Assembly (NCBI GenBank): GCA_963843575.1
Contig: CAWJKZ010000014.1
Span: 704,001 to 768,000, forward strand
Length of the DNA: 64,000 bases
Direction: 5' to 3'
From: an uncultured Acidobacteriota bacterium
Lineage (GTDB): Bacteria; Acidobacteriota; UBA6911
Under the pieces are notes generated by a model. It was not told the origin of the DNA. It saw nothing but the letters and a program-made list of their open reading frames with translations, and did no database searches. Positions 1 to 64,000 of this stretch are shown piece after piece. The translations under genes and the position numbers were made by a program. How positions within the stretch are numbered: position 1 is the stretch's first letter; each line of letters begins with the position of its first letter.

Positions 1-855
1 CATCCCGCAGCCGCAGGTCGAGATCGAAGCGCGCATCGTTTCCGCCACCCGCGACTTTGCCCGCGACATCGGCGTGCAGTTCGGCTTCGTCCAGGGCAAC
101 CTCGAACGGGTCAGCGTCGGCGGTCCGAACACGTTCGGGACCATCGGCGGCACCCGCCCGTCGGCAACCCCGACCAACACCTATGCCGCCGGCAATTCCT
201 CGACCGGCCGAGGCGCCTCGGAGAGCACCTCCAGCCAGAACGGGGGCGGTCAGCACGGGAACCTCGACCAATAACGCCGGGAACTACAACGTCAACCTGC
301 CGGCGCAGAAAGCATTCGGCGGACTGGGCATCTCGGTGGGCAACATCTTCGATACCTTCCTGCTCGACGCGGCGATCACGGCCGGGGAAACGAAGGGACT
401 CGCCAAGCTGATCTCCCAGCCCAAGGTGACCGCGCAGAACAACAGCGCCGCGACGATCACCCAGGGATTGCGCTTCCCCGTCCAGATCATCGCCAACAAC
501 ACGATCACGGTGCAGTTCCAGAACGCGGCCCTCACGCTGATCGTTACGCCCCAGATCACCTACGAGGGCAACGTGGTCCTGGACCTGAAGGTCGAGAACA
601 ACACTCCCGACTTCGCCAGAGCAGGTCAACGGCATCCCGTCGATTCGCACCTCCGAGTCGTCGACACGGGTGCTGGTGAGCGACGGCGGCACGACCGTCA
701 TCGGCGGCATCCTGATCGACAACGAAACCACCCAGGAGGACCGGGTCCCGGGCCTGGCGTCACTGCCGATTATCGGCAACGTGTTCAGACGCTCGGCGGT
801 GTCGCACAGCACGCAGGAAGTCCTGTTCTTCATCACACCGAGGATCATCAAGTAA
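1..855 (+). CDS. pilQ: Type IV pilus secretin PilQ, C-terminal part (5' truncated by window, frameshifted)
   Basis: Secretin motifs across frames: PQVEIEARIV, ISQPKVTAQNN, LTLIVTPQIT, VSDGGTTVIGGI...VPGLASLPIIGNVFR...LFFITPRII. Confidence 0.9.
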
Positions 856-863
856 CGGGGTTC

Positions 864-1218
864 ATGTTTCAGTCGATTCTGGCCAATCTGACCGCCCGTA
901 TCCGGGGAGCACGCTGGGCTATGCTCGTGGCCACCGACGGGGTGCTCCTCGAGAGTTCCCCCGCCGCGCTGCCCGACGGAGACGTTGTCGCCGCCGAGTA
1001 CGGGCTTCTCTTCAGGTGCGATGCACCGCACCGTCGCCAACAGTGGCGACGAACTGGCCGCCGCAACGCTCGCGACCCGTGGCAGCAGGATACTCTTCCA
1101 GGACCTCACCCCCGACTACTTCCTCCTGATTTTCCTGGAACCGGACGGCCATGCCGGCAAGGCCGCCTTCGAGATCGCACGTGCCCGCAGCACCCTCGAA
1201 CGCGAACTGGTCTTTTAG
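864..1218 (+). CDS. Roadblock/LC7 domain protein (frameshifted)
   Basis: MFQSILANL..IRGARWAMLVATDG joined to LTPDYFLLIFLEPDGHAGKAAFEI; typical position after pilQ. Confidence 0.7.
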
Positions 1219-1631
1219 CCAGTTCGCGTTCGGAATGCGGGGCCTCGCCCTGCACCCTGTCCCTCTCTCTCAACGATAGACATCATCATTCAACCGTCGC
1301 CCGGCAACGGGAGATCGAGTGGGCGAACCAGACCCCGGCCCTGAGGGGCCCCGGGCAAGCGGCGCCTGGGCGCCTCCGAAACTGAAATCTTTCGCGGCGC
1401 AGGGTGGAGATATGTGCAAAGTTCAGACTAAGCCGCCGCACCCCATATCCCGGTGCGCTTTACATCAAACGTCAATGGTGCTATGATCCCCGCCGTTTTC
1501 ACGGGTGCCGCAATTCGAGTGTGGACAGTACAACCGAAACGAGAGCCAAAATCGACCGGCGTGGTGGACATTTTCCGACGAGATTCCCGTTCTGGAACCG
1601 GTATCGTGGTCCAGACGCCCAAAACTCGCTC

Positions 1632-2130
1632 ATGAACATAAAAGAAGTCAAGGACCTGATTCAGGAAATACTCCAGAGCGACATCAGCGAGTTTGAACTG
1701 GAGCACACGGGCACGAAATTGAAATTGCGCCGTGGTTTCGGGCAGGCACAGGCGGTCGAAACGTCCTCGGTGCCCTCCGCTGTAGGCACCCCCATAGCCG
1801 CCGCGCCGCAGACGGTCCGGAAGGAAGAAGCCGTTCCAGGCACGACCGCACCCGAAGTTAAGGACGAGGACTCTGAGGCCGGCCTGCACATCATCACGTC
1901 ACCGATTGTCGGCACCTTTCTACCACGCTTCGTCACCGACGGCTCAGCCGTATCGTCAAAGATGGGCCAGATGGTCCAGGAAGGAGACAATCCTTTGCAT
2001 CGTCGAAGCGATGAAGCTGATGAACGAGATCCCTTCCGACGTCGCGGGCGAGGTCGTGCGGATCTACGTCGAAAACACCAGTCCGGTGGAATTCGGCCAG
2101 AAGCTGTTCGCGATCCGGCCCCGGAAATAG
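1632..2130 (+). CDS. accB: Acetyl-CoA carboxylase biotin carboxyl carrier protein (frameshifted)
   Basis: [10 protein letters not shown] start, ITSPIVGTF, biotinylation motif EAMKLMNEI. Confidence 0.92.
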
Positions 2131-2143
2131 GACCAGATCGACG

Positions 2144-3492
2144 ATGTTTCGAAAAATCCTGATCGCCAACCGGGGTGAAATCGCGCTCCGGATCATCTGC
2201 GCCTGCAAAGAGCTCGGGATCCCGACGGTCGCCGTCTACTCCCAGGCCGACCAGAACTCGCTGCACGTGCGGTTTGCCGACGAGGCGGTCTGCATCGGGC
2301 CTCCGCCCAGCTCGGAGAGCTACCTGAACATCCCGGCCGTGATCAGCGCCGCCGAAATCACCAACGCCGACGCAATCCATCCGGGGTACGGTTTTCTGGC
2401 CGAGAGCGCCTATTTCGCCGAGGTGTGCGAGGCGTGCGGCCTGACGTTCATCGGCCCGTCGCCCGAGGTGATCCGGCTGATGGGAGACAAGGAGACAGGC
2501 CAGGACGGCAATGCAGGAGGCCGGGCTGCCGATCGTGCCCGGGACGGGCCGGGTCCAGGGCCCGGCGGCCTCGATTCTTGCCGGCCGTCGAAGCAGATCG
2601 GGTATCCCGCTGATCATCAAGGCCGCCAACGGCGGCGGCGGCAAGGGCATGCGCATCGTCAACTCGGCTTCCGAACTGCCGGGAGCCCTGGAGATCGCAC
2701 AGAGCGAGTCGCTGTCGGCGTTCGGCTCGCCGGATGTGTACCTGGAGAAATACCTACCGACGGCGCGCCACATCGAGTTCCAGATCCTGGCCGACCACTT
2801 CGGCAATGTCGTGCACCTCGGGGAGACGGAGTGCTCGATCCAGCGCCGGTATCAGAAGCTGATCGAGGAATCGCCGTCACCCTACATCAAGCCGGAGACT
2901 CGCGCCGAGGTCGGCGCCCTGGTTGTAAACGCCGCACAGAATCGTGAATTACGCGAATGCCGGCACAATGGAGTTCATCTTCGACGACCAGGGCAAATAC
3001 TATTTCATGGAGATGAACACGCGAATCCAGGTCGAGCACCCGGTTACCGAAATGGTGACTTGCATCGACATCGTCAAGGAACAGATAAGGATAGCCGCGC
3101 GGCAGAAACTCGGGTTCGCGCAGGAGGATATCGTTTTTCGCGGCTCGGCGCTCGAGTGCCGGATCAACGCCGAGTGCCCCGACACGTTTCTCCCGTCCCC
3201 GGGCAAGCTCACCACCTTTTACCCGCCGAGCGGTTTCGGGGTCCGCGTCGACACGGCGGCCTACACCGAGGGTGAAGTCTCGCCGTACTACGATTCGCTC
3301 ATCGCCAAGGTGATCAGCTACGCCGGCACGCGCAAGGAAGCGATCAGCCGCATGCAACGGGCCCTGGGAATGATGGTCGTCGAGGGGATCAAGAGCACGA
3401 TCCCGCTGCACCAGCGCATCCTCGCGAGCCCGGGATTCCAGGAAGGGCGTTTCAACACGCGGTACCTGGATCAGCTCCGTTCGCGCCGATAG
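2144..3492 (+). CDS. accC: Biotin carboxylase (frameshifted across three ORFs)
   Basis: [54 protein letters not shown]. Confidence 0.95.
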
Positions 3493-3518
3493 CCTGCGGC
3501 TGCCAGGACGGGGGAATC

Positions 3519-4147
3519 ATGGCGTTTTCGCCGCCGAGGGTCTATCCGATCACCGACAAGCGCTCGCGCACGCCGATACTCACCTGTCAATCCTAAAGCA
3601 GCTTGTGCGCGGCGGCGCCACCCTCGTGCAGATCCGCGACAAGGAAACCCCGACCGGCGACCTCCTTCGAGACCTGAGACGTTGTGTCGAATTCGCCACC
3701 GAGCACGGCGTGCTTCTGCTGGTGAACGACCGCTGCGACCTCGTGCTCTGCACCGGCGCCGACGGGGTACACCTCGGCCAGGAAGACCTGCCCCCCGCGG
3801 CAGCCCGCAGGCTGCTCGGAGACGCGCGCGTAGTGGGCTACTCGACTCATTCGCTCGCGCAGGCGCGTGCCGCCGCCTCGTTGCCCGTCCAATACATCGG
3901 ATTTGGCCCGATCTACGAAAGCGCGACAAAACCGGGCACCAATCCCGTTACGGGGCTGCGGCTGCTGCGCCGTGTCTGCGCGGCCTCGGACAAGCCGGTG
4001 GTCGCCATCGGCGGCATCGGGCTGCAACAGGTGCGGGAAGTGCTCGATTGCGGCGCATGCAGCGTCGCCGTCATCTCGGCGTTGATGGGGGCCGCGAGCA
4101 TCTCCCGGCAGATGGAGAAGTTTATTCGCGCCACGGGGACAGGATAG
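3519..4147 (+). CDS. thiE: Thiamine phosphate synthase (frameshift near 5' end)
   Basis: VQIRDK, VNDRCD, ADGVHLGQED, GYSTH, VAIGGI motifs. Confidence 0.9.
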
Positions 4148-5249
4148 ACTTCGAGTACTCCGGGAAGGCTTCCACGATCAGGTCGGGGCCGGCTGCGAAC
4201 GTGCGGCGGATCCTGAAGCGCGGCGCCTCGGGAATCGAGGCGTACCCTTCGCCACTCACCGCCGGAACCGCCGCGCCGCCGAGCACCAGCGGGGCCAGGA
4301 TGAAGTAGAACTTGTCGACGAGGCCGTGAGAGAGGAACGCCCAGTGGGTCCGACCGCCGCCTTCGACCAACACGCCGAGGAGGTCGCGCCGGGCCAGTTC
4401 CCGCAGTACAAAACCGATCTCCGGTCGGCGCGGCTCCCCGCCCGGCCACGGGATCAGCTCAGCGCCCCGCCTTTCGAGTTCGGACCGACGCCTGCGCGGT
4501 GCACCCGTACTGCAGAATACGTGCACCGCACCCGGGTTGTCGAAGAGTCGGGCACCCGGAGGCGTCTTCAGATCGGTGTCGAGGATAGCGCGGGCCAGCG
4601 GCCGCCGTTTTCTCTGCATGCCACGATAGGTCAACTCGGGATTGTCCGCCAGAATCGTGCCGATTCCTACCAGCACGGCGTCCAACCGCAAACGCAGGCC
4701 CTGGGTGAAATCGCCGGCCTCCGGAGAGGTCAGGCGGTGCTCCTCACCGCGCGGGGCGGCGATGCGCCCGTCCAGCGACATCCCCACCTTGCTCACTACG
4801 AGCGGGCGTCCCGACGTGACTCGGCAGGCGAACGGCTCGATCAGTTCCGCGGCCTGCCGCTCCATGAGTCCCAGGTGGACCTCAACACCGTTGTTCCGCA
4901 AAAACTCGAGCCCGCGCCCCCCCACCTTCGGGTTGGGATCGATCAGGGCAACGACCGCCCGGCGGATGCCCCGCCGGACGAGCAGTTCGGCGCATGGCGG
5001 CGTCCGGCCTTGATGCGCGCATGGCTCGAGCGTGAGGTACGCGGTAGCCCCGCGGGAGCGCTCCCCAGCCTCTTGGATGGCGACGACCTCGGCATGGTCC
5101 AGTCTGCCGTAGTCGTGCCAGCCCCTGCCGACTATCTTCCCTCCCGCCACAATAACGCACCCGACACTCGGGTTGGGGCTCGCGCAACCGATCCCCTGCA
5201 GCGCCAGCCGCAGCGCGGCCTTCATGAATCGCCTGTCGGTATCAGCCAT
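4122..5249 (-). CDS. ribD: Riboflavin biosynthesis deaminase/reductase
   Basis: PNPSVGCVIV, HAE, TLEPCAHQGRTPPC, SLDGRIA, LVEGG. Confidence 0.95.
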   Translation of the reverse strand: MADTDRRFMKAALRLALQGIGCASPNPSVGCVIVAGGKIVGRGWHDYGRLDHAEVVAIQEAGERSRGATAYLTLEPCAHQGRTPPCAELLVRRGIRRAVVALIDPNPKVGGRGLEFLRNNGVEVHLGLMERQAAELIEPFACRVTSGRPLVVSKVGMSLDGRIAAPRGEEHRLTSPEAGDFTQGLRLRLDAVLVGIGTILADNPELTYRGMQRKRRPLARAILDTDLKTPPGARLFDNPGAVHVFCSTGAPRRRRSELERRGAELIPWPGGEPRRPEIGFVLRELARRDLLGVLVEGGGRTHWAFLSHGLVDKFYFILAPLVLGGAAVPAVSGEGYASIPEAPRFRIRRTFAAGPDLIVEAFPEYSKSILSPWRE

Positions 5250-5444
5250 GACAGTCGGGCTCCGAACAGTGATAAGATGCGGAGCCTATCACAGGCTGCC
5301 GCGCTTTCCGCAAGCGTTTTGCGCCACGCGCAGGGTCTGCGGCCTCTTGCCGTCGGCGTTCGTGTGTCCCGGGAATCTTCTGCTGAAAAAAGCCGAGAAC
5401 GGGGGGTAGTATTACCGAGGTCCTGCTTACGGAAAGGAATTGAC

Positions 5445-5909
5445 GTGGTCCAGATACTGGCGCTGCTTCTGGCGGCCGGACAGGCCGCGACCGCACCCCC
5501 CGCGCGAGTGAGCCCGACTATCGGGATGGTGGGCAAGCCCGGAACGGGCGCCGCTATCCTCGTCGGCTACTTCGTCCAGGGCAAACCGTGCCTGCCCATG
5601 AAGAAGTTCACCCTCGACGCCGGCTATGTCGTAAACATCAGCCCCAGCGGGCGCCACGTCGGGATCATCGTCGAGAAGAAGATTTCGATGCTGCTCGACG
5701 GCAAGACCGCAGTCGTCGACAACCACCAGGTTACTCTGCCAACGCCGCCCGTCTCTCGTGATAACGACTACTATCTGCCGCTGGAATTCTTCGAGAAGGC
5801 CTTTCCGGCACAATTCAGCTATAACCCGAGGTCCTCGGTCGTTCTGGCGCGGCTCCCGAGGAATAGGGTCTTGAAAGTCCCCATCCGGCCGCTGCCGTCG
5901 AAGCCGTAA
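5445..5909 (+). CDS. Exported hypothetical protein with a stalk/copper-amine-oxidase-N-like domain
   Basis: GAAAGGA RBS before GTG, signal-peptide-like N-terminus, AVVDNHQVTLPTPPV..DNDYYLPLEFF pattern. Confidence 0.5.
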   Translation: MVQILALLLAAGQAATAPPARVSPTIGMVGKPGTGAAILVGYFVQGKPCLPMKKFTLDAGYVVNISPSGRHVGIIVEKKISMLLDGKTAVVDNHQVTLPTPPVSRDNDYYLPLEFFEKAFPAQFSYNPRSSVVLARLPRNRVLKVPIRPLPSKP

Positions 5910-5931
5910 CGCGCCGGCACTCCAGCATCAT

Positions 5932-7221
5932 CTACGGTTCGGGAGTTGGTTCCGTGGCGGGCGCCGCGTAATGGAGGCGCACCCTGTGAACGCGTTTGCG
6001 GTCCGCGTCCAGGATGCGGATCCGCATTTCGTCTATGTCGAACTCCTCCCCCGGTGCCGGCACGCGCCCGAGGTACGACACGATCAGGCCGGCGACGGTC
6101 GAGCAATCCAGGCCGTCGAACTTCTTCCCCAGCAGTTCTCCCAGGCGGTCAAGTTCGGTGCTGCCCCGCAACACGTACGTTCCCGTCGCTTCCTCCACGA
6201 TTTCGCTCACCTTGACCTGGTCCTCGTCCCGGATGTCGCCGACGATCTCCTCCAGCAGGTCCTCCATCGTGACCAGCCCGGAAACGCCGCCGAACTCGTC
6301 GATCACGATGGCGATGTGGTCCCCGCGCTCCTGCATCTCCTTCAGGAGGGTCGACACGAGTTTCGTCTCGGGGACAAAATAGGCGGGGTGGACCAGCCCG
6401 GTAATGGGCTCGTTCTCTTTCCCGGGTTCGTAGTGCGCCAGCAGTTGTCGGATATAGCCGATTCCGATGATGTGATCCATGTCGCCGCGGAAGATCGGTA
6501 TGCGGGAATGCCGGTTCTGAACCATGACGTCGCGGAGTTGCGCGATGCTGGCGCTCTCCTCGCAGGCAACGATTTTGGTGCGGGGAGTCATGACTTCGCG
6601 CGCCAGCGTGTCGCCGAACTCGACGACAGACTGAATCAGCTTGCTGTCTTCCCTCTCGATGATACCCTCGTCTTCCCCGATCTCCAGGTAGGCCTGGATC
6701 TCTTGTCCGGTCGTCTCGGCGCTTGGGGGCTCTTCGGCCTTGGCCGCGTCGTCGTGCAGGCGCCGGGTGAAATTGAGCAGGCTCGACAGCGGCAGCGCAA
6801 AAGAGCGGAGCAGACTATAGGAGGGCCTGAACATGCGCAGCAGCAGGGGGATCTTGGCTTCAGGCGTGTTCTGAACCAGGAGCCGCGGCAAGAATTGCCT
6901 GAACAGCAGCGAAATCAGAAGTATGACACCGAACGAGTAGGCGACGCCCATGGCTTGCCACTGTTGCAGGCACAGATGGGTGGTCAGGATCGCCGTCACG
7001 ATCAGGCAGGCCTGGGTTCCGAAGTGGAGCGGCACCAGGATCTGGAGCTCGTCGTCAAGCACGAGGTCGAGGAGCGGCGGCGAAGGTTCGTCCTCGCGCT
7101 CGAGAATCATCCGGAGGGCAACGGGACTCGCCTGGGTGATCGCCGCTTCCACGAGTGAGAGGAAGAACAGAAATCCCAGACAGACGGCGATTACGGCCAG
7201 TTCCAGATAGATGTAGCTCAT
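5932..7221 (-). CDS. Hemolysin/CorC family protein (DUF21-CBS-CBS-CorC_HlyC)
   Basis: N-terminal TM helices, [44 protein letters not shown]. Confidence 0.92.
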
Positions 7222-7718
7222 GCGGCCCGCCTGGGTGTGATGAGTGGTCCGGGAGCCGAGGCGGGTTTGCGACGCAGAACCGCGCCCTGCAGCCGCATCA
7301 TGGTGCCGTCGTCGGATTCATGGTCATACCCGAGCAGGTGTAGCATCCCGTGAACCAGCAACTTCCGGATTTCGCGATCCAGGGTAGTCCTCCAGCGGCG
7401 CGCGTGCACCTCCGCGACCCCGGGGGCGATCACAAGTTCCCCCAATAGCGGCGCTCCTTCGACAGACGCTTTCCCGTACCCGAAACTGAGCACGTCGGTA
7501 GCGCGATCGCGGCCGCGGAAGCGGCGGTTGATAGCCCGCATGCTCGAGGGCCCAACGAACGCGACCCAGAGGGATCGCCCGGGCCTGTCGAGGGTGTCGA
7601 GTATCGCACTGCAGAAGGCCGCCACCGCTCGTGAGTCGATTCTAAATCGCTTTTGCCGGTCTTGGACCTGAATTCTGCAGCGCTTTTTCGGCCTCGATAC
7701 CGCTCTCGCTGAAGTCAT
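7218..7718 (-). CDS. ybeY: rRNA maturation endoribonuclease YbeY (start uncertain)
   Basis: TDVLSF and HGMLHLLGYDH motifs. Confidence 0.92.
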   Translation of the reverse strand: MTSARAVSRPKKRCRIQVQDRQKRFRIDSRAVAAFCSAILDTLDRPGRSLWVAFVGPSSMRAINRRFRGRDRATDVLSFGYGKASVEGAPLLGELVIAPGVAEVHARRWRTTLDREIRKLLVHGMLHLLGYDHESDDGTMMRLQGAVLRRKPASAPGPLITPRRAA

Positions 7719-9987
7719 ATCCCGGATAATCGATGCGGCGGTGGTATATGCCGGACAGGATCTTGAAGAAGCTTTCCTTGACCAGGCGGATGTCGCGGAG
7801 CGTGATGTCGCATTCGTCGAACTGGTCGTCGGCCACGATGGCGTCGACCAACCGGTTGATCATACCCTGAACCTGAGCCGGCGTAGGGTTGGAAAGGGTG
7901 CGCGAGGCAGCCTCCACGGAGTCCGCCATCATGATAATCGCGGCCTCCTTGCTCTGGGGTTTGGGGCCTGGGTAGCGGAAGTCTCCCTCGATGATTTCCT
8001 GGTTCTTCAGGTCGAGGGAGTCTTTCGCCTTCTGATAGAAGTAGGTCATGACCCTCGTGCCGTGGTGTTGGGGGATCATGTCGCGGATTTTCTGCGCCAA
8101 CCCGATTTCCCTGGCCAGTTCCAGGCCGTCCTTCACGTGGCTCGCGATGATGAGGCAGCTCATGGAGGGTGACAGGGTTTCGTGCTTGTTGATGCCGAAG
8201 ACCTGGTTCTCCACGAAATATTCGGGTTTGAGCATCTTGCCGATGTCGTGGTAATAGGCGCCGACGCGGGCGAGCAGCGGGTTTGCCCCGATTGCCTCCG
8301 CCGCGGCCTCGCCGAGTGTTCCGACCATGAGGCTGTGGTGGTAGGTGCCGGGCGCCTCGACCGAGAGCCGGCGCAAGACCGGGGCGTTCATGTTCGACAG
8401 CTCGAGCAAACGCACGTCCGTCGTCACCTTGAAGAGCGACTCGAGGACCGGCAGGAGCATGGAGGCCAGGGTCGAGGTAAGTATGCCGCTGACGAGCGCG
8501 ACGCCGAGCTTCCCCGGCGCCTCGGACAGCTGGAACGGACCGAGACGCAGGAGATCGATCGCGATCAGTGCACCCCAGTTCATCACTCCGATCGTGAGTC
8601 CTGCCTTGAGTATGGCCGCCCGGTCTTTGTATTGGCGGATGCTGTAGATGCCCACGAAGCTGCCGACCAGCGTGTAGCCGGCGAGATGAATGTCGCCGTA
8701 GAAGAGGCCGATCAGCACCGAAATGATGACGGAGCTCATCACGCCGAGATTGGTATCGACCAGGAGCGTGACGAGCACTGTCCCGAACGCGAACGGGATC
8801 GCGTAATAGAGGTTGAACGGGTCGCGGAAGAGATCGAGCGAGATGCGATCGCTGAGGATATCGGCCAGCGCGGTCAGGATGCGGGTCACCCCGAGCAGAC
8901 CGACGATGATCAGGAGTATGAGGACCGTGTGGCCGCGGATCTTGCGGTGGCGCGTCTGGTAGAAGACGAAATAGCGCCAGATCGAGTAGGTGAATACCAG
9001 TGCGAAAAAGAGGAAACCGAGCGATTGCCGGGCGAGGGACCTGGGCCGCTGCAGGTTGCGCAGGGCCTCGAGCTGGGTCACCGTGCTCTCGCTCACCTCC
9101 TCGCCGGCACGGACGATAACCTTACCCTGGCGGATCTGCGTTTCCACCGGCGTCACCTGCGCGGCGGCGGATTCGCGCCGCGCATTCGTGTCTCGCTCGC
9201 GGTAGGTGAGTGTCGGGACGAGCACCCCTTCCATGTATTGGATGAGCGCCGCCCTGTCCTGCGCCTGCAGTGCGGAGAACTCGAGGTGGAACTGGCGCAG
9301 GAAATCCCGGGCACCCGCCAGATCCCGTACCATGTAGGCTTCCGTCACGGGTCGGCCGAGCGGGGTGATATTGTCGCGCAGGGTTATGCCGGTGCGCTGG
9401 TCCTTGGCAAACTGGCCGCGGTCCGTCACGATGCCGGCGCGCATGACCGTATCCAAAACCTTCAGGACCTGTCCTTCCAGCTCCGGGTTAAACCGCTGAC
9501 GTAGAAGAACGGGCAGAATGCTCGCGGGGAATGAGCCGCCGGCCTCCCGTTCCAGCTCCTGCAGCACCTGCTCCTGTTCAATCCTGCGCAACTGCCCTTT
9601 CGGCGGGACGTTCTTGCGCGCGAGCACATTCCGGGCGGAGGCGAACGCCCGGGCGATTTCCGCCTCGCGGCGGGCGATCCTATCCGAGTCGAGCTCGTAG
9701 ATCGCCGGGATCGCTGCGCGTGCAATCTGTCGTCGCTGCTCGGTTGCAGGCCGGTCGACGTAGGTGACGTCCTGCAGCGCCCGCACGTCCTGGTTCGCAA
9801 TGGCGCCGACCTTCAGATCGGGGATGGACTGGTAGCGGAAACCGACGAGCAGGCTGGAGATAACCAAGGCCGCAGCAAAACCGACCAGGAGATCCAGCCA
9901 GGTGAGTCCCGCCCGGACGTTGTCGAAGAGTTTTGCGGCTTTGCTGGGGGGCCGTTCTCGCTTCGCGAGTTTGGCGACTTTAGGCAT
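7642..9987 (-). CDS. 7TM HD-family phosphohydrolase (PgpH-like c-di-AMP phosphodiesterase)
   Basis: Extracellular domain, 7 TM segments, APGTYHHSL, YHDIGK, HHGT, MMADSVEAA; upstream of ybeY. Confidence 0.88.
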   Translation of the reverse strand: MPKVAKLAKRERPPSKAAKLFDNVRAGLTWLDLLVGFAAALVISSLLVGFRYQSIPDLKVGAIANQDVRALQDVTYVDRPATEQRRQIARAAIPAIYELDSDRIARREAEIARAFASARNVLARKNVPPKGQLRRIEQEQVLQELEREAGGSFPASILPVLLRQRFNPELEGQVLKVLDTVMRAGIVTDRGQFAKDQRTGITLRDNITPLGRPVTEAYMVRDLAGARDFLRQFHLEFSALQAQDRAALIQYMEGVLVPTLTYRERDTNARRESAAAQVTPVETQIRQGKVIVRAGEEVSESTVTQLEALRNLQRPRSLARQSLGFLFFALVFTYSIWRYFVFYQTRHRKIRGHTVLILLIIVGLLGVTRILTALADILSDRISLDLFRDPFNLYYAIPFAFGTVLVTLLVDTNLGVMSSVIISVLIGLFYGDIHLAGYTLVGSFVGIYSIRQYKDRAAILKAGLTIGVMNWGALIAIDLLRLGPFQLSEAPGKLGVALVSGILTSTLASMLLPVLESLFKVTTDVRLLELSNMNAPVLRRLSVEAPGTYHHSLMVGTLGEAAAEAIGANPLLARVGAYYHDIGKMLKPEYFVENQVFGINKHETLSPSMSCLIIASHVKDGLELAREIGLAQKIRDMIPQHHGTRVMTYFYQKAKDSLDLKNQEIIEGDFRYPGPKPQSKEAAIIMMADSVEAASRTLSNPTPAQVQGMINRLVDAIVADDQFDECDITLRDIRLVKESFFKILSGIYHRRIDYPGYDFSESGIEAEKALQNSGPRPAKAI

Positions 9988-10133
9988 TCTTGCATCTGCC
10001 CCGTAGAGTAATTAAGTATAGCACACCTATACACTTGCCAGAGGGCCGGCCCGGCTCAGGCCGACGGGGAGAAACGTTTCGTGAGATGGGGAGGTCGGGG
10101 CCCGCCTCTGCGGCCGCGGGCCCGGGGGCGCCG

Positions 10134-11114
10134 TCACGACGATTTCAGCTTTTTCACTTCTTCGGTGAGCGCGGGAACGATGGCGAATAGGTCGCCGACG
10201 ATGCCGTAGTCCGCCAGCTTGAAGATCGGGGCCTCGGGATCCTTGTTGATGGCAACGATGTACTTCGAAGAGGACATCCCCGCCAGGTGCTGGATCGCCC
10301 CGCTGATCCCACAAGCGATGTAGAGTGTCGGAGAGACGGTCTTCCCCGTCTGCCCGACCTGGTGCTGGTGGTCGATCCAGCCCGCATCCACCGCCGCGCG
10401 CGACGCTCCCATGGCACCGCCGAGCGCATCGGCCAGCGCCTGGATCAACGGGAAATTCTCCGGCCCCTTCAGCCCGCGCCCGCCCGACACGACAACGCCC
10501 GCTTCCGTCAGCTCCACCTTTTCGCCCGCGGAGCCCTGTAATCCGACGACTTTCGCCCTGATCCCGTCGGGCGTTATGTCGGGCGTGAAGTCCTCGTTTT
10601 CAGCGGAGCGAGCCATCCCAGGGGTATTCAGGGCGAAGACGTTGGGGCGGAGTGTCGCGACTGCCGGGGACAGCGTGAAGCGCACGCGGCTGAGAGCCTT
10701 CCCCGCATAGACGGGCCGGACACACTCGAGCTCGCTGCCGACCAGCCTTGCTTCCGTGCAGTCCTGCGCCAAACCGACCCGCAACCGGGCGGCGACCCTG
10801 GGCAGGAGGTCGCGTCCGAGCGCAGTCGCCGAGCCGAGGATGACGCGAGGCTTCTTCCGGCTGGACAACTGCGCGAGCGCCGCAGTGAATCCTTCGGTGG
10901 AATAGACATCGAGCAATTCGTGCCGGGCGCGCACCACGAGGTCGGCTCCCTGCTGCGCGAGTTCCGGGGGAAACTCGCCCGGCCCGACGCATACCGCGGT
11001 GACGACTTCGCCGAGTCCGTCCGCCAGCCTGCGCGCGGTCGCCAGAGCTTCGAGAGAGGACTTCTTGATGGCCCCTTGCCTCTCCTCGATGAACACCAAT
11101 ACTCCCTGCGCCAT
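10134..11114 (-). CDS. etfA: Electron transfer flavoprotein alpha subunit
   Basis: [47 protein letters not shown]. Confidence 0.95.
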
Positions 11115-11249
11115 CACCCCTCCTTGCCCGCGGTGGCTCCCGGCAAAACGCCGGGCTGGAACCTGCATCCAAGACCACCCTGCAGCCTGAAAACCCGAAT
11201 GGGTAAACCTCGCGTTATTCCTTGCCCGAAAGCCATGACCGATGCGTGT

Positions 11250-12026
<777 letters not shown>

Positions 12027-12062
12027 AGGGTGCCTCACCTGACTGGCAATTCGGACGCGCTC

Positions 12063-13307
12063 TCAGCCTTCGAACCGTCTCAACAGAAGGCATGCGTTGG
12101 TGCCGCCGAAACCGAAGCTGTTGGACAGAGCGTAACGGACGCGGGCCGGGCGGCAGACATTAGGGACGTAATCCAGGTCGCAGTCGGGGTCGGGCGCTTC
12201 CTGATTTATCGTCGGGTGCAGGACCTGGTCGCGGATACTCAGGGCCACGACGGCGGCTTCGACCGCGCCTGCGGCGCCCAGGAGGTGACCTATCATCGAC
12301 TTGGTGGAGCTGATGGCGAGTTTGCGGGCGTGTTTCCCGAAAACCGCCCGGATGGCCGCGGTCTCGGTACGGTCGTTCGGGGGCGTGGACGTGCCGTGCG
12401 CATTGATATAGTCGACCTCGTCCGGAGCGATACCTGCGTCCCGAAGGGTTAACCGCATGGCCCGGATGGCACCATCTCCGTCGGGAGGAGGCGCAGTGAT
12501 ATGGTGGGCATCCCCGGACATCCCGTAGCCGACGATCTCGGCATAGATATGGACTCCCCTCGCGCGTGCGCGTTCGAGTTCTTCGAGGATCACGATCCCG
12601 GCACCCTCGCCGAGGACAAAACCATCACGCTCGCGGTCGAATGGGCGGCTCGCGCGCTGCGGCTCGTCGTTTCGGGTGGAGAGGGCCTTGAGTGCGGAAA
12701 AACCACCCACCGCCATCGGTGTAATGGCGGCCTCGGTGCCTCCGGAGATCATGACGTCGGCGTCGCCGCGCTCGATGATCCTAAACGAGTCGCCGATCGC
12801 GTGGCTGCCGGCGGAACAGGCGGTGCATGGGGCAGAATTCGGGCCGCGGGCGCCGAACCGGATCGAGACCTGCCCTGCGGCCAGGTTCACGATGCTCGAT
12901 GGGATGAAAAACGGCGACACCCGCTTCGGACCCTGCCGCAGAAGCGTCTCGTGTTCGTTTTCGATGGTGCCGAATCCGCCGATGCCTGAGCCTATGATTA
13001 CACCGGTTCGCTCTCCTTCATACCCGTTCATGCCCCCCAGGCCCGCGTCCTTCATCGCCCATTCGGCGGCGGCGATCGCGAAGTGGATGAACGTGTCCAT
13101 CTTCTTGACGTCCTTGCGCTCGATATAGGCCGACGGATCGAAGTGTTTCACCTCGGCCGCGATCTGCGTGGGGAAGCGGCTCGCGTCAAAGTGGGTGATC
13201 GGCCCGACCCCGGAAGTCCCGTGCTGCAGGGATTGCCAGGTTTCTTCCGAACCGATTCCCAGGGCGGTGACAAGGCCAACGCCCGTGACGACGACACGCC
13301 GTTTCAC
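12063..13307 (-). CDS. fabF: 3-oxoacyl-ACP synthase II
   Basis: RRVVVTG, TACSAG, NAHGTST, KSMIGHLLGAAG, SNSFGFGGTN. Confidence 0.97.
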   Translation of the reverse strand: MKRRVVVTGVGLVTALGIGSEETWQSLQHGTSGVGPITHFDASRFPTQIAAEVKHFDPSAYIERKDVKKMDTFIHFAIAAAEWAMKDAGLGGMNGYEGERTGVIIGSGIGGFGTIENEHETLLRQGPKRVSPFFIPSSIVNLAAGQVSIRFGARGPNSAPCTACSAGSHAIGDSFRIIERGDADVMISGGTEAAITPMAVGGFSALKALSTRNDEPQRASRPFDRERDGFVLGEGAGIVILEELERARARGVHIYAEIVGYGMSGDAHHITAPPPDGDGAIRAMRLTLRDAGIAPDEVDYINAHGTSTPPNDRTETAAIRAVFGKHARKLAISSTKSMIGHLLGAAGAVEAAVVALSIRDQVLHPTINQEAPDPDCDLDYVPNVCRPARVRYALSNSFGFGGTNACLLLRRFEG

Positions 13308-13327
13308 GCGACGACCTCTTCTTTCAA

Positions 13328-13564
13328 TTAATGGACGTGGGTTTCGATGTATTCGATCGCGTTCTTGACGGTCTTGATCTTTTCGGCATCTTCGTCCGGG
13401 ATCTCAATACCGAAAGCCTCTTCGAACGCCATGACGAGCTCGATCGTGTCCAGCGAATCGGCGCCCAGATCATCGACGAAGGATGCGGCCGGCGTGACCT
13501 CGCCCTCGTTGACACCCAGCTGATCGACGATGATCGACTTTACTTTCTCTTCAACAGAGGCCAT
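13328..13564 (-). CDS. acpP: Acyl carrier protein
   Basis: [18 protein letters not shown]. Confidence 0.97.
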
Positions 13565-13639
13565 TACCTTATCTCCTTATGTTTACACGCAGTCCAGACC
13601 GCAGAATCGTCGAAGAAAGGCTGACATTGTAGCATCCGT

Positions 13640-14568
13640 TCAGGCAGAAGCAAGCGCTTCGATGCCCCGAATCCCGTCGACGTTGAGCGCCCGCGCGTCG
13701 GGCGCGATTTTCCGGATCATCCCGGTGAGGACCTTGCCCGGCCCCACCTCGACAAAGCGTATCCACCCCGCAGGCGACCAGGTGCTGGATGGTCTCGACC
13801 CAGCGAACCGGGGAGCACACCTGCCGCACGAGGCAGTCGCGCGCCGAATGCCCGCTGGTCACCTCGGCAGCATCCACGTTGCAGATCACCGACACGACCG
13901 GATCGCGGAATTCGAGTTCCTGGAGGTCCGCCGCGAGCCGGTCGCGGGCCGGGGCCATCAGTTCACAGTGGAATGGGGCGCTCACGGCCAGCGGCAGCAC
14001 CCTCCTGGCGCCGAGCGCCCTGGCGTTGTCGGAGGCTTTTTGGACCGCCGCCGCCTCCCCGGCGATGACCGTCTGGTCGGGCGCGTTGAAGTTCGCCGAC
14101 GAGACTACGCCCGCCCCGCGCGCGTCCCGGCACGCAGCCGCCACGACACCGGGATCTATGCCCAGGATCGCGGCCATCGCCCCTTTGCCCGGCGGGAACG
14201 GCATCCTGCATGTACTGCCCCCGGTTGCGTACCACCCGCACGGCCTGGGAGAGCGAAAGCACGCCCGCGCAGACGAGCGCCGTGTACTCCCCCAGGCTGT
14301 GGCCCGCGACGTAGCTCGGGTGCATGCCGCGCATCTCCAGGACCCGCAATATGGCCACGCTGGCGGCGAGGATCGCGGGCTGGGTGTTGGGGGTGAGCCT
14401 CAGATCTTCGTCGGGCCCCTCGAAACAGAGGGTGCTGAGGGGGAACCCGAGCGTGAGGTCCGCCTCGACAAAGGCGTCGCGGGCGCAAGAGAACGCGTCG
14501 TGGATCTCTTTACCCATGCCGGCGTACTGAGAGCCCTGTCCCGGGAAGACGAAAGCTGTTTTCCCCAT
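13640..14568 (-). CDS. fabD: Malonyl-CoA:ACP transacylase (frameshifted)
   Basis: FPGQGSQ, GHSLGEY, LAVSAPFH, VEVGPGKVL across frames; TGA at 13640-13642. Confidence 0.93.
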
Positions 14569-14574
14569 TGTGCC

Positions 14575-15609
14575 TTAGATCGGCGCACTGCCTTTGGTGT
14601 AGCCGCCCAACTGGCTCAACTCGGCCTCGAGCTTCGCGTTCAACTGGTTCTCGGCGTATTCCTTGGCGACCCGGATGGCGTTCTTGATGGCGTTTCCGCT
14701 CGAACGCCCGTGGCAGATGATCGACACCGCCCGCAACCCGATCAGGGGGGCCCCACCGTACTCGGAATAATCCAGGCGCTTCTTGAGGCGCTTGAACGAT
14801 TGCTGGCTCAGAAGCGCCCCGAGCTTGGCCTGCAGGTTGCTGGACAACTCGTCTCTCAAGAGCTTGAGCACCGCCTCGATGAGCCCCTCGCTCGTCTTCA
14901 GGGCGACGTTGCCGGTGAAGCCGTCGCACACGATGACGTCGGCGCGGCCGTTATATATGTCGCGCCCTTCGACGTTGCCGATGAAGTTCAGGCGGATCTC
15001 TTTCAGGATCTTGTGGACTTCCTTGATGAGATCCGTCCCCTTGGATTCTTCCTCACCGACGGACATCAGGCCCACGCGGGGCGAGTCCACGCCGACGATC
15101 TTCTTGCTGAACAGGTGCCCCATGACGGCAAATTGGACGAGGTGATGAGGCTTGCAGGCTACGTTGGCGCCGACGTCAAGCAGGACGGCGTGGCCGCTCA
15201 GGGTCGGCAGGATGGCTGCCAGCGCCGGCCGATCTACTCCCGGGACAACCCCCATGACCATCTTCGATATGGCCATCACGGCGCCGGTGTTGCCGGCGCT
15301 GACCAACCCGGCCGCGCTCCCGTCGCGCACCAGTTCGGCTGCGACCCGCAGGGACGAGTCTTTCTTCTTGCGCAACGCCACCGTGGGCTGTTCGTCCATG
15401 GCGATCACCTGGGTGGCATTGCGGATCTCGATCGGCAGATCCGCCCCCCCCTTTTCCTTTAGGAGCGGGACGAGGGCAGACTCCTTGCCGACGAGGATGA
15501 CGTGAACTTTGAACGCCTGGGCTGCAGCTATGGCCCCCTCCACCTCGCTGAGTGGAGAGTTGTCGCTTCCCATTCCGTCTACGGCAATCTTGATCATGGG
15601 CTCAGGCAC
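14575..15609 (-). CDS. plsX: Phosphate acyltransferase PlsX
   Basis: IAVDGMGSD, SAGNTGA, LLDVGAN, VCDGFTGNVALK, GGAPLIG. Confidence 0.96.
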   Translation of the reverse strand: MPEPMIKIAVDGMGSDNSPLSEVEGAIAAAQAFKVHVILVGKESALVPLLKEKGGADLPIEIRNATQVIAMDEQPTVALRKKKDSSLRVAAELVRDGSAAGLVSAGNTGAVMAISKMVMGVVPGVDRPALAAILPTLSGHAVLLDVGANVACKPHHLVQFAVMGHLFSKKIVGVDSPRVGLMSVGEEESKGTDLIKEVHKILKEIRLNFIGNVEGRDIYNGRADVIVCDGFTGNVALKTSEGLIEAVLKLLRDELSSNLQAKLGALLSQQSFKRLKKRLDYSEYGGAPLIGLRAVSIICHGRSSGNAIKNAIRVAKEYAENQLNAKLEAELSQLGGYTKGSAPI

Positions 15610-15634
15610 GACCCGTCATGGAATAAGCCGGCGG

Positions 15635-15820
15635 TCAGATTTCTTCCTCGCCTACCATGACCTGGCGGCCCCGGTAGTAGCCGCATTTCGGACAGGCCTG
15701 GTGCGGGGGCTTGGGTTCCAGGCACTGGGGGCAGACCCCCGGTGTCACAGGCTGCAGAAAATCGTGCGCGCGCCGCTTGCCGCGACGCGACTTCGAGTGT
15801 CTCCGTTTAGGATTAGGCAT
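15635..15820 (-). CDS. rpmF: 50S ribosomal protein L32
   Basis: MPNPKRRHSKSR...CPQC..PH..CPKCGYYRGR; between yceD and plsX. Confidence 0.95.
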   Translation of the reverse strand: MPNPKRRHSKSRRGKRRAHDFLQPVTPGVCPQCLEPKPPHQACPKCGYYRGRQVMVGEEEI

Positions 15821-15890
15821 GAACGCTCGTTCTCCCGTTGAAAACGTTCCGCGCGCGGGCCGCTGCCGCAGTCCCGCCCGTTCCAACCAG

Positions 15891-16427
15891 TTATTTGTCG
15901 GTCTTCTTGAGAAACTCCCTCAGCACCGCGGGGCGCGCGTCGCCCTCGTCATGCTTGCAGGGACAGGGCCCCTGGTTCAGATCCGCGCCGCAACTATAGC
16001 AGAGCCCTTTGCAGTCCTCGGAGCAGACAAACCGCATCGGCAGCGAGAGCACGATCTGCTCGACGACCATGGTGTCAACGTCGAACCTGATGCCGTCGTA
16101 GAACCCGACCTCCAGGTCGGCATCCCTTAACTCGATCTCCTCTCCCGTGCGGTCCGGTTTTGGCTGCGGGAGATAAACCAAGTCGAAGCTGGCCGTCACG
16201 TGGCGGGTCGACTGCTTCAAACAACGGGAACAGCCAACACGGAGTCCCGTTTCCACGGTGCCGCCGATGCGCAGGTCCCGTTCCCTGTGACTCAGGAGGA
16301 AATCGGTGGTGACTGGCTCCTCTATGACGGCACCCGGGTACTCAAACGGAAGCTCCCCGGCCGCATACGTGTGGTGTACGCGCAGAGGTTCCGGTTTGAG
16401 GGCTTCAATTTCTATGAACACTGCCAA
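15891..16427 (-). CDS. yceD: YceD/DUF177 family protein (start approximate)
   Basis: CSRCL, LSLPMRFVCSEDCKGLC..CG.DLN.GPC.C; upstream of rpmF. Confidence 0.9.
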   Translation of the reverse strand: MAVFIEIEALKPEPLRVHHTYAAGELPFEYPGAVIEEPVTTDFLLSHRERDLRIGGTVETGLRVGCSRCLKQSTRHVTASFDLVYLPQPKPDRTGEEIELRDADLEVGFYDGIRFDVDTMVVEQIVLSLPMRFVCSEDCKGLCYSCGADLNQGPCPCKHDEGDARPAVLREFLKKTDK

Positions 16428-16572
16428 ATGCTCCAGTTTCGAGCGCTGGTGAAAATTACACTGCACCATTTCCTTTGTCAAGGAACAATGTCCCGGTTTT
16501 ACAATCACTTACAGCCGCAGAGATATTGGCCGTTTCGATTGCTCCGGAAGTTTCCTTGCGGGTGGGCAGCGC

Positions 16573-17343
16573 CTATGGGCGGACGGTCCCCGTCTTGGCG
16601 CCGGGATTGGCCTCGAGGCGCGTCAGCTCCTGTGCCACCATCGACTGGAGCATGCTTCGGCCGGCATCGTCCCGCGCCTCGCGCAGGAGCTTGAGGGCCT
16701 CGTCGCGCTTCCCCTGGCCGACCAGGGCGCGGGACAGCTCCAGCTTCAGGTCTTCGCGCGGCAGCTCGCACTGCGGGTCCTTGACCATGCCTTCGAGCAA
16801 TGCCTGCGCGCCCTTGTAATTGCCCGATTCCACGTACGTCCGGGCGAGGACCTTCCTGGCGAGGTAGGCGACGGTGCGGTCCTTGGAGTTGTTGCTGACC
16901 GACTCGAGGGACCGGATCGCCTCGTCCTTCTTGTTCAGCCGCAACTGACTCATTCCAAGGTAATACCGGGCTATGACGGCCAGCTTCGACGAGCCGTACT
17001 TGGAGACTATGGACGACAACTCCTTGGAGGCGGCTTCGTATTTGGCAGCTTCGGTCCGGAAGATCGGATCGGGGGTCTTGCCGTAGGGGTCGTCCAGGGC
17101 GGTCGGGTCGATCCGGCCGTTATAGAATTCGATGGCGCGGCCAAGTTGCTGCTGGGCCTGCAGGTCGCGGGTTTCCAGGTAATTGAGCCCGAAGTAGATG
17201 CCAAGCGCGATCACAACCACTCCGGCCAGCGCGATCGCGATAAGCTTGCCGTTGCTGCGGAATGCTTCCAAGAATCGGATTATGCCTTCGTGTATCGGGT
17301 CTTCGGCAAGAATCTCCTTGCGGGTCAGCTTGGTAGTGCTCAC
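16573..17343 (-). CDS. Membrane-anchored TPR protein (YfgM-like)
   Basis: Short basic N-terminus, one TM helix, TPR-like helices (ARYYLG, YLARKVLA). Confidence 0.7.
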   Translation of the reverse strand: MSTTKLTRKEILAEDPIHEGIIRFLEAFRSNGKLIAIALAGVVVIALGIYFGLNYLETRDLQAQQQLGRAIEFYNGRIDPTALDDPYGKTPDPIFRTEAAKYEAASKELSSIVSKYGSSKLAVIARYYLGMSQLRLNKKDEAIRSLESVSNNSKDRTVAYLARKVLARTYVESGNYKGAQALLEGMVKDPQCELPREDLKLELSRALVGQGKRDEALKLLREARDDAGRSMLQSMVAQELTRLEANPGAKTGTVRP

Positions 17344-17447
17344 GATAGAGTCCCTCTCAGCTCGTTGGAGCTGTAAAAGATACCACACGTCGAGCGACGG
17401 CATCAAGCATTCGGAAACACGTCGCGCGCCGGTTCTCACCACACTCA

Positions 17448-17685
17448 GGGTTCGCGCAAGAATAAGTCCACATTTTGGCGCGAGCGCCGGGCGGGAAGAG
17501 GAAGGCGCGCGACGCAGGGGATGTGGTGACATCGTCAAGGAGCGGCAACGCCGCAGATGCCCGCCCGCCGCCACGGCCCGGAGGGCTGACGGCTCCGTCG
17601 ATAGCAGTCTCCTATCTTTGGTTGCCCCATGATCTGTTGGCTCGGAAGTCGTCAGCAAAATGTGGAATTATTCTTGCGCGAGCCC
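17448..17685. mobile_element. MITE copy 1 (~238 bp)
   Basis: ~30-bp imperfect terminal inverted repeats GGGTTCGCGCAAGAATAAGTCCACATTTTG / CAAAATGTGGAATTATTCTTGCGCGAGCCC; homologous to 27464-27703; flanked by TCA and TTA. Confidence 0.85.
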
Positions 17686-18333
17686 TTAGACCCCCGCGGA
17701 CTGGCCGGTTCCTTCGTAGATGAAGAGGTATTCCTGGACGCCGTGCCTGAGCAGGAACGAACTGGAGACCTTGAACCCCGACATCAGCCGGTTGATGTCG
17801 CGCGGCTGATATCGGGGGCAAGGCGTCGTCTCGGCGGTGCGGGAGCCGTAGACCATGGACTCATTATCGACGATCTTGTAGATATTGGGCTCGGAGGGAA
17901 TCTGCTGGAGCACGGAAACGAGCGCAAACACATATGTTCCCACCCGGCAGAAACGCTCCAGGTGCTTGACGAGTTCCTCGAGGTGCTTCTGCGGGAGATA
18001 GTTAAACAGATCCCAGGCCAGGATCACGTCGAAGCGCGTACCGGGGTCGTATGGGAGGAGCTCGGGAAACGGGGACGGGGCGTTCTCTTCGGCGGGCGCA
18101 CTCAATATAGGGCGCAGGCTGTTGTACAGGGCTTCGACATAGATCTTGCCGCCGAACCGGGACCAGAACTCGATGTTGGTCCCGGACGCCGGGCCGAGGT
18201 CAAGGATCGAAAACCCCACGCGTCCCTCGAGCTGCTGCAGCAGTGCGCTCAGCCCGAGGGACTTGTGGGTGACAGGTTCAGGCGTGGCCGGGACCACGGG
18301 CGTCCTTGACAACGGTGTTTTGGACATAAGCAC
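17686..18333 (-). CDS. SAM-dependent methyltransferase-like protein
   Basis: ILDLGP and FDVILAWDLFNYL motifs. Confidence 0.65.
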   Translation of the reverse strand: MLMSKTPLSRTPVVPATPEPVTHKSLGLSALLQQLEGRVGFSILDLGPASGTNIEFWSRFGGKIYVEALYNSLRPILSAPAEENAPSPFPELLPYDPGTRFDVILAWDLFNYLPQKHLEELVKHLERFCRVGTYVFALVSVLQQIPSEPNIYKIVDNESMVYGSRTAETTPCPRYQPRDINRLMSGFKVSSSFLLRHGVQEYLFIYEGTGQSAGV

Positions 18334-18341
18334 TCGAGGCG

Positions 18342-18887
18342 TTACGGCTTTCCGGGCACCTTTACGGCCCCGGCCCCCGCCGGTTCACTGCTGGTGCGTA
18401 CCTCGCCGGGGCGGTTGCTTCTCTCGGGCTCGGGGGTGCGCCCGGCCTCTTTCGGGGTCATGTCGATGCTGCCCTTGAAGTTGGACCCGTCTTCGAGGCT
18501 CACCCTGGGCGCGATGATGTTCCCGCGTACGGTGCTGGTCTGTCTGAGGAGCAGTTGTTCCTCACCGTAGAGGTTGCCCTGGACTTCCCCCTCTATGGTG
18601 ATGGTCCGGCCGTAGATGTCCGCCTTTACTTTGCCGTTCTTTCCTACGGTCACGTTGTGCTGCCGCAGCTCGATCTTCCCCTCGACCCGGCCTTCGATCA
18701 GCAGGTCCTCCTGCCCGCTCAAATCTCCCTTGATGTATATGGTGGCTCCAATCATGGCTCGCTCCTTATGCTGTGGCGCGCTCGGGCGCGGTTGAGTGAC
18801 GGGCTGGGGTTGAGGTGGCGGCTGGTGTTGAGGCTGATACGGCGGCTGCGGGTCGTCGGGTTCTGATTTCTTCCACATCGCGGACAC
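18342..18887 (-). CDS. Bactofilin (polymer-forming cytoskeletal protein)
   Basis: IKGDLSGQEDLLIEGRVEGKI...VRGNIIAPRVSLEDGSNFKGSIDM. Confidence 0.92.
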   Translation of the reverse strand: MSAMWKKSEPDDPQPPYQPQHQPPPQPQPVTQPRPSAPQHKERAMIGATIYIKGDLSGQEDLLIEGRVEGKIELRQHNVTVGKNGKVKADIYGRTITIEGEVQGNLYGEEQLLLRQTSTVRGNIIAPRVSLEDGSNFKGSIDMTPKEAGRTPEPERSNRPGEVRTSSEPAGAGAVKVPGKP

Positions 18888-19166
18888 TCCTTGGATGGAT
18901 TATTGGAACGAGTGTATCTAATCCGGCCGCAAAGTCAAAGTCAAGTGACCCCAGCCACAGAAACCTCTTATTTGACGGCGACCGGGCGGCTTCGGCACCG
19001 ATAGATGGGAATTTCCCACGAACGCGCGGTTCCGCCGCGGTACAATCGGCGCGGTGATCAGCGCGATTCGGCTGCGCCGCTGAAGTCCCGACGGGGGGCT
19101 CTCCGGTGTTTTGGCGAAATAAATCCCAGCCGGGAGAGACTTCAGTGGAGGGGCACCGCAAATAAC

Positions 19167-20999
19167 GTGTTGCAGGAAATAAAGGACGCTCTACAAAAAT
19201 ATTGGGGATTTGACGAATTCCTGCCTCTGCAGGAGCAGGCGATGGAATGCGTGTGCGCGCGCCGAGACTCGATCGTCGTCCTGCCGACCGGCGGCGGAAA
19301 GTCGCTCTGCTTTCAGGCGCCCGCCCTCGTGCTGCCCGCCCTGACGCTGGTCGTTTCTCCCCTGCTCTCTCTCATGAAAGACCAGGTCGACGGCCTGCTG
19401 GAGTGCGGCATCGTAGCCGCCCGCCTCGACAGCACGATGACCCTCGCGGAAAGGAAGGACACGTTCGAACGGTTGAGGGAACGCCGCTTGAGGCTGCTCT
19501 ACGTGTCGCCGGAGCGTCTCGTCACAAACGGATTCCTGCAGACGGTCAAGGCTGCGGGGGTGTCATCGGTGGCCGTCGACGAAGCCCACTGCGTGAGCAT
19601 GTGGGGCCACGATTTCCGACCGGAGTACCGTCAACTGAAAGTGCTCAGGGAGGCGCTCCCGGGCGTGCCGATAGGCGCCTACACGGCCACGGCCACCGAG
19701 CAGGTGCGCCGCGACATCCGGGAACAGCTGAACCTGGACGATCCGGCCGTGCTGGTGGGGAGGTTCGACCGCCCCAACCTGATCTATCGCGTGCGCCGGC
19801 GCACCAACATCCAGAAACAGGTGTCGGCCATCCTGGAGAGCCACGTCGGAGCGTCGGGCATCGTGTACTGCATCCGGCGGGCCGACGTCGACGGCATGTG
19901 CCGGCATCTGGCCGCGCGCGGCTTCAAGGTCGCCCCCTACCACGCGGGGATGACGGACGCCGACCGGAAGCGCAGCCAGGAGGCCTTCATCCGCGAGGAG
20001 GTCGACACGATCGTGGCGACGATCGCCTTTGGGATGGGTATCGACAAGTCCAACGTCCGGTATGTGGTGCACGCCGGCATGCCCAAGTCCCTCGAACACT
20101 ATCAGCAGGAGAGCGGGCGAGCGGGGCGCGACGGTCTCGAGGCGGGGTGCTTTCTATTCTACTCCGGTGCGGACTACGTCACCTGGAAGGGGATCGTCGA
20201 GGAAACCGAACAACAGGTGTCCGAGGTCGCACTGGCCAAGCTCGGCCAGATGTATCGCTACTGCGCCGGGGTATCGTGCCGCCACCGCGCGCTCGTGAGC
20301 TATTTCGGACAAGAACTCGATCACAGCAACTGCCGCGCCTGCGACGTGTGCCTGGGGGAAATCGAAACCGTCGGGGACGCCACTGTCGTCGCGCAGAAGA
20401 TCCTCTCCAGCATTCTCCGCCAGGGAGAACGGTTTGGAGCCGATTACACGGCGGCCGTCGTCACCGGGTCCAAGGAAGATCGCGTTGTCTCCAACGGGCA
20501 CGACCGGCTGAGCACCTACGGCATTCTCGCGGAACACAGCCGTTCCACGGTGCGAGACTGGATCGAGCAGCTGGTAGAACAGGGGGGCGCCGCGCGCGTC
20601 GGGGAATACGCCATCCTCAAGATAACCGACAAAGGGCGGAGCATGCTGAAAGGGCAGTTGCAGCCGCTCCTTCTCGAACCCGCCAGGAAGAAAGAGCCGG
20701 CCAAGCCGCGCGCGGTCGGCGATTCGTGGGAAGGAGTCGACGAGGGGCTCTTCGACGAACTGCGGAAGCTCAGGCGAAGCCTGGCCGCGAAACGTGCTCT
20801 GCCAGCCTATCTGATCTTTGGCGACGCCGCGCTGCGCGACATGGCCCGGCGGCGGCCGTCGACGCCCGCCGCCTTTCTCCAGGTGAGCGGCGTCGGGGAT
20901 GCGAAGCTCGCGCAGTACGGGGACGCTATGCTCGAGGCCATCCGGCACTACTGCCGCGCCCATGATCTCGAGACCGACCCGCCGGTTTCCAGGAACTGA
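19167..20999 (+). CDS. recQ: ATP-dependent DNA helicase RecQ
   Basis: PTGGGKSLCFQ, DEAHC, WGHDFRPEY, QESGRAGRDG, RQC and HRDC domains. Confidence 0.96.
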   Translation: MLQEIKDALQKYWGFDEFLPLQEQAMECVCARRDSIVVLPTGGGKSLCFQAPALVLPALTLVVSPLLSLMKDQVDGLLECGIVAARLDSTMTLAERKDTFERLRERRLRLLYVSPERLVTNGFLQTVKAAGVSSVAVDEAHCVSMWGHDFRPEYRQLKVLREALPGVPIGAYTATATEQVRRDIREQLNLDDPAVLVGRFDRPNLIYRVRRRTNIQKQVSAILESHVGASGIVYCIRRADVDGMCRHLAARGFKVAPYHAGMTDADRKRSQEAFIREEVDTIVATIAFGMGIDKSNVRYVVHAGMPKSLEHYQQESGRAGRDGLEAGCFLFYSGADYVTWKGIVEETEQQVSEVALAKLGQMYRYCAGVSCRHRALVSYFGQELDHSNCRACDVCLGEIETVGDATVVAQKILSSILRQGERFGADYTAAVVTGSKEDRVVSNGHDRLSTYGILAEHSRSTVRDWIEQLVEQGGAARVGEYAILKITDKGRSMLKGQLQPLLLEPARKKEPAKPRAVGDSWEGVDEGLFDELRKLRRSLAAKRALPAYLIFGDAALRDMARRRPSTPAAFLQVSGVGDAKLAQYGDAMLEAIRHYCRAHDLETDPPVSRN

Positions 21000-21118
21000 G
21001 CCGCCTCCCCCCGGCGCCCTCGTGCGCCGGGCCAGGTGCAGGCCGGTTTTATCTGGCATACTTCGCCCGCCGATGGTATCTCAAAGGGGATACCACAACC
21101 TCCGGCAACGAAGGCTTT

Positions 21119-21501
21119 ATGAAGATCAAACTGAGCAGTGTGATCGTGGAAGACCAGGGAAAGGCCCTCAGGTTTTATACCGAGGTTCTGGGGTTCATCA
21201 AGAAAACCGACCTCCCCGCGGGGATTTCAGGTGGTTGACGGTCGCCTCCCCCGAAGCCCCGGACAGTGTCGAGCTGCTTCTCGAACCCAACGATAATCCC
21301 GCCGCCCGGACCTTCCAGAAGGCACTATTCGAGCAGCGGATCCCTTTGAACGCCTTTGCCGTGGACGACATTCACGCGGAATATGAGAGGCTGAAGGGAC
21401 GGGGCGTCGCGTTTTCCACCGAGCCGACCAGGATGGGTGAAGTCACCGTCGCGGTCTTCAACGACACGTGCGGCAATCTCATCCAGCTGTATCAGGCGTG
21501 A
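21119..21501 (+). CDS. VOC/glyoxalase family protein (frameshifted)
   Basis: MKIKLSSVIVEDQ.KALRFY, FAVDDIHAEYERL, FNDTCGNLIQL. Confidence 0.85.
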
Positions 21502-21623
21502 TCGTTGGGCACGGCGACGGTGTCCCGTCCGCGGCGCCGCGCAGCCGCATCTAACAATGCGAACCGTGCAACGCCCGCTTCCGCGAGGCCGAACAGCACT
21601 TATTTCGAAAAAGGAGTTGCCAA

Positions 21624-21824
21624 ATGCCCCTGTTCGAGTATCGTTGCGCCGAGTGTGGCGCCGAATTTGAGAAGCTCGTACGCAATCCCGGTGCCGGCGC
21701 GGAAATCACCTGTCCCGTCTGCAGCAGCCGCAAGCTGGATCAAATGCTCTCCACTTTCGCGTCGCGCACGGGGAATGCGGGCTTCGGTTCACGGTCGGCG
21801 GGGTGCAAGCCCGCCGGGGGCTGA
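21624..21824 (+). CDS. FmdB family zinc-ribbon protein
   Basis: MPLFEYRCAECG.EFE...CPVCSS. Confidence 0.85.
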   Translation: MPLFEYRCAECGAEFEKLVRNPGAGAEITCPVCSSRKLDQMLSTFASRTGNAGFGSRSAGCKPAGG

Positions 21825-21911
21825 GGCTGGAAGTGACCAGGGCGGCGGTCAGCCGCCCACCTTCTGTTATTCACTGTTATTCAGCACGCTATAGCAGAGC
21901 TCGAGGGCATA

Positions 21912-22325
21912 ATGATGGAGATGATAATCGACTTTCCCGGTGGAGCCCGGGTCGACGCGCACCTTCGCGGGTTGACCGTATCCACCGACCAGCCTTCCTC
22001 CGCCGGAGGACAGGATTCTGCCCCCACCCCGTACGAAACATTCCTGGCGGCACTGGGAACCTGCGCGGGGATCTATGTGCTCGGTTTCTGCCGGCAGCGC
22101 GGTCTGGCGACCGACGGTATCCGGCTGGTGCAGCGGGTAGACATCGATCCGGCGACGGCGCTGGCAGGTACGGTAAACCTTGAAATTCAACTGCCGCCGG
22201 ACTTCCCGCAGCAATACAAGCCGGCGGTGATCCGGGCAGCTGCGCAGTGCAAGGTCAAGAAACAATTCGAACACCCGCCGAAAGTGGAAGTCACGACGTC
22301 CGTCATTGAGCCGGCTTCCGCCTGA
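21912..22325 (+). CDS. OsmC family protein
   Basis: TDQP..GG.DSAPTPYE.FLAALGTCAG...AAQCKVK. Confidence 0.85.
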   Translation: MMEMIIDFPGGARVDAHLRGLTVSTDQPSSAGGQDSAPTPYETFLAALGTCAGIYVLGFCRQRGLATDGIRLVQRVDIDPATALAGTVNLEIQLPPDFPQQYKPAVIRAAAQCKVKKQFEHPPKVEVTTSVIEPASA

Positions 22326-22347
22326 GCGGGAGGGAGGAGTGCGGCAA

Positions 22348-22448
22348 CGCGAGCGCCGGGCGGGCAGATGCAAGGCGCCGCGACGCAGGCGATGTGGGGA
22401 CGTCGTCGAGGAGCGGCAACGCCGCAGATGCCCGCCGCCGCCGCGCCC
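22348..22448. repeat. Internal core of the MITE, without terminal repeats
   Basis: CGCGAGCGCCGGGCGGGCAGATGCAAGG...GAGGAGCGGCAACGCCGCAGATGCCCG matches the interior of both MITE copies. Confidence 0.8.
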
Positions 22449-22836
22449 CTCCGGCCTGCGGCCCGCAGGTCCGCCGACTGCGTTGCTCGATCCTCACCTA
22501 CCCCCCCGGGTATGCTCGTCGCCCGCGCCTTGTCAGCGGGCCTGGGGGCCTGCAGCAAAGTGGACCTGTCGTTCTGTGACAGACCCTTGGTGGCCAGTTT
22601 CATGAATACGGCGACATGTTTTTTTGCGCGCGTTGACGCAGACCAAGGACAACGTCGATTACCGCCGCGTTCATCCGTGTCCCGAAAAACACATCACCTC
22701 GATTATGAAATCGAGCACATAGCAGCGGAGGCGGCATCGAGCCAATCGAGCCGCCGCACTCCAGATTTCGTGTCCCAGCGCGTGCAGGCGCGTCCTCTGA
22801 GGGCCTTCGCGACTCGACAAGAGCCCTGTTCCCCGA

Positions 22837-24207
22837 CTACGCCAAGTCCCGCCGCAGGTTCACGCGAAACCGTGGAGCGACGATCCGCAGGCCCGGCCGC
22901 CGCCAGGGGGCGGCCGTCGCAGGATGCTGCTCTGGAACCCGCTCCTCCCCATGAGCAGTTCCTTCAGTGGTTTCGTCCTTCCCGGCGGTCGAGGGTTCTC
23001 GCGCCGCGGTGAACGGCCTCGGAAAACGGTGTGGGCGCGCGGGCGCCGGGATGCCGGCCAGTTGGCGCGTCAAGTCGTGGTAGCTGCGCGCAAGGGTGGA
23101 GCCGTTTCTCCGGACAAGGGGCTTACCGGACATCAAGGCCCGGGCGCAGTCCTTGTCGCGGTCGGGTATCTTGAAGTAGACGGGCTGCCCCAGTACTTTT
23201 TCGACCTGTCCGGCGGTAATCTCGTCCGCGGCGCGAATGCGATTAATCACCAGCTTCAGCTTGCCCGCAGCCCCGAATGTCGCCAGGTAACGCATCAGAT
23301 ATCCGGTGCGGGAGATCGAGGAAAGCTCGGGATTCGCAATCACGAGCACCGCCTCGGCGGCCTTGATCAGCACCTGCATGTGTTCCTTCGGCAGAAGCTG
23401 CGGGATGTCGACAAGGGTGTAGGTGTAGGTCTGGGTGGCCACCTTGAGCAGCCTGGCCATGGCCGCCACATCCACAATTTCTTTTGTGCCCAAGTCCTTC
23501 GGAGCCGGGAGCACGGACAGCCCCTCGGCCCTGGCCATACAGGTGTCCAGGAGCACGGAGTCCAGGCGGGACCCTGCCGCAAGAGCCTCGGCCGTCTTGA
23601 ACGGCGGCGTCAGGCTCAGATACAACGCGGCATCTCCGAAACGATTGCCGAGTTCGATGAGCGCGACCCGGTTTCCCGGAACCGCCGCCAGTACACTGGC
23701 GATGTTGATGGCGATTGAAGTGGCTCCGCTCCCCTCCTTGGCCGCAGTGAGGCAGTAGATCTTCCCCTCGGTCCTGATTTCCTGCTTTCGCTGTTTTTCC
23801 GCGACGTGCCGGTCGATGGCCTGCACCAGGCGACGCTGCTGGACCGGCATGGGAAGGAACTCGCGCGCACCGGCGCGGACGGCCTCCATGATGAGGTTCG
23901 GGTCGGTCTTCTCGGAGAGGGCGAGCAGCCGGGTTTCCGGCAGAGCGGCCTGCAGCGCCTCGAGTGAAAGTATCCCGGCATGGGCGTCGTCTATGCCGAC
24001 CAGGATCACCTCCGGCCGGGCATCGACGAAAAGGCGCGCGGCTTCATCTCGAGGTTCTGCACAGTGCTGCGCGGACTCGACTTCCACCGACACCAGGCCT
24101 GTTTCCTCCGCCAGCCGGCGCAAGTACTTGCGGCTTTCGAGAGAAGGGATCAGCAGTCCGATGGGGACTTTCGTCGAGGGCATAGTGAACTGCTCCGGCC
24201 TGGACAC
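22837..24207 (-). CDS. CpaE/TadZ-like pilus assembly protein (receiver-like domain + ParA/MinD-like domain)
   Basis: LIMEAVRAGAREFL.P; AKEGSGATSIAINIA; LKLVINR. Confidence 0.8.
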   Translation of the reverse strand: MSRPEQFTMPSTKVPIGLLIPSLESRKYLRRLAEETGLVSVEVESAQHCAEPRDEAARLFVDARPEVILVGIDDAHAGILSLEALQAALPETRLLALSEKTDPNLIMEAVRAGAREFLPMPVQQRRLVQAIDRHVAEKQRKQEIRTEGKIYCLTAAKEGSGATSIAINIASVLAAVPGNRVALIELGNRFGDAALYLSLTPPFKTAEALAAGSRLDSVLLDTCMARAEGLSVLPAPKDLGTKEIVDVAAMARLLKVATQTYTYTLVDIPQLLPKEHMQVLIKAAEAVLVIANPELSSISRTGYLMRYLATFGAAGKLKLVINRIRAADEITAGQVEKVLGQPVYFKIPDRDKDCARALMSGKPLVRRNGSTLARSYHDLTRQLAGIPAPARPHRFPRPFTAAREPSTAGKDETTEGTAHGEERVPEQHPATAAPWRRPGLRIVAPRFRVNLRRDLA

Positions 24208-24528
24208 CGTGAGGAACTCTCCCGGTTCCAGGCTTCGAGTATATCTCCCACGAAGCTTTCGCGGCTCTGGCAGGCTTTATCGGCAGACAGGGCGAGCGTC
24301 TTCTGATTTTTGTGCGGTCGGATCGGCAATTTTTTCACTCGCGCGGCCCTGCCTAACCCGGATCATCCAAGCATGCCCGTGCTTTGCGTCGTTATCGCTC
24401 AAATACGCCTAAACTATCGCGCCGGAGCGCCGATGAGGAATGGGAATAGCTCTATAAAGTCCAGTTGGAGCGCCATGCATTCTTACCGGTGCACCCCCTC
24501 TGCGCACGTGACCAGTGAGGGAGTTACC

Positions 24529-26034
24529 ATGTCATTTCCACCCCGCCGTAACACCCGTCAACTCGCCGGCGCGGTTCCCCGGCCCGGATCGGCACGGCAG
24601 GAAGAAGGCATCGCCGTCCTGATCGCGCTTGTGGCGTTGTCGATATTCTCCATCCTCGCCATGTACATGAGCCTGAACGCGACCGTGGAAGTGCGGATCA
24701 GCGACAACTACGAATCCCGGCTGCAGGCCAACATGGCCGCACGCGCGGGGTTGAACCACGCGCGTGAGGTGCTCAGGGGATTGGCCTGGAGCGACCAGTT
24801 GAAGGGACCGGACGGAGCCTATGCCAACACCAGCGCCTACCTGACCCAGGCACGGACGTTCGGCTTTCGCAACCCCGTGGACTGGGGAGTGGCACGCGCG
24901 CTGAACATCGTCGACCCGTCCAGCAGCTTCAGCGGGGTGAGCGATGACGGCCTGGTGAATACCGGCCTCTACAACACCACTCCCGGAACGGTGCTCATTG
25001 CCGCCATCGGCAGGCCCTTCACCCCGCCGAACCCGTACGGTTCGGGTACGATCACTACCGCGCGCTACTTCACCAAGGTGACCGACAACAACGGGGAGGC
25101 GACGGAGCTTGCCGCCGACGGCGCCAACAACCCGTTCTTCGACGGGGATAACGTCATCATCCTGCGATCTATGGGGATCGCGCGCACCATCTCGGAGGCC
25201 GGGGGGGTCGTCCGGCGCAACTCGGTCGCGGTAGTCGAAACGCGATTCCGACGAGGACAGACATTTAACCTGAGTTGCCCGTTGATCATAGAAGGGGACA
25301 ACGTCAACGCCACATTCAACGGCATGCCGTGGGGTATCGCCGGCGGAGCCGGTGCAGCCGGGCTGGGCACCATCGACACCAACACCGGCAACGGAGTCCA
25401 TCCCGATCAGATAATTCGGGCCGCCGTGGGTAGCAGCGGCTCCATCACCGGGGGGGGGCTCCCCAACCCATCCATCCAGGACGTCACCGCGGCGACCGCA
25501 AGCGATTCCGAGAAAGCCAAGTTGATGGACCCTGTTTACCTGTGGAACTTTGTCCATAACCAGATTCCGAGAATAGCCGACTACAAATATACAGGCAATC
25601 AAAGCTGGAACGGCGGGAGCGCCCCTTACCTGGGGGCTTTTAACCATACGCTTCCGCTGAATGCACCCGGACAGGATCCCAAGGTCACCTTCGTGGACGG
25701 CAACCTCTCGATGAGCGGAAACATGACCGGAGGGGGGCTGCTCGTCGTGACCGGCGATCTGAACACAAACGGTCGCCTCACGTGGGATGGTCTCATCATC
25801 GTGATCGGCAATGGCTACATGGACGCGGGCGGTTTGAATCAGGGTGTGTACGGCGGTGTCTTCGTGGCCAACGTACACCAGGTCGGTGGGGTCCCCCAGT
25901 TCGGCACACCGAGCTTCCGCATGTCGGGCAACAGCCACATCTACTACGACTCAGCTGCCCTCGCGATGTCGGTTGGACTACTTCCGCCCGTCCAGCTCGG
26001 CTTCCGGGAAATCACGAGCGAGATCGACCCATAG
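24529..26034 (+). CDS. PilX-like type IV minor pilin/assembly protein
   Basis: Prepilin-like QEEG|IAVLIALVALSIFSILA, then AARAGL; C-terminal GGGLLVVTGDL. Confidence 0.7.
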   Translation: MSFPPRRNTRQLAGAVPRPGSARQEEGIAVLIALVALSIFSILAMYMSLNATVEVRISDNYESRLQANMAARAGLNHAREVLRGLAWSDQLKGPDGAYANTSAYLTQARTFGFRNPVDWGVARALNIVDPSSSFSGVSDDGLVNTGLYNTTPGTVLIAAIGRPFTPPNPYGSGTITTARYFTKVTDNNGEATELAADGANNPFFDGDNVIILRSMGIARTISEAGGVVRRNSVAVVETRFRRGQTFNLSCPLIIEGDNVNATFNGMPWGIAGGAGAAGLGTIDTNTGNGVHPDQIIRAAVGSSGSITGGGLPNPSIQDVTAATASDSEKAKLMDPVYLWNFVHNQIPRIADYKYTGNQSWNGGSAPYLGAFNHTLPLNAPGQDPKVTFVDGNLSMSGNMTGGGLLVVTGDLNTNGRLTWDGLIIVIGNGYMDAGGLNQGVYGGVFVANVHQVGGVPQFGTPSFRMSGNSHIYYDSAALAMSVGLLPPVQLGFREITSEIDP

Positions 26035-26329
26035 AGGAAAATCGGGTTCGTCGCATGCTCAAAGTGAGTCCGAGCTGAAGAGGCGGTCCAACGGTTGATT
26101 GTGGAGTACGGCGGTTCGACGCCGCCAAAGGCCGAGGTCGCAGGGTCGCATCTCGCAATTCGGCGTGGCGCCGAGGCGCCGAGCATTCCTGCCGTAGGAC
26201 GAGTGAAAGCGGCGCCGAGGCGCCGCACTCCAGATTACTTCAGTTCGTCCGGATTGAACGTCAATCGTTGGACAGCCTCCGAGGCCCGGACCCACTGTGT
26301 CTTAGGGAAGGCGATGGAAGCAAACGGGC

Positions 26330-27298
26330 CTACTGGCCTCCGCCCTTGGCGAATTCTGGTGCGTAGAGAGCTTTCGCGAAGGCCGGGTCGGCGGCCAGCT
26401 GTGGGAACCTCGGGTCGGCGAGCAGTTCGGAAAACGTGGGGTTGGCGGCTAGACGGGCGAAGTTCGGCCGCGCCGCAAGCCGGGCAAATTCCTGGTCCCG
26501 GCTGATCCGCGTGAAGAGCGGGTCCGCGAGCATCTTACGGAACGCCGGGTCGAAGGCCAGGCTGTCGAACCCGGTTGTGGTGATCAACCGCACGAACGCA
26601 TCGTCTCCGGCGAGCCGGACGAAGGTGGGGTTGGCGCAAAGCTTCCTGAATGCCGCCGAATCGGCAAGCTGGGCTATCCCGGGATTGTCTGATTTTTTGG
26701 CCAGATCCGGATCGGCGGCAATCTGAGCGAAAGCCGGGTCGGCCCCCATGCGCATGAAGGCGGGATCCACCCCTACCGAGACAAAGGCAGGTTCGCCCAG
26801 AAGTCGCACGAACTCGGGGTCGCCGGCCAGCGCTACGAACCCCGGTGCCGCTGCCGCCTTGATGAAAACCGGGTCGCACGCCAGCATCGCCAGGTCGGGC
26901 TGTCCGGCCAGCTTCACGAACCCGGGATCGCTCAACTTCTCGAGATCGGGCTCGTTCGCCAGCCTGGCGAACGCCGGGTCCGCGAGCAGCGTCTTGACCC
27001 TTGGGTCCGCCGTCAGCCGGCCAAAAACGCTGCTCTGCATCAATTTCTGCACATCCTCATCCGTCGTCGGGGCAGCGGCTGCGGGTGTCTTCATGACCAG
27101 CTCGAGAGGAACCTTGCGGGCTGCCGCGACCTCCCTGACGGGAGGCTTGCGAAAGACCCCATAGTAAACCGCCGCGATCACCGCGATGACCAGGCACGCA
27201 ATTACGATGGCCTTGTCCTGCCGGCCGGAGGCGCGTTTCTGTGCGGCCAGCCGTCGTTTTCCCCCCGGCGCCCTCGGCGCCTTCTTCGCTACCGCCAT
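26330..27298 (-). CDS. Single-pass membrane protein with ~25 tandem 9-aa DP repeats
   Basis: GGAGG RBS, basic N-terminus, TM helix, repeats of form (L/A)ADPxFxxL. Confidence 0.75.
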   Translation of the reverse strand: MAVAKKAPRAPGGKRRLAAQKRASGRQDKAIVIACLVIAVIAAVYYGVFRKPPVREVAAARKVPLELVMKTPAAAAPTTDEDVQKLMQSSVFGRLTADPRVKTLLADPAFARLANEPDLEKLSDPGFVKLAGQPDLAMLACDPVFIKAAAAPGFVALAGDPEFVRLLGEPAFVSVGVDPAFMRMGADPAFAQIAADPDLAKKSDNPGIAQLADSAAFRKLCANPTFVRLAGDDAFVRLITTTGFDSLAFDPAFRKMLADPLFTRISRDQEFARLAARPNFARLAANPTFSELLADPRFPQLAADPAFAKALYAPEFAKGGGQ

Positions 27299-27463
27299 TG
27301 AAACCTCCGGATGAAACTGGAACCACAAACACTCCGTGCTTATCACCGTATTCGTCAATCGCGGGAAATACTTTAGCGGACAATGCCTGGCCGGTGCGGA
27401 AACCGGACATAATCCGCAGGCAAAGAAATGGGAGAGGATGAAGGCAGCCGGCCGCCCGATTTA

Positions 27464-27703
27464 GGGTTCGCTCAAGAACAAGTTCACATTTTGGCGCGAG
27501 CGCCGGGCGGGCAGATGCAAGGTGCCGCGACGCCAGCGATGTCGTGACATCGTCGAGGAGCGGCAACGCCCCAGATGCCCGCCCGCCGCCGCGCCCGGGA
27601 GGGCTGACGGCTCCGCTAACAGCAATCTCCTATCGTTGCTTGCTGTAGGATCTGTTGGCTCGGGAGCCGTCGGCAAAATGTGAAGTTATTCTTGCGCGAG
27701 CCC
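27464..27703. mobile_element. MITE copy 2 (240 bp)
   Basis: Same TIRs as copy 1; TTA on both sides (27461-63 and 27704-06), consistent with a 3-bp target duplication. Confidence 0.85.
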
Positions 27704-28132
27704 TTAGCCGTCGATCATGCGCACGCGGCGCTCGTGCCGGCCACCCTCAAACACGGTGGTCAACCAGACGTCGACGATCCGCAACGCCTCGTCTTCGGTC
27801 ACGAAACGCGCTCCCAACGCCAGGACGTTGGCGTCATTGTGCGCGCGCCCCAGCCGGGCACTCTCCTGGTTCCAGCAGAGGGCGCAACGGACACCCCGGA
27901 CGCGGTTCGCCACGATCGCTTCGCCGTTTCCGGACGCACCGAGCACGATGCCACGCTCGCACTCGCCCGAACCGACGGCCAGGGCCGCGGGGCGGACGAA
28001 GACCGGGTAATCCACCGGAGCGTCCGAGTGAGTGCCGAAGTCGAGGACCACGTGCCCCAAGCGCTCGAGATGCGACCTGATCGACCCTTTGTAGCGGAAC
28101 CCTTCGTGGTCGGTACCGATGCTGATCTTCAT
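27704..28132 (-). CDS. rpiB: Ribose-5-phosphate isomerase B
   Basis: IGTDHEG, DYP, SGNGEAIVANRV, RAHNDANVLALG, FEGGRHERR. Confidence 0.93.
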   Translation of the reverse strand: MKISIGTDHEGFRYKGSIRSHLERLGHVVLDFGTHSDAPVDYPVFVRPAALAVGSGECERGIVLGASGNGEAIVANRVRGVRCALCWNQESARLGRAHNDANVLALGARFVTEDEALRIVDVWLTTVFEGGRHERRVRMIDG

Positions 28133-28293
28133 GGAGATCCCCGTTCGCCGTGAGCGGCCACGGCCCGAATGGCGCTATCCGATCGGTATACGACGTTTGT
28201 TTTCCGCAGGCCACGCCTCGAACGTCCTGAGCTCGGGGCTGAGGCTGCGTGGGGCATCGCGGTTGAACTGAAACATTTTGCCGTGGCCCGCCC

Positions 28294-28719
28294 TCACTTC
28301 TGGGCAATCCCCAGGAGTTCGATTTCAAAATCCAGGGTGGCATTGGGCGGGATCCCGGTGCGCCCGCGGGACCCGTAGGCGAGGTTTGCCGGAATGATCA
28401 GCTCGCGCTTTCCCCCGACCTTCATTCCCTTCACCCCCTCGTCCCATCCCTTGATCACGTTCCCTGCGCCGAGCGTGAAGGTGAAGGGTTTGTCGCGGTC
28501 CTTGGAACTGTCGAACTTCGCACCACGGGCGCCCTTCTCATAAAGCCATCCGGTGTAATGCACCTTCACCTTGTCGCCGGTCCTGGCCGCCTGCCCTGTG
28601 CCGGGCACATGATTTATGTAACGCAGACCCGAGGGCGTCTTGACGGCCTTCCCCTGACCCAAACCAGACACGGCCAAAACCAGAATCCCGCACAGCGCCG
28701 GCAGCCATCTCCGCATCAT
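28294..28719 (-). CDS. FKBP-type peptidyl-prolyl isomerase, exported
   Basis: [42 protein letters not shown]. Confidence 0.95.
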
Positions 28720-28736
28720 TGCCTCCACCGTTATGA

Positions 28737-29316
28737 TCAATTCGGCTTCGCCTCGTTCGACGAAAAACACTGCATGGTACCAGAAGCGCCGCCCCGGGTC
28801 TGCTTTTGGTCGATGCGCTCAACCGAAAAAACGATGTGGTCGAAACCGGCGTACATGGTGTTGGCGGTCGGCTTCATCCCGATCTTCAGCGCGACCCCTT
28901 GGGACGGAATATTTTCAGGCCGGATGAGGGCGATGACGCGCGCGCATGTCGAGGACATGAAAGGCGTGGTCTCGTATGGTGGCCGCAGCCTCGGTGGCCA
29001 GTCCCCTGCGCCAGAACCTGCGGTCGACGATGTAGCCGAGAGAAGGTTCGGTTACACCGTCCACATCACACATCAGGAGTCCGGCCTGTCCGATGGGTTG
29101 GTCCGTGGCGCGGTCCAGGGCGAGCCAGTAGCCGTGGCCGTCACGCGCGTAGCGTTGTTCCATGCGGTTCACCCAGGCTTCGGCCTCCAGCCGCGTATAG
29201 CACCGCGGCCAGAAGCGCATCACTTCCGGATCGCCGAGCAGCGAGGCTATATAATCGATATCCGGGAGAGACATCTCACGAAAGCGGATCCGAGGCGATT
29301 CGAGCACCCAGCGCAT
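28737..29316 (-). CDS. GNAT N-acetyltransferase, RimJ/RimL type (frameshifted)
   Basis: [37 protein letters not shown]. Confidence 0.8.
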
Positions 29317-29452
29317 GCGCGCACCACCACACCCTGTTCGGCGAAGTTTAGGGGGCGGTCGCGGGCGTGTCAAGACGGGCACGGCCCGCCGTGCGAGGAA
29401 GATCGTGCGGAATCGTGTATCCTGCGACGGTACTCTTTTGGAGGACAAGCAT

Positions 29453-30003
29453 ATGAGACGAGCGGCGGCTCTGCGCGCTCCTGTCGGCGCTGATTGCCGG
29501 TAGAGCATCGGCCGAGGAGAGGACAATACCTGCCGGAACAAGGATATCGGTGACACTCCACGATTCCGTGAGCTCGAAGTCGGCTCGCGTGGGGACGCGG
29601 GTGGCGGGCAGCGTTGCTGAAGATGTGGTCTTCCACGGCAGGGTTCTGGTTCCTCGCGGTTCGCCTGCGACCCTTCTGGTCGCCAGCGTTCAGCCTTCCG
29701 GCAGACTGCGGACGGCGGCCCGGCTTTATCTGAGTCTTGTCAGCTTGAAGGCAGGGGAGCAATCCTACGCGGTGGAGTCGCGCTGGGCGGGTGCGGTCGG
29801 GCCTTCGCACGCGAAGAGGTAACGTCGCCGCGGCCGGCGGCGGCGCGGCCGCCGGGGGGGCAAAGGGGCGCGGCGAATGGCGCTGCTGCGGGCGCAGGCG
29901 CAGGCTCGGTCGACGCCGACGGCCACCGGGAGGAGAGACGTCGATATTCCCCGCGGAGACGAAGCTCCTGTTCATGACGAAATCCTCCATCCGGCTGCGG
30001 TGA
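29453..30003 (+). pseudogene. Degenerate or frameshifted exported hypothetical protein with glycine-zipper region
   Basis: IPAGTRISVTL.DSVSSKSARVG...VLVPRGS...GGGAAAG...PAETKLLF spread across frames. Confidence 0.45.
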
Positions 30004-30442
30004 TGCGTGGCGTGCCTCGCATGGAGAGAAACCGCTCAAAGGACGAACGGTAGCGCTGCAGCGCGATGCGCAGGTCCTCCGTGGGTACCTGGCCGCCGGG
30101 GAGATTGTGACGTCGCGGAAGATGGCACAGACCTGGTGCGATAAGCATGCCTGCATTTTCCCCGGGTTGGAGCGCCGGCACGCCGCTCGAATTCCTGGCC
30201 GGGACTCAAGGCGCGGGTTTATAATGGCGTCACCTAGGACCTCCAGCGGAGGATCAGGATGTCCATCGGGCGCTCGCAATATCCCACGCCCCCCCCAAGG
30301 CGGTGGTCGGGATCGCCGTGGCGCCGACGCGCGCATGCGGCAACTTGGCGCCTGCTGAAACATCCAGCGCGACAAACCGCTCCCGGCTGCGCGGGGGTTC
30401 TTCCCGCCTCCACCCACGATCCAAAGAGAGAGGAGTATCCAC

Positions 30443-30916
30443 ATGGCCATTCCCAGGCAGATCTCTGAATTCCTGGACTCGCAGCAGGTCTGGTACCAGT
30501 ACTGTACACACTCTCCTGCGTATACGGCCCAGGGCCTTGCGCACGTGCAGCATGTCAGCGGGAAGGAGCTCGCCAAGGTCGTCATGGTCGTCGTGGATGG
30601 ACGAATGGTCATGGCTGTGTTGCCGGCGAGTCATCGGATCGAGATCGAGCGGCTGGCGGAGTTGTTGCACGCCCATAGCATCCGTGTCGCGGGCGAAGAG
30701 GAGTTTCAAGGCCTTTTTCCAGACTGTGAACTCGGAGCGATGCCTCCGTTCGGCAACCTGTACAACATGGACGTCTGGGTCGACACCGCACTGCGAGGGC
30801 ACCAGAACATCGTCTTCAACGCCGGTACTCACGTCGAGACGATCCAGATGAGCTATGCGGACTTCGAACGTCTGGTCCTGCCGCACGCCGGGAGTTTCAG
30901 CGTCTTGAGACACTGA
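30443..30916 (+). CDS. YbaK/EbsC family aminoacyl-tRNA deacylase
   Basis: ELAKVVMV, FPDCELGAMPPFG, VFNAGTH. Confidence 0.9.
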   Translation: MAIPRQISEFLDSQQVWYQYCTHSPAYTAQGLAHVQHVSGKELAKVVMVVVDGRMVMAVLPASHRIEIERLAELLHAHSIRVAGEEEFQGLFPDCELGAMPPFGNLYNMDVWVDTALRGHQNIVFNAGTHVETIQMSYADFERLVLPHAGSFSVLRH

Positions 30917-30974
30917 CGCGGCCCGGAGGAGGTGAAGTCCCCCCGATCCTGCAACAGCGACTCAAGGAGGCACA

Positions 30975-31463
30975 ATGCCAAAGGGGCTCCGAGTGACTGA
31001 ACCGTACCGCAATGAGAAGCGTGTTCCACCCGGGAGAAATGAGAAGCACCCTGCAGAAACACGGTGTCCGCAGTGCGGCCTCGTATTTCAGGACGGTGTC
31101 TGGAAGCGTGCCGGTGCCAGGGCCGTCCGCGAGAGCCGGCCCAAACTCTGCCCCGCGTGCATGCAAGTGCGTGACCACCTCGCGGGGGGCGTCGTTCATC
31201 TGGGCGGCACCTTCACGGCCCTGCACCGGCAGGATGTCCTTAACCGGATCAAGAACGTCGAAGCCATGACAACCGAGGAACGCCCGCTCGAGAGGATCAT
31301 CCGCATCAAGGAAGAAAACGGCGAGATCCTGGTGTCGGCGACCACCGAACACCTCGCGGCGAGGATTGGGAAGGCCATTCAGCGGGATTTTGGAGGTGAC
31401 CTGCAGCTGAAGTATTCACCGGAGGACAAGTTCGCGACGGTGCGGTGGCGCCGCGACCTGTAA
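30975..31463 (+). CDS. BCAM0308-like protein
   Basis: CPQCG..F.DG.W, CPAC..VRD, ERPLERI, TTEHLA.RIG, VRW.R. Confidence 0.75.
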   Translation: MPKGLRVTEPYRNEKRVPPGRNEKHPAETRCPQCGLVFQDGVWKRAGARAVRESRPKLCPACMQVRDHLAGGVVHLGGTFTALHRQDVLNRIKNVEAMTTEERPLERIIRIKEENGEILVSATTEHLAARIGKAIQRDFGGDLQLKYSPEDKFATVRWRRDL

Positions 31464-31583
31464 ACGGATGTTCATGGGTACCGGTGCGCCTTCCGGCCCT
31501 TGCCGCGACGGCGCACCGGGCCTCCCCGCCTTTGCGGCAGGACGCATCCTCAATTGTCGAGCCCTCACGGAAGAACAGCTCTC

Positions 31584-31780
31584 GTGACCGACGACAAAAT
31601 GCCAAGGCGAAGCTTTCTGAAGGCAATACCCGCGGCAGGAGCCGGCCTCACCGCCGATCTTGTGCGCCGGCGCTCATCTCGCAGCGCAGCCCGAACGACA
31701 CTATCGGCATCGGCTGTATCGGGCGGGGTCGGCACCCAGGGCCACTACCTGATGCCGGACCTGCAGCTCGTTCCGGGGCT
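31584..31780 (+). pseudogene. N-terminal remnant of a Tat-exported Gfo/Idh/MocA oxidoreductase
   Basis: PRRSFLK, then SPNDTIGIGCIG..G.QG across frames; ends before the convergent apt. Confidence 0.55.
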
Positions 31781-31809
31781 GCGTCGTCCCGACGCGGCCC
31801 CCTTTCCCC

Positions 31810-32325
31810 TCAGTAGTGCATCAGGCTCGTGATCTCGAAGCCGGCCAGCTTCTCCCGGCCTCTCAGAAAATCCAATTCCACCATGAAGGCCAGACCCACC
31901 ACGACGCCGCCCACGCGCTGGACGAGTTCCGCCACCGCCTTCGCGGTCCCGCCCGTCGCGATGAGATCGTCGACGATCAGGATCCGCTGCCCGGGCTCGA
32001 TGGCGTCCTGGTGCATATCGAGGCTGTCGGTTCCATATTCGAGATCGTAGCTGACCCGGTGCACGGCCGCCGGCAGCTTGCCCGGCTTACGCACCGGTAC
32101 GAATCCCGCCCCGAGGGCATAGGCAACGGTTGGTGCAAATATGAAACCGCGCGCCTCGATACCGATCACCAGGTCGATGTTCTTGTCGCGGTAGGGTGCG
32201 ATCAGAGCGTCGACCACCTGCTGGAAGCACTTGCCTTTCTTGAGGAGCGTGGTTACGTCGTAAAAAAGGATCCCCTTCTTGGGCCAGTCCGGGACTTCGC
32301 GAATTTCCGCTTTGAGCCGCTCCAT
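31810..32325 (-). CDS. apt: Adenine phosphoribosyltransferase
   Basis: [39 protein letters not shown]. Confidence 0.96.
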
Positions 32326-32326
32326 C

Positions 32327-32608
32327 TCACCATCCTTCCACGAGAAACGTTCCATATCCGCCTGTTGCTTCGATGTCGAACTCATCCACCCGCTCTACGT
32401 GGGACAGGGACGGACCCTTCCGCACTTCACGCAGGAACTGCTCGACCCGCTTTGGGGTGCCCTCGACTATGATCTCCACGGTCGAGTCGGGGTTGTTGCG
32501 CGCGTCGCCCGTCACTCCGAGCCTGATCCCCGTATGCTGCACGAAATAACGAAACCCCACCCCCTGGACTCGGCCGTGCACGATCAGGCGCTTCCCCACC
32601 ATCGCCAT
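32327..32608 (-). CDS. acyP: Acylphosphatase
   Basis: [21 protein letters not shown]. Confidence 0.93.
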
Positions 32609-32709
32609 GAGCCCATTGAACCTTGCCCGTCAATCCAGGTCAAATGAAAAACCGTGCCCCGGAGCCGGTCTCCTCACGCCGACAGCAGAGCCCCGTGCGG
32701 AAAAGGAAC

Positions 32710-33516
32710 TCAGTGGGCTGCGGCCGCGATCGCCGCGATGCTCTCGAACAACGCCACGTCCTTCCGGAGCATTTTAGGGTCGTCCTTCTTGTAGATCCCG
32801 ACGCAGACGAGGTCCTGCGGGCGCAAGTACCGGCTGCAATAGGTAAACGCGTCCCGGGGATCGTTTCGGCCTGCCGCCAGGATCTTATAGTGGATGACGG
32901 GCTTGGAGAGCGTCTGGATCAGGGCCGTCATCGCCCTCCGATCCTCTTCCAGGTACGCTTCCTCCAGCCCGCTGTGGTGCTCGGGATCGTCGTCCCGGGC
33001 GGTCGGGTCGTAATAACAGCACATGTAATAATCGACGGCGAGGTTTTTCTCCGCCCACTCGAACACGGCTGTCCTGTGTCCGGCGACCCCGACGGGAAGC
33101 CCGTGTTCTTTGAGCATGTCCACGGCGCGCCTCACCTCATCCGCCCGGCCTTGGGCCAGAAGGTGGTCCATGACGCCCCCGTGGATGTGACACGCGCTGG
33201 CGCCGCCGTCAATGGCCATGCGCGCGCAAAACTCGCTCGGCCCGACGGCCGGGCATGTCTGCGCCACCCAAGCGAGCTTGCCTCCCTCATCCCAGTATTC
33301 CATCAGGAAACGCATGACGTGATGGTCCGCTCGTCCAACCACTGCCTTAATGCCCAGCCGCTCCGCTTCGAAAAGCACCCCTTTGATTCTCGCGACGGTG
33401 TAATAACGAATCATCTCCCTATCGCGGGCGCTCCCCTGATGCGAAAAGCCGCTGAAGGGATTACTCCCCAGCAGCAGCCGCGAGACCGGCAAATTCCCTA
33501 ACCTGGTTGTTTCCAT
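32710..33516 (-). CDS. Aldo/keto-reductase-like hypothetical protein
   Basis: LGNLPVSRLLLGSNPFSG and YKILAAGR pattern. Confidence 0.6.
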   Translation of the reverse strand: METTRLGNLPVSRLLLGSNPFSGFSHQGSARDREMIRYYTVARIKGVLFEAERLGIKAVVGRADHHVMRFLMEYWDEGGKLAWVAQTCPAVGPSEFCARMAIDGGASACHIHGGVMDHLLAQGRADEVRRAVDMLKEHGLPVGVAGHRTAVFEWAEKNLAVDYYMCCYYDPTARDDDPEHHSGLEEAYLEEDRRAMTALIQTLSKPVIHYKILAAGRNDPRDAFTYCSRYLRPQDLVCVGIYKKDDPKMLRKDVALFESIAAIAAAAH

Positions 33517-33646
33517 TGCGATGTCATCCCTTCGCGAAGACTTTCATGGCGTCCGACGATCCCTCTCCGGACCAGTGCGCCGCACGCTGCCAGGGATTCA
33601 GCCGACGGCGGCCCGCCCTTCACCCGCGGATCGCCCGGCCGGCCGT

Positions 33647-34912
33647 TCAGGGCTCCTGCTTGGCGGCGCGGATCGCGAACCTGTGAGGCTTGGGTTGTGT
33701 CAGCTCGTGCTGGCGCGCGACGAGCTCGGCTTCCAGGGAGTCCAGCGCGCCGAGCGCGAGCGGCGTCTGAACCAGCGATTCGTCCTCCAGAGGCAGCTGG
33801 ACCTGGCGCCAGCGAGAAAAGTGGATGTTGTTGCGCTTCAGCGTCAGCACGTGTACCGCAGCCGCCTGCCGCGCCATCGGGGTCGCCAGGACGGCAAGGT
33901 TAACGCCTGCAGCGAGAGCCTCCCCGTCAAACACTCCCACCACTTCCCCGTCGATGAACAGGGAGAAGGCTTTCCCTCGGAGCCCGGCGACGGACAGAAT
34001 CTGCCGGTTGAGGGTGTCGACGAAATCCGAGGAACGGATTGCGAGGTCGGAAACCGGATCCTTCAAATCCACCGGCATCGGCAGGGCGTTGTCCGTCTGG
34101 GTCCAGGTTATGGCAGGGCCGGTCTTCAGGTCGGACAGCGTGCAGTTTTCCATTTTTGTCGCCTGCCCGGTGGCGGCGTCGATGGCGGCCGTACTCACCG
34201 TCGCCGGGGCGTTCCACGCTTTGAGCAGGGCTCCCGCCATAAGAAGGTGCCCCGGTGCCGCAGGGTGCACGCGATCCGGGACGATCCTCTGGGCGAGGAC
34301 CGGATCGGCAGCCTTGGCCTTCCGCAGTGCCTCGACGATAGAGGAGTTGAGGTCGGCCGAGTCGAGTCCCTGGCGCTCCGCCAACTCTTTGACGAACTGT
34401 CCGTACCGGACCAGGACCGCGTTGTATCCCCCTTCGAAACCCGGCTCCCGCGTGACGTCGTCATAGGGCGATGGCTGAATGAGCGTCATGCGCACCGAGG
34501 GCAGAGAAGCCCGCAGAAGCTGGACCATTTTCTCGTACCCCGTGCTGAAGGTGCCGAAGATCTCGGGGTCGAGCGCACGATAGCGGCCGTCGTTCATCCC
34601 CAGCATGACCGTGACCACGGTGGGCCTGTAGCTGATAACGTCGCGGTTAAGGCGGAGCTCTATCGGGCCGCCTCCCCCGCCGGTGACCCGGTCTCCGCCC
34701 CAACCCGAGTGAGCGAACATCACCTTCATCCGCGGAAAACGGGTCAGGACATAGGTCTCGGTGAACGTGGTGTACAGGCGCTGATCGGTGATGCTGTCGC
34801 CGTAGAAAACAACCCGGTCTCCGTCCTTCAGGTAAAAACCGGTTTGGGCCGAGGCATGAGAACTGAGCAGTACCGCGACAGCGAGCAGTAGAATCCTGGC
34901 AGGTTGCGCCAT
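33647..34912 (-). CDS. Exported SGNH/GDSL hydrolase
   Basis: FYGDSIT, LGMND, DRVHP; signal peptide. Confidence 0.9.
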   Translation of the reverse strand: MAQPARILLLAVAVLLSSHASAQTGFYLKDGDRVVFYGDSITDQRLYTTFTETYVLTRFPRMKVMFAHSGWGGDRVTGGGGGPIELRLNRDVISYRPTVVTVMLGMNDGRYRALDPEIFGTFSTGYEKMVQLLRASLPSVRMTLIQPSPYDDVTREPGFEGGYNAVLVRYGQFVKELAERQGLDSADLNSSIVEALRKAKAADPVLAQRIVPDRVHPAAPGHLLMAGALLKAWNAPATVSTAAIDAATGQATKMENCTLSDLKTGPAITWTQTDNALPMPVDLKDPVSDLAIRSSDFVDTLNRQILSVAGLRGKAFSLFIDGEVVGVFDGEALAAGVNLAVLATPMARQAAAVHVLTLKRNNIHFSRWRQVQLPLEDESLVQTPLALGALDSLEAELVARQHELTQPKPHRFAIRAAKQEP

Positions 34913-35102
34913 CTGGACGTCCTCCATGGGTTGAGACAGATACTCAGGGCCGTTTTGTACGGGACTTGCGGCGAATCGGCGGAACCGCGGCTGCAAAGTG
35001 GATCTCCTGCCGTGCCTTAGAGGCGGCAGTATAACCGATTTTGCCGGCAGACACGCGGCTGAACTCACCCGGCCTTTTCAGGAACTAAAGTCGCATCTCT
35101 GA

Positions 35103-35201
35103 GCCAACGTGGCCAACCTGCTATTGGCGCGCGCCGCGCGACGGCGCCGCCAAATCGCCATCCGCATGTCCCTGGGCGCAAGCCGGGGCCGCCTGCTGCG
35201 G
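35103..35201 (+). pseudogene. Internal fragment of an ADOP/FtsX-type ABC permease
   Basis: Translates ANVANLLLARAARRRRQIAIRMSLGASRGRLLR; in-frame TGA immediately before and shortly after. Confidence 0.75.
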
Positions 35202-35405
35202 TGGCGGTCGGCTTGAACGGCGGCGCTTCCGGGCCCGCCAGGCAACGATGTTCGCCCGAGGTGAGGCGCTGGAGGGTTGCGGGTGGAGTGCGTCCCTAGT
35301 CTTATTTGCAGAAAACAAGGTCAAAAATCGCAAATAAGGCCGGATTTGAGGATAAAAAATTGGATAAGTTATAGATAAATAACAGATTGTCCTGGTCCGT
35401 CCCCT

Positions 35406-36359
35406 CTACTTGCCCTGGTTCGCTGCGGCCGCAGCCAGTTCAGGGAGGTTCGGTGCGACGCCCGCGACTACGTAAGTGTCCCGGGAGGCGAGCTGCCGCC
35501 TGGTGCGGATTACGATGGTGGAAGCGAACGGCACCGCCGACAGCGCATTGAAGACGTCGTCCACTCTTTTGACCGATTTTCCGTTGAAGGATTCGATGAG
35601 GTCGCCCGCCGCCAACCCCGCAAGCTGCGCCGGCCCACCCCGGAATACGTAATTCACCAGGATCGCGCCTGATTGGGTGTCCAGCAGGTAGGCGCCCAGC
35701 AGCCTGGCATCGCCCGCGAGACGATGCGCTTCTGCATAGTTCCCCTTTGCCAGGAAGACGATAATTTGAGATTCCCTGAAATCCTCCTGCGCCTCCGCCG
35801 TCACCGCGACCCGGCGCCCTTTGTCGATTGCCTCCTGAGCCGTATCATAATGTCCCAGGCGGACGCTATTGTTGGCAAGCCCGGCAAAATAGAGCGCCTG
35901 CTGTGGATCCCGTTCCGTGGCCTTTTGCCAGTACTGCTCGGACTTCGAGTAGTCCTCCATCCTGCTGTAGACCATCCCCAACCAGGCACAATGCGTCGCA
36001 AGGTAATCTGGCTCAGGATAAAAGGAATTGGACTTCTGGATCGCCTCGATGGCCTCGCGGTAACGATGGAGCCTGGTATAGCAGGTTCCTATCTCGAAGT
36101 GAATGTTCGCTTCCCCGAAGCCGCTCAGGTAGTTTTCCGGCAGCGTTACCAATGCTTCCTTGTACAGCATCAATGCACGCGCATACTTCTCTTTCGCATA
36201 TTCTTGTTCCGCTCGCCGGATAATCGGCGGCGCCCCACCGGCAGGATTCCAGAACTCCTCCCGTTTCTTGCCGGTCCTCTGTGGCCAGCAGGGTGACGCC
36301 GGCAGCAACCCAGAGATTACGAGTGCAACAAGCAGGACCCGACCACGTGTGAAAGTCAT
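35406..36359 (-). CDS. Exported TPR + PDZ domain protein
   Basis: Signal peptide, TPR repeats, C-terminal VFRGGPAQLAGL.AGD.I..FNG. Confidence 0.8.
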   Translation of the reverse strand: MTFTRGRVLLVALVISGLLPASPCWPQRTGKKREEFWNPAGGAPPIIRRAEQEYAKEKYARALMLYKEALVTLPENYLSGFGEANIHFEIGTCYTRLHRYREAIEAIQKSNSFYPEPDYLATHCAWLGMVYSRMEDYSKSEQYWQKATERDPQQALYFAGLANNSVRLGHYDTAQEAIDKGRRVAVTAEAQEDFRESQIIVFLAKGNYAEAHRLAGDARLLGAYLLDTQSGAILVNYVFRGGPAQLAGLAAGDLIESFNGKSVKRVDDVFNALSAVPFASTIVIRTRRQLASRDTYVVAGVAPNLPELAAAAANQGK

Positions 36360-36593
36360 GAAATCTCCTGCGCAGTGCGGTGCCGACCTGTACTTCCCAT
36401 TTCGCTTCGAATCGCCTCGATCGGCTCGGCCGCGGCCGCGCGCCGCGCGGTCGGATATTCGTTCTGCCGTTGTAGTGAATGCCCTTAATACCGGATGCGG
36501 GGCGGTTCTTTGCGGCCACCCGCGTTGAGTCTTCGAGACTTTGAGTTTAACCCGAAGATAGAGAGACTCGAAGCTCCATTTTCGCCTCCCCGT

Positions 36594-36986
36594 TTAGTCC
36601 CGCGGCCCCTGGGCTCGACATGTTCCAGAAACCGTAACAAGGGACCACGGCCGCCCGGCCGCATACCGGTTCACCCGGCTCCACTCGCTATCCGGACGGT
36701 AGTTCGAGAGCATGCAGTCGAGCCGGCGCAGTTCAGTAAAGGCTTCCGCGGCAGCGGCATCCGCATGGGCGCGCCTTGAAGAATAGAGTGCAACGGAAAG
36801 ATTTACCCCCATAGCGTCGGCGCTGTATTCGTACCTTCCCGGTTCGGCGCGAGCGGCCGATGTCAGCAAGATAGAAGCTACCACCCACACCACAAGGATC
36901 CGCCCCGATGACCGCCGCTTCACGAGGCAAGCCCTTCGCGTTTGCGACGGTTGTCCGCTGCGGAGCGGATTGTATGTACTCCTCAT
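36594..36986 (-). pseudogene. Truncated FAD:protein FMN transferase (ApbE) N-terminus
   Basis: AMGVNLSVALY...AFTELRRLD.MLSNYRPDSEWSRVNR, then ends. Confidence 0.65.
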
Positions 36987-37236
36987 GGATACAGGACTCC
37001 CGTCAACGTAGCAGCTGCCGGACTTCGAATCGGTTTGCGTCCCGGCTGCTGGGAGACATCCCTCCCAGGACCCGGCTCGCATCGGCACCCACCGAAATCG
37101 TGCCGCGCGCGCCAAATACGGGGCAACAACGGTGTGAGGATTATTGATCTGATTTTTCTTGCGCTTGCAGACCCGCCAAATTCCGTGCTCGAACGATCAC
37201 CCTGAAAACCGGCGCATGGCTGGCCCAATAGCCGTT

Positions 37237-38010
37237 CTATGGAACGGCCCTTTCGAAGATCAAAGTTCCAAAGTTCTCCGGCACATGATTGGGGTCGTGG
37301 CCTGGCGAACAAGTGGGTTGCCAGCACATGAAATGACGTTGGGAATCGGGCCCTTGACCGTCGATGCGATACAGATTCGCGCGCCAGCGCGTTCCCGCCC
37401 GGACAGCTTGGGAAGTGACTGATTTCAGAGGGATCCGGGCGCATGCGTACCAGACATGAGCCTTATCGTCAACCCGCGCCGCCCGGAGACAACCCGATGT
37501 CCAGTTCTCATCGCCGTTGCTGCGGCGCGTCTTGAGGTCGAAATCGATACTCAAATCAATCCAATCGCCAGTCGGCGCGATTTCAAACTCCCGATAGCGT
37601 CCGATGTTTTCCCAATCGGCTCCCAGGAAAATTTCGACGACATCCCGGTCCCACAATCCGTGGCGTGGCCTGTCGTTCTGGGGAGGAAGGAATACGTTCA
37701 GGGTCTCGTAAGGGCTGATGAAAAGAAAGTAGAGGTGCTCGTCTGTCCAGAATGCTCGAACCTCCGTCTGCAGTTTGGCGTAGTCGATCGTTCTGGTGCA
37801 GTCTTTTGCTATCCAGGCGGACGCAGCCCCCTTCCAGATTCCCGATCTCGGGTCTGTGTTCAGCGGCGGGGATCCTTTGCGATACGGTATGGACAGAGAA
37901 GCCGTCGGAGGCACAACACTGCAATTCTCCTGCCCCGCTAGATCGCCGATTGACATCAGAATGAAAAGGAACAATAGAGCGAAGCCGCACTTTCTCGAGA
38001 ATGTTGTCAC
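37237..38010 (-). CDS. Exported CBM9-like/DOMON sugar-binding protein
   Basis: TEVRAFW...LYF.F, LWDRDVVEIF, YREFEIAPTG, WRANLYRIDG, HVPENFG. Confidence 0.75.
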   Translation of the reverse strand: MTTFSRKCGFALLFLFILMSIGDLAGQENCSVVPPTASLSIPYRKGSPPLNTDPRSGIWKGAASAWIAKDCTRTIDYAKLQTEVRAFWTDEHLYFLFISPYETLNVFLPPQNDRPRHGLWDRDVVEIFLGADWENIGRYREFEIAPTGDWIDLSIDFDLKTRRSNGDENWTSGCLRAARVDDKAHVWYACARIPLKSVTSQAVRAGTRWRANLYRIDGQGPDSQRHFMCWQPTCSPGHDPNHVPENFGTLIFERAVP

Positions 38011-38099
38011 AGTTTTGGTCCTTTTCTTTCGGCATTCGTGTCGGGAGCGCCCGTATTGCCCTGAAAGGGAGGAGGTGCGATCTGCGGGAGCCGATCGAT

Positions 38100-39371
38100 C
38101 TAGAGCGCTATCTGGCCCTTCCAGCGTGCCTCATAGTCGTAGACGGCGTCCTTGATGGGCACACCTCGGAGATCGATCCGGCTGAGGTCTGCGGTGCCGA
38201 TTCCGGCTGCTTCGCCCATCAGCACCGTGCTGTCGGCATACTGATGCGTTTCTCCAGGAGGAATCAGTTGCTCCGGGGGGTGGACGTGCGGAGTTTTTGC
38301 ACAGGCGGAAGGGTGGTTCATGACGACCTGCCCGCGGGTTGTACCCCATCGTCGCCATCCCGACCGCGTCGGTACAGACGCAGTTCAGGCCGACGACCAG
38401 CAGCCTGGGCTTCCCGGGTTTGGCGCCCGGAACACCCGCACCCTCGCCGCCAATAAGGGTTTCGATCCCGTCCAGGACGGCAAGATCGATCGGGCGTGCC
38501 CCGCAGATGTCCGTGATAAGCCGCGGCATCCGCCATCCCTCATAGCGGTTTGATTTGAAGTCAATCTCCTGAGGCACACCGGCGGGCGGGCTGCACCTGA
38601 CCGTAGTGGAATACCCTCTCCCGGGTCCACCTGGACGCCCCGGGGGCACCGGGTCGAGCCCTCCGTAGGCCAACTCGGGAGTGATCCCGAAGAGGTTCTT
38701 CATCGACAGGGTCACACCCAGCTCCTCGTGGTTCTTCATTTTGGCCACGCTCACGAAGAAGTCGCAGTCCTCATAGGAATGATTCAGGGCGAAGGCGGGA
38801 TAGATGTACGGATTCTGCGTCTTGACCTTGAGAATGGAATATTGCTTCCCTTGGCCCAACCCGTTGGTGTCCTCGAGCTCCACCATCGGTGCGGCGGTCT
38901 TGATCGCGTTGACGTCCCACCCATCCTGCAGCATGGCGTCTTCGAGCGGTCCGCCCTCCTGCTTGCGGGTGGTGCTCTCGAGCAGGCGGATTCGCCTGGC
39001 TCCCAATTTGCCGAAAACGGCGACGAGTGCACCGACGACGTTCGGATGTACCCAGGTTGTCTGGCCGGCGCTGATGCCTACCCGGCGACCCTTGCCGGAA
39101 GAACCGGTCAGATTCAGTTTCATGGCGACCGTCTTGCCCCGAACCCGAGGTGCCGATCCCACCAAGCTCATCGAACATGCGCTCGAACTGCGCGACCAGG
39201 TCCTGGTCGTAATCCGCAACCTTTGCGACTGAGACCGGAGCCGTGGGAACCGAGAGTGCCGGGGTTGCCAGTCCGGCACGATCCGCCGCCAGTGCGCCGA
39301 CGGCAAGACCGGACAGAGTGAGAAGATCTCGCCGTGAAACACCGCCGTTAAGGCTCTTTCATACCGGTCAT
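38100..39371 (-). CDS. Tat-exported DUF362 domain protein (multiple frameshifts)
   Basis: SRRDLL Tat motif; KLNLT, TWVHP, KMKNH..GVTLSMKNLFG, PIDLAVLDG, D.VG...MGYNP. Confidence 0.75.
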
Positions 39372-39412
39372 CCTGACCTCCTGAGAATTATCCGAATTCG
39401 ATTTCTTGCCCC

Positions 39413-41025
39413 TTATTCCAGAAGCACTGCCCCCCAGACCGCGAGTTTCGGGATGGAAATCTCCGTTCGGCCTTTCGGAATCGTGCGCGCCTCCAAGTCC
39501 AAAGGCGGGCCCTCCGGAGTAAACAGGCGCGCTGTCTTGAAGATCCCGTTGAAACGGAGGGTCACCCGGCTATTGAAGGGGGTCGTCGCGTAGTTGAGCA
39601 GTTGGATGAGCGCACGCTTTCCTGAAAGTGCGGTGCTCACGTAGGTAAGCAGCGACGGAACGTTGAATGCGGTGAGACCCATCACGTCGGGCTCCAGCAG
39701 GTCCAGCATGTCTTTGGCCACCATCTCAGGGTCCGGCGGCTGGTCTTTGTAGACCACCGCGCGGCCTTTTCCGAGAGGAATGTCGGCATAGTTGTCCTGC
39801 TCGGGAGCACCTCCCCAGGACGGGCCGGCCACGATCAGCCCGCCGCTCCTCCGCGAAATCACGCAGTGTCTTCCGCTCGGCATCGCTTGGGACGGTCAGA
39901 TCCACGACCAGTGCCGCCTGGAAGCCGGCAAGAGATGCCGGGCTGAGCCGGGAGCGCTCGATTATGCGGTACGGCACCTGGCGTCGCGCCACCAGGTTGA
40001 GGTATTCGTCGGAGAAATCAGGATTCTCGCCGCCGGTGTCCAGGACCATTGCGACGTTCCCGTAAGGCTCAAAGCTCCGCCAGTCCGAGTGATCTTCGGC
40101 AAATTTGAGGTAGGTTCCAACGCCTCGCCAGGTGGCCACTGCGTCCGCATCCTTCCGCAACAGCCTCACGCGCAGATCGTCATCGAGTGCAACGATCCAA
40201 CGGCCGCCTGCCACCGCCGAGTCCGCCACGCATCGGGCATAATCCCCCTGCGAGCCGGGGTTGGGTTCTTGATTCACCCATACCGGCCGCCAACCGGGCT
40301 CCAGGTGTAACGATCGCACCAGCCAGATATTGGACTCGATCCAGGGTTCGGCCGACGCACCCGCGTGTATGCCCATGTCCGCCAGATCGCGCGCGTTTGG
40401 TCTCACCCCCTCCAGCGCCACCAACGGGGCCTTTGCTTTTCGCGCCACCGCAGGCTCTCGTGCGATAGTGACCACCAGTGCCGCTGCTATTCCTGGAGCG
40501 CAACGCCGTCTCCAGCTCTCCGGCAAATCCGGCTCCGACGGGGAATGCGGCATCCAGCACCAATCCATCCAACAGCGCCTCATCGGAAGCAGACGCAACC
40601 GCCTGAGGATCAGCTCCCGGGTAGACGATTCCCAAGACTGAGATTCCTCGCTTGCGGGCCACTCGGGCATATTCTTTGACCAACTGCCGCTGTTGCCTTT
40701 CGATATCTGATCCCACACCTGCGCTGAAAGTCACGAGCAGGCAGTTGATCGGCGTACCATCGAGCAGGGTCAGAGTGGAGGGGTTGTACCATTGGGCGAT
40801 TGCTTCGCGCAGCGCGGCATTTTCGGCTATTGACTTGTCCTTGGCGCGGCGCACTACCTCGAGCGGTCCGCCGTCCCAGCGTGCCGGAATCCAGCCACTC
40901 GAGGGTCCGGCGCACAATCCCGCCGCAACGGGACCCGAAAAAAGCAACAGCGTCAGCGCACCGGCAATCCGCACCCCCAACCGATGGCCAACGCTTCTAC
41001 CCGGGTGACGCACCGACTTCTCCAT
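39413..41025 (-). CDS. Exported hypothetical protein, frameshifted across three ORFs; C-terminus resembles glycoside-hydrolase accessory domains
   Basis: Signal peptide; contiguous ORFs 40180-41025, 39726-40718, 39413-39883; LIQLLNY C-terminal motif. Confidence 0.55.
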
Positions 41026-41381
41026 GGGGCAGGACGATATCAGGTTTGATCCGCGCCCGCAACGAATGGAATGCGCAGTTGACGGCGGACGTCGCGGCAG
41101 CTGCCGCTGATTTTGAAATGCCCCGGGAACTGACGGCCAGCGAACTTTCGGGACGCGGATGCGCGCGGATCCCCACGAATCGACCTGGCGACAGGCCGCG
41201 TGAATCCGTTGGATCCGCGTAATCTGCGTTCTGTTTTGGCTCTTTGTCTTTCATTGCCCGTGTTGTTCTGCTGAGAAATACGTCAGCGTACTTATGAGAC
41301 TGTGCACTTAGGTTCCGATAAAGGTTTTGTGTCGCCCAAGGCGCACCCCCACCTTATTGCATACATGAGCAGCCGGTTATG

Positions 41382-43577
41382 CTATTCGAAATAGACCGTA
41401 GCCAGACTGTAAACTTCAAAGGGTGGGAAAACAAATTCGATATTTCTCCCTTTTCTTTCAAAGCTGACCGTCGCAGTCTTGTTGATCGGTGATCCGACAG
41501 TCACCCGCGCGACTTTTTTGTTTTCCGGTATCTGCAGGCGTACCCTGGCATTTGCGACCGGCGTAACCACGCCATCCAGAGTCACTTGATAATTTACCAG
41601 GTGCACAAGCTGCAGATTCTTCTCTTTCTGCTCCATTGTGGTCATTTCAACCATGTTGGGCGCAAAGAGCTTTCCCGAAACTCCTTCGGTCGCAGCCCAT
41701 GCGACCGCTTCCGGCAATGAAGCGAACGCCTCTTTTATCCTGTCAGGAAACTTACCCTGGCCATACATCATCTGATCATCGGGAAGCGGCGTTTTTTCGG
41801 TATCGCCCCGGCCGACCGGTATCGGATTCAACGGGATAAATACCACGCGGCCTTTATCGAATTCTTTGCGGGTGACTGCAACTGGGGCGTCCTGCAGATC
41901 AAAGCCCAACAGCTCTGCCAGGCCCAGATTCAGCCGGGGCAGGCCGTTTTCATCCTTTGCTGATGACAAGCCCATCACCACCAGACCGCCGCCATTCTGC
42001 ACAAAAGCGGTGATGGTCCTGATCTGTTCATCGCTCAGCAGCGGCACGTACGGCAAGATCAGCGTTCTATACTTTGCCAGCTCGGCCGGGTTCAAGTCCC
42101 GTTCCACCGCCATCACATGAGCGATGCCATTATCGGCCAGGACCCGTGATGCCGGACTAAAATAACTGAACTCATCGCTGTAGAACTGGTTAATTGAGCA
42201 GAGGATGGCGGTGTTGGCTGCCAGTTTTGCTCCGACCAGGTTTTCTTCGTTTTCCTTGAAGAAAGCATAGATCTGTTCCGCGCCCTTATGGACCATCGGC
42301 GAGATCATCTCGCCAAAAGTCTCGCGTACCACGCTGAAGGTATTATGGTTGGCAAATGCCTCGGCGATGCTCAGTTTGATCAGGTTGAACAGGGCCTTTT
42401 CATTGGGAATCGGCTTGGGCGTGGAGGGCTGGATACAGTACATCCAGACCGGCTTTTGCATGGCCGCGGCAGCCAGAAATTTCAGCGGACCGGAATTGGA
42501 GATCTTAACATCCCCTTCCGCACGCGGGACGGATCGCAGACCCGCCTGAATTTCCGAATAGAAAAAGTCCTCGACCCCGCCCATCATTTCCATGTCATCA
42601 CCATTGGTATAGGCCATGTTGCCGTAATCGCCACCATTGATGTTGCCGGAGAGCAAGAAATTCGGATTGATCAGTCTCGCTGCAGCGCGGATCTCCCTTT
42701 GAAATTCGGTCAGCGACCAGCTGCGAAACATGAGCCATTCCCGCCAAAGCGCTTGCGTATTATCCAGCGGGGGCTCGATTTTCGCGACATCGGTAAGGCC
42801 GTAACGTTTTTGCAGATAGTCGCGAGATACTTTGTCGCGGAGATATTTTCTGAATGCCTCGCGGGAGTGCTCGCAATAGCAGGTACCTTCGTGCACCTTT
42901 GTCCAGTCGACATAGGCCCCGTCGTGCCCGCTTATGGCCACAAGCTTAATAACTCCTTTGAAATAGTGCACATAAGATGGATTATCCTGACAGCCGAACA
43001 TCTCAAACCGGCCGCCGGTTTTGGGCGCGTTGGGATGCCTGAAGCGATAAAAGGAATATTTCCCATCAAAAGTCCGCCGGACCCATTTATCCGGCCCCTC
43101 CGCCGGTTTCGGGCCGAAATACTCCGTATACTTTTCCCACAGTCCCGGTGTGTTGTACGCCTCATTTAAAGAAAGCTCGTCCGGTTTTGGCTGGTCTTCA
43201 TAGGTCGGACTGTCGCCCGCAAGGGCCATCGTAGTATAAGCGATTACATGCATGCCTTCATGATGAAACCGGTCGACTTTTTCCCTCGCCGCTGCGATCA
43301 TCTTATTGAACTCAGTCAGATCGGTGATATAGAGGCCGCTCTCCTTGTCCTTGGGGAAAATGATCGGACCGCCGTTCTGGTTGACTGTCGCATGCAATCG
43401 ATTCAAGAACTCGATATTGTCATTTGAGCGGACGATGCGTATATGCCCCCAGTCCCAGGGCCCCAGCGCTGTGCTGGTTTTCGAACTGCCATCTTGAGCG
43501 GCAGTTGGGAGCGCACTGCATATCAACAGAATTATGAATAATGCATTGCCCCATCTGATGTTTGTTGATTGCGCCAT
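41382..43577 (-). CDS. Exported putative glycoside hydrolase (GH42-like with trimerization/GATase-like domain)
   Basis: Signal peptide, CYCEHSREAFR, W..FR, LILPYVPLLSDEQ..I..FV.NGG.LV, VHLVNY; visibly lower GC than core genes. Confidence 0.6.
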   Translation of the reverse strand: MAQSTNIRWGNALFIILLICSALPTAAQDGSSKTSTALGPWDWGHIRIVRSNDNIEFLNRLHATVNQNGGPIIFPKDKESGLYITDLTEFNKMIAAAREKVDRFHHEGMHVIAYTTMALAGDSPTYEDQPKPDELSLNEAYNTPGLWEKYTEYFGPKPAEGPDKWVRRTFDGKYSFYRFRHPNAPKTGGRFEMFGCQDNPSYVHYFKGVIKLVAISGHDGAYVDWTKVHEGTCYCEHSREAFRKYLRDKVSRDYLQKRYGLTDVAKIEPPLDNTQALWREWLMFRSWSLTEFQREIRAAARLINPNFLLSGNINGGDYGNMAYTNGDDMEMMGGVEDFFYSEIQAGLRSVPRAEGDVKISNSGPLKFLAAAAMQKPVWMYCIQPSTPKPIPNEKALFNLIKLSIAEAFANHNTFSVVRETFGEMISPMVHKGAEQIYAFFKENEENLVGAKLAANTAILCSINQFYSDEFSYFSPASRVLADNGIAHVMAVERDLNPAELAKYRTLILPYVPLLSDEQIRTITAFVQNGGGLVVMGLSSAKDENGLPRLNLGLAELLGFDLQDAPVAVTRKEFDKGRVVFIPLNPIPVGRGDTEKTPLPDDQMMYGQGKFPDRIKEAFASLPEAVAWAATEGVSGKLFAPNMVEMTTMEQKEKNLQLVHLVNYQVTLDGVVTPVANARVRLQIPENKKVARVTVGSPINKTATVSFERKGRNIEFVFPPFEVYSLATVYFE

Positions 43578-43914
43578 GACCTTCTTCTCTCCACATTTGC
43601 GAGGCTGCATGTTCGAAGTTAAATGTCCTTCCGCCAGCCGGGATTATCCACAATCATTCAGCTGGATGGTCAGGGAACCATCGGGATTGAGCGGTTGTGC
43701 ACATGCCCGGGTGAGCGGTCTGCGCACGTTTTTAGTCTCGCTGAAGGCCGCCCCATGAACTCTCCCCGGCTTCTGAGTTGATGCACTATGTCGGCTCCCC
43801 AGCCTGTTCCAGGAACCCATACCGCCACGACGGCCAATATAGCACAGGGACCAGCAGAAGAATCAGCGGTTCGCGCACACTTGGGCCCTCTGTCGCGAAC
43901 TGCTGGTTACCGGG

Positions 43915-44193
43915 TTAGAAAAGAACCTGCTCATATAGGACGGGAGAAATAGGAGGAGGCCGGGAAGGAAGGCCCAGACAATCCAGAATCGTTGGGATAG
44001 CCTCGGGTGCCTGGATTGCAGCAATGATGCGCATTGGGCCGCGGCACCGCGACCATTCCACGACGTCCAACTCAAGAACTCTTTTCATCAATTCGGCCCA
44101 TCTGTAATTCCGTAAATGGCATTGGCGTGCCTTTTGAGAACTCCCGGGATGATCGAGTTGTTCTCCCGCAGCACAGCCACAGGTCCCGCGCAT
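43915..44193 (-). mobile_element. IS91-family transposase C-terminal remnant
   Basis: WAELMKRVLELDVVE..RC.G.MRIIAAI..P.AI..IL..LGLP.RPPP. Confidence 0.7.
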
Positions 44194-44419
44194 ATGCTAA
44201 AGTCCTTTCATGGCCGAGGCAAAACCGAGCGATGATTGAACCCGAGCGGGTGCGTCACTGGATGCCGGACCAATTTGGAGGGCATTGGCCCGATACCGCC
44301 TGATGGATCCGGTGAAACCCCGGTAGAACTCACCGGGCGCCGAGGCGCCTTCCGGCGGGCGGCTGCAGTGGAACTGCGGAAAGCGGTGCCTCGTCACCAC
44401 ATGAGCGAGGGAAAAGCGC

Positions 44420-45418
44420 ATGGAGGCCATGAACCATGTGGAACGGTTCCGGGCGGTCATGAACTTCCAGCCGGTGGACCGTTTGCCGATGTGGGAGTGG
44501 GCGATGTGGTGGGACCAGACGATCGCCCGCTGGCACGGCGAAGGCCTGCCGAGGAAACTCACGTTCAGTCGTGTGTTCGACGTCGCGCAGTACTTCGGGC
44601 TCGATCCCTACCAGCAGTTCTGGTTCAGCACCACCGAATCGACTATCGAGGCCACCCAGCACCACGTGGAGGGGATCGTCGGCAGCATGGACGACTACCG
44701 CCGGGTAAGGCCGCGGCTGTACCCGGACCACCGCAGGGCGATCGAGGCGATGGGCGCCTGGGCCCGGTGGCAGGCGCACGGCGAGGCTGTGGTGTGGGCC
44801 ACGCTGGAAGGCTTCTTCTGGTTCCCTCGCACCCTGATGGACATCGAGCGGTTGAGCTTCGCCTTCTACGATCAGCCCGACGTGGTGCACGCCATCAATG
44901 GCGATCTGCTCGAGTTCAATCTCGGGCTGGTGCGGCAGATGGCGAAGGTCTGCGTGCCGACTTTCATGACCCTCGCCGAGGACATGAGCTACAACCTCGG
45001 GCCGATGATCTCACAGCGCGTCTTCGAGACGTTCCTCGCGCCGTATTATCGCCGGCTGATGGAGGCGCTGGGCGAGCTGAACATCATGCTGATCGTCGAC
45101 ACCGACGGGGACGTGACGAAGCTCGTGCCGTGGCTCGAAGCCGTGGGTGTTTCCGGTGTGCTGCCCCTCGAGCGCCAGGCCGGCGTGGACGGGATGACGC
45201 TGCGGCGGCAGTACCCGAAGCTGCGGATGGTGGGACACTACAACAAGCTGGTGATGAACCAGGGCGAGGCCGCCATGCGTGCCGAGTTTGAGCGCCTGCT
45301 GCCGCTGATGCGGACCGGCGGCTTCATCCCGAGCGTCGACCACCAGACGCCCCCGGGCGTCTCCCTCGAGGAATACCGCCTCTACAGGTGCCTTCTCACT
45401 GAATACATGCGCCGCTGA
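44420..45418 (+). CDS. Uroporphyrinogen decarboxylase family protein
   Basis: ERFRAVMNFQPVDRLP, EDMSYN.GPMIS, DTDGD, GGFIPSVDHQTPP. Confidence 0.85.
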   Translation: MEAMNHVERFRAVMNFQPVDRLPMWEWAMWWDQTIARWHGEGLPRKLTFSRVFDVAQYFGLDPYQQFWFSTTESTIEATQHHVEGIVGSMDDYRRVRPRLYPDHRRAIEAMGAWARWQAHGEAVVWATLEGFFWFPRTLMDIERLSFAFYDQPDVVHAINGDLLEFNLGLVRQMAKVCVPTFMTLAEDMSYNLGPMISQRVFETFLAPYYRRLMEALGELNIMLIVDTDGDVTKLVPWLEAVGVSGVLPLERQAGVDGMTLRRQYPKLRMVGHYNKLVMNQGEAAMRAEFERLLPLMRTGGFIPSVDHQTPPGVSLEEYRLYRCLLTEYMRR

Positions 45419-45444
45419 GGCCGCCGAGGATCCGTGGGTTCAGT

Positions 45445-45469
45445 GGTCGGGGTCGGCCCGACCCCGACC
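45445..45469. terminator. GC-rich inverted repeat, possible terminator
   Basis: GGTCGGGGTCGG-C-CCGACCCCGACC just after the URO-D stop; no clear U-tract. Confidence 0.35.
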
Positions 45470-45939
45470 GAACAGGGAACAACCGGAGCTCGTCGACCAA
45501 GCCACGGGATGCGCAAAATCTCCGCGCCCGCCCATTCGGGCGACTGTCTCGCGGCTGCGGGGGCTCTCAAGGCAGACGACCACGGGCGGGCCCAGCACTT
45601 CCCAGGAGCCTCGTCACTTCTAGCAGATAGGCTTTTTGGTCTCAATCGATTTGCTCATCATGGGCCTCCCCAACGAAGCACTGTAATCTACACGTGGCCG
45701 CAACCGGAGCGGGTTTGCGATATCACCCGGGCCTCGATGGTTGTGCTTCTGTCCCGCTGGGTCACGCGCGATATGCTTCACCCTCCCGTAGGTTCGCAAA
45801 AAACGCGACGATTTCACACGACACGATCTGGCGCGCCAAGCGATCTTCAGCCAGCAAGTCGCGAGGAATCGCAGTCAGAGTTATTAGGCAGGCGGCTGGA
45901 GTCTACCGCTGACTTGAATTCTGCTCCAGTTCGGGGGCC

Positions 45940-48057
45940 TCAACGCGCGCAGCGGAATCCGTGCAATTCGGTGCAATACGTTGGAGCGCCCGGCAACCGG
46001 ACGGCCGAGCGTAACACGGTTGGATGACCGTGAATGAAGCCGCCGCGCGCAACACGGTCTCCCGAGGCTTCGGGGTCCTCACGCCCATCATCACTGCGGT
46101 ACGGATAGTCCGAGGAGAGGCTGGAGGTCCACTCGCCGGCGTTGCCGAGCATGTCGTACAGGCCCCACGGATTTCTGCGGCGCTCATCGCCGACCGGCAG
46201 GGTATTGTGGCTGTTATTGGCAAAGACATCCGCGAAGGTATCGCCCCACCAAAATTCCGACTGGGTGCCGGCACGGCAGGCGTACTCCCACTCGGCCTCA
46301 GTCGGGAGCCTTTTGCCTGCCCACTGCGCATAGGCCCGGGATGCATGCCAGCTCACGCAGAGCACCGGGTGATCGGCTTTACCTGGCGGATAATCAAAAC
46401 CGTTCCACAGTTTGAGGTATTCCTCGTCTACAAGGCGCTGCCCGGCCCTCCCCTTCTGCCACTGCGGGTTGGCATACACGAATCGCTGATAGTCCGCGTT
46501 GGTGACTTCGTTCACATCCATCCAGAAGCCCCGCTCCACCCTCACCGTGTGCTTCAGTTCCGAGAAACCGTTGGATCTGAGGACAGACAGAGTGCCCATC
46601 TGGAAGCTTCCTGGAGGTATCCAGACCATTTCGCGGCCGTCGCCCGGGCTGGTCCAGCGATCACCAGGCCGGGGATCCGGGTCCTCGCCTTTTAGACGCT
46701 GGATAGCCGGGAGATCCTTGGCGGCAACATAACCGCCGTGCCAGGCCCACACGAAATAAGCCCCGGCAACCATCAGGACCACGGCCGCCAGTCCGAGGGC
46801 CAGGCGAACCAACCACGGAACAATTCGCGAGGAAACCGATCGCCGGTTCCATGCTGCGGCTTTTTTCTCAGGCTTGTCCGTTCGTTCCTGCGCTGCTATG
46901 TCCGTCTCGACTCCTCGCGTGGACTGCGGGAGCCGGTCGTCGGCGCTGCCGACCGGCGAAACCGGCGTTCCCCGATCCGGCGGTTTGCCGACCCTAGGTG
47001 CGGACTCCGCGCTCTTCCGTTCTTCAGTTGGCGGGCGCGGTTCCTTCGCCGCATGACTCCGCTCCCTTGCAGGACTGAGCTCGGCGGCCTCCGCCTGTAT
47101 GCGGAGCAGGGCCTCCTGCCGCTCGCGCTCCGCCGTGCCATCCAATTCCCGGCAGAGCTCCGCGACTGTCGGAAACCGATCTGCAGCCTGCTTTTCGAGG
47201 CAGCGCAGCACGAGGGCGTTCATGGCCGGCGATACCCCCTCGATGGGTTTCGGCGCTTTCCCACGGATCTGGGCCGTGATATCGCCCGTGTAAAACGGCG
47301 GGTCGCCGGTGACGAGCTCGTAGAGGACGACACCCAGCGAATACAGGTCGCTCTGGGGGGACGTCTCCCCCATGACCTGTTCCGGAGACATGTAAAGGAG
47401 GGTGCCAGAGTCGAGTGCGCCGGTCAGGCGCGATACCGAGTCACGGCAGGCGCGCGCGATGCCGAAGTCCGCGATTTTCACCGAACCATCCTTACCGAGC
47501 ATCACGTTCCCCGGCTTGAGATCGCGGTGGACTATGCCCTTCGAATGGGCATGTTCGAGGCCCCGGCAAATTTCAACCGCGATTCTCCTCGCTTCGCCTT
47601 CCGGGAACCTGTCCGACGCCGCCAGCAACTGGGCCAGGCTTTCCCCATCCACGAATTCCATGGTGAGGAACTTTAAGTCCCCGTCCTCCTCGAAGTTGTG
47701 CACGCGGACGATGTTCGGGTGTGTAAGAGCCATCGAATGCCTGGCCTCGGACTTGAGTCGCGCAACCGAACCCGCGTCGCGGCTGAGGATGTCGCGCATA
47801 ACCTTGATGGCAACCGGCAACCGGAGGGCCTCATCTTCGGCCTGGTAGACCCGGCCCATGCCCCCGATTCCAATCTGCCTCTGAATGCGATAGCGTTTCA
47901 GCAGGATCGTCCCCGCCGCAAGGCCGAATTCCGTCGCAGCGGCCCCGATCGGATCGCTCACCGGTTTGCGGTTTGAGGTCGGCGCGAGGTCTCGTCCGCA
48001 GGCGGAGCAGAACAGCCCATCATCTGGATTCACGGTACGGCAGTAGCTGCAGTGCAT
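45940..48057 (-). CDS. Ser/Thr protein kinase with N-terminal zinc ribbon, TM helix and C-terminal FGE-sulfatase (SUMF1) domain
   Basis: CSYC..CSAC; GIGGMG.VY, VAIK, HRDLKPGN, DFG, YMSPE; RLPTEAEWEYACRAG, GLYDMLGN, GFRCAR. Confidence 0.93.
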   Translation of the reverse strand: MHCSYCRTVNPDDGLFCSACGRDLAPTSNRKPVSDPIGAAATEFGLAAGTILLKRYRIQRQIGIGGMGRVYQAEDEALRLPVAIKVMRDILSRDAGSVARLKSEARHSMALTHPNIVRVHNFEEDGDLKFLTMEFVDGESLAQLLAASDRFPEGEARRIAVEICRGLEHAHSKGIVHRDLKPGNVMLGKDGSVKIADFGIARACRDSVSRLTGALDSGTLLYMSPEQVMGETSPQSDLYSLGVVLYELVTGDPPFYTGDITAQIRGKAPKPIEGVSPAMNALVLRCLEKQAADRFPTVAELCRELDGTAERERQEALLRIQAEAAELSPARERSHAAKEPRPPTEERKSAESAPRVGKPPDRGTPVSPVGSADDRLPQSTRGVETDIAAQERTDKPEKKAAAWNRRSVSSRIVPWLVRLALGLAAVVLMVAGAYFVWAWHGGYVAAKDLPAIQRLKGEDPDPRPGDRWTSPGDGREMVWIPPGSFQMGTLSVLRSNGFSELKHTVRVERGFWMDVNEVTNADYQRFVYANPQWQKGRAGQRLVDEEYLKLWNGFDYPPGKADHPVLCVSWHASRAYAQWAGKRLPTEAEWEYACRAGTQSEFWWGDTFADVFANNSHNTLPVGDERRRNPWGLYDMLGNAGEWTSSLSSDYPYRSDDGREDPEASGDRVARGGFIHGHPTVLRSAVRLPGAPTYCTELHGFRCAR

Positions 48058-49188
48058 AGAAGTGTCCCGCCTTCCGGCGGCAGGAATTCAGTCGACTTGG
48101 AAGTGCCGCATCGGGCATCGCACCACGAGGAGCACGCCCGCCGCAATCGGGCGCGTGCCCGTTTCGAGCCGGGGACCGGAACGATGCTCCATGCAGCAAC
48201 GCGATTCTCAGGGAGAATCGCTCGTGTCGATCGGTACGCCGGGCAACCCATGGAAACGTTCAGTTTGAGATGTCAGCCAGTCTATTCGGAAACTTGCAGG
48301 GTGTCCAGCCATTTGGCCGGTGTGAGCAACCCGTCTGCTGCGCAACTCCTCCTCCATGGCCACGTTGCGCTCGCAGGACTATGGCAACGGCTTGGTAGCA
48401 TGGAGATGAGCCAAAGTCACATCAACTCCGCACCAAAAAACCTTCGAATCCAAAAAGAAACGCATTCCCTCCTCTCTGCAGGCAACAAAGGGTGTGTCCC
48501 GGGAAACCGCGAACGTTGTGGAATTCAGCGGCATGATATCGTCGGACTCAACCAGTTTCAGCAGCCTTGCGTGGTTTTTCCACACGCAATCCAGATTGCG
48601 GAGCATGTTTTTGATGTAGTGCTGGACGTTCAGCCAGACACCGACGTAAGCGTGGCCCCGCATCAGAAATCATATCGGACACAGTCCCATTCGCTCGACG
48701 CTGGCTGCGCAGAGCAGGGTCAAATCAAGGCATGTGCCTCGGCGATGCTCGAAAGTCTTTTCCGCAAAAAAACCTTCTGTGAAACGGTGCGAAATGAATT
48801 CCACAGGGTTTCAGGAGTCTCAAAGCTGGGGGGGGGGATTGATGTAAGTGATTTTCAAATCCTGCTGCAACGTATTATAGAGAGCTTCCATCATCTCGAA
48901 GGCTTTTTTCCGGGTTGCCGCGCTGATACCCGCTGAGGTCGGTTTGTTTGTTCTCGCGGCGCGAGCGGTCCCGAACCATGTTGATGATTTTTTCGACCGC
49001 TTCGTTGTTGGGCCGGACGAAACAGGCCATGACATCCGCCATGTGCGGGTGGTAATATCATTCATTATAGGCAAGAACCTGCATCGGATAAGTGTCGGAG
49101 AAATACAACTCTTCATCTGCAACCACGTCGATCCGCAAACAGCCTTCTTCCGCTTCCTGCACTTGCCGCAAGCGCGATCGAATGAATC

Positions 49189-51648
49189 CAGACCTCCTGA
49201 CATAGCCCCCTGGAACCCACATTTCCATTGGTGATTCCTCAAGGGGGGCGGGGACCCAAACCTGTCCTCTTTTTTCGACTCTGATACCCCGGTTCTACCT
49301 GCGATGCTCCTGTCATGGCGGGAGCACAAAGGCAACAGAGTCTGTTCGTTCAACCGGTCAAGGATGCCGGCTCCATTGTCGTCAATGACCGTTGCACGGT
49401 TCGCACGGATCTGGGCAACCGAGTCGTTGTCGTCTCCGGTATCGTCCTGGCCCAGTACGATATTGCCGACCGTATGGCGGAGTCCTACGCGATGGTCAGT
49501 CTCGTGGAACAGGGCTGGGCAAGCCAGCGGGAAGTAGCACGAGCGTTCCGGTGTTCCGTACGCACGGTTCGTCGGCATCAACTTCGATTCGCCGCAGGCG
49601 GCTTGACTGCGCTCGGCCACCGGGACGGGTATCCTGCGGGACTCCCCCGATTGACGCGCTCGCGCGTACAGATGGTCCATCGACTCAAGGATGAGGGTCT
49701 GGCGAACCGTGAGGTGGCCCGTCGGCTCGGCGTCACTCCGAAAGCGGTCAGGAAACTCTTGAAGCGGTCGGGTTGGCACGACCACGAACCCGAACAGGTC
49801 CGCTTGCCGCTGGCGCCGTCGGGTGGGGACCCAAACCTGTCCCCTTTTCAATCCAAGCAGGCGGTTACGGCATCCGTAAGACCCTCGCCGGGCGGGGACC
49901 CAAGCGTGTCCACTTTTGTCGCTGATGCCGCAGAACCGGTTCCGATATCGTTCGATGCGGATCCTTCCGATCGGCGCGTGGATCGCATCCTTGCCTGTCT
50001 GGGACTCCTGGACGATGCGGCACCGCTGTTCTGTGCCGAAGCCCGTGTGCCCCATGCCGGCGTGCTGCTGGCGGTGCCGGCCCTGGTGGCGAGCGGCGTC
50101 TTTGCGATTGCCCGGAGCGTCTATGGCAGCATCGGCCCGGCCTTCTACGGTCTTCGCACGACTCTCATGGCTTTGGTGTTGATGGCGCTGCTGAGGATCA
50201 AGCGCCCCGAGGCACTCAAAGAGCATGCGCCGGATGATCTGGGACGCGTTCTTGGCCTCGATCGTGCTCCCGAGGTCAAGACGATGCGGCGCAAGCTCGA
50301 CCGGCTGGCTGCATCCGGTCGGGCCGCCGACTTCGGAAGAGCTCTGGCGCAAAAGCGCGTCGCAGAGCGAGGAGCCGCCATGGGATTCCTTTATGTGGAT
50401 GGACACGTGCGGGTCTATCACGGCAAGCGGACCCTGCCCAAGGCTCACGTCGCGCGGATGCGTCTGTCGATGCCGGCCACGACCGACTACTGGGTCAATG
50501 ATGCGGTCGGCGACCCGCTTTTTGTCGTCACTGCGGAAGCCAATGCCGGACTGACAAAGATGTTGCCTGTCCTGCTCCAGGAGGTGCGCTCGCTCGTGGG
50601 TGAGCGGCGGGTTACCGTGGCGTTTGACCGCGGCGGGTACAGCCCGAAGCTTTTTCTGGAGCTCATCGCTGACGGGTTCGACATTCTCACGTATCGAAAG
50701 GGGCGCATCCGGCGTATAGCCCGAGCGCACTTCAGTCGACACGAGGCGGTCATCCATGGTCGCAAGGTGGCTTACACATTGGCGGATCAGGGGGTTCGCT
50801 TGCTGAAAGGCAAGCTCCGGCTGCGCCAGGTGACGCGTCTCGTTGAGGATGGACACCAGACCCCCATTCTGACTTCCCGCCGGGACATCCCGGCCATCGA
50901 GGTCGCCTTCCGGATGTTTGAGCGGTGGACGCAGGAGAACTTCTTCAAATATCTCCGCGAGGAGTACGCGCTGGATGCCTTGGCGGACTACGGCGCTGTT
51001 GCCGCGGACCCGGCGCGGGAGGTGCCCAACCCCAAAAGAGCCGAGATGACGGCGCAACTCGAGGCGGTGCGCGCCGAGTTTAATCGCCTCACCGCAGAAT
51101 ACGGAGCCGAGGCCTTCATCAACCCTGAACAGTCCCGACCGACGATGCGAGGATTCAAGATTGCGCAATCCAACCTCGCAAATCGTATCCGGAAGGCATT
51201 CGACTGCATCTCGAACCTCGAAGTGGCGCGATCGGCTCTGCCCAAGCGGGTTCCCGTCGCCAGTGTCGTCGCGGACGAGGTGGTCCAGCTTGCACCGGAA
51301 CATAAACTGCTCACGAACATCATCAAGATGGTCGCTTACCAGGCCGAGAGTGATCTCGTGCATCTCGTGGCGCCTCACTACAAGCGGGCGGCCGACGAAG
51401 GCCGTACGTTGATCCAGTCTGCCCTCGCGTGTACCGGGAATCTCCGGGTCACGACGGAAGAACTCCACGTCACGTTGGCTCCCCTCAGCTCGCCGCATCG
51501 CTCCAAGGCAATTGCAGCACTCTGCGAGGAACTGAACCTCAGCGCGGCCACGTTCCCTGGATCCCGCCTCCGTCTCCGCTACGCGGTGGAACTCGGTCGG
51601 CCGTGCCATAAGAGGACAATTCAATAGGCGCCTATGTCAGGAGGTCTG
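49189..51648 (+). mobile_element. Insertion sequence, 2460 bp
   Basis: 17-bp perfect TIRs CAGACCTCCTGACATAG / CTATGTCAGGAGGTCTG; GAATC direct repeat at 49184-88 and 51649-53. Confidence 0.9.
49315..51627 (+). CDS. Putative DDE-type transposase with N-terminal HTH domains (770 aa)
   Basis: Two HTH-like segments (REVARAF, REVARRLGV); YVDGHVRVYHG, FDRGG, RW.QENFFKY; fills the TIR-bounded element. Confidence 0.85.
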   Translation: MAGAQRQQSLFVQPVKDAGSIVVNDRCTVRTDLGNRVVVVSGIVLAQYDIADRMAESYAMVSLVEQGWASQREVARAFRCSVRTVRRHQLRFAAGGLTALGHRDGYPAGLPRLTRSRVQMVHRLKDEGLANREVARRLGVTPKAVRKLLKRSGWHDHEPEQVRLPLAPSGGDPNLSPFQSKQAVTASVRPSPGGDPSVSTFVADAAEPVPISFDADPSDRRVDRILACLGLLDDAAPLFCAEARVPHAGVLLAVPALVASGVFAIARSVYGSIGPAFYGLRTTLMALVLMALLRIKRPEALKEHAPDDLGRVLGLDRAPEVKTMRRKLDRLAASGRAADFGRALAQKRVAERGAAMGFLYVDGHVRVYHGKRTLPKAHVARMRLSMPATTDYWVNDAVGDPLFVVTAEANAGLTKMLPVLLQEVRSLVGERRVTVAFDRGGYSPKLFLELIADGFDILTYRKGRIRRIARAHFSRHEAVIHGRKVAYTLADQGVRLLKGKLRLRQVTRLVEDGHQTPILTSRRDIPAIEVAFRMFERWTQENFFKYLREEYALDALADYGAVAADPAREVPNPKRAEMTAQLEAVRAEFNRLTAEYGAEAFINPEQSRPTMRGFKIAQSNLANRIRKAFDCISNLEVARSALPKRVPVASVVADEVVQLAPEHKLLTNIIKMVAYQAESDLVHLVAPHYKRAADEGRTLIQSALACTGNLRVTTEELHVTLAPLSSPHRSKAIAALCEELNLSAATFPGSRLRLRYAVELGRPCHKRTIQ

Positions 51649-52449
51649 GAATCAGGGGGAGGCAGAGGCTTTTCTCCACGTGTTTTTTGCCGGGGAGGAT
51701 GTCAGGGATCGTCTTCTGAAATGGTTCACTGTAGTCTGGAGCCACCCAGGCTTTTACCAGGATATTCTGAAGGACCTCCTTTGAATTGTTGTTGAGCTGC
51801 AGCGAAGTGATGAGGGGCTGTCCCGAGTGCACCAGCGAATAGTTGAGGCGAGGTATGCCTTTGACTTTGAGCTTCAGGTCCCGAATTGCGATTCGCTGGA
51901 AAAGGGGCGCTCCGGCCTGTTGCATCAGCAGGTCAAGCCTGTAACCCGTGTTCTTGATTGGCAGGCGGGGATCGATTTCGGCGTGGCTGAGAAGATCGGG
52001 TAGTTCGTCTTCGTCTTCCTCGGCCAGCTCGTCAATTTCTGCGTCGGACAGGTCGGATGGCAGTGACGTTGTCCGATGGGAGGGACTGGCGCCTCTGCGG
52101 TCGAGGATGCCTGAAATCTCGTCGACGGAGCGCGACACATCGCTTCTGATCTGGTCCAGCATGCTTTGATTCCGGCTGCGAAGTGCTTCAAGAGACGATT
52201 GCAGTGCCGATCGGGGGCCGGAGGAGGCTCCTGTGCCGGTGCGCGCTTGCGCGCAGGCTCTGCATGTGGCGCTGAAGGAGCCACACCGGGAGCCGTTCTT
52301 GGTATGTCATGGCGCGCAGCCAGAACGACTCCCAGGGCACCCGATTTCGGCGGATGCTGGACAACCAGTGGCATTGTCGAATAGACTCAGGCCGCCCTAC
52401 AGCATCTCAATTCTGCGGACGAAGTGCCGCACCGAACTGGAGATCAGCC

Positions 52450-54507
52450 ATGAAAACTGTGCTCCAGGAACACTCCTTGGACTGGGCGCTGACCCACGTA
52501 TCCCGATTCTGCGACAACGACTTTTTCCCGGCTATGTTCGAATTCAATGTCTTTGCTGGGGATTGGAATGAAGTCAGGATGCATATCCTCGCCATTGACC
52601 TGCAGGCGCACCTTCCAAGACCGCCGCTGGTTCGCTTCGCTCCGAAGCTGGCGGGATCCTTCCGGATACTCCATCGCCTCGACCCCATCGATTCGCTGAT
52701 CTATACCGCCCTTGTGCACGAGATCAACGAGACGTTGGAAAAATCCCGAGGCATGGGATCCACGGCATCCATTCACCCCTTCCGCATCGAGCCCTCCGCC
52801 AACGGGTCATTCTTCGGCGGCCGAAATTCGTGGCAGCAACACACCGAAAAACTTGAAAACCTGGCGAAGCAGTACCGCTGCTGCGGGCCTCAGAACACCG
52901 GCGGGTTCGTATTCATGGCGGATATCCACGACTTCTTCGGCAACATCCAGCCACGCCGGCTGATCCAGATGCTGCTCGAATCGGGCGCCGTGGGCGCGGA
53001 GCGAGCCCAAGCGCTCGGGCGCTTCCTTCCCGCGGTCTGCACCGGGGCCGGGCGTGGCATCCCCGCCGGCCCGGGGGCCAGCAGGGTCCTTGCCGAGTTG
53101 CTCTTCGCAGGCATCGATCAGAAGATCCTCCAGTACACGACCGACTTCACGCGGTGGGGCGACGACCTGCGGATGTTCTTCCGGACGCGAGAGGCGGCGG
53201 AAACGGCGCTACGCGATGTGACCACGCATCTGCATGCGATCCATGAATTGAGATTCGCCCCGCTGAAGACGCGCATTGTGCCGGTGGATGAATTCCTGGC
53301 GCACCACTTCAAGAGCCGGCCCGACGAATCCGCGGATGCCGGGGCCGCGGAGGTCCGGTTGAGCCAGCTCGTCGGGCAGAGCCCCCATGCCCTGCATTAC
53401 CATTGGATGTCCTCGGATGCAGCTGCACCCCCGTCGCAGGAAACAGGCGTTTACGCCACCCTGCAATCGCTACCTGAGCACGCGGAGGTTGGGACGGCGT
53501 ACGTCGTTCACTTCAACCGCGCGGTCGAAGGCAGCCCGCCGGATCTCCTCGCCGCACGGCGCATCCTGCGCAAAGCCGCGGCATACCGAGTCCGCACCCT
53601 CCTCCCGGGCGTGCTGGCGCATTTCGACAAGCTTGCCCCCGTGATTCGAGAAACGGCGATCTACCTGAAATCGGTTCTGGACACGGAGAACGTCCGGACC
53701 CACGCCAAGGAAATCCGCGAGATGTGGGAGGGGAGGCTCCACTCCTCCTCGTTCATCAACGAGTGGATGGGGCACGTGTTGACCCACCCTGCTTTCAACG
53801 AAATCGATTTGCCTGCGCATTACAGCGAGCTCGTGGATGTCAGGAGCAAGGCCCTGATTGCACTGCGGAAGAATGATGTGGATTGGGTCAGGAGGCACGC
53901 GGCTCAGCTGGACACCTTCGATCTGTGGGACAGGCGGGCGGTCCTCTATGCCTGCTCCGTGCTGCCCGAAGGCGAACGGGCGGACGTCGCGAGAATGGCC
54001 CTGGCCCGAGGGGGCATCACCGAGCGGGCCGTGGCGCGGCACATCGAGCCCGGGTCCGTCGCCGCAGCCGCGTCGGCCAGACTGAGGGGCCGGATCGGGG
54101 CCCCGGACAACTATCCTTCCTATGGCGACAAGGCGTTCAGGAGTCCGGACAGTGATCTATCCCGCGGCTACCGCGTCGAAGCCCCGGACAACTACCCCGC
54201 GTATGGCACCAAGGCCGTGGCCCCGAGCCCGCACTGGCTGAGCGAGCGCATCCCGGAACTGGATGCGCTGCTGAGGGAGCATGGTCCCGAAATCACCGTA
54301 GGCATCCAGGACTCGATCGATTCCGGCAACTGCATGTCGGGAACCGAATCGTTCCGTCGCGACCTTCTGGCACGCCTGGAGTTGAAGCCGGACACCGCTG
54401 CCGTTCCGGCCAGCGCGCTGCTGGCGCACCGCGACGACCCGTTGACCCGTAGGGCGGCCCGGGCCGCGGCCCTGCGCTGGAAGGAACTGCAAGGCAAGAA
54501 ACCGTGA
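52450..54507 (+). CDS. Reverse transcriptase, UG/Abi (DRT-like) type, with helical region and C-terminal extension
   Basis: GGAG RBS; PK..GSFR..HRLDPID, MADIHDFFGNI, GIPAGPGASRVLAE, RWGDD, LRFAPLKTRI. Confidence 0.88.
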   Translation: MKTVLQEHSLDWALTHVSRFCDNDFFPAMFEFNVFAGDWNEVRMHILAIDLQAHLPRPPLVRFAPKLAGSFRILHRLDPIDSLIYTALVHEINETLEKSRGMGSTASIHPFRIEPSANGSFFGGRNSWQQHTEKLENLAKQYRCCGPQNTGGFVFMADIHDFFGNIQPRRLIQMLLESGAVGAERAQALGRFLPAVCTGAGRGIPAGPGASRVLAELLFAGIDQKILQYTTDFTRWGDDLRMFFRTREAAETALRDVTTHLHAIHELRFAPLKTRIVPVDEFLAHHFKSRPDESADAGAAEVRLSQLVGQSPHALHYHWMSSDAAAPPSQETGVYATLQSLPEHAEVGTAYVVHFNRAVEGSPPDLLAARRILRKAAAYRVRTLLPGVLAHFDKLAPVIRETAIYLKSVLDTENVRTHAKEIREMWEGRLHSSSFINEWMGHVLTHPAFNEIDLPAHYSELVDVRSKALIALRKNDVDWVRRHAAQLDTFDLWDRRAVLYACSVLPEGERADVARMALARGGITERAVARHIEPGSVAAAASARLRGRIGAPDNYPSYGDKAFRSPDSDLSRGYRVEAPDNYPAYGTKAVAPSPHWLSERIPELDALLREHGPEITVGIQDSIDSGNCMSGTESFRRDLLARLELKPDTAAVPASALLAHRDDPLTRRAARAAALRWKELQGKKP

Positions 54508-55223
54508 ATCGACCTCTCGGCATGCATCTGGAGGAGGTCGCCGTGCTCATGGGCGGCTTCCTGCGCGGCTTTGAAGACAGCCGTGTGCACCTGGGCACGG
54601 CGGCACGTTTCGCCGGGGAATTCGGCAGGTTGATGCGGATACCGGCGCTTCACCCTTCGGCGGGGGACAAGGCCGTATCGTATGCCGAAGCAGCCGGATC
54701 TTACCGGGTTCCCGAACATGCCGTTTTCGACGCGAGAGCGGCCGATCCAGTTTCCGTCCTGATCAGGGGTCTCACCGGGTCGCCGGCGCTGGAGTCGGCA
54801 CACCCGCTTGGGGTCCTGCATCCGGAGAGCCTGCGCGCGGATCTCGGCCGGCTGTTGCGCATCCCGCTCTTGCGCTTCTACCTCCAAGTTGCGAAACGGG
54901 AGGCGTTTTGCACGCTGTTGAAGGGGATCGCCCAGCACGGCGGCTTCCCCGTCTCGGGCACTCTGCGGGGATTGCCCGACGCTTGCCCGGCCTGTGGGCA
55001 TCGGCTGGCCTTTGATGCCGGCGGCGCCCCCCAGTGTCCTGCCTGCAGCCAGACACTCGAGACCTTTCTCACGCTCCCGATGGTACCCGGCGTCCGGGCG
55101 CTGGTCTCATACGAGATGCTGCGCCAGGTGCTCGAACTCAATCTCGTGGAAACGTACCAGGAGGAGAGTGAAATCCGGCCCCTCCGGCCCGAGAGCCAAG
55201 CCCCGCATGACCACAACCGATGA
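54504..55223 (+). CDS. Hypothetical protein with CPAC-x13-CPAC zinc ribbon
   Basis: GTGA overlap with the RT stop; 3' end overlaps the next gene's start. Confidence 0.7.
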   Translation: MNRPLGMHLEEVAVLMGGFLRGFEDSRVHLGTAARFAGEFGRLMRIPALHPSAGDKAVSYAEAAGSYRVPEHAVFDARAADPVSVLIRGLTGSPALESAHPLGVLHPESLRADLGRLLRIPLLRFYLQVAKREAFCTLLKGIAQHGGFPVSGTLRGLPDACPACGHRLAFDAGGAPQCPACSQTLETFLTLPMVPGVRALVSYEMLRQVLELNLVETYQEESEIRPLRPESQAPHDHNR

Positions 55224-57063
55224 GAAGATACACCCTTTTCTGACAAGGTCGCTCGCCGACAGGCGCACTCTGCTGATCGCCGAGCATGTGCAGGCTGCTC
55301 TCCATTTCGAGTTTGCCGACGAACACATCGAGGAACGCGAGTACGACGAACAGGAACGGCTGCGAGTCCACCGCACGATCGATCGCAAGGTCTTCCGGGG
55401 CGACACCTACGCCCGCTACTCGCGCATCGTTTCCGGGCTTCGCAAGCAGGGTTTTGCCGGGGAAAACCTCGACGCGAAGGTCAGGGCGCATCTGGCCAGG
55501 GACCTCGGATCCGTTGCTTCCGCCGTGAACGTCCGGGATGACGTCGAGGGATCGTTGCGGCGGTACGCCGACATGTTGCCGCAACACAAGTGGCCGGTAG
55601 TCCTGTGCATAGCTCGGGCACTCGAAGAGGCCGGCCGCCTCAAGGAACGCCTGGCTTCGCTCGGATTCCCGGTCCTTTCCGAAGGATTACTGGAGAGACT
55701 CGGAATCGTCTGCTGCGGCTGCCCTCCCGAACAGAGCTTTGTCCGCCACGTCGCCAGCCTTCCCAACACCGGCGCGGTCGCCGACGCGTTGACCCCCGTG
55801 AAGGCGCCGGAACCGATGTCGGTGAGCACCACGATGGTGGAAACCCGGCTAATCCTCGGCATCACCCCGGACATGGCTGAGAAATACGGCCATGATGTCA
55901 CGCTCGCTGTCTTGGACACGGGCCTCGATCGCAACCATCCGGCCTTCGCCGCAATGTCGCACGAAGATTACGCGAACTTCACAGCAGAAGAAGATACGGA
56001 CGTTCAAGGTCATGGCACGCACGTCGCGGCCATTGCCGCCGGCAACGACCGAACGTGCGACGGCCGATATTCAGGGATCGCCCCCCGGAGTCACCTGGTC
56101 GCGGCGAAAGTCATGTCGAGGAGGCAGGACGGAACCCTCGAGTCCGTCCTTCGCGGGATGGCCTGGGCCGTCTTCGAAAAGCGCGCAGACATCCTCAGCC
56201 TGTCGCTCGGCGACTGCGGGACGCCGCCCAACGGGATGTCCATCTGGACACGGGCTTGCGAAGAGTCCTTTCGCCAGGGAACCGTGGTTTGCGTGGCAGC
56301 AGGCAATCCGTGTCCTCCCTACCCGCAATCCATCACCGTGCCGGGCGATTCCGTCCACGCCGTCACGGTTGGAGCAATCGACCGGAAACGTCAACTGGCC
56401 GGCTTTTCCGCTCTGGGGAGCACCGATCCAAACTCGCCGCTATTCGGAAAGCCCAACTGCGTCGGCCCCGGGGTGGATATCGTGGCGGCCCGCTCTGCTT
56501 CGGCAACCTACGGGCCCGCGGAAATCGTGGACCAGCTGCACGTTCGGCTCTCGGGTACAAGCATGGCGACGCCGGCCGTTGCCGGATGCCTGGCGCTGCT
56601 GAAGTCCAAGGCACGTTCTCACGGCTGGGACATCAGCCCGGCGGAGCTGGCGGATCTGTTTTACGCGGCATGCCTGCCGCTGAGAAATGCAGCCGGGCGG
56701 GAATACCGCAGCGACATCGAGGCGGGCCATGGGTTGGTGGATATGCGCGCGGCGTTCCGCGAAGCAGAGCGGCAGGCCTCGTCGCGCGCTTCCCAGGGTA
56801 TAGACAGCGCCGCGAGAGTGGAACAGGTGGGTGGACATCCGGAGCCCCTCCCCGCGGCAGTTGCAGGTAGTGCTTCGATCCAACCGGCGCAGTTCGAGCC
56901 CGGCGTCTGCCATCGCTGCGGCCAACACTACCTCGGCAGAATCGGGACCTTCTCGCCGGTGTGGGTGTGCGCGCATTGCGCTGCACCGCTTTGCGTCGTC
57001 TGCTGGCAGCTTGGCTGCCGCGAATGCGCAAAGCACAAAGCCGGCGGGGCGCAAGCCCAGTGA
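55207..57063 (+). CDS. S8 family serine peptidase (subtilase), no signal peptide, Cys-rich C-terminal zinc finger
   Basis: Catalytic triad motifs AVLDTG, HGTHVA, SGTSMATP; oxyanion AAGN. Confidence 0.92.
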   Translation: MTTTDEKIHPFLTRSLADRRTLLIAEHVQAALHFEFADEHIEEREYDEQERLRVHRTIDRKVFRGDTYARYSRIVSGLRKQGFAGENLDAKVRAHLARDLGSVASAVNVRDDVEGSLRRYADMLPQHKWPVVLCIARALEEAGRLKERLASLGFPVLSEGLLERLGIVCCGCPPEQSFVRHVASLPNTGAVADALTPVKAPEPMSVSTTMVETRLILGITPDMAEKYGHDVTLAVLDTGLDRNHPAFAAMSHEDYANFTAEEDTDVQGHGTHVAAIAAGNDRTCDGRYSGIAPRSHLVAAKVMSRRQDGTLESVLRGMAWAVFEKRADILSLSLGDCGTPPNGMSIWTRACEESFRQGTVVCVAAGNPCPPYPQSITVPGDSVHAVTVGAIDRKRQLAGFSALGSTDPNSPLFGKPNCVGPGVDIVAARSASATYGPAEIVDQLHVRLSGTSMATPAVAGCLALLKSKARSHGWDISPAELADLFYAACLPLRNAAGREYRSDIEAGHGLVDMRAAFREAERQASSRASQGIDSAARVEQVGGHPEPLPAAVAGSASIQPAQFEPGVCHRCGQHYLGRIGTFSPVWVCAHCAAPLCVVCWQLGCRECAKHKAGGAQAQ

Positions 57064-57433
57064 GCCATCCCCCCGCTGATCTTGCGCAATGAAGCGCACC
57101 AGTCGGTCCCCTGGATTACCCCAATCACCGTTTCCCGCCGATTCCGGATGATCACCCGATCTTCCGCTGCAAAGGCCATTCATTGGACCGGGCCCGGTGA
57201 CCTGGTGGAAGACGATTCCTTGTTTCAGACCCTCCACGACGAAGAGTTCGAGGAGCCACGTGGTCTGCTCTGCGATCTCCGCGCCGCTGTTCCGAAAATT
57301 GACGACACCGTGGAGATTTGTAGAGATCGCCTTGGAGGTGAGCTTCAAAAACTCACCTCCAGGCGGTATCCGAAACTGGGATGAACCTCAAGCGGATCTC
57401 CTGCGTATGCTTATGACAAGAGAGGATACCGCC

Positions 57434-58918
57434 ATGAAACCGATGAGCCTTGCACTGATGATGGTTGTGCTGGCTTTCACTCGCTTCTCCTTCGGCGCTG
57501 CCGAGAGCGGGGTCGCACGCGATCCCGCGGTAAGCGCGGCACTGACCCAACTCGATGTGCAGCTGGCTGCCGTGTTGAAGGAACGCAATCTACCCGGTCT
57601 TTCGGCGTGCGTCGTCTATGACCGGGAGTTGATCTGGGCCAAGGGGTATGGATACGCGGACCTGGAGTCTCGAGTTCCGGCGGACGCGGACAGCATCTAC
57701 GAGATCGGTTCCGTTACGAAGCTGTTCAACGCGGTGATGCTGATGAAGCTGAGAGACGCGGGCCGGCTGAGCCTGGACGATCCCATCGAGAAGTACCTCC
57801 CCGAGTTTAAGGTCAAGTCCAGTTTCCCGGATTCGCGACCCCCGACGTTTCGCGAGGTGGTATCCCATGTAAGCGGCCTGCCGCGGGAGTTCGGGTTCGA
57901 CGTGGGCAAGTCCGGCCACCTTCAGCAGTATCCGGCCGCGGTGGTGCTGGCCGGGATCAAGGACAAGGAAATGCAGTACCCCGCCCATTCCGGCTTTCAC
58001 TACTCCAACCTTGGAATCTATATCATCGGGCAGGCCTTGCAGAAGATCGCCGGCGAACCCTACACGCAGTACATGCAACGAAACGTCTTCGACCCGCTCG
58101 GGATGCGGAGTACCGGGTGGGAGTACACCGAGGCGATGAAGCCGCACAGGGCGATTGGCTATTTGGCCGCAAAGCCGGACGGCAGCAGGGAGGTTGCGCC
58201 GCTCTTCGTCCCGGGAGACTTTGGCGTTTCGGCCGGCGGGATTCAGTCCTCCGTCAGAGACATGGCCAAATTCATCTCGTTGCAGTTCGGTGAGGGCCCC
58301 GCCGCAGGCGCACAGATACTCGGGGGCACAACCCTGCGGGAAATGCGTTCCTCCCTGGTCCCCGCAGAGAACTGGCTATGGGGTTACGGGATCGGCTGGG
58401 AGGTCGAAAAGTACACGCGCCATGTGGGCATCTGTCACACGGGCGGCACCCTTGGGTTCGCCAGCAAGGTCCGCGCTGTGCCGGACCTCAAGCTCGGCTT
58501 CGTGTTGCTCGTCAACCAGGATACGGATTCGGACGAACTGAGCCGCAAGCTGGTCGAGGGGCTCATTCCCGCTTTCGAACAGGTGGCAAAGAAGCGTTCG
58601 CTGCAGGAAAAGCCGCCGCTCCCCGCCGACGCCGCCAGGTACACCGGGCACTACGCCTGCGAGTTCGGCGTCGCCGACATCAGCATCCTCGACGGCCGTC
58701 TGGTCCTGATCACCACGGAAGCGGATGGATCGAAGGGCGCGCCGTGGATACTGGAAGCGCGGAAAGACAGCACGCTCCTCGTTAAATCCGGGTCCGGAAA
58801 TTTCGACGGCCTCGTCGTCGCTTTCCACCCGGCGACCGCGACGGAACCGGCAAACATCGAACTCCTCGGAGTGAAGTTCCCGAGAAAAGGGGAGGGACCC
58901 CCCGCGAACAACCCGTGA
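57434..58918 (+). CDS. Exported serine hydrolase, beta-lactamase family
   Basis: Signal peptide; SVTK (SxxK), YSN, PLGM, HTGG. Confidence 0.9.
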   Translation: MKPMSLALMMVVLAFTRFSFGAAESGVARDPAVSAALTQLDVQLAAVLKERNLPGLSACVVYDRELIWAKGYGYADLESRVPADADSIYEIGSVTKLFNAVMLMKLRDAGRLSLDDPIEKYLPEFKVKSSFPDSRPPTFREVVSHVSGLPREFGFDVGKSGHLQQYPAAVVLAGIKDKEMQYPAHSGFHYSNLGIYIIGQALQKIAGEPYTQYMQRNVFDPLGMRSTGWEYTEAMKPHRAIGYLAAKPDGSREVAPLFVPGDFGVSAGGIQSSVRDMAKFISLQFGEGPAAGAQILGGTTLREMRSSLVPAENWLWGYGIGWEVEKYTRHVGICHTGGTLGFASKVRAVPDLKLGFVLLVNQDTDSDELSRKLVEGLIPAFEQVAKKRSLQEKPPLPADAARYTGHYACEFGVADISILDGRLVLITTEADGSKGAPWILEARKDSTLLVKSGSGNFDGLVVAFHPATATEPANIELLGVKFPRKGEGPPANNP

Positions 58919-59456
58919 TGACGGCCGCTGCCGCGATCGCGTCCCGGCCGGAGACGGACAATGCGCTGACCCGGATTGGGCGCGACGGGCTGGAGGCCGG
59001 CGTGTCGCCCGAACGCTTGAAACGGAACCTGGCGCGCAATCCCTGCCGGCAATCTCACAATCACGACAAGTGTCTACTACACAGACGAGTCCATGGATTC
59101 GCGCGGAAACCGGCGAGTTCGAGGAAAACCCGAATTCGATCGTCCTCGGCATCGCGGCAGGGCCACAGCGCAAGGCGACCGCGCTCGACGCCACTGCCGG
59201 CGACACCGCCGTCGCCGAGGCAACCTACGACCCGTGCACAAACAGGCTTCGCGCAAGAAAGTTCCTGCGCGTCGCCGGACGTCTGTACCTTGTGGGCCTC
59301 GAATGCGAGTGCCACAGGAAGTAGTCCGTCTTCGCAACGCAACGCGTTAGTAGCGACTTCCCGCTGACCAGCCGAAATACATTGTCACAGCCCGGAAGTC
59401 GGCTGCACGGATGGTGACCGGCATGAAAGAAGACAATCGCTATTGCTTCACGCTCA

Positions 59457-59728
59457 GCTGGCTTTCACGGTTTCCGGCACTCGGCCGCCAGTCCGATCAA
59501 CAACGAGACCGGCAATCTGAAGCTCGCGCAGAATCTCCTCGGCCACTCCACTCTCCAGATGACCCGGACACCTACACGCACACCTCAACCGAGGCCCAGC
59601 GGGAGGCAGCCGAGGTTTTGGAACGGACAATTTTCGGAAATCTGTTCCCAATTGTTCCCATAATCGGGAACAGGAACAATCAATTAACGCAAAGGCCACG
59701 CAGGTCTGCCAAGCCTGCAGGTGCTTGA
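59457..59728 (+). pseudogene. Tyrosine recombinase (integrase) C-terminal remnant
   Basis: GFHGFRHSAAS...LKLAQNLLGHS..QMT/(frameshift)DTYTH; HxxR, H and Y catalytic motifs. Confidence 0.85.
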
Positions 59729-59765
59729 AATCATGAAGCTTACGGGACTGAAAAAACAAAGAAAG

Positions 59766-59843
<78 letters not shown>

Positions 59844-59868
59844 TATCCAAGTAGAGGCAAATCCTAGC

Positions 59869-60637
59869 CTAATTCTTGCGACCGATCAACCCAATTCCAG
59901 GCAGTCGAACAGGATGCGACAGGTTTGTCTCTTCGCCCATCAGCCACTGGGCGGCATCGTAGTCCGTCTGGTCGCGCTGAAGGGGGGTGATCGAAATGTA
60001 GTGCTCGAGGATGGCATGGAAGTCGAGCGGCATCCCCCCGAGGTCCGGCTTCCCCGCCCCGGGGTCCTCCCCTGCCCCGTTAAAGCCGGGGTAGTGCGGT
60101 GCGCATCCCTGCCGCGTGATCTTCACCCCGCGCACCTTGCGGACCGGTACGTTGACGTTGAGGCAGACACCGAGCCGCACATCCCGATCGAGCAGCGAAC
60201 GCACCAGGGTGCGGGCAAACCTGGCCGCGTCCTTGAACTGCACGGGCTTGTCGTCGTACGCCTGCGAGATGGCGACGGCGGGAAGACCGTTCTTGGAGGC
60301 CTCCCGCGCGGCGGCCACGGTGCCCGAATACATTATGTCGTCTCCGAGATTCGCACCCGCGATTGATGCCGGAAATGACCAGGTCGGGGCGTTGGGGCGC
60401 GATGTGTCTCAGGGCGTATATCACGCAGTCCGCAGGTGTTCCGTCCAGGCTGAAGCGGTTCGGCGAGAGCTTGGTGACGGTGAGCGGGGCATGGATGGTG
60501 AGGCCGTGGCTGACGGCGCTGCGCTCGCGGTCGGGCGCCACGACGAGGATATCCGCAATGCCTTGGAGGGATACCTCCAAGGCGACCAGCCCTGCGGCTT
60601 CTATACCGTCGTCGTTGGTAAGTAGAATGAGTGCCAC
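59869..60637 (-). CDS. surE: 5'/3'-nucleotidase SurE (frameshifted)
   Basis: [27 protein letters not shown]. Confidence 0.93.
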
Positions 60638-60651
60638 GAGAAAAAGAAAAA

Positions 60652-60728
60652 TGGTCGGGACGAGTGGATTTGAACCACCGACCACACGCACCCCAAGCGT
60701 GTGCGCTACCAGGCTGCGCTACGTCCCG
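60652..60728 (-). tRNA. tRNA-Pro(GGG)
   Basis: CGGGACG acceptor stem, anticodon arm CACGC-TTGGGGT-GCGTG, GGTTCAAATCC, CCA end. Confidence 0.97.
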
Positions 60729-60747
60729 ACCGACAAAAAGCACAGTA

Positions 60748-61146
60748 TCATTCGCGTTCGAGCAAAGTCAATATGTTCTCCAGTTCGGCCCGAACCTGCT
60801 TCAACTGCGAGGGCGCCTTCGATTTCTGCGCAGGAGGTTGAGCGGGTTGGCGGCGGCGCCCCCTCCGGTCGGCAGGCCGGGGAGGGTGCGTCGCCGGGCG
60901 GGGCGCTCCGGTCGCGAGCTGTTTTCGGGCTCCCGCGATCGTGAAACCGTCCTCGTATAGCAGCCTCCGGATCTCGAGCAGCAGTTCGATGTCTTTCGGC
61001 CGGTACGTCCGCTGCCCGGCCTTGTTCTTCGGCGGGGCGAGGCACGAAAACTCGCTTTCCCAGTAGCGCAGCACGTAAGCTTCGACGCCGAGGATTTCAC
61101 AAACCTCGCCGATTTTGTAGTAGAGCTTCGTGGGCGTGAACGGCAT
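60748..61146 (-). CDS. MerR family transcriptional regulator
   Basis: [29 protein letters not shown]; ihf-merR-tRNA-Pro context. Confidence 0.92.
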
Positions 61147-61151
61147 GAGGA

Positions 61152-61421
61152 TCAGACCGACTTAAGGTACTTCGAGGGCTTGAAAGTTATCGCCTTGCGT
61201 CCGGGAATGACCATCGAATCCCCGGTCTTGGGATTGACCCCCTTCTTGTCTTTCCGGCGGACGGTGCGGAAACAACCGAAACCGCTGATCAGGACTTTTT
61301 CCCCTTCGCCGAGCCTTCGCTTGATAATCTCCAGAATCAGTTCCACGACCTTCTGGGCGTCCGCCTGGGACAATCCGCCGTGCGCATCATAAACTGCTTT
61401 GCTCAAGTCCTTCTTGTTCAC
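61152..61421 (-). CDS. ihfA: Integration host factor alpha / HU family DNA-binding protein
   Basis: ISGFGCF, GVNPKTG, FKPS; position before merR. Confidence 0.8.
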
Positions 61422-61504
61422 ATCGAGCGCCCGTTCCGCGCGGAAGGTGGAGATGGCTGGAGTGGTTCGACAGAGCTAATACTAGTGTCGAGCCCGCGGC
61501 ACTG

Positions 61505-62860
61505 TCAATGCCCCGCCCGGTGCCGTGCACCCTGTTGCTCTTTCAGACGCTGCCGGAGCCTGATCGGTGTGGCGTAGAAACCGAATTTCTCCCGCAATTG
61601 ATTCAGGATAAACCTTTCCGTCGAAAAATGGAGGGGTTTGCGCGACGGAGTGAAGGCCACGAACGTGGGTGGTTCACCGTGGACCTGGGTGATGTAGCGG
61701 ATGTCGAGCCCCTGGTTCGGATGATCGGTTTGCCACGTGCGCTGCAGGTCCGGAACGAACATGTTGTTCAGAACCCCTGTGGGCACCCTGACGCGCCGTC
61801 CCTCGTACGCCCTCAGGATCATATCGAAGAGACGAGAAACACGCTGTCCTGTTAGAGCGGAAACGGTGACGATCGGGGCGTACGCCAGGTATTTCATGCG
61901 CCGGCGGACGGTTTCGGCGAATTCCTCGACGGTGTGGGTACCCTTCTCGGCAACCTTGTCCCATTTGTTCACGACGATGATGACCGAACAACCCGACTGT
62001 TCGGCATAGCCGCCGATCCCGGCATCCAGTTTTGTGACCCCTTCTTCGGCGTCGAGCAGCAGCAGGGCGACGTCGGCCGATTCGAGGCTCTTGCGCGCCA
62101 CGATCACGCTGACTATCTCGGTGCGCTCCTCGGTCCGCCCCTTGCGCCGGATTCCTGCGGTGTCGATGATGCGAAACCCCTTCTTGTCGCGCACCACGAG
62201 CGTGTCGACCGAATCGCGGGTGGTACCCGGGATCTCGCTTACGATGGCGCGTTCGGAACCGAGTAGCCGGTTGACGAGCGATGACTTGCCGACATTGGGC
62301 CTGCCGACGACGGCGACGGCGATTTCGGGCGTATCCTCGACGGGATCCCGACCGGTCGACGGGCCGGGATCCCCCGCGACTGAGACCACCCGGTCGAGCA
62401 CGTCGGCGACTCCGCGGTTGTGCTCCGCCGATACCGGGAACACTTCTTCCGCCCCGAATGCGTAGAAAGGGGCGGTGTCGTCCTCCAGCGACGAGGTATC
62501 GAGCTTGTTGACGATCACCCAGATAGGGCGGCCGGAACGCCTCAGTATCGGCAGGAGTTGTTCGTCGAGCGGGGTCACGCCGGCCCGCCCGTCCACGACC
62601 ATCAGGAGCAGGTCCGACTCGCGGATGGCGGCTTCGACCTGTTGGAGGATCTTCGTCGGGATGACCTCGTGGACTCCGGGCATAAGCCCGCCCGTGTCGA
62701 GCACTTCGAAGGTCCGGCCCAGCCATTCGGCGGTGGCATAAAGACGGTCCCGCGTAATCCCGGGCTCGTCGCCGACAATGGCCCTGCGGTTGCCGCAGAT
62801 CCGGTTGAAGAGCGTGGATTTACCGACATTGGGCCGGCCTACGATAGCGACTCGGAACAT
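61505..62860 (-). CDS. der: Ribosome biogenesis GTPase Der
   Basis: Two GRPNVGKS P-loops, DTGG/DTAG, NKLD/NKWD. Confidence 0.97.
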   Translation of the reverse strand: MFRVAIVGRPNVGKSTLFNRICGNRRAIVGDEPGITRDRLYATAEWLGRTFEVLDTGGLMPGVHEVIPTKILQQVEAAIRESDLLLMVVDGRAGVTPLDEQLLPILRRSGRPIWVIVNKLDTSSLEDDTAPFYAFGAEEVFPVSAEHNRGVADVLDRVVSVAGDPGPSTGRDPVEDTPEIAVAVVGRPNVGKSSLVNRLLGSERAIVSEIPGTTRDSVDTLVVRDKKGFRIIDTAGIRRKGRTEERTEIVSVIVARKSLESADVALLLLDAEEGVTKLDAGIGGYAEQSGCSVIIVVNKWDKVAEKGTHTVEEFAETVRRRMKYLAYAPIVTVSALTGQRVSRLFDMILRAYEGRRVRVPTGVLNNMFVPDLQRTWQTDHPNQGLDIRYITQVHGEPPTFVAFTPSRKPLHFSTERFILNQLREKFGFYATPIRLRQRLKEQQGARHRAGH

Positions 62861-63030
62861 GGGCAGCGGGGATCCGCGGTAAGACTCGAACTGCGAGCCG
62901 GACAGAGAAACAGGGAACGGAATCGGGGGGCGAAGGCCCTCGTGCGCGAAGAAGCCCGGGGCCCGGTCGGCGGCGCCATGCTCGGCTGCCGCTCATCCAG
63001 ATTGCTTCGCCGCATCCGGGCACAGGATAG

Positions 63031-63990
63031 CTAACCTGTCCCGGAATGTCGACCCCCTATCAACCCGGCGCGCGGCAGGGCGACGGGGAACGCAGCGGCC
63101 GCGACACCGAACTCGAGCGGCAGCGTGCCGATCAGCTCGCCGTCGGCGTGCGCCCACGGTCCGCGAGGCCCCTGGACGGTCACTTTGCGGGCGCGACGGC
63201 GTTCGATCCCGGGGGCCTCCAGCTGAGAACCGCGCCATGCCGAGTAGAGCAGCTGCGCGTACCTGGCTCGGCTCCTTCCCTGCACCGCCAGCACGTCGAG
63301 CAAGCCGTCGGTCAGGTCGGCCTCCGGGGTGAGCAACAGCCCGCCGCCGTAGCCGCGCGCGTTGGCGACGATGCACGAGGTCGCCTTCAGCGTCTCCTCC
63401 CCGACGACCACCTCGAACTCCGGGAACGAGTATCCCGCGAGGGACTGCAGAACCGATACGAAAAAAGCGAACTTCCCAGTGCGCCGCTTCAGGCGTGGGC
63501 GCACCTTCGAGACCACGTAGGCGTCGAAACCAATCCCCGCCATGAGGAGGAAACGGTGTTCGGTGCGCCCGGCGACCGTCCCGAGATCGATGCGCCGGAC
63601 GACCCCCTGGAGAACATCGCCGAGGGCGCGGACGGGTTCGAGCGGGATGCCGAGTTCCCGCGCCAGGACGTTGGCCGTGCCCCCGGGGAGGAGCGCGACC
63701 GGGAACGGGGGATCCGGCACGCGGGCCGCCACCTCGTTCATCGTTCCGTCGCCGCCGCACACGGCCAGCAGGTCCGGCGGGCACTCCAGCAGCTCGCGCG
63801 CCAGTTCACCGGCGTGGCCCGCGCAACGCGTCGGGAGCAGTTCGAATTGCCAATCGCGGTGCGGCCAGGTTTTCAAGTAGCGACCGAGCTTCCGGTAGGG
63901 CCTGCCGCCGCCGGCCGCGGGGTTCGCGATGATCACGATCCTCTTCGGCCGGGGCACGGAACCCGCCGCCATAACTGGTTTCTGCCACAT
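63031..63990 (-). CDS. Diacylglycerol kinase family lipid kinase
   Basis: NPAAGGG, GGDGT, LPGGTANVLA, GIGFDA, DGE. Confidence 0.9.
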   Translation of the reverse strand: MWQKPVMAAGSVPRPKRIVIIANPAAGGGRPYRKLGRYLKTWPHRDWQFELLPTRCAGHAGELARELLECPPDLLAVCGGDGTMNEVAARVPDPPFPVALLPGGTANVLARELGIPLEPVRALGDVLQGVVRRIDLGTVAGRTEHRFLLMAGIGFDAYVVSKVRPRLKRRTGKFAFFVSVLQSLAGYSFPEFEVVVGEETLKATSCIVANARGYGGGLLLTPEADLTDGLLDVLAVQGRSRARYAQLLYSAWRGSQLEAPGIERRRARKVTVQGPRGPWAHADGELIGTLPLEFGVAAAAFPVALPRAGLIGGRHSGTG

Positions 63991-64000
63991 GCCAGACCTT

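Follow-up and report, generated by a model that had tools for sequence, protein, structure and literature searches.

What does an antiviral-type reverse transcriptase (RT) do at the head of an operon whose other products are a zinc-ribbon protein and an intracellular protease? The question is raised by three same-strand genes in the window, the 64,000-nucleotide stretch of Acidobacteriota DNA analysed here. An earlier note on this DNA had reported overlapping gene ends, and the ORF listing and translations bear this out, with no internal stops. Both junctions can be read directly in the DNA: a GTGA at 54504–54507 joins the RT gene to the Zn-ribbon gene, and a 17-nt overlap at 55207–55223 joins the latter to the gene for an S8 subtilase. 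The earlier note knew of no described system pairing these three proteins, and indeed no model in PADLOC, Pfam or NCBIfam spans the trio. Judging from alignments of 14, 10 and 18 sequences for the RT, the Zn-ribbon protein and the S8 protease, respectively, catalytic and metal-binding residues are all retained. That the RT shares a tight operon with a Zn-ribbon protein and a subtilase whose usual home is a large, membrane-associated ATPase gene cluster suggests a protease-coupled DRT8 variant, and we tentatively favour the reading that the three genes are one working unit, a variant of this kind of the DRT8 (UG7) antiviral RT. All that we say of function at this locus is inferred.

The operon begins with a DRT8-family reverse transcriptase

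The first gene (52450..54507, + strand) encodes a 685-aa protein with an RT domain, a family-typical C-terminal region and a clade-specific tail. Its frame is open from 52309, and the ATG at 52450, which has a GGAG 7 nt upstream, aligns with the starts of relatives. The earlier placement among defence-type UG/Abi RTs could be narrowed to UG7/DRT8: the best model is PADLOC Drt8 (291 bits, E 5.3e-87), matched almost end to end (profile positions 2–482 of 493), and the runner-up PADLOC model is RT_UG21 (103 bits, E 5e-30). The Drt8 alignment reaches residue 525, spanning the post-RT region, where the alpha-helical repeat domain of class 1 enzymes would be expected. The active-site aspartates, D158 and D238/D239 of RWGDD, do not vary among the 14 clade members aligned. 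Pfam gave no match to the RT at E ≤ 0.1, and no conserved ncRNA-like element was found upstream of the gene.

The antiphage activity of UG7/DRT8 has been validated by experiment; the family is enriched in defence islands and protects Escherichia coli against T5 in a manner requiring the RT active site (Mestre 2022, PMC9226505). In the parts of that paper used here, variant 1, the tested system, has a PD-(D/E)XK nuclease effector, variant 2 has no partner, 165 UG7 members have no associated gene, and proteases are mentioned for UG9 only, not for UG7. The table of a 2026 review, as far as it is used here, lists DRT8 among the DRT families without an established mechanism. In place of the variant 1 nuclease the window has the Zn-ribbon protein and the S8 protease; no nuclease family matched the two downstream genes or their neighbours. 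The close relatives of the window RT are partnerless, as variant 2 is described to be. A UG9 variant likewise combines a class 1 UG/Abi RT with a serine protease, but that protease is described as trypsin-like, in an N-terminal fusion to the RT, with an MBL-fold hydrolase partner and PolA (PMC9226505), whereas the window has a different RT group and a separate subtilase with a Zn-ribbon partner.

The Zn-ribbon protein and the subtilase may form a protease–prodomain-like pair

The middle gene (54504..55223, + strand) has a GTG start and encodes 239 aa, or 233 aa if read from the ATG at 54522 (P0019). Four cysteines in a CxxC...CxxC arrangement (C161, C164, C178 and C181), invariant in 10 sequences, agree with its earlier description as a zinc-ribbon protein. 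Nine relatives at 40–54% identity and 43 representatives make up its family, whose member P0054 matches the family profile with its own residues 3–135. In the predicted model (pLDDT 79) the ribbon is inserted into a ferredoxin-like alpha/beta domain. No Foldseek match to this model reached E ≤ 0.001, the match to subtilase prodomains having a probability of 0.89 and E 0.24. In VIA-align, subtilase prodomains (PCSK9, fungal alkaline protease and subtilisin) were the best folds at Z 6.3 to 4.5, with PCSK9 prodomains in the top rows (81 residues aligned at Z 6.3 and rmsd 3.0); behind them came NusG/Spt5 NGN, ACT and acylphosphatase folds at Z 6.0 to 4.5. The modelled protein thus possibly resembles a subtilase prodomain, the likeness being weak, by itself not significant, and at the level of a generic ferredoxin-like fold. 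Unlike the bound inhibitory prodomains of PCSK9, pro-subtilisin and the Csp proteases, it is a separate gene product and has a Zn ribbon inserted.

The third gene (55207..57063, + strand) encodes a 618-aa intracellular S8 subtilase (PF00082, E 2.2e-42) made up of an N-terminal region, a catalytic domain and a Cys-rich Zn finger. Across 18 sequences the triad and oxyanion residues (D237, H269, N367 and S452) and the seven cysteines of the C-terminal finger never vary. The triad is complete and the N-terminus shows nothing like a signal peptide, in keeping with the cytoplasmic subtilase that had been proposed. Its predicted model has a pLDDT of 86, and language-model features liken its N-terminal part to the CspB prodomain and Inhibitor_I9 (score 0.94). 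The ~270-aa C-terminal domain of its family is missing, making this a derived short form; the short forms P0003 and P0029 constitute one clade nested among long forms. Against NCBIfam IteS_antiphage the protein scored 29.4 bits, which does not reach the family threshold (cutoff 900), and the best PADLOC IetS match (E 7.6e-12) covers part of the profile only. IetAS, in which the AAA ATPase IetA accompanies the S8 peptidase IetS, is nonetheless an instance of an intracellular S8 protease in a conflict-type context, as here. The two differ in that IetAS has neither an RT nor a Zn-ribbon partner and the window S8 gene has no adjacent ATPase, none being present at 52–57 kb of the window.

Relatives of the pair reside in a cluster of ATPases, coiled-coil and SPFH proteins

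In related genomes the Zn-ribbon gene is the next gene upstream of S8 in four of four relatives with a readable flank. The pair has no RT beside it there; it comes straight after an AAA ATPase gene and is embedded in a cluster that encodes Vps4/CdvC-like AAA ATPases, small coiled-coil proteins and SPFH proteins. The AAA + S8 logic of IetAS recurs in this arrangement. The cluster ATPases (AAA E 1e-35, Vps4_C E 1.6e-4) are closer to CdvC/Cdc48 than to IetA, with scores far under the family cutoffs: their best NCBIfam model is CdvC (E 2e-63 and 2e-52, below cutoff), the ATPase ahead of the pair scored 114 bits against IteA (cutoff 510), and the profile matches to IetA were weak (E 3e-31 to 3e-33). 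The SPFH/Band_7 proteins carry Zn ribbons. For the coiled-coil proteins Pfam gave only Snf7, at E 0.71, and PDB gave no sequence match. Different genera of the family share the cluster, with conserved synteny, and the window's own genome retains a full copy on contig C24, where the S8 C-terminal domain is a separate gene. One cluster gene resembles the N-terminal part of ProA of the antiphage system Prometheus (E 6e-75, below cutoff), and the cluster may therefore be a conflict system in its own right. The Zn-ribbon/S8 module would switch partners, from AAA ATPases in the large cluster to an RT in the window.

A repeated tyrosine-containing motif marks the RT tail

Relative to DRT8, the window RT adds a clade-specific tail composed of PDNYPSYGxK repeats and a ~95-aa domain. 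Two PDNYP(S/A)YG(D/T)K repeats were identified by alignment at 54103..54213 (+ strand; residues 552–561 and 579–588), and their DNA pattern matches G000:C14:758103 and 758184, which are window positions 54103 and 54184; the motif occurs nowhere else in the window's genome. Of 16 RT-clade proteins, 12 have DNYP[SA]YG; the 173 other fetched proteins all lack it. A search of 51 genomes with the motif DNA pattern gave seven matches in four genomes, against no control matches. All fall in RT tails except two, both in genome G063, where the motif is located at the C-terminal tail of a paralogue of the cluster coiled-coil protein. The domain that follows (54217..54504, + strand; PELDxLL...DSxDSGNC...DDPLTRRAARAAA) is conserved in P0001 and P0004–P0009 and duplicated in P0005; it has no paralogue in the genome or the fetched loci, and no atlas match. 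Fetched RT relatives of ~35% identity align only to about residue 530, short of the tail, and the RT relatives of G417 and P0016, both of which co-occur with S8, are without it.

Each tail repeat offers two tyrosines. AbiK carries out tyrosine-primed DNA synthesis, and tyrosines are stated to prime DNA synthesis in DRT9 (2026 review). The repeats may be analogous to the priming sites of these protein-primed class 1/UG-type RTs. We know of no repeated Tyr motifs described for the C-terminal tail of either AbiK or DRT9.

RT and protease module co-occur, but are seldom neighbours

As far as adjacency goes, the expected linkage of close RT homologues to the other two genes failed to appear. Of four intact close relatives with context (G412, G416, G417 and the metagenome locus L004; flanks of 0.7 to 8.7 kb), none has a Zn-ribbon or S8 gene nearby; since all four stand alone, among housekeeping-like genes, strict adjacency of RT and module is not conserved. 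Neither gene was found at any of 63 RT-related loci from metagenome and genome scans. RT and module lie on different contigs in G412, G416 and G417, and the RT loci differ between these three genomes, indicating that the RT is mobile. The candidate new defence operon of the earlier note therefore stands as to the identity of its RT class, Zn ribbon and S8 protease, and falls as to the adjacency of RT homologues to these neighbours.

At the level of whole genomes the two do co-occur. The N-domain+S8 module is present in 6 of 51 genomes of the order (G000, G063, G412, G414, G416 and G417); five of these six have the RT clade, G414 only in the form of a remnant, and it was found in none of the 45 others. 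G063 has the module and no RT. In a phylum sample of 401 genomes the module occurs in two and the RT clade in G000 only. This co-occurrence represents few independent lineages, namely genus g234 (four genomes) and the window's genus, and kin share genes. The RT remnant of G414 directly precedes the cluster, in the same orientation and ~6 kb from S8. The closest RT, P0004 (73%), and the closest S8 protease, P0029 (70%, a short form), are each recorded on a 17,043-bp contig, and P0016 (RT) and P0037 (S8) each on a 40,480-bp contig; on these equal bp figures alone, RT and S8 seem to share a contig in two metagenome cases. Among the matches listed, no Zn-ribbon homologue is on a 17,043-bp contig. 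Co-occurrence, the G414 remnant, the apparently shared contigs and the tail motif tie the RT clade to the protease module circumstantially, and the functional link between RT and S8 is likewise circumstantial, limited to one bacterial family and a narrow lineage.

The operon lies in a decaying, variable region

The surrounding island had been described as full of remnants, which is partly right: the IS element upstream is intact, it interrupts a frameshifted pseudogene, and the SurE gene downstream of the operon is split over two frames. The IS element (49180..51656, + strand; Transposase_29 family) encodes a 770-aa transposase at 49315–51627 (PF21804, E 7e-88), and two copies at 93% identity are present in the same-genus genome G401. 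The IS cuts a paralogue of a cluster gene for a 484-aa Zn-ribbon protein. The 5' part of this pseudogene (51632..52162, − strand) lies next to the RT gene and is oriented divergently from it, and its 3' parts (48382..49186, − strand) are fragmentary ORFs in two frames. In tblastn against L077:2038-3492, window 51913–51653 corresponds to residues 129–215 (49%), 49186–48905 to residues 215–308 (54%) and 48930–48382 to residues 300–475 (43%). Further along, at 45940..48057 (− strand), is a Ser/Thr kinase with a Zn ribbon and a fused FGE-sulfatase domain (Pkinase 2e-51, FGE-sulfatase 5e-50). It is homologous to the kinase found at the end of the cluster in relatives, being 55% identical over 337 aa to L077:178-1965, and the window's genome has four other kinase paralogues at 57–67%, making five similar paralogues in all. 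Together with this kinase, the pseudogene speaks for a link between the RT and the module. A tRNA-Pro(CGG) gene (59767..59843, − strand; ARAGORN and Rfam) forms the right border of a variable region that is missing from G401, whose DNA similarity and synteny resume only at ~59753, beside the tRNA. No classical defence genes were found flanking the RT in the window.

Because this neighbourhood is decaying, with an IS and a pseudogene, the adjacency of RT and pair could be a by-product of deletion. A stand-alone DRT8-type RT would then have landed fortuitously beside the debris of a second, decaying cluster copy, and the truncated S8 protease and the Zn-ribbon protein would be independent of it, possibly still serving the C24 cluster or being lost. 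The solitary state of all four intact close relatives, the UG7 members reported without an associated gene (PMC9226505), the mobility of the RT, the presence of an IS and of a split, frameshifted paralogue, the loss of the S8 C-terminal domain, and the full cluster on C24 with that domain as its own gene all favour this account. We nevertheless regard it as rather unlikely: the 4-nt stop/start overlap between RT and Zn-ribbon genes looks more like an operon under selection than like the raw scar of a deletion, a second organism has a short S8 form with its catalytic residues kept, apparently on one contig with the closest RT, the RT clade is found in module-bearing genomes only in both the order set and the phylum sample, and a coiled-coil protein of the cluster type shares the RT tail motif.

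A proposed protease-coupled DRT8 variant

If the three genes are one unit, an RT already travelling with the cluster may have come to sit directly upstream of the Zn-ribbon/S8 pair, probably through deletions in the second, decaying cluster copy, and the subtilase would have shed the C-terminal domain borne in the cluster form. The Zn-ribbon protein would keep the cytoplasmic subtilase latent in the fashion of a subtilase prodomain, while the RT, like other DRTs, would detect infection or synthesise DNA. The PDNYPSYGxK tail, presumably disordered, could be the docking or cleavage site by which RT and protease influence each other. Cleavage might release or activate the RT, or else free the protease to cleave cellular targets and so abort the infection. 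Such a natural variant, with the nuclease partner apparently swapped for a latent intracellular protease and a Tyr-rich motif repeated in the RT tail, would open a direct route to the control or the killing action of this RT family.

A bolder version of this model, which we consider improbable, treats PDNYPSYGxK as a short linear motif connecting a DRT8-type RT to a bacterial Vps4-like/coiled-coil/subtilase machine. The subtilase, gated by the prodomain-like Zn-ribbon protein acting in trans, would cut at or beside the Tyr-rich repeats, and either the RT would be unleashed or tyrosine-linked (protein-primed) DNA–peptide products would be freed as toxic or signalling species. If true, this would be a protease-gated RT and the first functional tie of an antiviral RT to an ESCRT-like membrane system in bacteria.

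ESCRT-III proteins have MIT-interacting motifs in their C-terminal tails, and the G063 coiled-coil paralogue carries its motif at the same place. The RT clade might then have no part in defence and instead assist a machine for membrane remodelling or envelope stress, built from Vps4/CdvC-like ATPases, candidate ESCRT-III-like coiled-coils, SPFH proteins and a processing subtilase. The tail would recruit the RT to this machine much as tail motifs bring ESCRT-III clients to MIT domains, and the window would show a reduced remnant of the arrangement. The CdvC and Vps4_C matches, the Zn-ribbon SPFH/Band_7 proteins, the conserved synteny of the cluster and the lack of flanking classical defence genes in the window fit this view, but we judge it very unlikely, given that UG7/DRT8 is reported as validated against phage and enriched in defence islands (PMC9226505), that the RT is mobile and patchy while the cluster is not, that the locus lies in a tRNA-adjacent region missing from a same-genus genome, that a cluster gene resembles ProA of Prometheus, and that the ESCRT-III nature of the coiled-coils is only a candidate one (Snf7 E 0.7, no PDB sequence match).

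Whichever role the RT plays, the analysis also reveals a conserved bacterial cluster that combines Vps4/CdvC-like ATPases with SPFH and coiled-coil proteins. The RT, Zn-ribbon and S8 families are small, each having some 15 to 40 known members, and are restricted to a single family of Acidobacteriota-like soil bacteria.

Architecture of the RT–Zn-ribbon–S8 operon

Three intact ORFs lie on the (+) strand between 52450 and 57063, in agreement with the earlier note, which had described three overlapping same-strand genes free of evident frameshifts. They encode a reverse transcriptase (RT; P0001, 52450–54507), a Zn-ribbon protein (P0002, 54504–55223) and an S8 subtilase (P0003, 55207–57063). The RT stop codon (TGA, 54505–54507) overlaps the GTG start of the Zn-ribbon gene (54504–54506), whose own stop codon (TGA, 55221–55223) falls 17 nt past the ATG of the S8 gene at 55207. 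The RT start codon, ATG at 52450, has a GGAG 7 nt upstream and aligns in register with the starts of all RT relatives. Promoter and terminator scans gave matches at chance level, and we found no conserved RNA 5′ of the RT gene, as the five upstream regions have in common only a ribosome binding site and the start codon; Rfam models identified two tRNAs in the window and nothing else. Public reads matched in two soil-metagenome runs, at 0.07 of sampled words and with no RNA run among them, and in these two runs, where pieces are short and mostly 151 bases, no read piece spans the operon's gene junctions.

The note had called the RT DRT-like, and this designation held up. P0001 matched the PADLOC Drt8 model with an E value of 5.3e-87 over profile positions 2–482 of 493, far ahead of every other group, the next-best UG/Abi model being RT_UG21 (5e-30). 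Besides P0001 the small RT clade has 15 proteins, 13 at 50–73% identity, and its alignment showed D158 and the RWGDD motif to be invariant. A search with this alignment recovered no RT relative among viral contigs.

The subtilase is, as had been proposed, apparently cytoplasmic: P0003 matched Peptidase_S8 (E 2e-42) and its N-terminus is not signal-peptide-like. D237, H269, N367 and S452 are invariant in an alignment of the S8 family, and a Cys-rich Zn finger lies at the C-terminal side of P0003. The protein matched the PADLOC ‘subtilase’ model PDLC03014 (E 2e-28) and fell far below the IetS/IteS thresholds of PADLOC and NCBIfam. About 25 full-length relatives share 40–70% identity in this family, where an additional domain of about 270 aa at the C-terminus brings the usual size to 840–907 aa; P0003 and P0029, the relative closest to it, are without this domain. 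In our tree the two short forms make up a single well-supported clade (SH-aLRT 99) that branches from within the long forms, so a single loss of the C-terminal domain gave rise to the short form.

The Zn-ribbon identity of the middle gene was likewise confirmed by an invariant CxxC…CxxC in the aligned family of P0002, a protein with no match among Pfam, PADLOC or NCBIfam models. The family is small and conserved, with 9 relatives in one search and 43 representatives in another; a search with its alignment found no relative among viral contigs. The structure model of P0002 (pLDDT 79) shows a ferredoxin-like domain into which the ribbon is inserted; subtilase prodomains (PCSK9, Z 6.3) head its fold matches, without a clear gap to other ferredoxin-like folds. 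A conserved YQEE..IRPL segment lies in the C-terminal part of the protein. We ruled out that the Zn-ribbon protein is the missing S8 C-terminal domain, as the long S8 forms carry a different domain, and that the ribbon is fused to S8 in the long forms, as a separate Zn-ribbon gene adjoins the long S8 genes. One 866-aa member of the S8 family, P0054, matches the Zn-ribbon family profile within its N-terminal 135 residues (E 3e-9), and could be a natural Zn-ribbon/S8 fusion or a gene-call artefact.

The Zn-ribbon/S8 pair has its usual home in an AAA-ATPase cluster

In five genomes of the same taxonomic family (G063, G412, G414, G416 and G417), S8 belongs to a conserved cluster whose genes share one strand. 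Its order runs CsgG-like protein, small coiled-coil protein, AAA ATPase, Zn ribbon and S8, followed by two more such small coiled-coil proteins, another AAA ATPase, two SPFH/Band_7 proteins, which bear Zn ribbons, a 484-aa Zn-ribbon protein and a Zn-ribbon kinase. The Zn-ribbon gene is directly upstream of S8 in all four relatives with a readable flank, with a 4-nt overlap in two. The best match of the cluster ATPases is CdvC/Vps4, below cutoff, and a Pfam Snf7 match at E 0.7 is the sole ESCRT-III hint from the coiled-coil proteins. At one of these loci (G416:C29:4171-6727) matches to the Zn-ribbon gene and to the 5′ part of S8 are spread over more than one frame, suggesting that this pair carries frameshifts or assembly errors.

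The Zn-ribbon/S8 pair occurs in the cluster of some genomes and not of all. The window's own genome has a cluster copy on another contig, at G000:C24:202400-216800 (locus L089 covers 203000–215000; relatives are loci L076–L080), where the S8 family is represented by its C-terminal domain alone, encoded by a 231-aa gene of its own; two other genomes likewise match this domain alone.

The RT clade co-occurs with the protease module without conserved adjacency

The expectation that close RT homologues would be linked to the other two genes was not borne out by adjacency. Relatives of P0002 or P0003 were found in none of the 63 RT-related loci fetched from metagenome and genome scans, and when this was repeated over all 127 fetched loci, again no locus of an RT relative held one. 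Once loci duplicating the same RT genes were counted a single time, four intact close RT relatives had readable context (in G412, G416, G417 and the metagenome locus L004), and all four stand alone amid housekeeping-like genes, in a different neighbourhood each time.

Co-distribution gave a second view of the linkage. The protease module (N-domain plus S8) is present in 6 of all 51 genomes of the order, and the RT clade in five of these six and in 0/45 others, where only generic RT matches were found (E about 1e-11). In a 401-genome sample of the phylum, the module occurs in two genomes and the RT clade in the window's genome only. Since four of the five RT–module co-occurrences fall in one genus, they represent few independent events. 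In G414, a co-oriented remnant of this RT precedes the cluster at a distance of about 6 kb from S8. It retains the final ~100 residues of the family-typical part and one degenerate repeat; deletion of the genes between this remnant and the pair would yield exactly the RT–Zn–S8 order of the window. The closest RT, P0004 (73%), and the closest S8, P0029 (70%, also short), are each recorded on one 17,043-bp contig, and a second RT and S8 relative (P0016 and P0037) each on one 40,480-bp contig; judged from these equal sizes, each pair seems to share a contig. None of the Zn-ribbon homologues listed is on a contig of 17,043 bp. The case for a functional link between RT and module is circumstantial.

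A repeat motif is common to RT tails and a paralogue of a cluster protein

Downstream of the family-typical region, 12 of the 16 RT-clade proteins carry one to eight copies of a PDNYPSYGxK repeat, a motif found in 0/173 other fetched proteins. At the DNA level the motif pattern gave seven matches in 4 of 51 genomes of the order (reversed control, 0), all in RT tails bar two in G063, a genome with the module and no RT of the clade. These two lie in a contig-edge ORF (G063:C79:1-760, (−) strand) as PDNYPSYGNK repeats in a C-terminal extension; the ORF is an extra paralogue of the cluster's 206-aa coiled-coil protein (70% over 194 aa). What lifts the locus above the ordinary is that a Vps4-like cluster and an antiviral RT have a motif in common. 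For the C-terminal domain of the RT tail, neither the genome nor the fetched loci gave a paralogue, and the atlas gave no match. Complex prediction of S8 with RT tail residues 530–685 scored 0.00 twice, in runs without controls, and weighs neither way. Cyanobactin/RiPP-like processing of the repeats was set aside, the PatA/PatG match being generic S8 likeness (38 bits vs a cutoff of 421).

Genomic setting and interpretation

Diverging from the RT gene is a pseudogenized paralogue of the cluster's 484-aa Zn-ribbon protein (48382–49186 and 51632–52162, (−) strand; match to L077:2038-3492), frameshifted and split at residue 215 by a Transposase_29-family insertion sequence (49180–51656, (+) strand). 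Over its C-terminal 330 aa, the intact counterpart in L077 aligns with the first 317 positions of the NCBIfam model for the Prometheus ‘anti-phage protein ProA’ (E 6e-75), with a score far short of the cutoff set for that family. Further upstream, a fusion of Zn-ribbon Ser/Thr kinase and FGE-sulfatase (45940–48057, (−) strand) is homologous to the cluster kinase; it matches PADLOC PD-T4-6 kinase models (E 5e-80), which may be generic because the genome has at least five such kinase paralogues. G401, a genome of the same genus, lacks the RT–Zn–S8 locus and has in common with the window only the insertion sequence (two copies, 93%) and the DNA right of about 59753, which begins beside a tRNA-Pro. 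The operon therefore sits next to a tRNA gene in a variable, partly decaying region. The housekeeping gene surE (59869–60691, (−) strand) is broken into two overlapping frames (1–98 and 105–183 of Pfam SurE), either by a real frameshift or by an assembly indel error, and the latter would affect trust in the other ‘frameshifts’ of this MAG.

From the observed anatomy, conservation and co-distribution we infer, tentatively and at somewhat under even odds, that RT–Zn–S8 is a working, derived unit of a DRT8-type RT, a latent intracellular subtilase as its partner and a prodomain-like Zn-ribbon protein that would regulate the subtilase. The source of the Zn-ribbon/S8 pair may be the AAA-ATPase cluster, which would by then have been a companion of the RT clade, and the Tyr-rich repeats of the RT tail could be a contact or cleavage site. 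Two points reduce the weight of this reading: close RT relatives do not keep the gene order, and the Zn-ribbon/S8 pair usually resides elsewhere. The main rival is less probable: the genes would have come together by chance amid the debris of a second copy of the cluster, and the RT would work by itself, which is how its relatives seem to behave. The stop/start overlap of the RT and Zn-ribbon genes and the co-distribution of RT clade and module speak against this rival. That the RT is an accessory of a membrane-remodelling machine, and not of defence, we consider improbable, the Vps4-like cluster and the strong Drt8 match bearing on it from opposite sides. As ESCRT components are held not to be identifiable in bacteria, according to the abstract of a 2024 ESCRT survey, the AAA/SPFH/coiled-coil cluster merits a study of its own.

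Relationship to known DRT8 systems

DRT8 corresponds to UG7, which, in the available portion of Mestre et al. 2022 (PMC9226505), occurs with a PD-(D/E)XK nuclease in 150/385 cases and partnerless in 165/385, and shields E. coli from T5 in a manner requiring both RT and nuclease active sites; among UG groups, that portion names proteases for UG9 only. A 2026 review table gives the DRT8 mechanism as not established. The window RT differs from known DRT8 in having a protease module in place of the nuclease and a tail motif not previously described, and it is in these two respects that the unit is new. The accessible parts of the literature on DRT8, UG7/Abi RTs and ESCRT-III/Vps4 hold no pairing of a UG7 RT with a subtilase, which weakly supports its absence from print; the gene-neighbour supplementary tables of Mestre 2022 (PMC9226505) may list UG7–subtilase neighbours. 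The RT, Zn-ribbon and S8 families are all tiny and confined to one family of Acidobacteriota-like bacteria. At another fetched locus (L053:7825-12041), a distant (35%) stand-alone UG7-like RT is followed by 759-aa and 646-aa proteins whose N-termini resemble, by eye, ATPase and helicase P-loops, and which may be another defence pair.
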